Below, piece by piece: positions 1 through 64,000 of a DNA stretch of 64,000 nt. Both the position numbers and the translations under genes were made by a program. Positions within the stretch are counted from its first letter, which is position 1. Each line of letters begins with the position of its first letter. The notes beneath the pieces are model-generated. The model had not been told where the DNA came from, did no database searches, and saw nothing but the letters and a program-made list of their open reading frames with translations. Source of the DNA: Takakia lepidozioides (lineage: Eukaryota; Plantae; Bryophyta); assembly GCA_030704615.1 (NCBI GenBank), contig CM060734.1:15066001-15130000 (forward strand), in the 5' to 3' direction.

Positions 1-34
1 GACCCATACCTCCCCGACCAAGGTCACACAATGC

Positions 35-427
35 TTGGCCAATTCTTGCGGTACTAACATTGCTGAGGTATATGATAGGGGTAGGCCTTGCACAAATGAG
101 CTGCTGCCTGCCATTGTACAGGAGCTACACCAATTCCGTAGTGATGTTCAAGACCAGCTTTTGGCTATGAAAAGCGAGGTCACATGGCGTGCCTCAGGTT
201 CTGACTCAGCAGACCATAACCACCAGGGTAACAAACCCAGTGGCTTCCGGGGCAAAACCCAGATAGGGTCGAGGTATGTGAATAAGGCCTCATTACCTGC
301 TTGTATGATCTGTAAGTCCACCAAACATTACACACGTTGGTGCCCATTCATGTCCGACTTATCAGCTATGATTGAGCAGATTAAGAAAGAAAATAAAGGG
401 GGTTTAAACGAACAAGGTCGTCTATGA
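35..427 (+). pseudogene. gag: Ty3/gypsy gag C-terminal part with CCHC zinc knuckle (element A)
   Basis: CMICKSTKHYTRWC = CX2CX4HX4C; followed downstream by protease and RT motifs. Confidence 0.75.
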
Positions 428-456
428 GGGTGCCAGGCGATCATCTCCCGAGCCCT
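403..456 (+). promoter_or_regulatory. Putative -1 programmed ribosomal frameshift signal (slippery heptamer plus pseudoknot)
   Basis: T-TTA-AAC at 403-409 in the gag frame; 6-nt spacer; GGTCGTCT (416-423) pairs with AGGCGATC (435-442); loop AGGGT can pair with GCCCT (452-456); the -1 frame is open to about 585. Confidence 0.65.
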
Positions 457-571
457 AAATCCCTGGTAAGTGCAGTACTGTCTCAAGATTTCAAACTGTT
501 ACACTGTGAGGCTCTTCGCAAGGTCAGTAAGCTCCGAGTTCATCCTTTGATGACCCAATGTCACGTCGGTT

Positions 572-838
572 TTGTTTTCCTGCATTATTGATATAGGATG
601 TACTTTGTCAGCTATCCCTCTTAGCATAGTTCACATCCTAGGTCTCAAACTGCAATCTGCGAATGGTTTATCAGTATCTATTGCAGATGGGACTGCTTAT
701 GAGCCTATAGGCTTAGTCACTTTGCCCATAAGGGTCAGTGGTAAGAGTGTGGTACTATTGACTTGTATTGTCACTCTTGGGGAACAGTTTTTGTTGGGTC
801 TTGGATGCAAGGGGCTGAAGCCAGCCTTGATATCCTGA
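572..838 (+). pseudogene. Retroviral-type aspartic protease, degenerate (element A)
   Basis: CIIDIGC (DTG-like), IADG flap and FLLGL motifs. Confidence 0.7.
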
Positions 839-1098
839 GCCATGTCATGTGGTTGCACAATGGGGAGGGTAACCCCTACAAGGTTAGTCTTGCACCCGTA
901 ACCTTGGCTGCTGGTACATCCATGGCAAACTTTGTCAAAACCCAACTGCAAGCTGCTGCCATGCGTGAACAAGTGGGTTTGTCTTATAACTAGTCTCGCT
1001 TCAATCAATTCAAAGTTGTTGATAACTGCCTTCACCAATGGCAATTTCCTGCTCCCGGCAAAAAGGGCAGTGCACCCTTACCCATCCCCAAGAATTCT

Positions 1099-1385
1099 TT
1101 GCTTATCCGCTCTCCTGTCGATTTTTTTATGATTCCTGCTTTCTCTCAACGCATTATACCAACAGGGCTTGCATTTGTATGTTCCGAAGGACATTACTTA
1201 GAAGTTGAGGGCTGGAAAAAATTGACCTTACAAAAGCATTGTTTAATTGCATCTGGTGTTATTGACAGAGGCTTCAAAGGAGAGGTTAGATTACTCATAG
1301 CCAATCCTGAACGTATTAATGTGCATGTGAGGAAGGGGCAAGTACTCGCTCACTTAACAGCAGTGCCTCTCTTTGAAATTGCGTC
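1099..1385 (+). pseudogene. dUTPase-like domain between protease and RT (element A)
   Basis: IPAFSQRIIPTGL, SGVIDRGFKGEVRLLIAN (motif 3) and VRKGQVLAHL (motif 4-like); motifs 1, 2 and 5 are not recognisable. Confidence 0.7.
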
Positions 1386-1539
1386 CGTGCAAGGAGCCTT
1401 GAGCCTCCAAGACATTGGCCTGGTGGACACCCCTGTGGACCAACTGCACACATTTGCTGCACACATGGGCTCGGTGACTAGTTTTGACCTGTCTCCTGCT
1501 CAAGAGCTTCACTTTCAACAGGTCCTTGCTGAGGTTAAG

Positions 1540-2150
1540 GTATGTGACCATCTCACCCCCTCTCAGAAAGCTCAGTTTCATGACTTCCTTAGGCGCAACT
1601 TGGATGTGTTCAGCAAAGGGCCTCATGACCTAGGCCGCACAGACATTCTCCAGCATGACATTGTCACGGATGGGAAACCCATCAAACAGTATGCTTATTG
1701 AGAAAGTGTCCGAGAACGCACAGTCATACAAGAGGAAATCACGAGAATGCTTGACACAGGTGTGAACACTCCCTCGATCTCTCCCTGGGCTAGTCCAATT
1801 GTCTTAGTGGGGAAAAAGAATGGCTCTACCCGTTTTTGCGTAGATTTCTGAAGGTTAAATGCTATCACGAAATGTGATGTGTATCCCTTGCCTCGCGTAA
1901 ATGAAACGCTTGACCAACTGAATGGGGCCACCATTTTTTCTTCATTGGATCTTGCAGCTGGTTTTTGGCAAGTACCCTTTAACTGCTGCTGCTAAGGAAA
2001 AAACTACCTGTACATGTAGGATGGTATGTATCAGTTTGAAACCATGCCTTTTGGCTTATGCAACGCCATGGCTATCTTCCAAAGACTTATGGATGTTGTC
2101 TTGGGTAATCTATGATGGGAATGTGTCTTGGTTTACATTTCTGGGAGAGA
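1540..2150 (+). pseudogene. Gypsy reverse transcriptase N-terminal half with stops and frameshifts (element A)
   Basis: [65 protein letters not shown]; breaks off at VYI. Confidence 0.9.
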
Positions 2151-2779
2151 CGTGAACATCATACCTTAACAGGGAGATGGCTGAGTCACCACTCCCAAGT
2201 AGAGCTTGGATTGTAGTGGGCGATGGGCTCGAGAAACCTTTGGGGAGCATTTGTTGGTGGGAACCGCATCAAAAACACCGCTGGGTAGCTTAGAAGAAGC
2301 GCCGTGGAGCAGCTGCAGGGGTTCTTGCCATAGCATGAAATGAAATAGCGCCTGTAAGAAGGAAGTCGCCCGGGCTGATGGAGAAACTGCGTTAACAGGC
2401 AGATAGGCCCGGAAACGGAGAACCGTTGAATGTCCCAGACACGGGGGTGGGAGGCAAGCGAGTCGCTGTTGAGGAGAGCAGTAGCAGAACTCGTCGTTCC
2501 CGTTGGAAGGTCGAGTTGGAGAAGACAGTGGTCCAGGGCAACTTTTGATGAGAGCCTTGGCAAAAACCACGCTGAAAAGGCCATGCGGTAGCTTAAAAGA
2601 AGCGCAGTAGAGCAGCGGCAAGGGGTGATGCTGAGGGAGGGAGAAGGGCGGCAGAGCCGCCTCACGGGAGCACCAAGAGCGGGAGCAGACTCCATGGCGG
2701 CGGCCAGGGCTAGATGTGGAGCACCAGACAGAGTAGCGGCCCCGCAGGGGGAGGGGGGACAACGAGAAGGTTCCAAACA

Positions 2780-4694
2780 AAAAAACTGCCTAGACCTCTT
2801 CCTCTTGTTAATACAACCCCATTCCAGAAATTGGTTCCTATTATCAGTCAATACTAATAGCCATTTCAATGACAGTTTCCAGGCCAATAGTATAAGTGGA
2901 TACACACACTGCAGCCCACGGACAAAAGGACAAAATTTCGTTTCCTTCCTTATTGGCCATCAAATCGTGGTGACACCGCAGGCCTTCCTCCACCAGTTAC
3001 ATGAATTTCACCCTTACCAGCTGGAACATCCGAGGCATAGGATCTGATCACTCTGCCCCAAAGAGGGCAAGAATCAGACACTGGGCCTCAAACCTAATTC
3101 TTATCTTATTCTCCTTCAAGAGCATAAACTAGACCCCGCTAAAATCGCTTCTCTTGGTGGTTCTATTTGGCCCTCTAACTCTGCCTTTTGGAACCCCACG
3201 GTTGTGGATTCAAGAGGAGGAACTGCGATCTTGGTCTCCCCCTCTTTGGGCCCTAGTATACTATCAAATGAGATATGGGTCGAGGGTCGTGTTCAGCTAG
3301 TCATCATGAACTTCAGCCCTGCTATTGGAAATATAGGAGTGATCAATGTCTATGCCCCAAACAATGATGAAGAACGTGTTGATCTTTCGTCCCTCATGAG
3401 GGTGAAAGTTTTGCAGCATCTAGACACTGATTAGTGGGCGGTGATTTCAATATGGTTGAGTATGATACTGATCGATGTGGCTCTAATGTCCATGGTCTAT
3501 CGGTCTCTGAAAGAAAGTCCTGGGACTCTTTCTGTCTGGCGGTTGGTCTCCTGGATGCCTCCCTCCCAACAGTAGATGAGTTGCAATTTACCTGGTCAAA
3601 TAATAGAGAACCGCCCAACCTCTCGCTTGCTCGTTTAGACAGATTTTACTGCTCTGCTCATTTGCTCAACTGGTCTATAAGATCCCATATTGTTCCAATA
3701 TCCCCTGGTTTTGACCATTCTACGATCCAACTATCTCTCCACACCCTTGAATCAAGAGTCAAGGGAAGGGGTTTCTTCAAACTAAACCCATCCCTCCTCT
3801 TGGACCAGGAGGTCATGATCGTCACTCTCCAAAGGGTTTGGTCCTCTACTGACCTCCCCTCCTCCCACTCTCCCCCACTCTTCTTTTTCTTTCCAAACTC
3901 CACAATCTCAGAAGTATCTGCCATGAGTTATCCAGAAAAAAAGCAGAAGAGTCCTCTAAAAAGAGAAAGCCCTAACTAATTAGTGCCTTCTTGTCTGTCA
4001 GTTTCAATTACAAAGGGGTAGGGATGACCCTCAGACCTGGATCTCATATAACATAGCCAAAAAGAACCTGTCGCTGCTCTTCCACTCCAGGGAGCAGTTC
4101 ATGAGGATCAAGGCCGGGGTTAACTGGTCGCTAAAGAGAGAAAAAATGTCTAAATACTTTTTTGTTAAGGCTGCCCAACGTCGGGCCTCTACTCTAATTC
4201 CTTCTCTTCGTGATCACTCTGGTCTCCACTGTTCTGTGCCAAATAAGATGTCCAGTATTGCTACAGCTTTTTTCAAGCAGCTCTTTGAGAAAAGAGACCA
4301 CACTCCTCTTGTGGTGGAGGCAAGGAATACTCTACTGAGAAATATACCTTGGTCCATCTCTGCAATGGATAAAGCCAAGATGGAAGAACCTTTTACTATG
4401 GAAGAGTTGGGTAGGGCTGTAGATGCCTTGGCCTCCCTCAAAAGTCCTGGTCCTGATGGCCTGCCCATCGAATTGTTCAAGGCTCTATGGCAAACCCTAG
4501 GGGAGGACTTTCTTTGTATGGCTAATGACATCTTGCAAAAACAAATAATGCCCTCTCAGATCTCTGAAGGTCTCATCACCCTCATCTCCAAGAAAGGAGA
4601 GAGAGATAATGTTGCTAACTATCGACCTGCTAAATTCAATGCACAAAATCATTGCCAAGCTGGCATTGGCTTTGAGGATCCAACACAACCCTAA
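2780..4694 (+). mobile_element. Decayed L1-type LINE ORF2 fragment (APE endonuclease plus start of RT)
   Basis: LQEHK, RGGTAIL, INVYAPN, GGDFN, ARLDRFY, GFDH, FKLN, KSPGPDGLP, ANYRP. Confidence 0.9.
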
Positions 4695-5100
4695 TTTAAT
4701 GTAGCTCAGCTACGCCAGCTCAGACTAACGTAACGGCTTGCTCCGCCACATCCGGTCTCCATCCATCCAATCTCGCAGCTATAGTTCATCCAATCATAAT
4801 CATACTCTATCCATCCAAGCCAAAAAGTAGGTGGTGGGAATCCAGGCTTCACATATGTGAGGCATGCTGGCCCAGTAAACAAGCGAGCTCCTGCGAGCTG
4901 AGGAACAACAAGAAGGGGACTATAACAAAAGCTAAACAAAAACTAGGCATCTGATAGTGCAAGAGATGAATAAAACCAAGAGAACAAAACCTTGCCCTGC
5001 AAGGTGGGCGAAGGAAAAAATTTCAGCTTGGAAAAACCCCAAACACTGTACATGGTGATGTCAAGACTAAATCGAAAGGAAAAAAAAAAAAAAATGTTAA

Positions 5101-6350
5101 TTAAGGCTCAGAATCTACAGCCTGTGCACAAGAAAGAGCAGCTCTGGAAGGTGTGTAGATCACTTGCCTGTTCTCAACGTTAAGACAAGTCAAATCAAAG
5201 GCGAGAGTACATGGTACCAGCAAAGAAACATGAACTGAGCTAGCAAGATGGGGAGTAGATGCATGCTGAGGAAGAAGTACATATTGCCTACCGGGCAAGA
5301 TCTCATTGATGAGATAGGGCCCATCTATCCTTCTCTTAGCCTTAGAAATCTGCTTACCAGCTTGAAATCGCACTCAAACAGATTGCCCAACTTTGAAGGA
5401 TTCGGAATATACTACCTTGCGATTGTAATGCTTGGCCTAGGAGGCTTGAGCAAAATAAATGTTAGACTTAGCAGTTTCACGCAACTGACATCTCTTGGCA
5501 TCCATGGAGAGTAAGAATTTCTCCCAGTTTTCAGGCTCTGTAGCAGAAACTTGCAGCCAGAAAATATGTAAGGGGCTATGACATTTTCTACCATATAATA
5601 ACTCAAAGGGAGATATCTTGGTACTAGCATGATGGAAGTACGATAGGCAAACAACAAAATAGGAAGGGCAATGTCCCACTCATCGATAAGGGCCCCAATT
5701 TTCTCTAGCATCCTACACATGATTTGATTAAAGCGCTCGGTCAAGCCATTGCATTGGGGATTAGAGGGAGCAGTCACAACAAGCTTAGTATTTAAATGGA
5801 ACAAAATAACCTCCATGAGTTGATTGCAAAATTCCGTACCTTGATTTGTGAGGATCTCAAGAGGGCACCCATATCGGAGAATCACCTTATCAAAGAAGAA
5901 TTGTACGACTTCATCACTGTCCTTAGCAACCAGAGGTCGGAGCTCAACCCATTTTGTCAGGTAATCCGTAACTACAACAATGTATGCATGGCCCTTGGAC
6001 GTAGGTTTGAGGGGTCCAACTAGATCTAAGCCAACCTTTGCAAAAGGCTCTGTGACAGGGATTGGCTGTAAAGGCAATGGAGCTTCGATTCTAGGCAGTA
6101 TGGTTTTGGCATGACATGGTACGCATCTTACAATGAAAGCTGAGACATCCTTTACTAAGCCCTTCCAGTGGTATTGTTCTTGTAACCTCTTGACTGTCTT
6201 TGTAACCCTCAAATGACCAGCAAAAATAGATGCATGATACAACTCAAGCAAGGTAGGAACAGCAGACCTAGGAAGGGACTTCCACAGCAGATTGGCCTTC
6301 CAAAACATCAACTTTGAACAAACGCCCTTCACTTTCCCGGTGGATAGGTA
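5101..6350 (-). pseudogene. Gypsy integrase (HHCC zinc finger, rve core, GPY motif), minus strand
   Basis: H..IFAGH...CVPC, GLDLVGPL, TDYLTKW, NQGTEF, NGLTERFN, SPFELLYG, GPYLI. Confidence 0.9.
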
Positions 6351-6917
6351 AGTGATAGTTTACTTGCCTCACAAGTAGTTTGGATATGCCACCTAAGTGG
6401 GTGCCGGCTTTGCACCTGTGGAGAGCATCGTAAAGTGGGCATCCACGTTTATAACCTTCATGGCCACACAGCAGCGGTTAGAGCAGGTGAAATGGAAAGT
6501 GGCCGCCCCCGTTTTCTTCCCTTCATGAATCCTGTCATCCTTTCAGTGGCTGCCTATGAAGTTATAAGCAGGCCTTAGAGAACAGCTCAGTCCCTTTGGT
6601 CTGGATAAATAAGGCATGGCAAAAGTTGGATAAAAATGAACAAGACATAGGTAAGGGCCAGAGCCAAACCTGATTGCAGATTTGCCAAACTGCCAATCAC
6701 ACTAAGTACCGTAGTGAGAAATCAATGAACGTCAAACTGAGCTAGGTCCCAAGCATCAAGCAAATCAGCAGGGACATAGGGAAAATCCAAAAGGTGACAC
6801 AAAGCCATGGGATCAGTGACAGCAGGAGCATAAATAGGCCACTGACGCCCCAATTGACGATGTTTATATAGAATTGATAACTCATTTTTCTAGGCTTTAC
6901 TCACAGAAACAAGAGAC

Positions 6918-7217
6918 GTGACTAATCTGTTCACAGAGATGGAGACTAGAGATGTAGCACATATCAGGAAGTTTGATGGGAAGAATAGCTTCTCATTGTG
7001 GCGATACCGAATGGAAATGATTTTTCATGCCAAGAGATATATGAAGATTGTCAACGGCACTGAGACGTTGGAAGAAGCAGATGATCAGGATGTTTGGATA
7101 GATAAGAATAATCAGGCCAGAATCCTGATAGCATCAGCGATTGATGAGACTTATCTAGAGATGCTCATCCAGTGCACAATTGCTACAGAAATGTGGAATA
7201 GGCTCAAAGCTATCCAT
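6918..7217 (+). pseudogene. Ty1/copia gag N-terminal fragment, truncated after RLKAIH
   Basis: KFDGKNSFSLWRYRM...W..KNNQARILIASAI...ATEMWNRLKAIH is typical of copia gag. Confidence 0.8.
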
Positions 7218-9390
7218 GTCCCAAACAGAACGGGTATGTCGAATGTGACAATCGAACAATCGTTGAGGCAGTCAGAAGCATATTGCATGCTAGAGATCTA
7301 TCCCTTGATCTATGGTGTAAAATAATAGGAATTTTTGGTTGAGCTACAATTTTAAAACCTTTTAGTTCCCTTTTCCATCGATATACTCTGTAATACCTTC
7401 GATATTGCTCCGATAGAGTAGTGTTCCTCGATACTTTGAAAATAGCCGATAGTCTATCCTTGACTGACTGATAGAGGGAATGGATGAATGACTATTTTGG
7501 ATGGATAGAAGAGGTTGAAGCAGTTATAGAAGTTGTTGGAACAACTCTGCTATTTATTTCGTTCATGTGAATCAAATGGTGTCGGATGAGCCGGAGAGGT
7601 GCGGGTTACCCAGTTTACCCAGTTCAGGCACCACTTCTGCCCCTAGGCGGTTAGAATCATGTCCGCTTTACCTTTCTCACTGTGGCTTCTACAACGTATT
7701 GTGATTGTGTGTGGGATTCTATACAATGGTCACCTCACTTATCCACGGGGCTTCATCTGGTTTACTTGCTAGAGTGCTCTTGCGACCTTCTTTACCATGC
7801 TGTCCCGGATTCCCGCTTCTTCCCGAGCAACGCTGTGGAGGCCAAGAGCAAGCCTGCCCTTAAATCGCAACCACTTTCTGAAGGGATTCAGCATCGGCTT
7901 GGCTCTCACCCTTATCTCAACTCCCAGGGTCGACTCAGCACACCGTGAGGTGCTGACGCTAAATCATACCCCACATGTATGCTCTCACCTAGCTGGGAGC
8001 TGGTCGGATATGAGTTTACCTAGCTATGTGCTGCTCGGCCCTTGGCGGTGCGGGCCATCGCCACTGGGCTGGCCAGTCTGTCCCGATCACAGAACAAGCA
8101 GCGCTCTATGTTGGCCCATGCCTGCGCTGGCGCACTCCTAGATGCGGAGCCCGATTTGTAACTCTACCCTCAACACCAAGGTGCGCAGGATGTCCATGCC
8201 AAGTGTGCCTCTTTGCCCGCGGAAGTGCCTCTCCAGGAATCAGCCTGGGCACCACCTACGATTATGGCGACTCAGCTACTCAATTCCCTAAGATACACAT
8301 CGATTATTGGCTGGACTCCCCAGCACTCTAACGACTGTTACTCACAGCGCTCAGCGATCCCACCAGGTCAATCAGATATGTGGGTGTTCCAACCCATACA
8401 AACACCGCTCAGTCCCAGGGAAGGTTCCCTTCACTCTGCACTTGCTTGCTACTGCCTCCAACATAATCCCTACTCTTCTCAATTCTCCGCTCTCACCAGA
8501 TATATACCTATTCCTCTCAGATACCCCCAGGCTACCACCCTGGCTAGTTATGCTCCTGTTTCTCCAGTTAGCTTAAGTATGCATCTGGCTCACCTGCATT
8601 TTATCTTTCGCTGCCCTTCACAGATAAATCACCCGCCACTCTCCAACCCTCCCCCTCATGCCACTTCGAGCACTTTACAATCTATGCATCCAATATATCA
8701 TAACTCATATTGCTGATCAATTCATACCTTCCCCCACAATAGAATCTGCTTCACTCTTGGCCCTCTACTCTCCATGTTATCTCTCCATGCTCAGTGGTGT
8801 TGTTCACAGCCCGAAGCTAACCTGTCTTTTTCTCTCTGTCTTGCAGCGATAGTCCCAGAGGGATCTGCCCCTCACTCTATTGTGACATCCCAAGCTTTGG
8901 TGGCTGCCCATCCTTGGGCCCTCATCCCAACCCACAGTCTCCAGATATCACTCCGGACCACAGCCCCTGCGCTGCTAGTTCCAGCTGGCTTCATCTTCCC
9001 ATCCGGCGACACACACTCTCCGCTCTGACTGATGCCCCTTACTGGATTGCCTTCCTCAACCACGACCTGAAGTCACTCATATCCCCACCTACTCTGGCTG
9101 CTGGCGGATACAATTCCACCCCCCCACAGTATCTATACATGCATGCGAATGCCATGTACTGACCACGACACCACATACAATTTTACTTATTCTTATATGT
9201 CGAGATACCACCCCCCATGTACTGTAAAAAGATTCCCCCTCCGGCACTCTCCATGTTTAAGCCTGTAGATTGTGGGAAATATCTCCACCGCGTATTGTGT
9301 CACAGACAATCCCTCCCCCTTCAGTTGTTATGCTTTACGTGCTTTGTATTCATGTTATCTCACCCCATCACCCTCCGTGAGGGTACTTTA

Positions 9391-9510
9391 CAGCATGATC
9401 CTTCCTACACCCCACAATGGGGTCTGTTATACTCTCCTACATACTCTCTACTGCATGATTCCTTCTCTACTCCACAATGGGGTTGGCTATCCTCTCCTAC
9501 ATACTCTCCT
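9391..9510 (+). repeat. Imperfect 60-bp tandem duplication
   Basis: gcatgat..cttc..ac.ccacaatgggg..g.tat.ctctcctacatactctc occurs twice. Confidence 0.8.
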
Positions 9511-11615
9511 ACTCTCCCATCTCATAGTCTTGATCTCACTCATGATACTCCAAACGGTGGGAGGATTCAGGACCCCACTCCCCTCTCCCACCAGTGCTCT
9601 TCTGTCTTACCACAATACATGTACCAGCCTACCTCCAAGGTCCCGTGGCAGGCTGCCACCAGATGTAATTTACATATACCCGCCGTCAGCAAACTCTTCT
9701 CTGGCTACTCTCCACATGTCAGCTACTATGTAGCACTTCTCCCGTCCTCAAACAAGCAACTGTTATGCTTGTACCTCCCCACTCTATAACGACTCCTCTT
9801 ACACCCAACTCCCTGCCGCAGCAACCAACTATCCCAGTCAACATACATACACTCATGCAGATCCATGGCTCTCCGCTGCTCCCTCCACTCTATACCATCC
9901 CTCTCTACCCCACTCTAGTCTCACACGGGAAAACAATTACACTCCGTTTCTCTTCCTACACAGTCACAATCAATACTGCACCAATTGTTCAACCCCGCAC
10001 AAGCAAGCACACTACACACACAACCAGGTGCTTATTACCAACACAAAGGTTGGCTCGTATATCCCAAATGCCAAGACCCAGTTACAAATGGTTTCCTCAT
10101 ACCCTGCTCTCATACCCCAGCGAGTACACCCCTAACACTCCTATGCAAGACCTAACCTCCCCCACATCCCCATAGTTCCCACCCTGACAATCTCATAGCC
10201 ACTCTGTCATACGCTATTATATCCACCATCGAACACAAAGCACCCAGCTATATCTATGCCTGCATGGCCCACTGCTACATAACGTCCATCCCCACAAACA
10301 CCCTGTACCGCCTTCATCACTCCTGCAACTGCTTTTACTTCCCCAACCAGCACCACTCGCTGTTCCACTCGCGCAAAAGCCAACCCCCCTGATCTACACA
10401 GATAGCGGCGCCACCCCGCCACCCTGCACATGGATTAAGCCTCATAAAACCTCCCGCCATGTTACTACAACACAATCGCCGCCATGGTGTAATTCACCAA
10501 CGGCCACACTAACGCTCATTTGTGGCTCAAGGTGGCTCCACAGTCAATGACACATCCTTTCCATTACAAGCTCCCCACTAAGGCAAGCCGCCACTCTGAA
10601 CGAGCCCCTTCAATATAAATCCTTGCAACAACAACTAACTACGCCTCTCTCCCACTCCTCCCAATTGTGTCACTGCTGCCGCCCACTCAGACGTCCTCTC
10701 ATCCCTCTCATCCCTCTCTTCTCCTAGAGCAGCAGTACGTATGTCTGGCTCCAAGTCCAGCAGCATACAAAAGCGGGCAGGGAGCATTCGTAAGCAGCCA
10801 CGATCACAGGACAATACAACCCGTAGCAAGAAACCGTCTACCATCTCTCTTATAGTACAACAAACTACAATGAATCACCACAAGATCACTACTGTTTCAA
10901 CTGACCACGCCCTGGACTACGCCGATGCCAGTGACATGCATGTATCAGACGAGCAATTTTTTGCTACAGAGCAGGCCTACCAAACTTGCTCTGCGCAGAA
11001 CCTCGCAGCAACTCCGAATGAGCGCACGCCATCCCATCTAGGACCGAGACTTCTTACGGCAACAAGGCCACCTGATCTTGACAGCTGCTCCTCCAGCCCG
11101 CCATAAACGCATCACCAACAGGAGTACTGGCTACGAGTCCAGGTCTCAAACGCGCATCCAGCGCTTTCAATAGCGACGCAGGGAGCTCACATTCCGACCC
11201 AAAAATCAAGAGGCCCAGAGGCGCAAGATCCGTATCACCACCGTTAAAAGCAGGTAGGGCGTATTCGGGCCCTTTCCCGGCGTAATTGGTGTGCAGAATC
11301 GGCCACAACTGCCGATTCTGCCACAGAATCGGTACCGTATAAATACACCGTATAATTCTCATACGGGGAGACATACGTCGTCTTCTCCATCCAGCTACGG
11401 TTTCAGTTTAGAAAATGGTGGAGAAAGCAAGCACACAGCGCAGAAATTCAATGAGAAATTTTGTACAAAATTGAATCAATGTGAATCTGCTCCTGGTTGA
11501 TTATTGCTGTAAAAATGTATATAATCTACAAACTACCGGGATCCAGCATCAATGGAGCACTAGTGCTAACAAGAATGATCTGCATGATCGATTCAATGTG
11601 AATCTGAATCTAAAA

Positions 11616-13398
11616 CTACTTAGAACCAGGATCACTTGGAGCTCCCGTAGCGCCAGAAAGAATCGAAGCTGCAGTAGCTGCATCCGGCACAGTCAACTGA
11701 ATGGTGCAATTCGTCAAATTCCCTTGAAAGATAGTACTTCCAATCGTGCGAGTGTTCGACACATTGTAAGTAGGTCCTGAACGCAGAGCTCCATGAGAGC
11801 GCATCATTTCACTCACCTCATTGAGAACCCCCTTGTCCTCCCAAAAATCCTCATCACTTAAGCGCGAGAGCTCATTAGGAGCACGAACAACAAGGGCCTT
11901 AGAATTCGATACTCCAACAGAATCGGCCAATGCTCAATGCAGAAACCGACGATGGCACATTCGCCAAGTGATCACCAGAAACCGAATCCAGACATTCAGG
12001 TGCACTAGTTGATGAGCCATCGGTTATAGCAAATCCCTGAAGCTTCTTGTAACGCGTGCGCTCCAAAATGTTGCTTCTGCAGTGCCAGGTACTGGTGGAG
12101 ATGTGTCGTGGGAGGCAGCACTAAAATATTCCATCGTGATCTATGTCATAACACATGTAACCCTCCCTAGAGGTGTGGCCTGTCATTCTCATCCCCAGTT
12201 CTGGAGGAACTCCCATTGCATTAAATCGACATATAGTAGTCACCCGTGCACTCTTGTTGGTATAGTTACCATCATGCGCCCCAGGAAGAGCAGCTACCAT
12301 CATTTTCAGCCATTTTGCGATCATCTTTACACCCACTCTTTTCTTTGCGTACTAGACGCCAGGCTCCGTGAGGTTGAGATTACCATTAATTGCTCGCAGA
12401 AAAAAAGGATGAAGAGGATCAAGATCCTTTTCATTCCACTTCGACCAATGAGACATATATGCCTCGAAGGTCTCAACGAGATCTGAATGATTACAAGTTA
12501 CTGATCGCCTCATTTTTTCCGACTGGCAGTGCAGCAAATCAACTTTGTGATTCTTAGTATCCCTCTCATCGAACCTGACATGCTTCCCATTGATATTGTC
12601 CTGGCAAATGGAAAAATCACAATCCATTATGTTGTACAATTCAGTTTGTGCACGTACACATAAATTGTGTATCACGTAGTATGCTACACGCAGCACATAG
12701 CCCCTTCTGTCAGTTCTGCACATCATTGGCAACGCTAATATTTGCTGTCCCATCTCGTGGGTGAGAGGAGAGATAATTTTTCTCTTACAGCCTATTCCCG
12801 CTCTCACAGACCTCTTCACAGCAATTAAGCAAGATATGCACATTTTTTTAAAACGAGGATCATCGATGATCACAAACTTCTCTGCCACTTCACTAGTCCT
12901 GACAGAATCGGCCTCCAATTTCCCCCTAATAATCCGTCCAATAGCGCGCAATAGTGTAACCAGGGTTTCACCGGGATAAAGTTTCCCGTCTTTGCGTTGT
13001 ACCTCCAACATAAACTGAGAAAGCATCTCCACAAGTTCCGGCAGGCGATGCACAAACATTTCTTCAATTGAGTCCATGCAAAGACCACCGGTGACCTTCC
13101 TCCAGTCTTCAAACCGGTTCCTCCCCCAGCGCTCCATATATAGTGATTTTCGTGGCCCTCCCTTCTTCAATTCCTCGACCTCTTCTTTGTCAAGCTGCCG
13201 AAATCCACGTCGGAGTAGGTCGAATTCTTTTGCCATTGTCTCCGCCGTTAGTGAACATTTTGACCGATTATCCCTTTCAAATTTATGTAGTAAAAACTTG
13301 GACCAAAATTTGATTGCCCACAATCTAAAGAAGTATTTGCCTTTACCCATGGTTTTTCCATACAATGTTGAAAGGATCATCAAAATGTGAACATTCAT
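11616..13398 (-). pseudogene. Crypton-like / DUF3504-type tyrosine recombinase with a premature stop
   Basis: FMLEVQRKDGKLYPGETL, DPRF, GIG, LCVRAQTE (catalytic R), ERDTKN (K), PFFL, V*Y (TAG at 12352, likely from TGG), TNKSAR, TGH.S..GY..Y; downstream IFQGNLTNCTIQ tail. Confidence 0.85.
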
Positions 13399-13909
13399 GA
13401 CTATGAATTGTTGTTACAGGAAACTACTAAATGACAATGACTTTGATACCACAAGGGTCCATGCAAAATTCTAATCAGTAAATATTTCCTATCCCTTTAT
13501 CTATTTCTGAACATTCCATTGAAAACTATGCATCATACCCCCGCTTCTTTGCTATGGCCGAGCATGCTACAATTTGATATTTTCCCTTTATATCTTTGTC
13601 TCACAAAAATAATGGATACTAAAGGATCGCGGTTTACTAATGCTTTTAGTACCATAAAGTGAGATACTTGGTGATGTCTAATGTTATCCACTGTCTGCTG
13701 TGCGCCATGACTAAGATTGTCAAATAGTAGACCGAGCTCTGCATCCATCCAAATCCATGATGTAAGTTACATGAACATAGTCTTCATAGTCTTGAAAATT
13801 GATTCTTAACTCCATTGTTTGTATTCTTCTGTCCATATACTTCAAGAGCATTACATATGATAGTGCAAACTTTTATCCATGCAACAAATTTATCATCCTA
13901 AACATACCT

Positions 13910-14880
13910 TCCAAAAACTTTTGCAGAACGTTGGTCATGTCATTCCGTAAGAGCAAGTGTCATTTTCCCTGTCATGATCTCCATTGTGTCATAGAATGGC
14001 AAAATCAATTGTCGAAAACATGTTCTGGCCGTTGGTAATGCCGACTGGCTGGATGCAGCTTTGTTCATAGAGATAAAGATCTTCTCCTCGTTGAAATATT
14101 GTGAGTCGGTACAAAACTTGTGCAAACTATATCTTTCGTCGAAAGACATTGTCTTCACAAGGTTTTCAAAGTTCAACCGAAGGGCCAACGGAAAATCATG
14201 GTCGTACTCGCACACAGATATAAACTCTTCTGCAGTGAATGCCATCTTTGCACTAAATACAGTTAGAAGGGTTTCCACAGAAAAGTCCTTATTGAGCTCC
14301 CAAGTTCTTCATACTTCTTAGTAGATCAGGGTCAATTTACTCCTGAATTTTCTCCAAGCTATGAATGGCAATGAAAAATCCTTCCTTCCTTCAGATCTCT
14401 TTCACAACGTGCTAAAGGTAAAGCTTCTGGGAACCTTTTGTCCATATGCAATAATCATAAACATAAGAAAGCCAAAGAACGCAACATCGCTCTTTATTCG
14501 TTTGGAAAGAAATGTGGAGTCATTCAAGTGATTTGCTGCAGGTGGGGGATCTGGAGAGCCAAACACAGAGGGAAGGTACTGCAGCCAAAAATACAAGAAA
14601 CACCAATGTTAAAGTATAAAGAAAAAAAACGTATACCTCGACAGTTCTTCAATGAAAACAATTTTAAAAAAAAATCATTAGCCCTGAATTGCTTCCACGC
14701 TGAAGTTAGAAAATTTCGAGTATGACCACCAACGTCAATAGTCTTGTCTTCAAGAACATATATTCCACTGAGGTACTCGACATAGATTGGTGGGATGCAT
14801 ACACCAAGCTCATAGTGTTCATCGAAAAAACTCCGTAATGTGAACAATTCATACCCGGAGTGGTCTACACATACAATCCT
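13910..14880 (-). pseudogene. HECT-type E3 ubiquitin ligase domain (multi-exon, degraded)
   Basis: IDVGGHTRNFL (N-lobe DxGGxxREF), FFGFLM, LHKFCT, LPTARTCFRQLILPFY...KM.LALTE (catalytic Cys motif), FG shortly after. Confidence 0.85.
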
Positions 14881-15097
14881 TGAGACATTAATAAATGAAG
14901 AACCACAAAAAATATTAATATGTATTTGATATTATTTTAATATATATATATATATATATATATTGGTAGGGCTACATTCCTATCACTACATCATCAGAAA
15001 CCACTAAATAACATATTTGATTGAACATGTTCACAATAAAGTTATAATTTTAACAACTTAAATATGTATTATAAAATTATAAAAAATAAAAAATACC

Positions 15098-17450
15098 TGT
15101 AACTCTCGTTTGGAAGGCAAATGCAGTAGAACACGTGTGTAGCTTATCATCAAATATTTGAGAAAGTGTTGTACTTGGGCTTCATATGCAGCTGTATATT
15201 CTCTCATTGCTCTTCGCAGCTCCAAGGCCTGTAAGTCCACCACACTACTCCCTTCCGATAAGTTGATCACATTGTTGGATGTACTTCGAGATACTGCATC
15301 CCTCCGTCGTCATGGTCTCCAAAACATTAACTTTGCTATCAGTTCCCAATTTTTCCAGTCCACAGATGCGTGTTCCTCAAACATAGTTTGGATATCAAAT
15401 TTGAGCAGGCTATCAACCACGGCGTCTCTTCCAGCAATGCCTCTACCTCATCTACTTGGGTCTTGTTAAGACCCAAGTGATTTCTCCACCGAGCAACCAA
15501 CATAGTCAAAATAGATCCTCTCTTTGAGTTACCGTGATCACTGGCATCATCACATGCATCTTTGGCCCCCTCCAGGTATAAGCAGAAATTGTTCTATTTT
15601 TTTTATTTTCTCTTCACATGCAAACATATTTGAATCCTCAAACCGATCACATAGATCAACAACCTCCATTTGTCTAATCGCTCCACTCCTTTGAGAATCT
15701 GATCGATATTCATCTGTATCCATAGAAGACAATGTAGATAAACCTGACATTGTGGACCGGCTGTTAGAAAGAGAAATTGGGGCACGGGAGGTGGAACATT
15801 GCTGACCACTAGAAATGGTACCGGACCCAGTGGTTGAACAATTATTCAATGACCCAAACATTCGTCCTCTACCATTGGTACCTCTCTGGTATGAACCAGT
15901 TTGCATTTTTTCATGAGAGTGAGAATCAGAGAGTGTTGGTGATGTTAACTGTGGTTTGTGCAAATGTCTTGCACGAACATTTCGTGTAGCCGGTGTTGGG
16001 CTGATATCGTGAGCTGTGGTAGATCCATGATCAACACACGTTCTTCGTGTCGCATTGATATGTGCAGTGGATGGACTTGATGTGAGATTTTTGCCGCCAA
16101 CGTTATAATCTTTAGTACACTCTTCTTCACAATCAACTTCAACGTCTTCATCCACAATGAATGATCTTCTCTTTAGTAACTCAGCTGATGCAACATAATT
16201 GTCAACTTGCCAAGGTAGTAGTATCTCCTTTGGATCTGGTATATAGATAATCTGTGCTAACCAACAACAATAATACATTTGTGATATTAATCCAATATTT
16301 TGATAAGGTGCTAATCATAACTATAGTTCTATGGAGGTAGATTCAGGTAAACTCTGTTAACAGACAGTTTGACATTTGACGTGTACATTTTGTAACTAAA
16401 ATATTTATGACATCTGATGCATCAAGTATAAAGAAAATGACATCCTTAATAACTGAAGAAGGGTTTTAGGGATCATAATATGAACCTTGGGTTTTCCATT
16501 CTTTCTTGCTTGGAAGATGTGACCATGGGATGTCTTTGCTAAGTGCTTAGGAAAAAAATTGAATCCGGTCCACCAGCTATCAATCCAACTCCAGATCTGA
16601 CAACGTCTTTTCCATTGCTCACATGAAAAAACAAGCCGGCAATATTCGCATACCTTGGCCTCTTATAAAATTTTGCTGCTGCCAGAGCAATTGTTTTTTG
16701 ACCAGTTCCATCTTCAAATGGTTCATGATCTGGATGTCCATAGGCCCCACCCCATTTTGTATCAGGTGGCAAATTGACACAAAAACTCCTTTGTGGTTGA
16801 TGTAACTATTCTCATTAGTTGCATTTCTCCGGTTTCTTCATTTGTATGTTGAATAGTCTTCACCTCCAAAGGACAAGCAATATGACGTTCCAGTGCGTTC
16901 AACTGGTGCAGTAGGCCTTGAGCGTAGTAGTCCTCCATGTGATGAATGATGACTTGGATATCTCGTTGATGGATATCTTCCGACAAGTGATCTTGAAGTC
17001 CGAAGTGTGCTCCCTGAAGGTGTTCTTGGATGTATTAGACCATGATGTGGCCCTTGCATGAATTCACGTGGGAAGTTAAAACCATAGCTCTCGCTCACCT
17101 CTTGCGACAAGTTTGTGATGTTATAAGGGTCGTTCAAGAAAAGGGTTAGTCTAGAGGTAGAATTCCCGGGCAAATTAGGGCTAGTTAGAAAAGGAATATT
17201 AGTGCTTGTTTCAGCCGACAATAATCGTCCGTCAATTGTAATGGACTCATGAGAAGACATGATAGTCGAGGGAGAACACAAGCCCAATTGGTGATATCCC
17301 TAATGTGTTGACATTATCTCTTGTAAACCTCCTGCAAACATATAAGATGACAAGGTCAATTACTAAAATCTGCAGTGTTTTCTCTCGCAACATTGCAATC
17401 TTCGACTTGATCAAGGAAAGGTCATATGGTATTGGCCGTGCACCCAATTG
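15098..17450 (-). pseudogene. Probable upstream exons of the HECT gene (unknown N-terminal domain plus Ser/Thr-rich linker)
   Basis: Chain of co-oriented ORF pieces separated by AT-rich intron-like gaps; CAG|GTA donor near 15098; frameshifts present. Confidence 0.5.
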
Positions 17451-18349
17451 CTAAAAAGAAAAGAAATCAATATGACTTCTTCATACTCTACTTCACACAA
17501 TTCCAAAAGCCATTGCTTATCTAGGTACCATTGAATTTAGAACCATGAGATACATTTCTAAATGTGTAGATGAGAAAACAACATGATGCTGTGTGCTACT
17601 CCATGATAGTATTTGGGAATTGCAATGCTTACTTGTGTAGCTTGAGCTGCGTATGTGCACACACTGCTGGTGAACTTGAAGGAACAAAGAAGGTGTTGAA
17701 GATGAAGCAATGAAAATTTGAAGAAACCCAATAGACTATAGTGCAAAACTTGAAGCAAATTACAGTCGAGAGATGATAAAAATGCTTGTAAGCAATGCTA
17801 ATGGGAAAAGCTGCATATCAACACACACTACTTTTTGAACTAGAGCAAATTAGACTTGAAGAAACAAACAAGGTGTTGACGTTGAAGCTACAAATCGGAC
17901 TTGAGAGACACTGAAGACGCTCATAAGCAATGCAACCTGAAAAGGTGAAGGGTTAGAAGTGGTGTACTATGCATTTCAAATATGAACCAAGTACGTACAA
18001 TGTACTTCAAATTTTACTTTATTGTTTCATTGCAAGTGGCTGAAAACACTTTGTAGGCGCTCATCATGTATGTCATAGTCATTGGCCCACCATTTCAAAA
18101 CCTCACTCATTGTTGGACATAAATCATTAATAGAGGTGGAGCATAACCGAAGTCAGTATTACCTGTGCACACATCACTATTCATGAATGCTCCTCACACT
18201 TTTTATAGATTTCCGATCCACTTTGTATAAATATAGCCACCTTGTATGAACATAGTTGCCCTTTTACACTCTAATAATAAATAAATATTAATATATATTT
18301 TATATATTCGCTGAAAACAATGTTTTGAGCGGCTCAAAACATACATATT

Positions 18350-18822
18350 GTCCCTGGACAACCATTTAGGCATTTTTGTGCTGGTAATTATTTCAACCAA
18401 ACAGAAGATACAGCATAGCACATTTCTCAAACCATTTCTCACATTAGGCATCTTCATGCTATAAGTTTTTAGAATTAGGTACATGAGAAGAGAAAATATT
18501 TATTTTTAGGCTGGGGCCTTTCGAAGTTACATGGAGCTCTCGCAAATAGATTGGGATTTGTAGGAAATTATTTCCGCACGCATATATTTGTATTGATTTT
18601 TGTTCAATGAAAATTTCATCTTATTACAAACAACATGAGAAGAGGCTTGGAAGTTTTTTGCTGGAATTTTTAGGCATTAGGCTCTTTGGTCCCATAGTTT
18701 CCGAACAATTAGGCCAAAATCTGAGAAATTCCCCGAATGTATTTGGCACTTTCATTTTGAATCAATTGTCTAAAATATATATATATTTTTAAAAATTGTC
18801 GCCTAAATGGTTGTCCGGGGAC
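18350..18822. repeat. 22-bp inverted repeat pair enclosing about 430 bp of AT-rich DNA (MITE-like or element terminus)
   Basis: gtccctggacaaccatttaggc (18350-18371) vs reverse complement of 18801-18822, 1 mismatch; no TSD seen. Confidence 0.65.
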
Positions 18823-18869
18823 GGTACTAGGGCACTTAGTAATTCTTAGCTACACAAAACATGTATAAC

Positions 18870-19021
18870 GGGGCTGTGGCCTATTGATAAGCCAATTGTT
18901 TATAAACCAGTGGGCCTAGGGTTCAAAGCCTTAGTAGTCTTTTTGCCTTTGGGCTAAGCTCTGCCCTTGTAATGCCTCTGGGGCTTTGCTGTTGTTTCCT
19001 CAGAAACCAAGAAAATAAAAA
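18870..19021 (+). mobile_element. tRNA-derived SINE-like element
   Basis: GGGGCTGTGGCCTATTG (A-box-like), GGTTCAAAGCC (B box) at tRNA-like spacing, A-rich tail. Confidence 0.55.
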
Positions 19022-19978
19022 TGTCTGGAAAAGTGTTCAACCTGAGCCACTATGCTCACTCAAGTACTTAAATAGTATATATCTGGTTGAAGTTAAATAT
19101 TTTTGAAATACCAAAATTACCTAAATATATTTGGGAGGCTTAATTTTCCTTTTATAAAAACATTTATTGGAAAGATTGTTAGTCCTGAAAGGACATATTT
19201 TATTGTATTTCACAATATCATGGGGCTTTCAAATACTTAAGTAATGGCGTAGGAAGTTAAGAGCTAAAGAACCTCATTGGGGGCGATGGCGGAGCTGCGC
19301 CCAACAGTCGCTTCGTCTCTCTCCTCTCATCCCCCCAGTCCCATGCTTTGCAGCACCCCATTGTGCTTTTACTAGTCGTTTTCAGGATCTACTCAATGCT
19401 AGCTATCCATCCATATGATTTACAATATCTTTCCAACATCTTTCCCACAAATCCAACACTTCCCCCTCATTCATCCAATCTGTCCAACACATCTCCAAGG
19501 CGGAACTAGTTAGTACCCTCAAGCTCATACCATTTACAAACACAGGCCCTGACTCAAGTACACTTCCCAAGGAGGTCTCCCTTCTGTGTACATAAACCTT
19601 CAAACTTTAGTTCATATCTGATATATCTGTCTTCCATGGTCTGCAATCATCAATGACACGGTCGACTGCGCAATCTAGCAGCCGCCTCTATTAATGACCT
19701 TGCACCTCAAAGCGGCTATGGCAGGTTGTTCTTACCTACCCAAGGGGCCTTGCATGATGCATGTCTTTGGGTAATTACAAATGGGACAGTTTAATGCTAT
19801 GTGATCTACAGTCGAGCCGGATCCATGAAGAAGCTTATCAGAAGAAACTAATTATCTAAGAACCCCCAGCCAAATCCCGCGCTCCCAGCCCGCCAAGCTA
19901 AGCAAAAGTGTTCTCTATCGCTTCTACCGCTTGATAGTCACAGTAACCGGTAGCTGCCTCCACTTCAAGCTTTTCACA

Positions 19979-21153
19979 ATGTTTCCTCCAAGCTACGAGC
20001 AATTTAGAATGAGAAGCTCAGCTCGAGGCAGGGGACAGCACAAAGGGCCCACCCGATCACACTACGTGCCAACAGCCCGACCAACCTCCGGAACAGGATA
20101 TTTCCTCGCACACCAAGCTCAATCCGTAGGAGGTGGAGGGGAGAGAAGGATGCAGCCGAACACAATGGAGACAGCAGCGACACCTCACCCGCCTGCGATC
20201 CCAGTCACCCAGCAAGGCCCACCACCAATGCAAGCAACTCAGGATGCACAGGGAACACTGGCAATGTTCACACCTGCAAAACAACAGGAAGAAGTAAACG
20301 AGCTTCAGAAACAGGTGGAAGATGACCTGGGGATGGACGACCTCATTACCACGCAGGAGGCCCTCGGTGGGGACCACCAGATAGTACCGGTGGATATTCC
20401 AGACCTCATCAACAGGGTATCATGCATGGAGGACAACAGTATACTGGTCCACTTCCGTGGTAAGAAAGTAGCAGATCATTTGTGAGAGACTGGGCAATCA
20501 GGCACTTGGGAGGGACAGGAGAGCTCCTGCATCACTTCTGCCATGCCAAGGGGAGGGGCTTTTTCTCGTTGCAATTTGAATCACAAGAGGCCGCTGCAAA
20601 AGCTCTCAAGATTAACCCACACTTACTGGGGTTCAATGTAAACATCTTTCCATGGTCAGCAAAAATGGGACACAAAAATGGAAAAGTGTGGGGACCAAGG
20701 ATTGTATCCCTCCCTTATATTCCAGATCAATATCTGCTCAACATCCCTGACATTGCCAACCACTTTGGATCCTTTCTGGGTTGCTTAGGAGTGTTTGACC
20801 CACTCATGTGCACGGATAGCATCAGGAAGCACCCGGCCTGGAAAAATGCTACAATCGCATCTAGGCTAAATGACAAAGGATTCGCAAAAATGGTGCTGAT
20901 GATGCCAGAGGAAGCCACACTGCCAAACTACGTCAGGCTCCCCATTGATGAAGAAGGCAATTACTTCACAATCAGACTGTTGGAGGAAGCAGCCTCGGCA
21001 AAATGCTTTAACTGTGGGAAAATAGGCCACATCAAAGTAGACTGCCCTTCAGCAGAGAGGAAACGCTCCCCAGGAATAGGAGGGAAGGTGGGGCCACGAC
21101 AGCCACTCAAGTGGTCAACACTGGAGGAAAAAGGAAACCCGACCTCAGGCTGA
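19979..21153 (+). pseudogene. LINE ORF1 (DUF4283-like region plus CCHC knuckle), frameshift near 20482
   Basis: KGRGFFSLQFES...NIFPWS; CFNCGKIGHIKVDC. Confidence 0.8.
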
Positions 21154-22460
21154 GTCAGTTCAGGCAGCTGGGAAACTAACCCAACACACCGATCTGCTGC
21201 AGATCAGCCCAACACCAAGGGAAGCAAAGACACATGTACAGCCCATAGATCCCATGTATCTTGAAGCGGGGAGGATGCACCCACCAGCTCACAAAGGAAA
21301 AGGGAAATGTTCTGAGCAAGGGTAGGATAAGCAACCAAAACCTCAGAAAGCAGGTCTGAAACCGGAACTGGATCCAAGAGGCATCTACAGAAGCATGCTG
21401 TCAGGCATAGCAAGTAACCCGATCTTGGCTAGATTGTGCCTCAGTAGACTCAACACATACACCAAACTGGTACTGGGAGGATGCTCACAGCTAGACTAGG
21501 ATGATATGCCCAGAGCATCATATGTCACCCCCTTGATCTTCAGGAGAGGGGAACCACCCTCCATTCTCATTTCCTCGGGGAACATAGAATGTCTGGAATC
21601 GCTATGGATCACCACAGCTGATGTCAAGGCTTTCATTGCAACATATCCGCCAAATAGTGATCCATACCCCATGGTAATAGCAAAAATAAAGTACTTCTTC
21701 AAAACCCATCTCAAGCATTATCTGATCACGATGTATTCCACAATTACCTGGGGGGCATACAAGGAAATTCACCCGGGTCTCACTACCAAACCCTCCACCC
21801 ACATCCTGGCCCTTCTTGAGGAAGCAGAGGTGTATCATACCCCCGCACCTCCAGGGTCACTGTGGATTAATGAGACGGCACTTATCAGAGTCTGGGGGCA
21901 GGGTGGATTCAAAATCAGAACTAGAGACGCTTTACGAAGCACCTTCACCCTGCTCTCACAAGGCTGGACATGGACACAGAGGAGGAGAACCACCGTATGG
22001 AGCTGCAGAGAACCAAGGAGTACTTGGGGGGAGCCAGGCTGCCCACAGTCTCTTCATCATCAGTGGACTCAGTTTCGGGGGGAGCAGGAATGGCAACCTC
22101 GCCAGCCCCCCAAGCTCTGGAGTTCAAGTCCAATGATAAGGGTGAAGCCTCGCCACGCCTGCAACTCAATCACAAGAACCCAAACAAACCCAGGTACTGC
22201 CTATCACCCTTCCTTGTTTCATTTATCAGCCCATTGCTCGTGATGCAAAGAGATGTTGGTTACTATGCAGGAAGCCTGATCCGCGTCATAAGTCTGCCTC
22301 TAGACGGTCTATCCCTGCAATCCACATCCCCCCAAGTCAAGCAGGGGAGTCGAGAGACCCCCTGGCCCATGTCAGTCATGCCCTTCACCAAGCTATGGAA
22401 GGGGGATCACTAAACCAAAGGGTCACCCTTTCAGGTATCACAACCTGCCTTTTTCACCAA

Positions 22461-25035
22461 ATGCAGATTAATCTGACGTCTTGGAACATCCGGGGATTGG
22501 GACCAGACCCCTCCTCCTTGAAAAGAGTTAGGTTATCCTCGTACCTTAACCCCTTAGTTAACCAGACATCTATAGTCTTTATTCAGGAGCACAAACAGGA
22601 CCCAACCAAAATCGACAACCTCACAGATCACCTCTGGCCCAAAAATTTGTCATTATGGAAACCCACCTCAGAAGGGACACGTGGAGGCGCTGCAATGCTT
22701 TTCTCCCCTTCCACCCATGCACTCATCCTCTCAGAGGAATCCTGGATAGCGGGCAGAGCCCAGTTTTGCTCCCTATCCCTGCCAAACAACCTTGGAACAC
22801 TGGGATTAGTAAATATTTATGCCCCTAACAGTACCCTCGAAAGAATAGAATTTTGGTCGGAGTTGGATTCCAAGATGATGGCCCAGCAAGGAACACACCA
22901 ATGGCTCATTGCAGGGGACTTCAACATGGTGGAGCAATCTGTGGATAGAAGAGGCCTGGGGATGGCAGGAGCACTTTCGGAGGATGTAGACAGATGGCTG
23001 CAGCTGGCCCAAAATCATAACCTACTTGAAACAGACTGGATCCACCAGCAACCCAGCAGGGCAGAGCAACCATTCTTCACATGGACCAATGGTAGGGAAC
23101 TAGCACACCTACACATGGCACGGCTGGACAGGATTTACGCCTCAGCAAACATCATTCAATGGACATCCCGCCAAATCCAGGAACCCATACCAGTAGGCTT
23201 TGACCATGCACAAGTTTCAGCCACGCGCCATCTCCATTCCAAACACTCAGGCTAGGGGAAGAGGCATTTACAGACTGAATGCTTCCCTCCTGTCCATCCC
23301 TGCCTTCAAACAGGGACTATCCCTGGCTTGGGCACAGGTGGGAAATGGCACTATCAACCCCACAGATAGATTCCTGCTCAAACTTCAAGCGGCAGCTGCA
23401 GCCAGTAAAAAGCTTAGTAAACAGATCACGGAGGCAAGGAAAAGGAAGTTTCAGGCCCTATCAAAATGCCTTAAAGTATGCCAAATCAGTTTGGAATCCC
23501 CTAGATGCGACGAGGCCACTTACCAGACATATCTGGAGGCAAAGAAGAACTTACAACTCTTCCAAACACTCAAGGAAGAGAAGCTTAGGCTCCAGGCAGG
23601 CATAAACTGGGCGACAAAGGGAGAGAAGATGACCAATTTTTTTTTTGATAAAGCCAGGCAGAAAAGAGTGACCCAATCAATAGCTGAACTCAAGGATCCC
23701 ACCTCGGGCCTGTCGGCTTCTACCCCCAAAGAACTGGCGGCGATGGCAGTCACTCACTTCAGGAGTCAGTTTCACAGCGATTCCTGCTTCTCCCCTCAAA
23801 CCCCGGCTCAGATCCAAAGCCTAGAACAAACCCCAAAAAGGTTGCACCCCGCGGATGCCCCCTCCTTGGAAGGAGATTTTACAGACATAGAGTTACAAGA
23901 TGCCTTAGACAAGCTTCAGAACGGCAAATCCCCAGGGCTCGATGGTATCCCAGTGGAGTTCTACAAATCCATGTGGGGAGAAATATCCCAGGACTTCATA
24001 GATATGGCTAACCACATCTTTCTTACAAGGAATATGCCAGCCTATCTGTCGCAAGGAGTCATTATCCTGCTCTTCAAGAAGGGGGATAGGACAAACATTG
24101 GCATTATAGACCGATCACCCTGCTCAACGTGGCCTATAAGATAATTGCCAAAGCCCTCGCAATTCGCTTACAGCCCCTTCTTCCAATAATCATTCGGCCC
24201 AGTCCGACAGGCTTCATCAAGGGCAGGTATATCCTAGACAACTTATTATTAGCCCAGGAAATTCCAATCTTTGCAAAAAAGACGAACCAGGCCATTGCGA
24301 TGCTCCTCCTTGACTTTGAGAAAGCATTTGATAGAGTAGAATGGTCCTTCCTGCTCAGGGCACTCCGCAAAGTGGGTATATCCCAAGAATTCTGCACACG
24401 GGTCCAGACTCTATTGACAGGATCTTCAGGCCTCGGGGTTCAGAGTTAATTGGGGTAAAACATGCGCCCTTCTGGTGGGGGATACCTCAGCCTCGCCTCT
24501 GGGAGCAGACCCAACTTGGGGTCAAGAGAAAGGTCTCAGATGGCTGAAATCAGGGCAGTCAACCACCCTGCTTGGATACACGTATGGCATAGACCGAGTC
24601 ACAGATCAGCAGATTTTTGCAGCCACGCAAGCCAAGCTTAGAACCAAACTGGCACACTGGGGCAGTTACCATCTGTCTATCACCGGGAGGGTACTGCCAG
24701 CAAACCAAGTACTCTCCGCAGGTCAATGGTTCTTCGCCTCTGCATGGAGGCCCAATGAGGCGCAAATAAAGGAAATGAAGAAACTCCTTCGTAACTTTGT
24801 TTGGGGGGCAAAGCACCCATCCGAGAAAAAAAGGCCCCAAGTATCGTGGAAGCTGGGGCTAGGCATTATAGACCCTCAAACGCAAATCACGGCTCTACTT
24901 GCGAAATGGATACCAAGATTCCTACGACCAGAAGGACGAGCCTGGAAACACCTAGTCTATGACAACATTACCCTGGCCTCACCGCTTAAGACGGTTGCCT
25001 GGAACCCCTCCTACAGATGGGTGGTTCATGGCTAA
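22461..25035 (+). pseudogene. LINE ORF2 (APE endonuclease plus reverse transcriptase), frameshifted
   Basis: SWNIRGL, IQEH, NIYAPN, GDFN, RLDRIY, KSPGLDG, GFIKGRYI.DN, LDFEKAFDRV; YADD region missing. Confidence 0.9.
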
Positions 25036-25091
25036 ACACAAAACGGTGGGCTCTCCCCTGTGGAGGGCGATCTGGCAAGCCTGGTCCAAAG

Positions 25092-25692
25092 AAACATGTT
25101 TTTGAGCAACTCAAAACATGTTTTGCCGTTTTGAGCTATTCCTTCAAGGACTCATAACGTATTTTTGAGCGTTTTGAGCAAGTCCCATTATTTTGAGCGA
25201 CTCGAAACGTGTTTTGAGCAATTATATATATATATACACTTAACACTTTTTTTCCAGTCCCGTGATGACTCAAAACGTGTTTTGAGTGAGTCCCACTAGG
25301 ACTCAAAACATAGTTTTGAGCGACTCAAAACGTATTTTTGAGAAAGTCCCATTGGGACTCAAAACGTGTTTAGAGCGAATCCTGCGAGGGCTCAAAACAT
25401 ATTTTTGAGCGACTCAAAATGTGTTTTTAGCAACTATATATATACACACTTAACACACTTTTTTCAGTTCCGCAAGGACTCAAAAGCGGGACTCAAAACA
25501 TATTTTTGAGCGACTCAAAACGTGTTTTGAGCTAGTCCTGCAAGGACTCAAAACGTGTTTTGAGCTAGTCCTGCAAGGACTCAAAACGTATTTTGGAGCA
25601 AGTCCCGCCGGGACTCAAAACATATTTTTGAGCAACTCAAAACGTGTTTTGAGCAAGTCCTGAGAGGACTCAAAACGTATTTTTGAGCGACT
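25092..25692. repeat. Array of short palindromic units (GACTCAAAACRTRTTTTGAGC) with interspersed (TA)n
   Basis: Well over a dozen degenerate copies visible; each unit is self-complementary (CTCAAAA/TTTTGAG). Confidence 0.9.
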
Positions 25693-25814
25693 ATATATAT
25701 ATATATATATATATATATCTAACTATTTTATTACTTACCACTTGTTTTTGTACGTCATCTTCTCCATTTTCACTGTTTTGGCTATGCAATAGTGGAATAA
25801 AATGCTCTCAATTT

Positions 25815-26050
25815 ATTTATTTATTTTAAGGGAAACACCAGGGAGCGACAGCTCACAAATGAGGCCCCTTGATAGTGAGAGGAGAAAATAACCTCTTTCA
25901 CAGTAACATTGCTGTTCGAAGCATAGAAATGGTAAACCGCCCAGGGAAGGGGTAGAAGAGTATACCACACCCATCAAGTAGCAGGATTTGACCCCAGAAT
26001 CATCCGGGTCGCACTTAGTGCACTAACCAACTGAGCTACCGACAGTTGGT
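25815..26050 (-). mobile_element. tRNA-derived SINE with TSD
   Basis: Minus strand GGTAGCTCAGTTGG (A box), GGGTCAAATCC (B box), (AAAT)n tail; TCAATTT duplicated at 25808-25814 and 26051-26057. Confidence 0.8.
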
Positions 26051-27079
26051 TCAATTTCATGTTTGAATTGAGCCATCATAAAATACTAGGGCTTCGCGTT
26101 GCTCCACACTACTAGCGACGACTTTGAGAAAAACGTCTAGAAAATACGGCACATTAATTTGTTGATGGAATATATTCAAGTTTTATTTGCGCCAGGTGTA
26201 TTGCATTTGGGATGGATTCATCCAGCAATGTTGGATTATGAAATTTGAGCTCGCAGGTGTGAAAGTGGAGGATAATGTACAAATAATCCTGGGCTCAAAT
26301 CTCGCTATTATCTGCCAATGTGCTCTGATTAAGTACGAGCGGGCCCTTACAAGGAAAACAAAAGGATGAAAACATGGGTGGATGGATGAACAAAGCACGG
26401 TGGTGGTGGATGTAGGAAGCAGGAAGGTGCGAGAGCTGCTGATCTTTGGACCCTGTAAGACTCTCCTCTCTTTTCTCTCTCTCACAGAATATAAATCGCA
26501 GAGAAATGGAGAGATATGGCCTCCAGCGCGAGTTTTGATTGGCAAAAAAAATGTGTGGCAGGCAATGCAGGATCAGCATTGGTGTCTGATATAAGGGGGG
26601 GGCTTAGAAGGGGGTGGGTTCCTCCTCACCTTGGGAGAAGAGGGAGGCTTCAAAGGAGGCCGCAATGAGGTGGAAGGAGGAGGAAAGGAAGAGGGAGGAA
26701 GACAAGAAGAGGGAAGAGGGAAATAATGGGGCACGGGAAAGGGAGGGGGAAGATGAGAGGGTGACACTGGCTTTGGAGGGCCCCTTGCGAAGTCAGTCGC
26801 CTAAACGGTCAATGAAGAAGACCCTGGACTTTGGGGCGCCGCCTGTGAGCCTGTTGGGTGCATGGGACAGGCTTCCACCCTTATTCCGAGAGGGCCTTAT
26901 GGGGGGTGCACCACAAGCGGGGACCGAGGGCAACATTGAGGTCATGGACGCAAAGATGAGCCTCTTTCCTTCACCTTTTTTTCTTTCATTTGTCTTTCAT
27001 TTTGTTTCTGGTTTGTTTCCAATTTTGTGGATTTTGTGTTCAGGAGCTTGGCGCATTCGTGGCTAAGCTTGTGGCAGGT

Positions 27080-27435
27080 AGATATTTATATTTGTATTTT
27101 GTGTGTTGGGACTTCATTTGGTCTCACATGCCAAGTGAGGTGTCAAACCTCACTTGGGACATGGGGATGGGTTCTCCCCTTGTGAGTGTTGAGGATGGCT
27201 CATCTTCTTGTAGTTGAGCCTCCATGAGCCTCTCCCACCTCCATAGCTCTAGGTATTGAGAGGGAGTGTGGTGAGGGCTTTGTAGGGTGGATTCCTTGAG
27301 CAAAGGTGCCCTTCGCTTGACTTAGTTTATGTGATTGAGTGGATTCATGAGTGAAGTGTTTCCATTGTGTGTTCACTTCCAGAATCATTAACTAGAAGTA
27401 GGTAATTCTAGTTAACAATGACTAAAACCATGACA
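27080..27435. repeat. LTR family B copy, rearranged: terminal 45 bp in minus orientation, adjacent about 305 bp inverted
   Basis: 27389-27435 matches 42209-42255 directly; 27080-27385 is the reverse complement of about 41890-42195. Confidence 0.85.
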
Positions 27436-27780
27436 GCTGTCGTGCACCTAAGCATCGTGCCACAACATACATCGCTGTCCACCATGCATTCTAAGCACAC
27501 AATCCTAGAAAGCTATGCCACAATCACCCCCCTAGCTGGTGATTAGGTCCCTCTAACACCGGATAGCTCACAAGTATCCATCTCAATAAAATCATCGTTT
27601 GGTCTTCAATCGCACATGTCCCAGTATCTAAAGTCAATAGATCAAGAGGTCGGGTGCAAAAGTAGCCCCATCGTTACTCGCCTTCCTGCAATCCATGATC
27701 TTCAATTAAGTATCTATGGCGTTGAGCTCCCATCAGCTAGACCTTGGATCACTTGTCAATTCCACCATTGTCATGCCCAC

Positions 27781-27893
27781 TACCTATGTCCAAGGCATCG
27801 TAGACACAACCATTCTCCACTAGGAACCTCCTCAAGTGGCGGTGTCAAGCATCCCATATGCCACCCCCTTAAGCATTTGTCATACACCAACAT
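27781..27893 (-). pseudogene. C-terminal half of a PHD finger at the end of element B integrase (N-half at 34787-34830)
   Basis: Joined across the TSD: CMLCGHAGGAATMLVYDKCLRGWHMGCLTPPLEEVPSGEWLCLRC*. Confidence 0.85.
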
Positions 27894-28613
27894 TGTCATG
27901 CACCTCACTTCGGTAAGCTCCCCTTCAAATCATAGTTACTCGCTTTGATGTGCGCGCCTGACTCCCAACCTGGCCGCCCGGGCCAACTTGGAGCTTCGGC
28001 TGCTCACCGGGACATAACGGTCCCCCTTCGCTTCCCGCTAAACCCTCCACCTATTTGGGACTAGGAGAATTCCCTTTGGTAGATGGCAGTCCGGAACAGC
28101 TCCCCACTCTTTGGTCGCTTTCCGGCTCGCTCGCTTACTCACTAGTTTTTGGTCACCAACGGGCTTGCACCGTTCTCGGGGTCACTACTCCCCTTATATA
28201 TACTTCTGTAGCTGTCCGCGGGGGTTTCACAACCAGCCATGCCATTTTATGGCGAACCACCACGAAAACCCTCGACTCCCGGTGATGAGTCGCGGTGAGT
28301 CTTGGCCCGCTCACCACGGCCCCTATGGACCGTGATGAGTCCCAAGACTCCCCACGACTCCCACCACGAGGTCTCCGCCCCCATGGTGAGTCCTATGCCA
28401 CCCCCACTAAGTCCCGCTAAGCTACCACCACCCCTTGTGGAGCCACCCCCACCGCAATCCGGTGTGCAGGGCTCCACCTAGTGAGCGCCTCCGCCTCCTT
28501 GGGTGCCTTGGGCACTCAAGGGTGCTTCAGCCCCCCATACCTATCGCTGCCGCTGCCCCCACCACAGGGGCAACCCCTCATGTGTCCCGACCCCCTTGCA
28601 AAGGGCCGCGACA
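27894..28613 (-). repeat. 3' LTR of element C
   Basis: Direct repeat of 34053-34781; PPT-like GGTAGGGGTGTG precedes it on the minus strand. Confidence 0.95.
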
Positions 28614-29380
28614 CACACCCCTACCAACAGGGAGTCGATGTCCTCATCGACTTGTTCATTTTGTAGAAACGAACATCCAAGTTGTGGCGTCCCACATCAA
28701 GGAGTTTGTTTCCATACCATGGTGTCCCATGGCAAAGAACCAAACCCCACACTTGACTCTACTCTCCACTAGCTAGTTCGGCCGACTTCCTCCAAGTCCC
28801 GGCCAAGGGTGGAGCCTCTCCAGCTCCTCCCAGTGCACTCTTCTTGGCCTACTTCAAGGCCAAGGAACGATCCTCCCCGAGGATCGAATCGCCTTACTGC
28901 AACAACATTGCTTGCGATCGCTCATGATGCCGCTTTTGGCATCACCTTGAGCAAGGGTTCACCTGGAACCCTCTTTGACTAGGAAGATAACCTTGAACCA
29001 ACCGTGCACCCCAATCACTACAATTGGGTCCGCCTTGGAATGCTGGCCTGAGGTACGGGAACACGCCGAAGCCGCACTATGACTTCGTCCCGAGGCTATA
29101 CGATTATAGTACGTGAACGGAAGCACGTAGCTTCCGCGTTAGCCCGCACTACAAGGCAACCCCCTCGGTAGCGCAGTGCGCCAGGTGCGCACTAGCACGT
29201 GAACTCCCAAAGAAGGCGCAAGTTTCCTTGCCCCTTGGATGGGAGTCATCCGATTTCGGCACTGCGCAAACACACGATTAATCCAATTTACCTCTCCCGC
29301 TTTTGTAAGCTAGCATGCCTTCTACACACTAGCCAACCATACCATGCATCGCCATTCCAAACAAAAATAGGAAGCACAAC

Positions 29381-31648
29381 ATGATCGTGTACATCGACGA
29401 CATCTTGGTGTATTCGAAAACAAAGGAGGAGCACCTGGAGCACCTCAAAAGGGTGTTCCAGAAATTGCGAGAAGGGAAGCTGTATGCCAAAGCTTCAAAG
29501 TGCGAATTCGGGGTCACAAAAGTGGAGTTCCTGGGGCATGTGATTACACAGGATGGGATCAAAATGGATGACAGGAAGGTGAGGGCAATTTTGGACTGGG
29601 AGCCTCCGACTTCGGTCCCGGGAGTGCGATCCTTCCTAGGACTCGCCTCCTATTACCGGAAGTATGTGAGAAATTTCGCCAAAATCGCGGGGCCGCTGTC
29701 AGACCTTCTGTGTAAATCTAAAGTCTGGGCATGGAACACCTTTTGTGGCCAAGCTTTTGCTGAATTGAAGCAGCGGATGGCGGAAGCTCCAGTCTTGAAA
29801 ATCCCGGAGTTCGATCGTCTGTTTGAGATACATACAAATGCGTCGGACTTCGCGATTGGTGGTGTGCTGATGCAAGATGCACGTCCAGTGGCTTACGAAA
29901 GTAAGAAACTGAATGAAGTGGAGCGACGGTGGCCGACGCACGAAAAAGAGATGAAGGCGGTGGTGCATTGTCTTGAGCTCTGGCGCCACTATATTGGTTC
30001 CAACCCAGTGAAGGTGTTCACGAACAATGTCACGGTGAAGTATTTTGCCACGCAGCCCAAGTTGTCCCCGAAACAACTTAGGTGGCAAGATACTTTGGCG
30101 GTGTTCGACGTGGATATCCAGTACAAACCGGGACGAGACAACGTGGTGGCCGATGCTTTAAGTAGAAAGCAGCAGCTCTTGTTGGTGTACAAGGGCGAGA
30201 CGGCGCTCCAAAGGAAGATCCGGAAGGCTTGCCGGAAGGATGAGCTGGCAAAGTCCGTGATGCAGGACTTGAGGATGGGGGTTAAATCGCAGTTCCACTT
30301 GCAAAATGGACTGCTCCGGTATAAGCAAAAACGTCTCTACGTACCAAAGGGAGGGATCAGAGATAGCCTCTTGAGAGAATGCCATGATAGCCCGCTTGCG
30401 GGCCACGGCGGAGCCAAGCGCACTGCGGCACTCTTGAAGAAAGAGTATTTCTGGCCCAAACTGAGGGAGGAGGCAGAGGAGTATGTCAAGACATGCATCA
30501 CATGCCAACAAAACCGGAGCGAGTACAAAAAGCAAGCGGGGCTATTACAACCCTTGCCGATTCCAGAGGGGACTTGGGAAAGCGTCTCGATGGATTTCAT
30601 GACTGCTATGCCGCTGTCAAAAGGATTCGATGCAATCATGGTGGTGGTGGATAGGTTCAGTAAAATGGGCCAATTCATCCCCACCAAGGAGACGGCAACG
30701 GCGCAGGAGACAGGGCGACTTTATTTCGCCCACGTCTTAAAGCATCATGGAGTCCCGAAGGATATTGTCTCGGACCGCGATCCAAAGTTTACGAGTAAAT
30801 TTTGGAGGGCACTTTGGAAGAAGATGGGGACGAGGCTGAAAATGAGCACCGCCTTCCGACCTACGACGGACGGCCAAACGGAAAGAGTGAATTCCGTAGT
30901 GAAGCAATTCTTGCGGAATTACGTGTCGGCAGACCAATCAGACTGGATGGAACACTTAGACGCGGCAGAGTTCTGTTATAATAACACAGAACACTCCGCA
31001 ACGGGAGTTTCCCCTTTCGTATTGGTCTATGGAAAAGCACCTCTGGTGCCGACAAGTTGGGCCGCCCAGGACGTTGAGGAATCGGCAGTAGCGGCGGTAC
31101 TGGAAGAACGCGAGAAGCTCGCAAAGTACAATATTGCCAAAGCTAGGAAATGGTATGAAAGGCAGGCGAATCGGAAGCGGAGGGAAGTGAAGTTTGAGGC
31201 AGGCACAGAGGTCTGGTTGAACATCAAGAATTTCCGACTACCTCCGGAAGTGAGTCCAAAGTTCGTACCTCCGTATGCGGGACCTTTTCGCATTCGGAAG
31301 GTTATGAATGAGGATGTGTATGAATTGGAGCTGCCGGCAAACAGTAAGATGCACCCAGTATTCCATGTATCCCTTTTGAAGCCTTACTTCAAAGATGAAG
31401 CGCGTCCGAATCGGCATCAAGTGTTGCGTCCACCACCTATACTGTTGGATCATGAAAATGAACCTGAGTACGAGGTGGAGGCAATACTTAAGTCGAGGAG
31501 GTTCAGGAACCGAGAAACGGAGTATCTCGTCAAATGGAAGGGCTATCATCATGTGGAGGCATCTTGGGTGCGTGCCTCAGAAATGGGAAACGCATCCGAG
31601 GCGGTTGCAGCTTTCGAAGGGCGACCTCAAAAGCGGAAGAAGCGTTGA
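29381..31648 (+). CDS. pol: Inverted 3' half of element C pol: RT (YIDD), RNase H, integrase, chromodomain
   Basis: VYIDD, ASDFAIG, HEKEM, H...GH...C..C, SDRD, DGQTER, GPF, YEVEAIL...YLVKWKGY...SW. Confidence 0.95.
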   Translation: MIVYIDDILVYSKTKEEHLEHLKRVFQKLREGKLYAKASKCEFGVTKVEFLGHVITQDGIKMDDRKVRAILDWEPPTSVPGVRSFLGLASYYRKYVRNFAKIAGPLSDLLCKSKVWAWNTFCGQAFAELKQRMAEAPVLKIPEFDRLFEIHTNASDFAIGGVLMQDARPVAYESKKLNEVERRWPTHEKEMKAVVHCLELWRHYIGSNPVKVFTNNVTVKYFATQPKLSPKQLRWQDTLAVFDVDIQYKPGRDNVVADALSRKQQLLLVYKGETALQRKIRKACRKDELAKSVMQDLRMGVKSQFHLQNGLLRYKQKRLYVPKGGIRDSLLRECHDSPLAGHGGAKRTAALLKKEYFWPKLREEAEEYVKTCITCQQNRSEYKKQAGLLQPLPIPEGTWESVSMDFMTAMPLSKGFDAIMVVVDRFSKMGQFIPTKETATAQETGRLYFAHVLKHHGVPKDIVSDRDPKFTSKFWRALWKKMGTRLKMSTAFRPTTDGQTERVNSVVKQFLRNYVSADQSDWMEHLDAAEFCYNNTEHSATGVSPFVLVYGKAPLVPTSWAAQDVEESAVAAVLEEREKLAKYNIAKARKWYERQANRKRREVKFEAGTEVWLNIKNFRLPPEVSPKFVPPYAGPFRIRKVMNEDVYELELPANSKMHPVFHVSLLKPYFKDEARPNRHQVLRPPPILLDHENEPEYEVEAILKSRRFRNRETEYLVKWKGYHHVEASWVRASEMGNASEAVAAFEGRPQKRKKR

Positions 31649-31703
31649 TGGGGACATCAACCTTGGAGCGTGGGGGAGGAAATGCATGCTTAGCCCGGCT
31701 TAG

Positions 31704-34062
31704 CTAGCTCAGGAATCCAATTGCAAAAACTTGTATTGTACACTCCTGAAAAAGGCTGTTCATCATCGTGCTAAATGTCGCTGGTGCATTGGTGAGCCCG
31801 AAAGGCATCACCAAGAACTCATATGAACCATACCTTGTCCTGCACGCGGTCTTCTCCTCATCTCCTTCCGCCACCCGAATTTGATGATAGCCGGAGCGCA
31901 AGTCGATCCGGCTGAAATACTTCGCTCCTGCCAACCGATCGAAGAGGTCGTCGATCCTTGGCAAAGGGTACCGGTTTTTTATAGTCACCTTATTCAGAGC
32001 CCTGTAATCGACACACATCCGCAGCGTCCCATCCTTCTTGTCTGCGAATAGCACCGGGGCTCCGTAAGGTGACTTAATCGGCCGGATGTACCCCTTTGAC
32101 ATTAGATCCTTGAGCTGAGTCTTCAGCTCGACCAACTCCCTGTGGCTCAACCGGTAGGGTGCCTTGGCAGGCGGTTCCGTTCCCGGTATCACCTCAATCT
32201 TGTGGTCAACTCCTCTTCGCGGTGGCAAGCCGCTTGGTAAATCCTCCGGCATCACATCCTGGTATTTCTCCAAAATCCCCTTGATCCAATCTGGGCTCGG
32301 CTCCCCATCGCCTTCTCCCTTCACTTCTCTAATGTAAAGCAAAAACTGGGGTTCGTGTGCCTCATCCACGGCCCACTCCCTTGCTGACAGAAGGTTTATT
32401 CGCCCTCCCACAGATTTGGGCGTTTCCGACACTCGTAAGACCTCGCCACCATTCCCACATGGCAGCGTGACTACTCTCTTGCGGCCATCTATGACCGCTC
32501 CGGATTTGCTCAAAAAGGTCATCCCCAAAATGAGATCTACTCCATCGATCTCGTAGATGGTGAAGTTCTCACGTCCCTCCCAACTCCCCAGTTGAAGAGG
32601 AACATCAAACGCCAACCTTGTCGCCAACTGTGGTTCTCCTTTGGCAGAACGCACCTCAATAGAGGCCCCCACGTCACTTGTCGGGAGTCCCAGCTTTTGT
32701 GCCGTTGCCGGTGTCATGAAGGAGTGCGACGCTCCTGTGTCCACCAACAATGACACATTAGTTCCGGATATTATCCCATCCACGAACAATAACTGACTCC
32801 CTTTTCGTAAGGCGCCAGTTTCCTGATACAACTCACAAGAAAATTTGCCTACCTTGCAAGTCCTGGCGACCACCGCTTCCACCAAGCGACTGATGGTATC
32901 TTCCGCCCGAGTCATGTTCAATTGCCGGGGCTTCGTGCACTTCTTGGCCATGTGCCCGGGCTCCCCGCAATTGAAACACACTCCATCAAAGATCGCCTTA
33001 TGTCTGCCATAAGCCGCTCCACCCGCTTTTCCTTTCGAAGCACCGGGTGCCGCCTTGACGTGTGAAGGCCCTCCCTTCGATTTCCACGTGCCATTGTCGC
33101 CGCGTGGCCTATCCCACTTCTTTTCTGGTCGGAAGGAGTCACCTTCCCGCTGGGTCTTCTTGTGGTTCAGCTCCGTACGGCCTTGTCTCTCACCCCTAGG
33201 GACATCCGAGAAACATTCAGCCCTCTCAATTGCCTCGTTCAAAGTCTTGGGTGGCTTCTCCTCCAACTTCCGCCTGGCCCATGGGGCCAGTCCCGCCACA
33301 AAGTTGAAGACCATTTCTGGTTCTGCCATGTCCGCGACTTCGAGCAACAGCACATTGAAAGCCTGGACATACCCTCGAATGTCATCTATTTGCTTCAAAT
33401 TCCTCATCTTGTCCCAGGCAAGCCAGGACGCGTTGAGGGGTCACAAACTGTCTCTTCATCAATTCCTTGAACCCACTCCAGTTCAAGGTTTCCGGGCTTG
33501 GGCCTCGGTCGTGAAGGCGTTTCTGCCACCATTGTTGAGCATAGCCCCTCAAATAGGTGGGAGCCATTTTCACCCGATCCTCGTCACTCAACTTGGCCGC
33601 CCGGAAGTACTGCTCTAGCTCCAAGAGCCAGGTGTTGAGTGCCTTCCGATTTCGGACGCCCTCGAAGGTGTCGGGTTCCTTAGGCTTCACCTTAAACTTT
33701 GCCTTAGTGGAAGTGGCATTAGCCGCCTTCAACACGTCTTTCAACGTTCCGCCAAACTGCGCCAACAACCCTTCCCAAAAGGCTGCCGGCATGGGAGGCA
33801 TCTGTTGGTCGGTCGGAGCTCTCACGGATTCCTCGGGCTCCGACTCCTCGGATTCCTCCCGCTCTTGAGCGGCCTCGCTTTCAGAAACCTGCGTCGCTTC
33901 CTCAAACGGCCGCTTCGGTGACACGTCGCCCCCATCGGGCTCACCGGGATCATCATCTTTTGGGCCGTTCCGCTTTCGCTTCGGCTTGCCCGACCCCATG
34001 ATGAGGCCAATCCAGGACGATCGTGTACTGAACTCTAAGCTCTGATACCAAGTGTCACGCAC
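31704..34062 (-). CDS. gag-pol: Element C gag, protease and RT N-half; frameshift near 33440; broken at the inversion
   Basis: [57 protein letters not shown]. Confidence 0.95.
34039..34050 (-). promoter_or_regulatory. Primer-binding site, tRNA-iMet
   Basis: TGGTATCAGAGC on the minus strand, 2 nt from the LTR end. Confidence 0.9.
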
Positions 34063-34781
34063 CTCACTTCGGTAAGCTCCCCTTCAAGTCATAGTTACTC
34101 GCTTTGATGTGCGCGCCTGACTCCCAACCTGGCCGCCCGGGCCAACTTGGAGCTTCGGCTGCTCACCGGGACATAACGGTCCCCCTTCGCTTCCCGCTAA
34201 ACCCTCCACCTATTTGGAACTAGGAGAATTCCCTTTGGTAGATGGCAGTCCGGAACAACTCCCCACTCTTTGGTCGCTTTCCGGCTCGCTCGCTTACTCA
34301 CTAGTTTTTGGTCACCAACGGGCTTGCACCGTTCTCGGGGTCACTACTCCCCTTATATATACTTCTGTAGCTGTCCGCGGGGGTTTCACAACCAGCCATG
34401 CCATTTTATGGCGAACCACCAAGAAAACCCTCGACTCCCGGTGATGAGTCGCGGTGAGTCTTGGCCCGCTCACCACGGCCCCTATGGACCGTGATGAGTC
34501 CCAAGACTCCCCACGACTCCCACCACGAGGTCTCCGCCCCCATGGTGAGTCCTATGCCACCCCCACTAAGTCCCGCTAAGCTACCACCACCCCTTGTGGA
34601 GCCACCCCCACCGCAACCCGGTGTGCGGGGCTCCACCTAGTGAGCGCCTCCGCCTTCTTGGGTGCCTTGGGCACTCAAGGGTGCTTCAGCCCCCCATACC
34701 TATCGCTGCCGCTGCCCCCACCACAGGGGCAACCCCTCATGTGTCCCGACCCCCTTGCCCTCAAGGCAAAGGGCCACGACA
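34053..34781 (-). repeat. 5' LTR of element C
   Basis: Direct repeat of 27894-28613 with a few SNPs and one short indel. Confidence 0.95.
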
Positions 34782-34786
34782 AACAT

Positions 34787-37700
34787 GGTTGCGGCACCAC
34801 CAGCATGCCCACATAGCATGCAACGCAACCCTGCAGGTACCACTGCAAGGTTGGGATCTATCCTCACATCCACATGTGGAAGGTGACATGGCGCACAATT
34901 GCGCACATGGTCCTTCCATACCATGCCATCTCGACCCTCCAGAATCAATACTCCTGAAGGCAACACCTCCCGGACCCTTAGAATCGCATGCCCTGCTGTG
35001 ACATCCAAAGTCGTAGGCGCTGTCTGCTGATGATACACATAGTCCCCAGGGTGGAAACGCCGAACACCTGACCGATATCCCCCTCCGCGTATAGTGATGT
35101 ACCTCAATGTGTCTCGGTGTCGGGCAATAGCAAGGTTCTCAAAAGCCATAGGCATGACTTTCTTGAATAACTCTGCCCGCTGGGCACATGCTTGTGTCCA
35201 CACATCCGGATCATCAAGGTTGAGAATTACTGCAGTCTCCCTACGAATAGATGTAGACAAATCTGGCTCTCGGCCAAAGAGAAGGAAATAAGGCGAGAAC
35301 GAGGCAAGTGATGCTTGTTTGCTAAACCTGTAGCCCATGGCCAACCAAGGTAGCTGAAGGTCCCAATCTCCTAAGTGTCCCTTCTGCAAACCATACTTGC
35401 GCAAACCTCGCTTGACTGTTTATACAACCCTCTCTGCCAGGCCATCAGCCTCGGGATGATCCCGAGAAGTAGTGCGGTGATCTATCAAGGTTTGCTCATA
35501 CAAAGCCTGAAACTCCCCCAAGAACTCTCTCCTCTGGTCCGTGAGTACCTCGGCTGGAGCACCAAATTGGCTAAGCACTCGATCTAAGAATGCATACGCA
35601 GCCCCCTTACTTGTCTTATCAGGCAATGCCACCAGTTCAATCCACTTGGAGAAATGTTCCACCATCACCAGCACATACTTGTTATGGCGAATCGTTAGTG
35701 GCAATGGGCCTGCGAAGTCAAGACTCCAATGATAGCCCAAACCCATAATGGGTAAAGGATGCAATTTGTGAAGTAGGTGCATTGAAAGAAGCTCTCACTC
35801 TATCACACACCATGCACCTTGCCACTAACTGTTGCACATCCGTGTGCATACCCCGCCACCAATATTGTCCTTGCAGCAAACTATGAGTGCGCCGCACCCC
35901 AAAATATCCCAACTCCTCATGGGCATGGCGTACCAATCGCGCTCGTTGTGTTGGATGAGGCACAATCCTCACTCGTCCATCCTCCCATACTTGGAGTAGG
36001 TAAGCCCCCTCCCACTTGAACCTCTTGGCTCGTTGTAGGATCCGATCTCTCTCCTTAGCAGTCACACTGGCTGCTGTCTCTCTAGTACGAAGGTAGGCCA
36101 ACACTGCTGCATCTTCATGCACATCCTTAGCACCACCAAGCTCCTCACTGATCTCCGGATCGTCATGCACACCATCTACATGACCGATGCTATGGGATGG
36201 ACCAACTTGAGCTCTTATTGCTAGGATGCACAAAAAGGCAGATGCATGCCATCTTGGCACCATCTCCTCATCCGTCTCACTATGCCACCGAGCTCCAGTA
36301 TCATCATGCTCGCTCATGCATGGATTACGACTCAATCCATCTGCATCCCGATTGACAATATCGGCTCAATGCACCACCTGAAAGTCGTATTCTTGAAGCA
36401 TAAGTGCCCACCGTGCAAGCTTCCCTGTAAGCTTGTCTGACTCCATCAACCACTTCAATGGTTGGTGATCCGTGACAAGGGTGAAGAGATTGCCATAGAG
36501 GTAGCATCTGAAATGTGCCACTGCCCATACCGCAGCTAGACACTCCCCTTCATAGGAACTATACTTCGCCTCGGCATCATTGTTTGAACGGCTAGCATAT
36601 GTCACTACGAACTCTCTTCCCTCATCATCCACATGTGTGAGCACTGCTCCAATCCCCAGCATACTCCAATCCGTATGTAGCTGGAAAAGCCGCCCCCAAA
36701 TAGGCCGCCTCAGAATAGGTGCAGAAGTCAATCAAGCCTTGAGTTCCTCAAAGGCTTCCTCCTGCTCCTCCTCCCACTGCCACTCCTGACCCACCTTGGT
36801 CAACTTAGTAAGAGCCTTTGTAATGCTGCTAAATCCCTTGACAAACCGTCGATAGTAGTTTGCCAACCCCATGAAAGCACGAACTTTGCTAACATCTATG
36901 GGGCGTGGAATGCGTGCAATGGCCTCCACCTTTGTCTTTTGAACACCCAATCCTCCATGGTATATCATGTGGCCCAGATACTCAATCTGGTTGTGGAAGA
37001 ACTTGCACTTCCCAGGGTGCAATTTCAACCCATGCGCTCTCAAGCGCTCAAACTCCACCTGAAGGTGTCTCTCGTGCTCCTCAACCATAGCATTAAAGAC
37101 AATGATGTCATCAATGTAACACTGGGCAAAGTCTAGCCCCGCGAGAATCCTATCCATAATCCTCTGAAACTCTGCAGGAGCATTCTTCAACCCAAACGGT
37201 AGGAAGCGCCATTGGTACAAGCAATCCTTCCTATGTTGGTCAATCCCCCAGAATGTCGTCTTTTGCTTGTCAGCCTCTTTGATTGGCAACTGGTGGTAAC
37301 CGGATCGCAAGTCCAATGTACTAAACACCTTCGCATGCCCAATGGCATCAAAGATTTCCTTTGGAGTTGGCATGGCATATCTATCGGACTTAGTCTGACG
37401 GTTCATATGACGATAGTCCCCACACATCATTCTTTCTGTCCAATTGCCATAGATATCATTCCTAGCTGGCATCACCGTTGCCGAGGCATACTCCCCGCCT
37501 GACAACTCCACCAATCCAGCTTCGAACAACTCCATAGTCTGTGACTGGATCAATGACCTCTCCATGTCACTATACCGGTAGGGCCTTCGAAAGATTGGCA
37601 TGTCACTTGCCAAATCAATACGAATCTCCTGACCCTTCAAACTCCCCAAATCATTCAAACCGAATGCAAAGCAATTTCTATAAGCCCTTAGAAATCGCTG

Positions 37701-37805
37701 GATCCTCCGTCTCTCTCCTCCGGTGACTGTAGGTCCAACATCTGGTTCCCAATTGTTCTCAGTGACTGCATCCTTGGGTACACCAGGCTTGGAGGTAGGA
37801 GACAA
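34787..37805 (-). pseudogene. pol: Element B RT, RNase H and integrase
   Basis: [45 protein letters not shown]...G...C.VC, LDFAGP, TDQ, DGLAER. Confidence 0.92.
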
Positions 37806-38212
37806 ATCCTTTGGTTGCTAGATAGCAACCTCTTGGGCTTTGTCCGCCCAATCTGACTGTGGCGTAGCCTCCCTTGCTCTGCCATAACCACCTTGAGAAC
37901 ATCCTCTGGGGAAGAAACATTCTCAACCTCTTCAAAAACATTGGCCACCTTGGCCTCCAACTGATCCTCAGTGTATGGCTCTCCCCACTCCTCATACTGC
38001 TGCTTGAGAGATCCAAGGACTCTGTCTTTCCGCATCTCATCCCACATCTGTCATGGGTGTTTGCACCCCATGATCCTGTGCTCGCCCCCACTCACTGCCT
38101 CAACCGTCCCGGTTGGCAGAGGGGATACAATACCAAATGGGAGTGCAGAAGTAGTCACCACTGTCTGCAACCTCCGTTGCTCAGCCATGCACAAGCCAAT
38201 GACCCATGTCAA

Positions 38213-38761
38213 TCAATTTAGATCCATTGCTTGACCCAACACATGTCGGCGTGATGCCTCTGACAGAGCTAGCACAACTGTAGCGCCCGTGGCAAATCCC
38301 ATTACCCACTCTCGCTCATCTGCATTGGGCTCCATCAATTGCTGTAAAACACTGTCCCAAATCAACCCAGGACCATTGTCTCGAAAAGCATGAGACGAGG
38401 GAAAGCTCATGAGCGTAGGCAAGGCCGCACGTGGCTGCCCCACTCGATTTACCACTGCTAGAGGTGGACGGTCATCATGTCGCACCCTCTGTGGTTGCCT
38501 CCCTTGGTCCAGAATGCCTTCAGCTGTGAGATTGGGTGGCCGTTGAATGGAATCGTATGCTCTCTTGAGCAGCTCTGGTGGTGCAAGATTGGTCCACCAC
38601 AATCGAGGTCGATGCGCTCATGATCCCACCGCTGCTGCATCCAATAGCACCGCCGATCCAATCCAAGACCGCACCTAATGCACACTGCCATAACCTTGGC
38701 CCGAGAGTCCCCCATAAGAGGAACATTCTCCAAGATATAGGCTAGAGGTTGCACTTGCCTC
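38213..38761 (-). pseudogene. DNMT3-like C5 cytosine methyltransferase, motifs VI-X, within element B pol
   Basis: YILENV (VI), LLDAAAVGS*AHRPRLWWTNL (VII-VIII), EREWVMGF (IX), RRHVLGQAMD (X); continues in frame through TGA codons toward RT. Confidence 0.85.
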
Positions 38762-39010
38762 TGTCATGGTTTTAGTCATGGTTATCTAGAATTACCTACT
38801 TCTAGTTAACTATGACATTTTAGATATTTATATTTATATTTTGTGTGTTGGGACTTCATTTGGTCTCACATGCCAAGTGAGGTGTCGAGCCTCACTTGAG
38901 ACATGGAGATAGGTTTTCCCCTTGTGAGTGTTGAGGAGGCTCATCTTCTTGTAGTTGAGCCTCCATGAGCTTCTCTCACCTCCATAGCTCTAGGTATTGA
39001 GAGGGAGTGT
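38762..39010 (+). repeat. Truncated LTR family B copy in opposite orientation, at the site of the missing protease and DNMT N-half
   Basis: Starts TGTCATGGTTTTAGTCATGG; reverse complement of about 42005-42255. Confidence 0.9.
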
Positions 39011-40562
39011 ATGAAGTCCATACCAATCTGGTCTTCCCTAGGCATAGGAGGTTGTGCAGGTGGGGCTTGAGCCTCAAGCCTTGGAGCTGACGCAACATGA
39101 GTAGTGGCCATGGCAGCAAGACGTTGCTCTAGCTGGGCAAGTCTATCCACCATGCCTTGGTCATGACCTTGACCCTGACCCTGTGCTCCTTGGTTTTGGT
39201 TACGTCCTCCACCCCGACCTCTGCCTCCTCTACCTCTCTGGACTGAATTGCCTCGTCCTCGGCCACCATTGTTCCCTTGGAACTGGCTTGGCCGTAGCTC
39301 AGGATGTAAGCCATAACAATGGGCCTCCTCATGCCCATACTTTCCACAATGCCCATACTTTCCACAATGCCCACACTGTAGTTGTGTAGGCTGTGCCTGT
39401 GCTGGCCCTTTACCTCTCTCCGGGAAATCCTTCTTGACATGGGGTCCTCCACAATTCCAACATGACACACTCGTCTGTTGCTGGCCTGAGAATGAAGGGA
39501 GAGACCTCTGAATCTGAGATCCTCTATGGCCTTCCCTAGGTTTCATCTGAGCCCCCTTGTTGCCTTGAGCACGTTGGGGAATTGGTTGTTGTTGGCAGGA
39601 ACTCCACTTCGTTGTGTCTCCTTGCCAAATCTCACCATAACCACCCGCTCCTCCACCATATTGAGTTCTATCCGCTCTGCCAGCAAAAACACATTTGCTA
39701 AGATGGGTTGGGATACTTGTAGGAGAGTTGCATCCCGCACCCTTCTCATCAGCTCCTTGTCGAGGATCCCATACCAGAACTGGACTGCCTGAGCTTCTGT
39801 AACCCCTTGGGTTACGTTTATCAAGCGCCTCATGCGAGTGTAAGCCTCCCTCAAACTCTCAGTAGGCCTTCGTTGGAACTCTTGCAAGCTCCGCAACTTC
39901 TTTGTCCTTATCCCTTGGTAGTTTCTCCTCAACTCCTCAAGGAACTCCACAACTGGGTTAAAGGCAGGCACGGGTGCTGGTGCTGCAGCAGGAGCTTGAG
40001 TGGATTTCTCAGCTCCTGTACCACTTGTCCCACTACTAGTTGGAGATGTTTGTGTAGCTGCTAGTGTCGCCACTGCCCTTGTGCCTCTAGTGATAGAGAC
40101 ATAGTTAGGTGACCAACACTCTCGCCACTCCTCAATCTCCACCGCATGTCCCCGCCTAAATTCATGGTAATCATCCATGGGCGGCCCCTCACGGTGCTGG
40201 AATAGCCCCTTCCACGCCATAAAGGGCGTAAACAGTTGTGGATTGCGCATTTGCTGCAAATCACACCAACTGTCAAACTCTTGTATGAAGTCATCAAGCT
40301 CGCGCTCCAGAGTACCTACGTGGTCCCTTGGTAGCTCCATACATCTCCTCCATCGTGTCCCACAACAATTGCACGGAAATGGCTTACACCCTCGGCGAGA
40401 ATCCTCCTGACTCCGAGTCTGAACCTTCCTCAGAAGACACTGAAGGTGAAGGTGGCCTAAACCGCACACCTCGTCTTGTGTACCCACTAGTATCGCTGGT
40501 GCTCGTACCGGCACTCCCCTCAGCAATTGGTGGCACCTCCGTGATGAAAACTCACAACCCAA
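39011..40562 (-). pseudogene. gag: Element B gag with two zinc knuckles, frameshifted
   Basis: FQRRPTESLREAYTRMRRL...FWYGIL; CWNCGGPH; CGHCGKYGH(CGKYGH)EEAHC with an 18-bp duplication. Confidence 0.8.
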
Positions 40563-41814
40563 CCGGTTGTCAACATGTCTCTAATCCCCACTTTCTACAA
40601 GGTAACCGGGTAGAGAACCTGTTGCGGCCTATGGCTTAGACTAGTACTACATTCGTAACATAAACCTACACCTGCACCTGCATCCACCGCAAGCACTCAT
40701 ATGGTCTGCTGGTCATCAACCCAGCCTCACCATAAGAGAAACAATGATGGTTTGACTGGTCATCACCCCAGCCTCACCACCGACAACATGCTCTAGGATT
40801 GGCCGGTGATCAAGTCCGGACCAACCTCCTATGAAAACAAGCGCCCACACAAAACTGACATGACGCACAGTCAAGCATGCAGGTGTGGGGGGGGATCCAA
40901 ACACAAGAAAATCAAGACAGTAACTCCCCCACACCAAAAAAAACACTCCACAGTGTCGCTCATTCCCCTTCTTTGTCTTGTCACATGCTAATGTATGGTT
41001 GAAGTTGCTATGCATGCCGTGAGCCACAATCTCATTTCTTCATGAAAACCACTTCCAATGATCTCGCACATGTGCTCCAAGCTCTTCAATACTCTAGGCT
41101 TGGTTTCACATCATCATGGATAAAATTCTCACCCACATGCTTCCCTTTGGAGTCATCTTGAGCTTCTTGATGCTCTCCAAGTGGTTGCTTTTGTTGTCTT
41201 CAAGCCCTAGCCTATGTAGCTCCTTGGCTTTTCTTCCACAACATGCACCACCTCATACACAATGAATGAACTTGCTCACTTCACCTTTTAGCTCTCCTCA
41301 AGCTTGAATTGGAAGCCACACTTGGAAAGCATGCGCCACTTGCTTGGTCAATCACTTGCTTCACCAAGAGCAATCCAAGAACTCATAGAACTAGCAAAGC
41401 ACTCACTTCTAGCGCCGTCTTCGCTTGCTTGTTTGTCAACCAAATGAAACCCCATTTGGCTTCATTTCACCATGGATAGAACAACCACTTCTTAGCTTCT
41501 CTTAAGCTACTCAATGCTCCTCAAACTACCCTTGTTGTACTCTTTCTATGGTGTTTCCAACCCAAGCATGTGTCACTCTTTGGCTTCTCTTTCACACCAT
41601 GAACAACTAGAGCTCGCTCTTGAAACCCTAGTGTCTATCTTCTCCACATACAAGACGCTTATCTTGTGATGCAAGAGCTATTTTCAAAAGCTCTCCAGCT
41701 CTATAGAGCAAAGTAATGCTTCTCAAACCCTAACATCCATGTTCTCCACGCCACAAGGATTTTCCTTTGCAACACCTGCAACATCTTGCAACACAAGAGC
41801 TCTCTTATACCAAG

Positions 41815-42255
41815 CTCTCTCCAACACACAAATGCTAAACTAAACCTTACACTCCACACTCACAAGCATAAGGAGATCTTCTTGTAGTGATAATGGAAGT
41901 GAACACACAATGGAAACACTCCACTCATGAATCCACTCAATCACATAAACTAAGTCAAGCGAAGGGCACCTTTGCTAAAGGAATCCACCCTACAAAGCCC
42001 TCACCACACTCCCTCTCAATACCTAGAGCTATGGAGGTGGGAGAGGTTCATGGAGGCTCAACTACAAGAAGATGAGCCCTCCTCAACACTCACAAGGGGA
42101 AAATCCATCCCCATGTCCCAAGTGAGGTTTGACACCTCACTTGGCATGTGAGACCAAATGAAGTCCCAACACACAAAATACAAATATAAATATCCAAAAT
42201 GTCCTAGTTAACTAGAAGTATGTAATTCTAGTTAACCATGACTAAAACCATGACA
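41815..42255 (-). repeat. LTR family B copy, probable 5' LTR of element B; inner boundary uncertain
   Basis: TGTCA terminus at 42255; PBS-like TGGTATAAGAGAGC near 41799-41812. Confidence 0.6.
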
Positions 42256-42878
42256 TTTGATTTGATGTTGATTTTGAAATAAGGCCAAAGCTTTATACAC
42301 CGAGTGATCTCCAACAAGAATGATCTGTTTTAGTTCCTTCATCTAGGTGATAATATCAGTCTCTACTTCTACTTGTTATGCATCTTCATCAATTATTACG
42401 CAATTAAAAGCTTCAACGATCGTTGACCTTCTATGGAGACAGTGCAAAAAAATAATGCAAACATTCTCCATGCATTCCATCTCCAACCATTCCAGTGATG
42501 TATCTAGATGTCAACGTTGTCTCCTGACAGTGGATGTCTGCTACGACTTAGGTAATTATGTCAAACAACTCCTACAAAGGCAACGACGTGCAACTGGAGT
42601 GCAACGACGTGCAATTATATTGTATTCATGATTTGATTTGAAGTTTTATTTGATGTTGATTTTGAAATAAGGCCAAAGCTTTATACACCGAGTGATCTCC
42701 AACAAGAATAATCTGCTTCAGTTCCTTCATCTGGGTGATAATATCAGTCTCTACTTCTACTTGTTGTGCATCTTCATCAATTATTACGCAATTAAAAGCT
42801 TCAACGATCATTGACCTTCTATGGAGACAGTGCAAAAAAACAATGCAAGCATTCTCTATGCATTCCATCTCCAACCAA
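42256..42878 (-). pseudogene. Duplicated fragment of a UPF1/SEN1-like SF1 helicase
   Basis: CVIIDEDAQ..E.E...IILVGDH (motifs II-III); two copies about 388 bp apart. Confidence 0.6.
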
Positions 42879-43018
42879 TGTCTCTGTCAATTCAGAAAAC
42901 AACTCAGTGCCAAAACTTCCTAGTTTTTCAAATCCATTTTCGTCTTTGTTGTATCACGGGGAAAGCTTGCAGTGTCTTTACATTCCAGAGTCTGTTAAGG
43001 AAATAAATTTATTCCATT

Positions 43019-43485
43019 CTTAAACCATATGCTTAATGACAACATGTGCAATGTGCATGCCAAATTTGGCAGTGAACAGACATCATCTGCACCCAAAAAC
43101 CATATTTTCTTCCCTCATTTGCACTCCAAGGTTGAGTTCTCTTCAAGTTAATGCATTGTTGATGAGCATATTTCTTAATGTTGCTTATCTTTTGAGACTT
43201 TGCATATGTGATTTGGACATACTTAAGCGCGTGTGGACCAAATATGAGCTTGAATCAAGTTCATTCAATGGGTCATTCAAGTATTGAACACATCTACGTG
43301 TTTTAGAGACGAAAAACTGCATTTCGTTTGCACATGATTTTATTTTTATTCCGTTCTTAAACCATATGCTTAATGACAACATATGCAATATGCGTGCAAA
43401 ATTTGAGAGTGAATAAAAACCATTTGGCCCCAAAACCGTATTTTCTTCCCTCATTTGCACTCCAAAATTGAGTTGTCTTCAACTT
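43019..43485. repeat. Imperfect direct repeat of about 125 bp
   Basis: ttcttaaaccatatgcttaatgacaacat...ctcatttgcactccaa at about 43017 and 43354. Confidence 0.75.
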
Positions 43486-44179
43486 CATGCATTATTCATA
43501 GAGAGTTCTGCAATAGTGAACGAAGAAAACACTTTTTTATTTTTATTTGTTTTTGGTCCAATATTTTGCACGGATGTAGTGGTGCAAGGGTCGAATTCAC
43601 AGAACAAAACACAACCAAAAAACAATTATTACGTAGCAGCAATCCCCAATCCTAGACCCCCTAGGCAAGAGGGCACTTGCGACGCCCCAACAGGCATGCG
43701 ACTACGGGGAATCGCAACCTCGCCATTGTGGCATTTCAGCGACGTCTGGACGTCGCAAACCCCAGCGAGAGCTGACTCGGCCCTCCCCACGCGCCTAAGT
43801 GTGAGGGGGTATTGTTGCGATTCCCGGCAGTCGCAGCCTTGCGGGAGCGTCGCAGAGGGTACGTGCGACGCCCGGGCGTCGCAACCCCCAGCTCGCTGAC
43901 GGGTCATCCCCAATAGTAGCGACGTGGCAGAATCGCAAGCAGGCGAAGCGTCACCGGAGCGGCACGGCGGCGACGGGCCGACGTCGCAATTCCCGGGCCG
44001 GGCGCCTACGCGGCGCTGGAGTCGCAGGAGGGTCGTCGCGTCCGGCACGCCCGGGGTTCCGGCGTCGCTAATCCCCCTTAAACGTAATAGTGCCTACATT
44101 TGCCACTTCAAGAGCCATGCTCTAGTATCTAGGCTTGAAGTTGAAACCCCAACTAAAAACATGCTCTACAAATGTTGGA

Positions 44180-45270
44180 CTGTCACATAAGAGCAAATCA
44201 GCCCCTTACCTTCCCTTATAGCTCTCCAAAGCTTAGAGACGGAGGCCTAACTAGGCTGAATGCATGCTCCACACATGCACTACTCCCACATAAGAGAAAT
44301 CAGCCCTTCCCTCTTCCTTGCTTGCTCTCCAAGCTTGAAGATAGAAGCTTCAATGGGTTGAATGCATGCTCCACACATGCATCCCCTTCACACAAGAGGT
44401 ATCAGCCCCCTATCTTGGCTCCTTGGCTCCTTGATGCTCTCTAAAACACGACTAAGCACTCCATAGCCGTTGCCAAGCTCCTGAAACCCTAAGGTCGATA
44501 TTTCCAGCCACAAGACACTCCTCTTGTGATGCAAGAGCTCCTCTTCCAAGCTCTGAAACCCTAGGTGCACATACCGGCACTCATCTTGGTGTACATGCAC
44601 TCCTCATGCATACTCCATGGTCCTAATGCGTCTCTTAGCTCCAAAAAGTGCACTGATTTGCCCCAAAGCCAAATCAGCCCTCTCGCTTGATCTTTTACTC
44701 TTCCGCACCATGGAAGCTCGTATTCCCAATCGAGCTTGCTCATGTATACAATCTGAAACCATCGAGATGCTCAAGAATTACCTGCAGCATGGCGTTTTCA
44801 TCTCCGCAGCTAAAGAACGAATGTCAAGGTCCACCTACTCGTAACCAACATGACCGCCTCCACTTCTAACAACCAAGAGCTTTGCGGTGCTCCTCGCATC
44901 CCAACCTTGTTTCTCTCATTTTCAAGCAAAAAACCACAAATGCTACAACTAACTCGTATCTGGCACTCTCAGATACGAGCACATCTTTCTCGAGTGATAA
45001 ATAAGAAGAACACAAGCTCAACTGAGCTTAGAAACTGAAGCATAAAATCTTCCCTCAAATACAAGTCAAGCCAAGTGTACCCCATGCCATGGGTAATCCA
45101 CACTATGGCGCCATAGCTAGACGCGGTGAGGCTCAACTCAAGAAAGATGAGCCCACCGCACTTGCCGTGGAGATAACCATGTCAGGTGACTAAACATATC
45201 TTGGCCCCTGGATTTACACTTGGGCCAATCCCAAATGTCAATATATGAAAACTAATTATTTCCTAGTTAG
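44180..45270 (-). mobile_element. Diverged LTR/5'-UTR remnant related to family B
   Basis: Shares tcttgtgatgcaagagct (cf. 41662) and gaggctcaact..aagatgagccc (cf. 42053). Confidence 0.45.
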
Positions 45271-45894
45271 TTTCACACTGGTGGTAAAATATCTTGCCAA
45301 GGTTACTTGTATTGGTCCATGCCGCATGGCGAGACTTATTCAAATTCACATGGTTCTGAAATAAAACCTGATTGTTTATCATCAATGTCTCCCCCATTTT
45401 TTTTTTTTCATGTCATGGTATTGTGTCATTGTGCCATGTTTGGTTCACATATTTGATTGATTTGCTTTGTACGTTATGTAGTAACGGCCTTCACAAGCTC
45501 AGTCGCGATTACGAATATGACTAAGGCATAAGGCGCTCCAATCATCCATCAGGTCGCGGGGCATGAAGCGAGTTATTACCCGATACCCAGGAAGCAAAAT
45601 ATTTTGGTTCAACCTTAAAACATGGCGTGGTTGAATATATCATCCATTTTATCTCATTCAACTCGTACTAAACGTCGAGTGAACAGTGGAAGTTGCTTTA
45701 TGAGCCAAATATAAGCTGTTTTTTTCGTGAAGTTTATACATAATGTTTTTTCATTGATCGTAATATATATTAATAGACAAACAATTATTTATATTTATAT
45801 TTATATTTAAAATGATCCATATTAATTCATTTAAATGATTTTAAGAATATATATTCAGATATTTCTCGTTATTTAAGTCCAGATTTACTTAAAA

Positions 45895-48304
45895 TTGGGT
45901 TATGTGCTACTGCTCGATCTCGCGGATATGGCGGAACCTGTGGCGGGACTGGCCCCATGGGCCAGACGGAAGTTGGAGGAGGAACACTCCGCAACGGGGG
46001 CTTCCCCCTTCCAAGTGGTCTACGGGAAAGCACTTTTGATGCCGACAAGTTGGACCGCCCAAGGGACAATGGATGAGGTCGATGAAGATGGTGAGAAAGT
46101 GCCAGCGGCAATAGCGATTTGGGAGGAACGTAAGTGTTTGATGGAGCTTGCCAAGTATAATATTGCCAAGGCGAGGAAACGCTATGGGTCGCAGGCTAAT
46201 CGGAAGCGGAGAGAAGTGAAGTTTGAGGTAGGCACAGAGGTTTGGTTGAACATCAAGAATTTTTGACTACCTCCGGAAGTGAGTTCAAAATTCGTATCTC
46301 CTTATGCGGGGCTTTTCTGCATTCGAAAAGGTTATGAATGAGGATGTGTACGAGTTGGAACTACCGGTAGACAACAAGGTGCGTTCCGTATTCCACGTTT
46401 CTCTCTTGAAGCCTTACTTCAAAGATGGTCAGCGCGTCTGAATCGGCATCAAGTGTTGCGCCCGCCACCTGTGCTATTGGATCATGAAAATGAACCTGAG
46501 TACGAGGTGGAGGCAGTGCTTAAGTCGATGAGGTTCAAGAATTGAGAAATAGAGTATCTCGTGAAATGGAAGGGCTATCATCAAGTGGATGCAACTTGGG
46601 TGCGTGCCTCAGAAATGGGAAACGCACCCGAGGCGGTTGTAGCTTTCGAAGGGTGACCTCAAAAGCGGAAGAGACGTTGATAGGGACATCAACCTTGGAT
46701 TGTGGGGGAGGAAATGCACACACTGTCCGACTTAGCTAGCTCAGGAATCCGATTGCAAAGACTTGTGTTGTACAAATCTTGTTTATAAGAAACCGTTTCC
46801 AAATGTGTTGTTTATATTTTGTCTGGAATGGTGATGCATGGTGTGGTTGGCTAGTATGTAGAATGCATACTAGCTTACAAAAGTAGGAAGAGATAAATTG
46901 GACAAGTCGTATATTTGTGTAGTGCCGAAATCGGGTGACTCCCATCTAAGGGGCAAAGAAACTTGTGTCTTCTTGGGAGTTCACGTGTTAGTACGCACCT
47001 TGCGCGTGCGCACACTATAACTGCGTTACCGAGGGGTTGTCGTGTAGTGCGGGCTAACGTGAAAGCTACGTGCTTCTGTTCACGTACTATAATCGTGTAA
47101 CCTCGGGACGAAGCCTTAGTGCGGCTTCGGCGTGTTCCCGTACCTCAGGCTAGCATCTCAAAGCGAGCCCAATTGTAGTGATTGGGGCGCACGTTTGGTT
47201 CAAGGTTATCTTCCTAGTCAAAAGGGGTTCAAGGCGAACCTTTGCTCAAGGTGATGCCAAAGCGGCATCATGAGCGGGCGTAAGCAATGTTGTTGCAGTA
47301 AGGCGATTCGATCCTCGGGGAGGATCGTACCTTGGCCATGAAGAGAGTCAAGAAGAGTGCAGTGGGTGGAGCTTGGGAAGCTCCACCCTTGGCCGTGACT
47401 TGGAGGAAGTCAGCCAAACTAGCTAGTGGAGAGTAGAGTCAAGTGGGGGTTTGGTTCTTTGTCATGGGACGCCATGGTACGGAAACAAACTCCTTGATGT
47501 GGGACGCCACAACTTGGATGTTAGTTTCCACAAAAATGGACAAGTCGATGAGGACATTGACTCTTCGTTGGTAGGGGTGTGTGTTGCGGCCCTTTGCCTT
47601 GAGGGCGGGGGGTCGGACACAAGAGGGGCTGCCCCTGTGGTGGGGGTAGCGGCAGCGAAAAGGGATGGGGGCTGAAGCACCCTTGAGTGCCGAAGGCACT
47701 CAAGGAGGTTGAGGCTCTCATGACTAGGTGGAGACCCGCCAACCGGGTTGCGGTGGGGGGGCTCCGTGTGGGGTTGTGGTAGTTTAGGGAGTCGTAATGG
47801 GAGTGGCATAGGACTCACCATGAGGCTGAGGCTGTGGTGGGAGTCGTGGGGAGTTTTGGGACTCACCACGGTCCATTGGGGCCGTGGTGGGTGGGCCAAG
47901 ACTCGCTGCGACTCATCACAGGGAGTCGAGGGTCTAGGTGGTGGTGCACCAGATTTGGACTTGGCTGTTTGTGGAACCCCCGTGGACACCTACAGAAGTA
48001 TGTATAAGGAGTAGTAACCCCAAGAACGGTGCAAGTCCATTGGTGACCAAAAGCTAGTGAGTAAGCAAACGAGCCGGAAAGCAACCAAGGTGTGGGGAGC
48101 TATTCCGGACTGCCAACAACCAAAGGGAATTTCCACTAGGCCCGATTAGCTCGAGGGTCTCGTGGAGGGGCAAGGGGGACCGTTATGCCCCGGTGAGCAG
48201 CCGAAGCTCCGAGTTGGCCCGGCGGCCAGTTTGGGAGTTAGGCGCTCGCATCAAAACAAGTAACTATGACTTAAGGGGGAGTTACCAAGGTGAGGTGCGC
48301 GACA
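45895..48304 (+). mobile_element. Internally deleted relative of chromovirus C: gag stub fused to integrase C-terminus, chromodomain, 3' UTR and LTR (47582-48304)
   Basis: [20 protein letters not shown] joined to EHSATGASPF; strong similarity to element C; PPT followed by TG..CA LTR. Confidence 0.9.
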
Positions 48305-49090
48305 CTTGGGCCAACGCCACAAGCTACCCTAGAGATCATACTTGGGCCTGGACATAGGAGACGCACTTGGATATATAGGGGATCGCACTTGGACTTAGAT
48401 AACAGTGTACACTTGGACCAACGGCACATGCTACCCTAGTCAATATATGAAGGAAGCCAATTTGTTTGTTTGTTTGTTTTGTTTGTTTTGTCACGTTGAG
48501 AAGTCCCAAACTGCGGTGCCCCAGCGCTGGTGCTTGGTATCATTGGAAAGCCCTCGACGAGGAGGGGTGCACCGGCTTAGTCTCATGATTTTTGGACCTG
48601 CAGTGTGGGAGATATGGAATTTCAAGTACTTTTGGTCGAAAGTGGGCTTTCCTAGAGCGATGATTGGCCCTTCATGTGGGAGATTTGGAATTTCAAGTAC
48701 TTTTGGTCTCTGAAAATTCGCGAAAAATAGCAAAATGGATATATCAACAATCTCGATGGGGGAGATTGCAAAAATAACAAAGTGGGCTTTGTTGGAACAA
48801 TGACATGGACATCTCCCAAACTGCAGGGTTTGGATGCATAGGGGATTGCACTTGGACTTAAATGACATTGGACACTGGAGGTCGCACTTGGGCCTCTACA
48901 TAGGAGAAGCACTTGGATACATAAGAGATTGCACTTGGGCTTAGATTTGAATTCTTCACACATGGGCCAATGGCACAAGCTACCCTAGGCCTAGATCTCC
49001 CAAACATGAGGGTCTCTGGATACATAGGGGATTACACTTGGGACTTAGATGACACTGGATACTTGGGCCAATGGCACAGGCTACCCTAGT
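48305..49090. repeat. Non-coding element with dispersed CACTTGG / GCTACCCTAG motifs
   Basis: Repeated motifs at 48303-48440 and 48820-49090; internal duplication of aatttcaagtacttttggtc. Confidence 0.5.
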
Positions 49091-49429
49091 CCTAAGTGGA
49101 GTTACACTCCCCATTGTATAAACCCGATTGGAGTTTACACTCCCTCTCTATAACATATTATCATCCGTACTGAAGCTACACTCCCTTTAGTTCCATGTCA
49201 CTCTGGAGAAAGGATGGATCAACCTAACGTCTTGTCATGTCAGAGATCATACACAGACATTAACTTCATACATTTAATTCGACGAAAGTACTGTCAAGCC
49301 GCATGCCTGCATTAAATTCTTACATTGTTCCTATTATTTTTCGCATATAATACATTTCCAATGGAAAGCAAATTTGTTCTCATAAGTCGTCATTAGTAGT
49401 GCGGAGCACTGGTGTGTACCCATATAGAC

Positions 49430-49712
49430 AAGCAAGTTGTAGCCCAGTGGTAATGGGCACATACCACCTCGGAAATGGTTGTGGGTTCAATCCATGGATT
49501 GGTGTCACATAAGGTCATCTATATATATATATAATACCATATAAGTCAAACGGACCTCTTACTAGGACCTCTTACTAGCGGGTTGTCGATATGTTGTTAC
49601 CATTGGCTTGTCTTTTGTACCTGATCTGTTACATCTCATATTCATATTCATTGAGTCATTTATGTCTGATATGACACAAAATGAGTCATAAAAATGTAAT
49701 TTTGTTGTAGTG
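49430..49712 (+). mobile_element. Probable CACTA terminus containing a tRNA-like (A/B box) segment
   Basis: Ends ...TTTTGTTGTAGTG at 49712; TAGCCCAGTGG and GGTTCAATCC at 49440-49493. Confidence 0.5.
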
Positions 49713-50884
49713 ATTGTAATCCATCCTCACACGTCCTTTCAGTTCGGCTAGTAACACTTCCATTGGAGCAAATTTGGCATGGAGGCTCCAGGAGATAGTG
49801 GCACCGCAATGAGGCTCACCTTGTAGGGCTTTCATTTGTCAAAGGATAATCCATCATCCGGATCCGAGAAAAATCGAGAGAGAATTGAAATGGGCCCAAT
49901 AGAACGTAACAATGAACACAAGGAAAAAGTTACACTATGCTAAAATAAAGATGGAAGAAACTTATAGACTATGTAGCACTTTTGCCTCAGTGGCTCAAAG
50001 CTGAGGTAGGCTTTAATCTTGCTGTTTCTATCCTACCCGAGTGATGCGCACTAGAGCAGGTAGCTGAGTAGTTGCGGTTTGTGTCTTGCCTATGCATAAT
50101 GTAATGTGATCTAGGGTTCCAAGTAGACACTTTCCAATGGCTTCCAATGGAAGGCAATAGTCCCTAGAAGTCCCTTGGGATGAATAGACACCATAATTTA
50201 CGTTTCATGGGGGAGGCGTCATCCTTTTTTTTTTTTTTTCTCATGATGCCAATTCTGTACAGCGCCAGTGCAAACAATATATGTTTTCACTTAGGAGATG
50301 TTGAAATTCATCCTCATTTCTGAGCATTTGCTTTGCTATGACCCGCCAAGCCCTTTGCCCCTGTCATAAGATTGAAATGATATGAAAGATGGTCAGTCTA
50401 ATGCAATGAGCCTTAGTTGTATGGTAGACAATGTTGCATTTAGACTTCCATAGATAGCATTGTGTATGATGCCAAACTCTTAGCACATGGAGTACCATTC
50501 ATAGTAAAAAGGACAAATCAACCAATAGATCCTCTCACTTTTTCCGTTGAAAAGAACCCTATATGCAGAACCCTATATGCCAGACCGTGTTCCGAATCCA
50601 CTCTTCCCCGAGGGCAATGCGCTTAATGAGATCTTCTACTCGTATCAAAATACTCCATCACGATTCCATAAAAAACCGCCTAGAAATCCCGTGTTAAAAT
50701 TTTTACCTTCTCAGGCGAGAAGTTTCATCCTGTCAGGAGGAGGTACCTTGTGCCAGGCAGAAGACCCCTAAAGAAATTCATAAGATGACAATTTTGGGGA
50801 GGGTCACATCGGTTTTTTTACGAAGGGCAGCTGATGAGGGCCTTCCACCGTTTTCGAGCGTCGACCGCCCTCGTTCACGCTTTC

Positions 50885-51250
50885 TTAACACTGGAAGGGC
50901 CTCATCAGCTGCCCTTTCCCTATACAAACCCTACTTCTGATGGCCTCAATGGAGTGCCTGTGTCGCAATGGATAATTACGTACAAGGGTGTGCCATGGTG
51001 CATAGAACTTTATCACCAACATGTAAACTCTAACTGACATCTCACATTGCATATTAAGGCAATACTCAATGGACTCTGGAGCTCTCACAGTGCACGCGGA
51101 GAGGCACAGATCTGGAAGGTTAGAAATAAAGCGAGCCATCAGCAAAATCCTGTTAGTTATTTTTCCATAGAGAAGCACTAATCTGTGTTGCCACCAAACC
51201 TTGGACCAAATCGGCTTCTAGTTTGGGAGGTGCTGGAAAGCATAGCCAGC
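50885..51250 (-). pseudogene. LINE C-terminal zf-RVT-like remnant
   Basis: W...LYGKIT.......C..C....ESIEYCL..C pattern. Confidence 0.45.
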
Positions 51251-52579
51251 CACTTGTGGGTCATTAACAGTGGCAGCTTAGCCCAGTAGCCAAGGAATGA
51301 TAGCTCACCGTCATCTAAACTAAATGCCAAACACACCTGGTAAACGCTATCCTACCTTGGTTTACTGTTATATACATAAACATCTTCATATGCTATCACT
51401 CTGTTAGATCCTTGTAAGTGTCATCTCTTTACTATTCCTCATGCCCAACACTTGACTGTACCAAGGTCATATATATGTATATATATATATATATATGTGA
51501 CACCTCCCTAAGGAAGCATAAATTATGGTGTCTCTTGACCCTGAAGGGCTACTGCCTTCCTCTAGGAAGGTGGACACATTTGTGACACCAATCGGTGGAT
51601 GGAACCCACAACCACTTCCGAGGTGGTATGCGCCCATTACCACTGGGCTACAACTTGGTTGTCTACCAAGGTCACGGTGGACCAATCTATGTTGCTGCCA
51701 TCCTGCTATTCATTCTTTGTCAACCCATCAAAATAAAATGCAATAAAAGTACTGTTGACTGTCATATCCGATCCTTATTATTAGTGGGATATTCGAAACC
51801 CTAGCCTCTCTGCGAGAGGTGAGACGGAATCCGTTCTAATCGGAAACATGGCAGTCCCTCTCTCTCGCATGGCTCCCACAGAAAACTAGCCATATCAAAT
51901 CTCAATTCCCTGGAAGCATCGGATCTCTCCACCTGATACTGATGCTGCAACCTTTTTCATTAACTTTGTCCCAGCCCCTCCCTCCCAGTCGAACCCCTCC
52001 GAAGTGTCTTTTCCCAACTTGTTTGAGTTCTTTTGGGATGCAGAGCTTCCCACTTGAGCTCTTATTGTCAAACTCGTCGCTTTGCAGCATCCGAAACTAA
52101 GAATGTAACACGGTACACTCATGTGCTTTGCCTGTGCTCTTTGTACCGGGCATTCATCTTTCATAGTAACACAAGAGATTCCTGAGCTTGCTAACTTTGT
52201 TGCTTTGGTGATCAAAATTTGCTGTTGTCAGTTGTCCTCGATGTGAACACTATACATTACGAGGGCGACTTGTTACCCTAACATACAAGAGAAGATTATC
52301 ACCCAAATATAGCACTGCCGCTTCTCCACGTGAGAACGGATTACAGAGCCTCTCACAGCAATTCAGAAACCTTTAATACAAGATCGTTCTCACCGCAAAC
52401 CCAAGAGGCTTGCGCTCGCTAACCAAATTTTTGCCAATGTCCAGACATGGCGGAAATACAAAATCCTGATAGAAACGACTCGCGGGACCATAACAGCTCA
52501 CACACAAGCATACGAATCACATCATCACAAATAAGAAAGAGGACATCACGCTTAACGCAGACGGCAGTTTGGCACACAA

Positions 52580-52774
52580 TCATTTCTTCGCCTTGGGAGC
52601 TGAAGACTCTGCAGGCCCTGTAGCTGCCTTCTTGGCCGTCTTCTCCTGCAGGGCTTTGGCATCCCGCTCCCGCCGCTGCTCGGGAGTCAATCCATCATCC
52701 TTGGATTTGGGCCCCTTCCCCGACCTCGTCGCTGCCCTCTCCCTATCCTTCTCCCTCTGATTCCCCCTCGTCAT
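52580..52774 (-). CDS. SERF: SERF/4F5 family small EDRK-rich protein, 64 aa
   Basis: MTRGNQREKDRERA...DDGLTPEQRRERDAKALQEK. Confidence 0.93.
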   Translation of the reverse strand: MTRGNQREKDRERAATRSGKGPKSKDDGLTPEQRRERDAKALQEKTAKKAATGPAESSAPKAKK

Positions 52775-53171
52775 AAACCTTCCTTCCTCGCGATCTGTGG
52801 TGAGGTTCCTGCACAGATCCTCCCGATCTCTGCCCACCCAAGAACACTCTCGATGCTCCACACTCTTCCTGCCCGTCTGACAAACGAGAGCAGAAGAGAG
52901 AAACGTGTTAAGCGTGTATCATTCATCCGAATCCCATCACTCATCCACAGTTGGTCGTTTACCGCTGCGGACAAGCACGTGGCATCCACTTTTTCTCATC
53001 CGAAACATTCATTGGTTGGATGCCAGCCTCGCCGAAGAGCTCGGGAGTAGGTACTGGGATGAAGCAGACCGCAGGGACTTTGTTGCTCGGAGCTCTTTGA
53101 ATCCGAACTGTGTTGTAGCGAATACCGAGATTGTGGGAGATTGTGGGTGGGTTTGGCGCAATCTCTTAGCG

Positions 53172-55267
53172 ATGGATATACTGAAGTTGGATACCAGGAC
53201 CCTAACCCTGCTAGGAGCAGGGTTGTGCTCGATGGCATCAATGCATTTTACGACGCAGCTGATTTCACAACACCTGTTTTATTGGAAGAACGCAGCGCAA
53301 CAGAAACTCATCATCATCATAGTTTGCATGGCTCCCGTTTATGCCATGACCTCTTTCTTCGGTTTAGCTGAAATCCAGGGCGGAGAAGTGTTGTTCACAG
53401 TCCTGGAGTCTATCAAAGAGTGCTATGAGGCCCTTGTTCGTGGTTCTTATCTCTCTTTGTATCTCCTTGCTTATATGTGCTGGATGCCTGATGGTTTCAT
53501 CTATTACTGGAAGGACGTGTGTAAGTGTTGGAGTGTTCCTGCTGTCTTCATTTGTATAATATGTAAGCGGTACTCGGAATAAAGGCACGGGCTGGCTTGC
53601 AGTTCTAAGGTATCTGCATGCCCACCTTATGAGTTTGAGGCCGGAAAGACCTCAACTAAAGAAATTTGAAGTACTTAATTGATCGACTTCTATGAGTTGG
53701 CGTGACCCTGGTGGCCTGGCTCCCCGAGATACCAACCCGAGCTAGTCGTTGGCCTTTACACAACATTACCAAGCCTGTTATTGCCGTTGTACCTGCTCTG
53801 ACAACAACGCGGTACAGGCTTAATGAGTGTTGATATAAGCAGACAACGGTGTGTTTGGTAGATAAACCTTGTCTCGGAGCTTACAATGAAGTGCACAGTC
53901 CAGTAAGTTCTTGTTGCTGACTGGCCTTTATGGCCTGAATATGGGTCTGCAGGTGATTGCATCATTTTTGGGGTTGATGTATAACTATGTGGGCATATCA
54001 ACTTCCAGCAATGCTATTCCAGATGGTATCAAGGGCCGAATCATCCATCATTCCCCCCCAGTGACACTCTTTGTGGTAAGTTTTCATGTCTCTATCCCTC
54101 TCTCTTCTCTTGCGTTGAATTGTTTGTTGCAAGGTAAGTCATACTACCGGCGTCAGCCCCTGACAAAGGTAGTCTCTGTCCCTTTGGGGTCCGCTCAGAC
54201 TGGGCGCGGGGTCAATGGCCACAAGGCTATGGCAAACAACGTCTTATGAGTACATTCTCTTCTCTTCCGACGGCACTAACATTGATTGGAGACAAAGAAT
54301 CAGTCGTCAACATTGCCACGCCATAAACTTTAATTCAAATGGTTATATATCCTGGCCACATTCCTTGCTAGGACTTCATAATGGCAACTGTGAAGATGAT
54401 CAAATTTTGTTGGGATGTTAGTTGGTAAGTGAAGCAACCACCTGGTCACAACTGGTGTTAACAGTTGTTGGTGGGGGCTTACTGCAGCCACATGAAGTAA
54501 AGCTCGACCAGCGGTCCCTCAAGCAGCTGCAAGACTGGACATGGCAATTTGTGATATTGCGACCATTGCTTTCTATATTAATCATAGTTTTAGAGCTGTT
54601 GGGCTGGTACGAGGGTCCGATCACATGGATTATCAGCATTTCCCTCAACCTCTCTGTGTCTCTCGCCATGTATTCACTGGTGATATTTTACCATTTATTT
54701 CACAAGGAGCTCGCCCCACATGCACCTCTTGCCAAGTTTCTCTGCATCAAGGGTGTTGTATTCTTCTCCTTCTGGCAGGTGAGTTGTATTCTGTATGTAT
54801 ACCTGTGTCTATGTCGTCCCTATGGTGAATCATAGCCACACGTCAGGTCTGTGTAAAAATGCAGGGCTGCATTAGCAGTAATAATCCACAGTATCCTTCC
54901 TTTACCCTTCATAAACAGCTGTAACAGCAGTAGGAGACGTTGTCTACAACTGACACTTTTTAACTTGTTCAACTAAGTTGACACATTTTGCTAGTTGCAA
55001 TTGTTATCAATTGATCCTAAGAAAATTTGTGTGGCTTTCCAGGGGACAATGCTAAGTTTGCTGGCATCAGCTGGAGTGATCCGCACTGAGCACATATGGC
55101 TAGAAATCAACCAGATTGAGGAAGCCTACCAAAACCTTCTAATTTGTGTGGAGATGGTGGTATTTTCCATCTTGCAGCAGTATGCCTTTAGTGTTTCTGA
55201 ATACTCCGGGCAGGTTGACAAGATATTAATTGATGCCAAGAACAAGAGAGACAAGAAGGATAAGTGA
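53172..55267 (+). CDS. TMEM184: TMEM184/LAZ1-like (OST-alpha family) membrane protein; exons 53172-53435, 53953-54075, 54488-54778, 55043-55267; 300 aa
   Basis: MAPVYA, KECYEA, QFVILRP, KFLCIKGVVFFSFWQG, QNLLICVEM; all introns GT-AG and in frame. Confidence 0.95.
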
Positions 55268-56462
55268 GAATGTGACACACAGGTTCTGGATGAAATACCG
55301 CACTAGCCATGGCCATGGATCTCAATCTTTCTATTCTATGTTTTCTTAGACTTACGGGGCACATGACAGAAGTACAAAAAGGTTATCTCAAAGGCGGCAA
55401 CTCTGGTGGTTCAGAGAAGAGTTTGAGATGTCAATCAGACTCTATCTCAATAACTGGGGTAAGAATTTGAGATTGGTACTAAAGAAAGAACCTAGTAGTT
55501 CTGAGTACTATGGAAATGCAGTGAGTTTCAGATAATGAGTGGTTGGAATGTCTGGATTTCCATCATGCCCGATTTCAGGTGGGTATCTCCTATTGGCACT
55601 GGTTGTGTTGAGAAGGTCTCAGAGATAGGACGAAAATTTTGATAGGGAGTAGACTGCGGGTGGGATATTATTCTTGTCCAAGTTGGTCTTCCATTTCTTA
55701 TGGCTGTTGTGACATTATGACTCAAGTGTTTCCACATAAAGTTTGAATTTGCTTGTCCCCCTGGCCCGAAGGTGCTGAAATTTATTCACTTCTTAAGCAT
55801 CTTATTTTAGCAGGTAGGTACGCCAGTCTTTTTCTTAGTAGTTCGTTAATTGCACCTGCATAATGGTGTGAATTTTCAGGGTTTGGCCTTACCTGGACTT
55901 CCAAATCTGCAGTTGTCTCTGAAAGCACCAAAGCTGGATCAGTGAACCAAATGAATGAAGTGATGACCAGTATCACTTTGCAGTTTGAGAATGCTTGGAA
56001 TTGATGAATGTAACTGAGGAGGCCAAGTAAACAAGAAATAGTATAGTTATGTTTCTCTGTCTGTTCAACTGTTTCTATTTTGTTTGTGTCATCTGTAGTA
56101 TTTCCCTTTCTTGTCAATTGGTATCACACTACAGTGAAGATATTCCACTATTGCCTTGCTCATGGCCTATCTTTTCTGATATTCTCATCTCAAAAGTAGA
56201 ATCAGGATTCATACACAATGAACAAGATTCTTTAGTCCCTGGCCCAGGGGCCAGGTTATGCAGTTTTCATGTTGTTTCTTTCTTTATGACCACCGGATGT
56301 CAAACAAGCGGCTAGTCGCGTAATGGCTCCACCCTAAGACTCTTAAGTAGAAAATTTCCTTGAAATGTTACATTGAAATAAGATAATCACATATTCAAAG
56401 TATATTTTAAACATGTTCAGGCAAGATCCGCAGGAGCTTGGCCAAAGCAGCTCCCTCATCCC

Positions 56463-57160
56463 ATGGCTCCGCCCCCTCCCCACGTCCTTCCCAAGGGGGT
56501 AGGGTCCCCATCCGTTCCGGTGCAATTCATCTCTACGCCAGAGCTGGAGGAAGTGGAGTTCAGCCCTGACCACATCGAAGAGCAAGTATCTATGAACAAA
56601 GATCTCCCCCTCATCAAGTTGGACATCCTGGATCTGCACAGCAGAATCACAGGTATGGAAGAATCTGGCATCTTGCTACATTTCCTTGGTAGGAAGGTGT
56701 CGCGTTCTTACGTAAGAGATTGGGCGACTCGTTACTTCGGGGGGCACGGCGACCTTACGCATCACTTTTGCATAGCCAAAGGGCGTGGTTTCTTTTGTAT
56801 CATATTTGAATCTCTTGAAGCTGCTGATAAGGCCCTGCAGTTCAATCTGCATCAAAGGGGATTTAACGTGAATGTTTTCCCGTGGTCCTCCAAGCTCGGA
56901 AACAAAAACGACAAGTTGTGGGGTCCTAGAATTGTTTCCATTCCGTTTATACCGGATCAGTACCTGGTCAACCTGCCAGACATAGCCAATCATTTTGGCT
57001 CTTACCTGGGCTGTCTAGGGGTCTTTGATCCCCTCATGAATACTGATACCCTTCGGAAAATCCCGACGTGGAAATCTGCCACCATTGCTACCAAGATGAA
57101 TGCTACCAAGATGAATGAAAACGGGTGCCCCAAATGGTGCTCATGATGCCTTATGAGGCG
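56463..57160 (+). pseudogene. LINE ORF1 fragment, paralog of 19979-21153
   Basis: Shares RDWA, KGRGFF, WGPRIVS, PDIANHFGS.LGCLGVFDPLM; carries a 15-bp duplication (ATKMN twice). Confidence 0.85.
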
Positions 57161-57161
57161 G

Positions 57162-57910
57162 TTGACCAATTCCTCCGCCTTGTTTTTAACCTCAGGTTGT
57201 GATTGACAGGTCGCCTGGAAACCATCCACTAGAAGAAAACGCGGAAAACCACTCTGTTAACCACTCATTTTGAGTGGTAAAAGACACTAAACCACTCTGC
57301 CCCAGAGTGATGAAGAACCAGTGCATTAGGACAAGTGAGTGGTAAAAGACATTACGTGGCACCGGTGGTTAAGGAAGTGGTTCGAACCCACTCACGTCCG
57401 GGTCACCTGTTAGCTGACGTGTCACAGTGGTAAATTACCACTGTGACATGTCAATGACGTGTCCTGAGGTAAGCCAACCACTTATGACGTGTCACAGTGG
57501 TAAACTGACGTGTCATAGTGGTAGTAAGTAACCACTTTGACCAATTCCTCCGCCTTGTTTTTAACCTCAGGTTGTGATTGACAGGTCGCCTGGAAACCAT
57601 CCACTAGAAGAAAACGCGGAAAACCACTCTGTTAACCACTCATTTTGAGTGGTAAAAGACACTAAACCACTCTGCCCCAGATGATGAAGAACCAGTGCAT
57701 TAGGACAAGTGAGTGGTAAAAGACATTACGTGGCACCGGTGGTTAAGGAAGTGGTTCGAACCACTCACGTCCGGGTCCACCTGTTAGCTGACGTGTCACA
57801 GTGGTAAATTACCACTGTGACATGTCAATGACGTGTCACTGAGGTAAGCCAACCACTTATGACGTGTCACAGTGGTAAACTGACGTGTCATAGTGGTAAA
57901 GTAACCACTT
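57162..57910. repeat. 375-bp tandem duplication spanning a CACTA terminus
   Basis: 57162-57536 and 57537-57910 are nearly identical. Confidence 0.95.
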
Positions 57911-60765
57911 CCTTATTGTAGTGGAGACGTGTAAGTCGGTGGTCCGTGGATTATATTGGAGATTATGTCGACACGTGGCGACACTCTCAGCATGGACACG
58001 TGTCGTGTGTCAGTGCTACGAAATGGATGGAGTGAAAAATTCAATGACTTCCGAAACCACTGTTGAGTGACCATAAAATGACTCATAGAGTCATTCTATG
58101 AAAACTGAGAATATACAATATCACTCACAGAGTGGTTATGTGAGTGGATGACGTCTCTCAGCAGGTCATTGGAATGATTACCCCACAGAGTGGTGTGTAA
58201 GCTATTTGAGTCATTCATGGTGTCTCTCTGAGTGGGAACTATGGATTGGAGTCATTACTAACAGAGTGGTATGTAAGTGATTAGGAATACCACTGATGGA
58301 ATTCATACCACTAGTACAGTAATATATATGTGACTACTTATACCACTATACAAGTGGTAATGTAGGCAATTGTGTGCATTTGGCTACTCCCACAGTTTAA
58401 ATTATACCACTATTACAGTGATGTGCAAGTGATATGAACAGGACTAGAGGAACACATACCACTAGTGTAGTGTTTAAAGAAGTACCATTGGGGATTCAAG
58501 CTCCACAAAATAGAATAGAATCCCATAGAGTTAAGTGCTGGACACGTCAACAAAATCCAGCCATGATAAAAGCACTAAGCCTAACTTGTACATGGCGTCT
58601 CCGCATGCATGCTAGGAACACTGAACTGCTTTCATGCCTTCTTCTCACTGCCAGCAATGTCTATGCCCGGGCGAACGAAATCTAAGCCCTCTTCATGTTC
58701 TTCTCTGGCAAAGACAATTCAGACCAACAACATCCTCCAACATTGTTTGCGTGGGACCTCTTCCTCGTTAGGTTGAGGCAAGACACAATTGGCAATATAG
58801 ATATCATTCACCTCAACCCGCCACAATCCCTCAGGTTAACACGGCAGTGATATGTATCTTTGCCAGGCACACCAGTGACAATTCCACTGGCAGCCCTGTG
58901 TCGTGGTAAATGATGATCAACAGGCTGATTTTGTCCTTCAACTTAAACTACACACAGCACCCACCATAAAACCCACATTAATCAACCCATGAAGACATAC
59001 ATGTACATTGAAAACTAGATAATGAGGACCGCCCAGTATAAGCAATCACTAAAAGTGTAGAGTACTTTTGGTAGCATAAGAATATCTGCCACTGTGGCAG
59101 GGGGTTGATATTTGGGGGTTGCCTTTGAAGGTGCCGCAGTTGGTGCACTATCAGTGGCAGTATCAAGAGCGGCTTTCTCAGCCTGCAAACATCACGCCCA
59201 ACACCCCTTAGCAGTTTCATTTAGCAATGATCTACTAATAGTTTGAAGTACCCAACATGTAAATGGCCACATTGTACAGAACTGATAGCCAACAGGTGCA
59301 TGCATGCTCACCTCTAGTACGGAAACTGCTGCATGGAGAGGTGCCTCTGAAGGCCCACCTGACTCTTACTCCCGCTAGAACTTGGTGTTATGTCACCATT
59401 TGCATCAGTTAAGGACTTTGTGCCTTTGGCAGCAGTGGCTCTGGTTACACGCCCTCCTTCACATGTACTTCTTCTTAGCTCCCTTCACGATGGCTGGGGC
59501 AGGGTCCTCTGCTTTAGTCCCCTTCTACATGCCAACAAAACAACAAGGTATTGTACATGAGTACGTCTTACCATACCTGATGCATAGAATCATGGCACAC
59601 ACCATAAATAGATCATTCATGAAAATGTTTTCAGAAGTCAAAAACAGAAAGCCCAATGACAGGAACCAAGACAAAGTCTTTGAGGGCGTACCTCTTTCTG
59701 TGGGGAAGTTGGCTTCACATGCTGATCTGCCAACCCCCTACTGTCACCCTTACCAGCACTCTCGGTGGAGCAGACGTCCTCACCAGCAGCCAATATTGCT
59801 GTCCCGCTAGCTCCACCTCCCTTCTTACGTGGCAATTTATCAGGAATTTCCTTGTGCCCCAATTTTACTTGGGTCACCACAAGGTCCTCAATGGCAGACG
59901 ACTTTGGCTTTTCCCCAACCTCAAGAGGTTCTCCCTGCACCTAAGCAAAACATACCAGAGCAGTAAACTTCAAAGTCAGCTAACACTGAATGGATGACAA
60001 CCACAAAAATAAGTTGGGGTGAAGGTACACAAACCACCTTCTCCGTAGCAGTCTTGCCTCCCAAGCCTGTGTCGGAATCGCAAGGTTCAATAACAGTACA
60101 TATTGGGATAGTAGTTGGAGGAAGGGCGGTTGCTGACATTCCCAACATCATTGCCATCAATGCATCCAGTTTTTTGCTATTGTCCGCAGAAGCCTTAACA
60201 ACTTCTCCTTTTATAGTGGCCAATTCGCCCTCAATCGTCGGGATCTGAACGTCTGACAAGGCAAGCACACTGCCCTCAAGGGACGACAGTCGAGACTGCA
60301 TCGCACTGCCCCCTCCCTATACAGCCAAATAAAGACACATAATCAGCCCGCATGGCCTGGCTACTGCTCCAGCAAAATGAATGCAACAAAAAAAAAAAAC
60401 CCACACGCCATTTACATGTGCACCTCCAATTGACTGGGAGCCTAAACCCTTGTCCGCCTTCGATGCGTGTTTCTAAAGTTGAAATATGAGGTGTAAAACA
60501 ACCACTCAGAAAGTGGTACCTTACAACTCTATGAGTAGAGACGTACAGTAGATTGTTGAAATTATTGTTTTTTAGGGACTTGGTATGGCATGTCTACCTT
60601 TGTATGAAGGCTGTAAATCCTCTAATCTTGCATCCACCATGCTTATAATGAATCTATGCGCAACACATGGGGTTACAAATGGCTTTGAGGATGAAATGTT
60701 CTCTTTGCTGCAGAAAACCTTGTTGCCACAACCAAACGTACTACCCACATCTTTCTACCATGCGA
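57227..60765. mobile_element. CACTA/EnSpm element remnant; far end not identified
   Basis: CACTAGAAGAAA terminus at 57227 and 57602; dense ACCACT/AGTGGT subterminal repeats; transposase fragment at 60585. Confidence 0.7.
60585..60765 (+). pseudogene. CACTA transposase N-terminal fragment
   Basis: PLYEGC..S.L......NL...HG.TN...DE...LL...LLP.PN.LP.SFY.A. Confidence 0.8.
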
Positions 60766-63727
60766 ATGACCCTCGTGGGATGCTCCACTGCATGGTACGG
60801 GTCCTTGGGATCAACCACCCCCTTGTTCTTTCTCCCGGATCCCCTACCATGCGGTGGAGTCTGTTGGACATCCACCAGAGGGCCAGTATCTGCAACACTT
60901 CCCTGCCCACCTACCTGCCCTTATGCCCCCTTCCCCCTCCTTTCCCCACAGCACCATCAACATCCTTTCCCTTTGCCTTTCTACCTTTACCCGGTGTATC
61001 CTGAGTGGGAGGCTCCTTCTCTGCAAGAGTCCTCAAATTTCTATCATGAATTTTGAGGGCGGCTGCTGCGGTGCTGGCTGCTATACGCTCATTCTCTCTC
61101 CTCAAAGACACCTCCTGAGCTGGGGTCTCAGAAGCAGGGCAATCCAAATACCAACCACAAGCAGAAAGATGGTCTGGGCCCCAGTCATGCAAGATCCCCG
61201 TAGTAAACATGGTCTGGTTGCAGCAGGGACAAGCAAAAGGTCCATGAAATCAGGATGTTTGTCCAAGCAGTTCTTTGCCATGAGAACATACTTTATGTAC
61301 CTGCAGATATGAAGACCTGGGAAATTCACCTGAAGGTCACAATTGAACCACAAGGGGTTGTTCGTACTCAGTAATTACCCTTTAATGAAACAATGCCTCC
61401 CCTTCCTCTCATTTAACATTGATCAAGACAAAAGACTAGAAATGGTTATCAACTGTATATCATCAGGGCAATTAGTTTAACAAGAATCCGTTCCTGGGAC
61501 TCGTTTTTGATAGTACGTCCTACGAATGAGCTCATCCTGCAATACTGCAGATGGCAGCCTTTGAACTTAATTTTTGTGGGGTGGGGAGGAAAGGAAATGA
61601 ACATACTTACCAAAAGGAGTCCAAATGAGCCTTCAACATTTTTGAGTGGCACTGGCAGTTTATGAGTTTGCCCTCTCATATCCGGCTTGCATGGGAGACT
61701 ATATTTTATCAACATGAAAAGAATAGGTACTAAGGTCCTGTCATTAATCTCAAGGTATCTTGTAGGGGCACCATTACATGTGGGAAGGTCCTGTGCCAAT
61801 AGGTTACCTCCACCTCTGTATCGTGAACTACATGCACACTTGTGGAGTCAGCTACCCTTATTCGAGAATTACACACAAGCTCAATCACTTGAACCTTCCC
61901 CTTTGGAATCTCCACAGATCTCTCTCCACCAGTAGAGCTGGAGGAGTACATATTGGCAAGGCTACTGCATCTGTTGTGTTGTCAATTGTATCGTATCATA
62001 TGACATTTATGCACATAGATCCATGCTGGTGTATGAACATGCATGTGCTCACTAGAAAGCCTCAATTGAAGAGGCCCTAGTTAGTAGTTAGTTAGAACTC
62101 AGAAAAAGTTAGAACTCAGTCAGTGCAACTGCAAACCCAGACTTATCTGCTCACAGGCATTAGTTACTTGAATTTGTTTATGCTTATAAAAACAATGGTA
62201 CATGAGGACTCCACAAGACTGCACCTCAACAGTAGCTCTTTTCAGGACACTTACACGCTTATTGAAAAGCTTCACAAGGGAACCTACTAATCTCCACTTG
62301 GAATCAATCTTGGTATGGAGTTGGCGGGAGTTCATGCAAACCAATTCTTTCCATATTCGTGCCAAATATGGAGCATTGGTCACTTAATGCTGCCTAAGAT
62401 CTACAAGCCAATGGCATTCCAGTGCCAATTGAAGCTCCTAAACTAGAGCAAAATTGAGTTTAGAGCTAGGCAACTGAGAGGAAAAGAGGGAGGAACAACA
62501 TGCTCCATCGTAATGCCTGATTCAGTCTGATTCATGTCTGATTCATCCTGCCTCTCCATGCCTATGTAAATTTCCTCTTCAGCTTCATGGAAAGCCAAGG
62601 CTTATCATAGTCCTTTAAAAAATAAGCTAATATCCCTTTCATGATGAAGCAAGGAACGTGTCCTGAACAATTTTACAGAGAACAAACCTCCCTAGCTTAA
62701 TAACAGCCTCATTGCAAACATCATAGAAAGGAACATGAAAGTTCTTAAACAGGCTCCGAAGCTCCAGAAAGGCCCTCACACCTAAGGCCATCTTTTCTCA
62801 CTAGTAGCACTGACTGATGAGGGCAAGCTGTCTCATCCACTTGGGGTGCGGATGGCACTGCTTCCACTGGAGCCGTTGTTTGCAAAGGCAATGCTGGTGT
62901 CGAGTGAGTTTGCAGGCTGTTCTGAGGAAATGCTTGCAGATTTTGCTATGCTGTCAGTTGAATCTATTTTCTTTCCCAGGGACAAAACTCAAGAGGTACT
63001 ATGGCTGAGACATCAACACTTATTTATTCCATTCTAAATTTTCTGTTGGTCTTGAAACAAGAAAAACACTGGCCACAGCTACATAAAGTTGTTGGGACCT
63101 CTTCAAACCAGAGGCTACTGTTACCCAATAGACAATAACACTCTCTAACAGCCACATCAAACTAGGGCTTTTGTTACCCGAATGGTTTCCTAGTGACTGA
63201 TAAGCCTTGTAGTACCCAAAATAACAAGGCTCAGTTGCCCAATGTTGCATAACCTCTATGTTCTTAGGTGTATTATGTGTGACAAGCGGAGGATGCAGCT
63301 GGAGATTTGGACATAACAAAAAATTTCACGAGTTTTGACATCGACCAACACCCCCTTGCTCACCCTTCTTCGTCGTTGTCACTGCCCACCTCCATAGGTG
63401 CCTTCTGTCTACGATCGCCAGAAGAGCCCCCTGCCATTCCCCAAGAATCGCTGCCTTGGAACATTCCTCCTCCATGGTCACCACCCATGCCAGCTCCAGA
63501 TTGGCCACCACCCATGCCTCTTGGATGGCCACCTGCAAATGCTCCCATTGACCCCAAGCTCGCCCCCATGGCTGGGCCCCTGCTAACACCTGATCCAACA
63601 AGTCCCCTGGGCCACAACACAACGAATGCCTTCAGATCATTACCTCACCTCCTACTAATTGTTCTCTATTTTTTCCATGGCAGCCTTAAACATTACACTA
63701 GTCGGCTCTAACAACATTCAAGCTGGC

Positions 63728-64000
63728 ATGTCTTATGCTGACAGAAAAAGAAAAAGAGACTATGATGAGGAGCAAGACCTTATGACCAGACGAGCTATCT
63801 ACAAATGGGATGAGGATGGTGAAATTGAAGGAGTGCCTCATCACAAAACAGTGCTGGATCTTATGGCTTGGCACTTGAACATATTGAACAATCTGTGGTA
63901 TGTTAAACCCAGGTCAACTTGCTGGTTTGACACATTTCTATTCGATGTGTATACCCAAGAAATGTGGTTTGATATTGTGAGGATGCAACGTAGGACATTT
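63728..64000 (+). CDS. PIF/Harbinger-like transposase N-terminus, runs off the window
   Basis: Open frame MSYADRKRKR...WYVKPRSTCWF...W...VRMQRRTF. Confidence 0.7.
   Translation, partial: MSYADRKRKRDYDEEQDLMTRRAIYKWDEDGEIEGVPHHKTVLDLMAWHLNILNNLWYVKPRSTCWFDTFLFDVYTQEMWFDIVRMQRRTF

Follow-up and report, generated by a model that had tools for sequence, protein, structure and literature searches.

A probable decayed copy of a Crypton-type recombinase element in Takakia lepidozioides and its relatives in non-seed land plants

Reading frames, motifs and lesions at the locus

The window, by which the whole analyzed stretch of 64,000 nucleotides of Takakia lepidozioides contig CM060734.1 is meant, carries on its minus strand two open reading frames (ORFs) which share one frame according to the ORF list and the translation: a long one of 348 aa (12352-13398) and a short one of 71 aa (12121-12336). 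Between them no stop was found other than a single premature TAG (12352-12354, minus strand). DNA alignment with L002, the closest fetched copy (ENA assembly ERZ25073694; 77.7% nucleotide identity to the window over 1085 nt), and protein alignments indicate that this TAG replaces TGG, the W of a conserved WY/WF. In the pairwise DNA alignment CCTGGCGTCTAGTAC of the window is aligned to CCTGGAGTGTGGTAC of L002, so that the TAG sits at the position of the L002 TGG, and the relatives, human QRICH1 among them, show W-Y/F at the stop position. Evidently, the initial annotation was correct in describing two in-frame ORFs with a lone TAG at the WY of the family.

The motifs which it had listed were all located by motif mapping on the minus strand. 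The catalytic R of LCVR lies at 12652-12654, the beta-hairpin K of DTKNHK at 12553-12555, the K and R of TNKSAR (K-x-x-R) at 12253-12255 and 12244-12246, the H of TGH at 12175-12177 and the nucleophile Y of MCY at 12148-12150; furthermore, RKDGKLY is found at 12976-12996. The NCTI of the tail is present as well (11700-11711, minus strand), but it is read in another frame and is separated from the catalytic part by an inversion and a frameshift.

The homologous part of the 348-aa ORF (12355..13245, minus strand) comprises an N-terminal helical domain (core-binding or QRICH1-like) and the first half of the catalytic domain. By translation and alignments, the second half of the latter (12124..12351, minus strand) holds K-x-x-R, H and the nucleophile Y. 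A C-terminal tail ORF of 104 aa in the third frame (11616..11930, minus strand) contains the conserved motif ..FQGNLTNCTIQL..; a tail of this kind recurs in L002, in Adiantum proteins (..FNNCVINV.., ..MHNCVVNV..) and in P0021 and P0036. No relative shows homology to residues 1-50 of the 348-aa ORF (13398 to ~13250), and as no similarity to relatives was found upstream of ~13245-13278, these first ~50 residues are fortuitous.

The relic of the whole element spans 11242..13278 on the minus strand; it is truncated at the 5' side, has kept its 3' terminus and amounts to ~2.0 kb of ~2.8 kb. In tblastn the upper limit of homology was 13278 with P0006, 13245 with P0004 and 13227 with L002, and the acidic N-terminal region and the left end of the element are missing. 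In addition to the premature stop, an 84-bp segment of the gene (12046..12129, plus strand) is inverted. Its plus strand reads RALQNVASAVPGTGGDVSWEAALKY, the piece that comes after the catalytic Tyr in L002, where ORF 7148-8161 is continuous; the segment matches L001 (Diphasiastrum complanatum) and L002 in minus orientation (blastn), and residues 128-155 of L002_C match its plus strand with 82% identity (tblastn). At the distal junction of the inversion a small deletion is present, ~19 nt being absent according to a 19-nt gap in the L002 alignment. Comparison with the same continuous L002 ORF revealed a linker in the second frame (..YKKLQGF..; 11899..12066, minus strand), which is split from the tail by a frameshift near 11945-11955. 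With stop, inversion and frameshift the window copy cannot be active; it is a pseudogene whose lesions exceed those noted initially. The locus is one dead copy, which anchors the family in a plant contig and keeps the shared 3' terminus.

A HECT ubiquitin ligase gene lies upstream on the same strand, its stop codon ~0.7 kb from the relic and its last exon at 13943-14278 (minus strand; Pfam 1.2e-12). HECT as a cargo of the element was considered and rejected, the exon being located upstream of the truncated 5' side and no HECT-like flank being found in L002-L005. The gypsy integrase at 5412-6332 and the Gag zinc knuckle at 20482-21153 are parts of retroelements that have nothing to do with the relic.

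Recombinase homology, predicted fold and active site

In tblastn the window matched P0022 at 2e-46 and P0142 at 8e-14, similarities which lie far beyond chance. P0142, which combines PF12012, PF25561 and PF00589, aligns to positions 13203-12055 of the window; sponge 'ZMYM2-like' proteins are among its relatives. A word-indexed search with the window ORF returned only four close relatives, one of them from Diphasiastrum, and an exhaustive search with a profile of the window ORF and these four relatives matched 251 proteins. For example, P0018 was matched at 4e-21, P0042 at 3e-14, P0072 at 1e-10 and P0124 at 3e-7, all of which have Pfam DUF3504 and QRICH1 scores of their own between 1e-10 and 1e-59. 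A 39-row family profile matched human QRICH1 in the PDB at 5e-5 and gave weak alignments to integrases such as IntI4 and XerA in the final catalytic stretch (HxxR..H..Y). In the HMM alignment to the integrases the K of the family takes the column of the H in HxxR, TGH that of GH and Y that of the nucleophile. Among language-model neighbours, the nearest ESM Atlas clusters were DUF3504/Phage_integrase/QRICH1 proteins of molluscs and cnidarians (score 0.98).

For these searches the window pieces were used separately; rows joined by X at the breaks entered the alignment and the tree only. The window ORF stays below the Pfam gathering cut-off for QRICH1 (19.2 bits vs 30.8; E 0.0013) and has no Pfam DUF3504 match, and two short window pieces have no Pfam match at all. 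Likewise, the C-terminal ORF of L002 (15.5) and P0022 (24.0) do not reach the DUF3504 cut-off of 29.7. Because the window pieces, L002 and P0022 are all under the Pfam cut-offs, the plant family is probably a diverged sister group of DUF3504 and not a textbook member. The initial reading as a DUF3504-type tyrosine recombinase is supported by the profile matches, the language-model neighbours and the fold matches given below; the homology to genuine members with DUF3504 and QRICH1 is significant, but the Pfam cut-offs are not reached.

The AlphaFold model of P0022, an intact relative, has a core pLDDT above 90 and matches Cre over both domains (E 4.7e-8, TM 0.60, ~365 columns), followed by Tn1549 Int, IntI4, XerA/H and QRICH1. 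For the window ORF itself a model with a pLDDT of 86.8 was obtained. VIA-align gave it a Z of 9.6 with QRICH1 (9hjt_H), of 9.3 with Cre over 207 residues and of 7.2 with the human topoisomerase I core, unrelated rows scoring 5 or less. Foldseek with the window-ORF model only gave no match at E 0.001 or better, and its top 20 consisted of recombinases or QRICH1 throughout. Structure prediction thus recovers a two-domain tyrosine-recombinase fold, helical core-binding plus catalytic, with matches to Cre and QRICH1.

R, K, R, H and Y occupy the aligned catalytic positions, and the first His is Lys across the whole plant clade. In the alignment, N-K-S-x-R is found throughout the catalytic-looking plant members vs N-H-S-x-R/K in the canonical members, confirming the initial suggestion that the H-to-K change in HxxR is lineage-specific. 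Lys at the first-His position of the recombinases is the arrangement of the type IB topoisomerases (vaccinia K220), and in analogy to these an active enzyme with a Lys-for-His site is plausible. As far as the models indicate, Cre and the type IB topoisomerases would have the fold of both domains and also the catalytic geometry in common with the plant recombinase. They differ in their biological roles and in sequence, with an identity of 13-15% and none detectable beyond the motifs.

Copies, ends and proposed mobility of the element family

Three further loci of assembly ERZ25073694 (L003, L004 and L005) contain a repeat of 2.91-2.93 kb with 94-95% identity, sharp shared ends and unrelated flanks. 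Since three copies of such identity occupy unrelated flanks, the element family appears to have been mobile. L002 is a 2.8-kb element of the subfamily of the window copy and shows the same layout as L003-L005. When the fetched loci were compared with the window, no similar sequence was found outside the element itself.

In L002-L005 the left end GTACTAGAGAA.. is directly followed by a palindrome with arms of 46-52 nt. After the palindrome comes a segment starting with CGTTAAAAGC.., 27-32 nt of which are the reverse complement of the right terminus ..GCTTTTAACG, and GATTCTGC/GCAGAATC motifs are repeated in both end regions. Joining the two ends restores the sequence of the inverted internal segment, with GTACT vs CC at the junction as the one difference. 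No LTRs were found in these elements. A 7-bp direct repeat, GGGTTTC, flanks both sides of L002 only and is absent in L003-L005; such a repeat is not predicted by a pure recombinase model. The flanks of L003-L005 revealed neither a core shared with the ends nor a consistent target sequence.

In the window, the 3' non-coding end (11242..11615, minus strand) contains GATTCTGC / CAGAATCG motifs, an inverted repeat at 11311-11331 and the terminus ..CCTACCTGCTTTTAACG; no second CGTTAAAAGC occurs in the window. The similarity of this end to L002 amounts to 64% and extends up to L002 position 8593, the terminus of L002, and in a four-way alignment divergence starts straight after GCTTTTAACG (11242 in the window). 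Because the window aligns to the L002 terminus and all four sequences diverge past 11242, the relic is an element with its right end kept and its left end lost. Neither the 20-mer right end nor the palindrome motif of L003-L005 was detected when the window was searched for them; the ends of the L003-L005 subfamily have diverged from those of the window copy, and the common terminus is visible in the alignment only. No intact, uninterrupted copy of the window's (lycophyte) subfamily was present among the fetched loci. L002 has a 5-bp deletion and L003-L005 are each split into three ORFs; with these lesions, it is from copy identity alone that we infer recent activity.

The ends of the relatives recall the logic of DIRS elements in that an internal segment is complementary to the termini once these are joined, DIRS1-type retrotransposons likewise having an internal region complementary to their joined ends. 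Together with the LTR-element integrase 5 kb off, at 5412-6332, this could suggest that the locus is the recombinase gene of a DIRS/Ngaro-type retrotransposon, the reverse-transcriptase part of which lies elsewhere or has been deleted. We consider such an origin very improbable. The integrase at 5412-6332 is of the DDE (rve) type, belongs to a gypsy element and is located beyond the conserved terminus at 11242. DIRS elements encode Gag, RT/RNase H and methyltransferase, whereas the plant elements encode none of these: the complete relatives, just 2.8-2.9 kb in length and with defined ends, contain recombinase ORF(s) only and no reverse transcriptase, and no reverse transcriptase was found in the window between 13278 and the terminus 11242. 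A linked RT, named initially together with a clustering among DIRS elements as the finding that would speak against a Crypton, was not observed, RT/RNase H and methyltransferase being absent from complete relatives and window relic alike. Furthermore, the sequence neighbours are DUF3504 and QRICH1 proteins, and Kojima and Jurka reported no DUF3504 match for the recombinases of DIRS and Ngaro even at E 100 (PMC3212892). Short relatives without reverse transcriptase and with defined ends fit a Crypton and not DIRS.

We therefore read the locus, with a probability of roughly 85%, as an immobile decayed copy of a ~2.8-kb DNA transposon, the sole gene of which encodes a two-domain, Cre-related tyrosine recombinase of the CryptonA/DUF3504 kind. 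The layout of the ends suggests that the recombinase would excise the element as a circle, in which the joined ends would complete a palindrome with arms of ~75 nt and repeated GATTCTGC as putative binding motifs. The circle would then be re-inserted by strand exchange via a covalent 3'-phosphotyrosine intermediate, and R, K, K (in place of H), R, H and Y would form the catalytic set predicted from the sequence. For Cryptons in general, excision as a circle and re-insertion by the recombinase have reportedly been proposed by Goodwin. The general mechanism assumed here is supported by CryptonF-1_cRei of Chlamydomonas, for which both insertion and excision were observed (PMC9977147). On this reading, the window copy lost its left end, the palindrome and ~150 N-terminal codons and kept its right terminus and most of the coding sequence; the TGG-to-TAG stop, the 84-bp inversion with its small deletion and the frameshift were acquired later. 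With these losses and lesions it can make no recombinase and is no longer mobilisable.

Host range, phylogeny and relation to known systems

The named relatives come exclusively from non-seed land plants, namely lycophytes (Diphasiastrum, Selaginella), ferns (Adiantum capillus-veneris, A. nelumboides), liverworts (Riccia, Marchantia polymorpha, M. paleacea, Calypogeia) and mosses (Ceratodon, Physcomitrium). A maximum-likelihood tree was calculated from 35 rows and 437 columns, a set without outgroup, fungal, DIRS, CryptonF/S/I or Glomhopper rows. In this tree without outgroup a 100/100 branch separates all plant rows from 12 canonical DUF3504 proteins. Within a lycophyte clade (100/100), the closest partner of the window copy is L002 (100/100), and the 2.9-kb element joins next (97/91).

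In Glomeromycota, DUF3504 elements number in the thousands, and these fungi are colonisers of bryophytes, lycophytes and ferns (PMC13465315), a combination that would allow for foreign DNA, e.g. of a mycorrhizal Glomeromycota species with Glomhoppers, or of an animal, having been misassembled into the plant contig. To this we assign next to no probability. The window also contains a plant HECT gene, with retroelements of plant type on either side, and homologues occur in Diphasiastrum, Adiantum, Riccia, Marchantia, Calypogeia, Ceratodon, Physcomitrium and Selaginella on scaffolds of chromosome scale. The plant sequences form one clade apart from the canonical DUF3504 proteins, and they have K where Glomhoppers reportedly kept His (PMC13465315).

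Within the plant clade, catalytic-looking members show I-R-G, S-K-N, N-K-S-x-R, T-G-H and Y. Decayed members are spliced, multi-isoform host genes in which catalytic residues have been lost: Selaginella LOC9657615 and LOC9653486, Diphasiastrum O6H91_21G046100, Marchantia Mp5g04240 and Physcomitrium LOC112281767, the Physcomitrium member being a fusion with a coilin N-terminal domain. In the tree these decayed host genes nest within the plant clade, and by analogy they appear to mirror the ZMYM/QRICH1 story of animals. As the clade does hold such apparent host genes, with several isoforms, and as the window copy adjoins the host HECT gene, the locus might instead be a pseudogenised duplicate of a domesticated, recombinase-derived host gene (cf. 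ZMYM/QRICH1) and not a transposon copy. We regard this as quite improbable: all catalytic positions are retained in the window copy, it groups with multi-copy elements and not with the decayed genes, and it has kept the non-coding right terminus of the dispersed copies, the flanks of which diverge straight after it.

Compared with known systems, the plant family has the following features in common with animal CryptonA/DUF3504 elements: a two-domain recombinase with a QRICH1-type N-terminal domain, the motifs RKDGxxYP, WY and T-N-x-S-x-R .. T-G-H .. Y, and a single recombinase ORF without reverse transcriptase or extra C-terminal DNA-binding domain. It differs from CryptonA in forming a separate plant clade, in K for H in HxxR and in scores under the Pfam cut-offs. 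Moreover, a terminal palindrome and a second, inverted occurrence of the right-end sequence are found in the plant elements, but no terminal repeats were reported for animal Cryptons (PMC3212892). Glomhoppers, the DUF3504 CryptonA elements of Glomeromycota, are likewise multi-copy, mostly fragmented and recombinase-only, some with introns, and as in the plants candidate domesticated copies occur alongside (PMC13465315). However, Glomhoppers reportedly keep the catalytic His and nest in the animal CryptonA diversity (PMC13465315), while the plant clade has Lys and falls outside the canonical group in our tree, which was calculated without fungal rows. CryptonF-1_cRei of Chlamydomonas reinhardtii is likewise a recombinase-only DNA transposon of the green lineage which inserts and excises; its Crypton group is a different one (F), and its target is the short motif CAYCG, identical to its own terminus (PMC9977147), unlike the plant elements L003-L005 with no shared flank motif. 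Among the domesticated DUF3504 genes ZMYM2/3/4, QRICH1 and KIAA1958, QRICH1 is the best match of solved structure (profile 5e-5; Z 9.6 with the window-ORF model). The decayed spliced plant genes nested among catalytic copies are analogous to these host genes; unlike them, the window copy is a pseudogene in a catalytic, transposon-like branch.

Kojima and Jurka described Cryptons from fungi, animals and stramenopiles in 2011, together with one green-algal mitochondrial DUF3504 protein (PMC3212892), and a Glomhopper paper of 2026 calls DUF3504 'widespread in Opisthokonta' (PMC13465315). Among the literature mentioning DUF3504 no plant work was found (Repbase lay outside that search), and searches for Crypton with ferns, lycophytes and model non-seed plants gave generic mentions only. 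The initial statement that Cryptons are not described from land plants therefore holds for the searched papers, but UniRef already names a Marchantia homologue 'DUF3504 domain-containing protein'. In chlorophyte algae, active CryptonF elements have already been described (PMC9977147).

On balance we lean slightly towards the view that liverworts, mosses, lycophytes and ferns, the non-seed land plants, possess an old Crypton-type clade of their own, undescribed in the searched literature, with a Lys-for-His site like that of the type IB topoisomerases and with ends which complete a long palindrome in the circle. This clade would have been recently mobile in lycophytes and repeatedly turned into host genes (Marchantia, Physcomitrium, Selaginella), in parallel to ZMYM/QRICH1. 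Of the classes of eukaryotic DNA transposons, Cryptons are understood least. As the searched papers confine the DUF3504/CryptonA branch to animals and fungi, a plant-specific clade, with its defined ends and its conserved variant of the active site, would widen its range to land plants, and the terminal palindrome would offer a concrete substrate for testing excision and insertion. Finally, the domesticated offshoots in the tractable plants Marchantia and Physcomitrium would give a second, independent set of recombinases turned into host genes for comparison with ZMYM/QRICH1.

Ends of the complete elements

Complete elements related to the Takakia relic were delimited at L002:5783-8592, the closest fetched copy, and at L003:7716-10626, L004:7716-10645 and L005:7716-10645, the three 2.9-kb elements. 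All four share an unusual layout, in which a palindrome with arms of 46-52 nt lies at the left end and the right terminus recurs directly after it in reverse-complement form. With this layout the joined ends match the internal segment in inverted form, except for GTACT versus CC; in L002 an extra GTA is found instead. In a circular form of the element the palindrome would have arms of ~75 nt; in the integrated element it is opened within one arm.

The L002 element is directly abutted at both ends by the direct repeat GGGTTTC (L002:5776-5782 and L002:8593-8599). Target duplications are not predicted by a recombinase-only insertion model. No comparable flanking repeat was found at the three 2.9-kb copies. 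The Diphasiastrum complanatum copy and the 2.9-kb elements seem to contain a short intron immediately 5' of the WY motif (L001:6834-6890 and L005:9220-9388). The corresponding site is uninterrupted in the window copy (12340-12370) and in L002.

Surroundings of the relic

A HECT-domain ubiquitin ligase gene has its last exon at 13943-14278 (minus strand; Pfam HECT, 1.2e-12), and further exons of this gene probably extend up to ~18800. The last exon lies on the strand of the relic and ends ~0.7 kb upstream of it. The gene was considered as cargo of the element and rejected as such, since it is absent from all other element copies compared; it is therefore a neighbour. Just past the right terminus of the relic, the plus strand is strongly C-rich between 7800 and 10900 (GC skew about -0.3). 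This stretch contains proline/serine-rich ORFs that overlap one another and, at 9386-9505, a 60-nt tandem pair. A gypsy-type integrase (Integrase_H2C2 and rve; 5412-6332, minus strand) and a Gag zinc knuckle (20482-21153, plus strand) are parts of ordinary LTR retroelements flanking the region.

Apparent host genes derived from the recombinase

Five proteins, P0030 and P0033 (Selaginella), P0048 (Diphasiastrum), P0023 (Marchantia) and P0026 (Physcomitrium), have lost the catalytic residues, occur in multiple isoforms and fall within the plant clade of the recombinase tree; P0026 additionally carries a coilin N-terminal domain. These are apparent plant host genes descended from the recombinase family.
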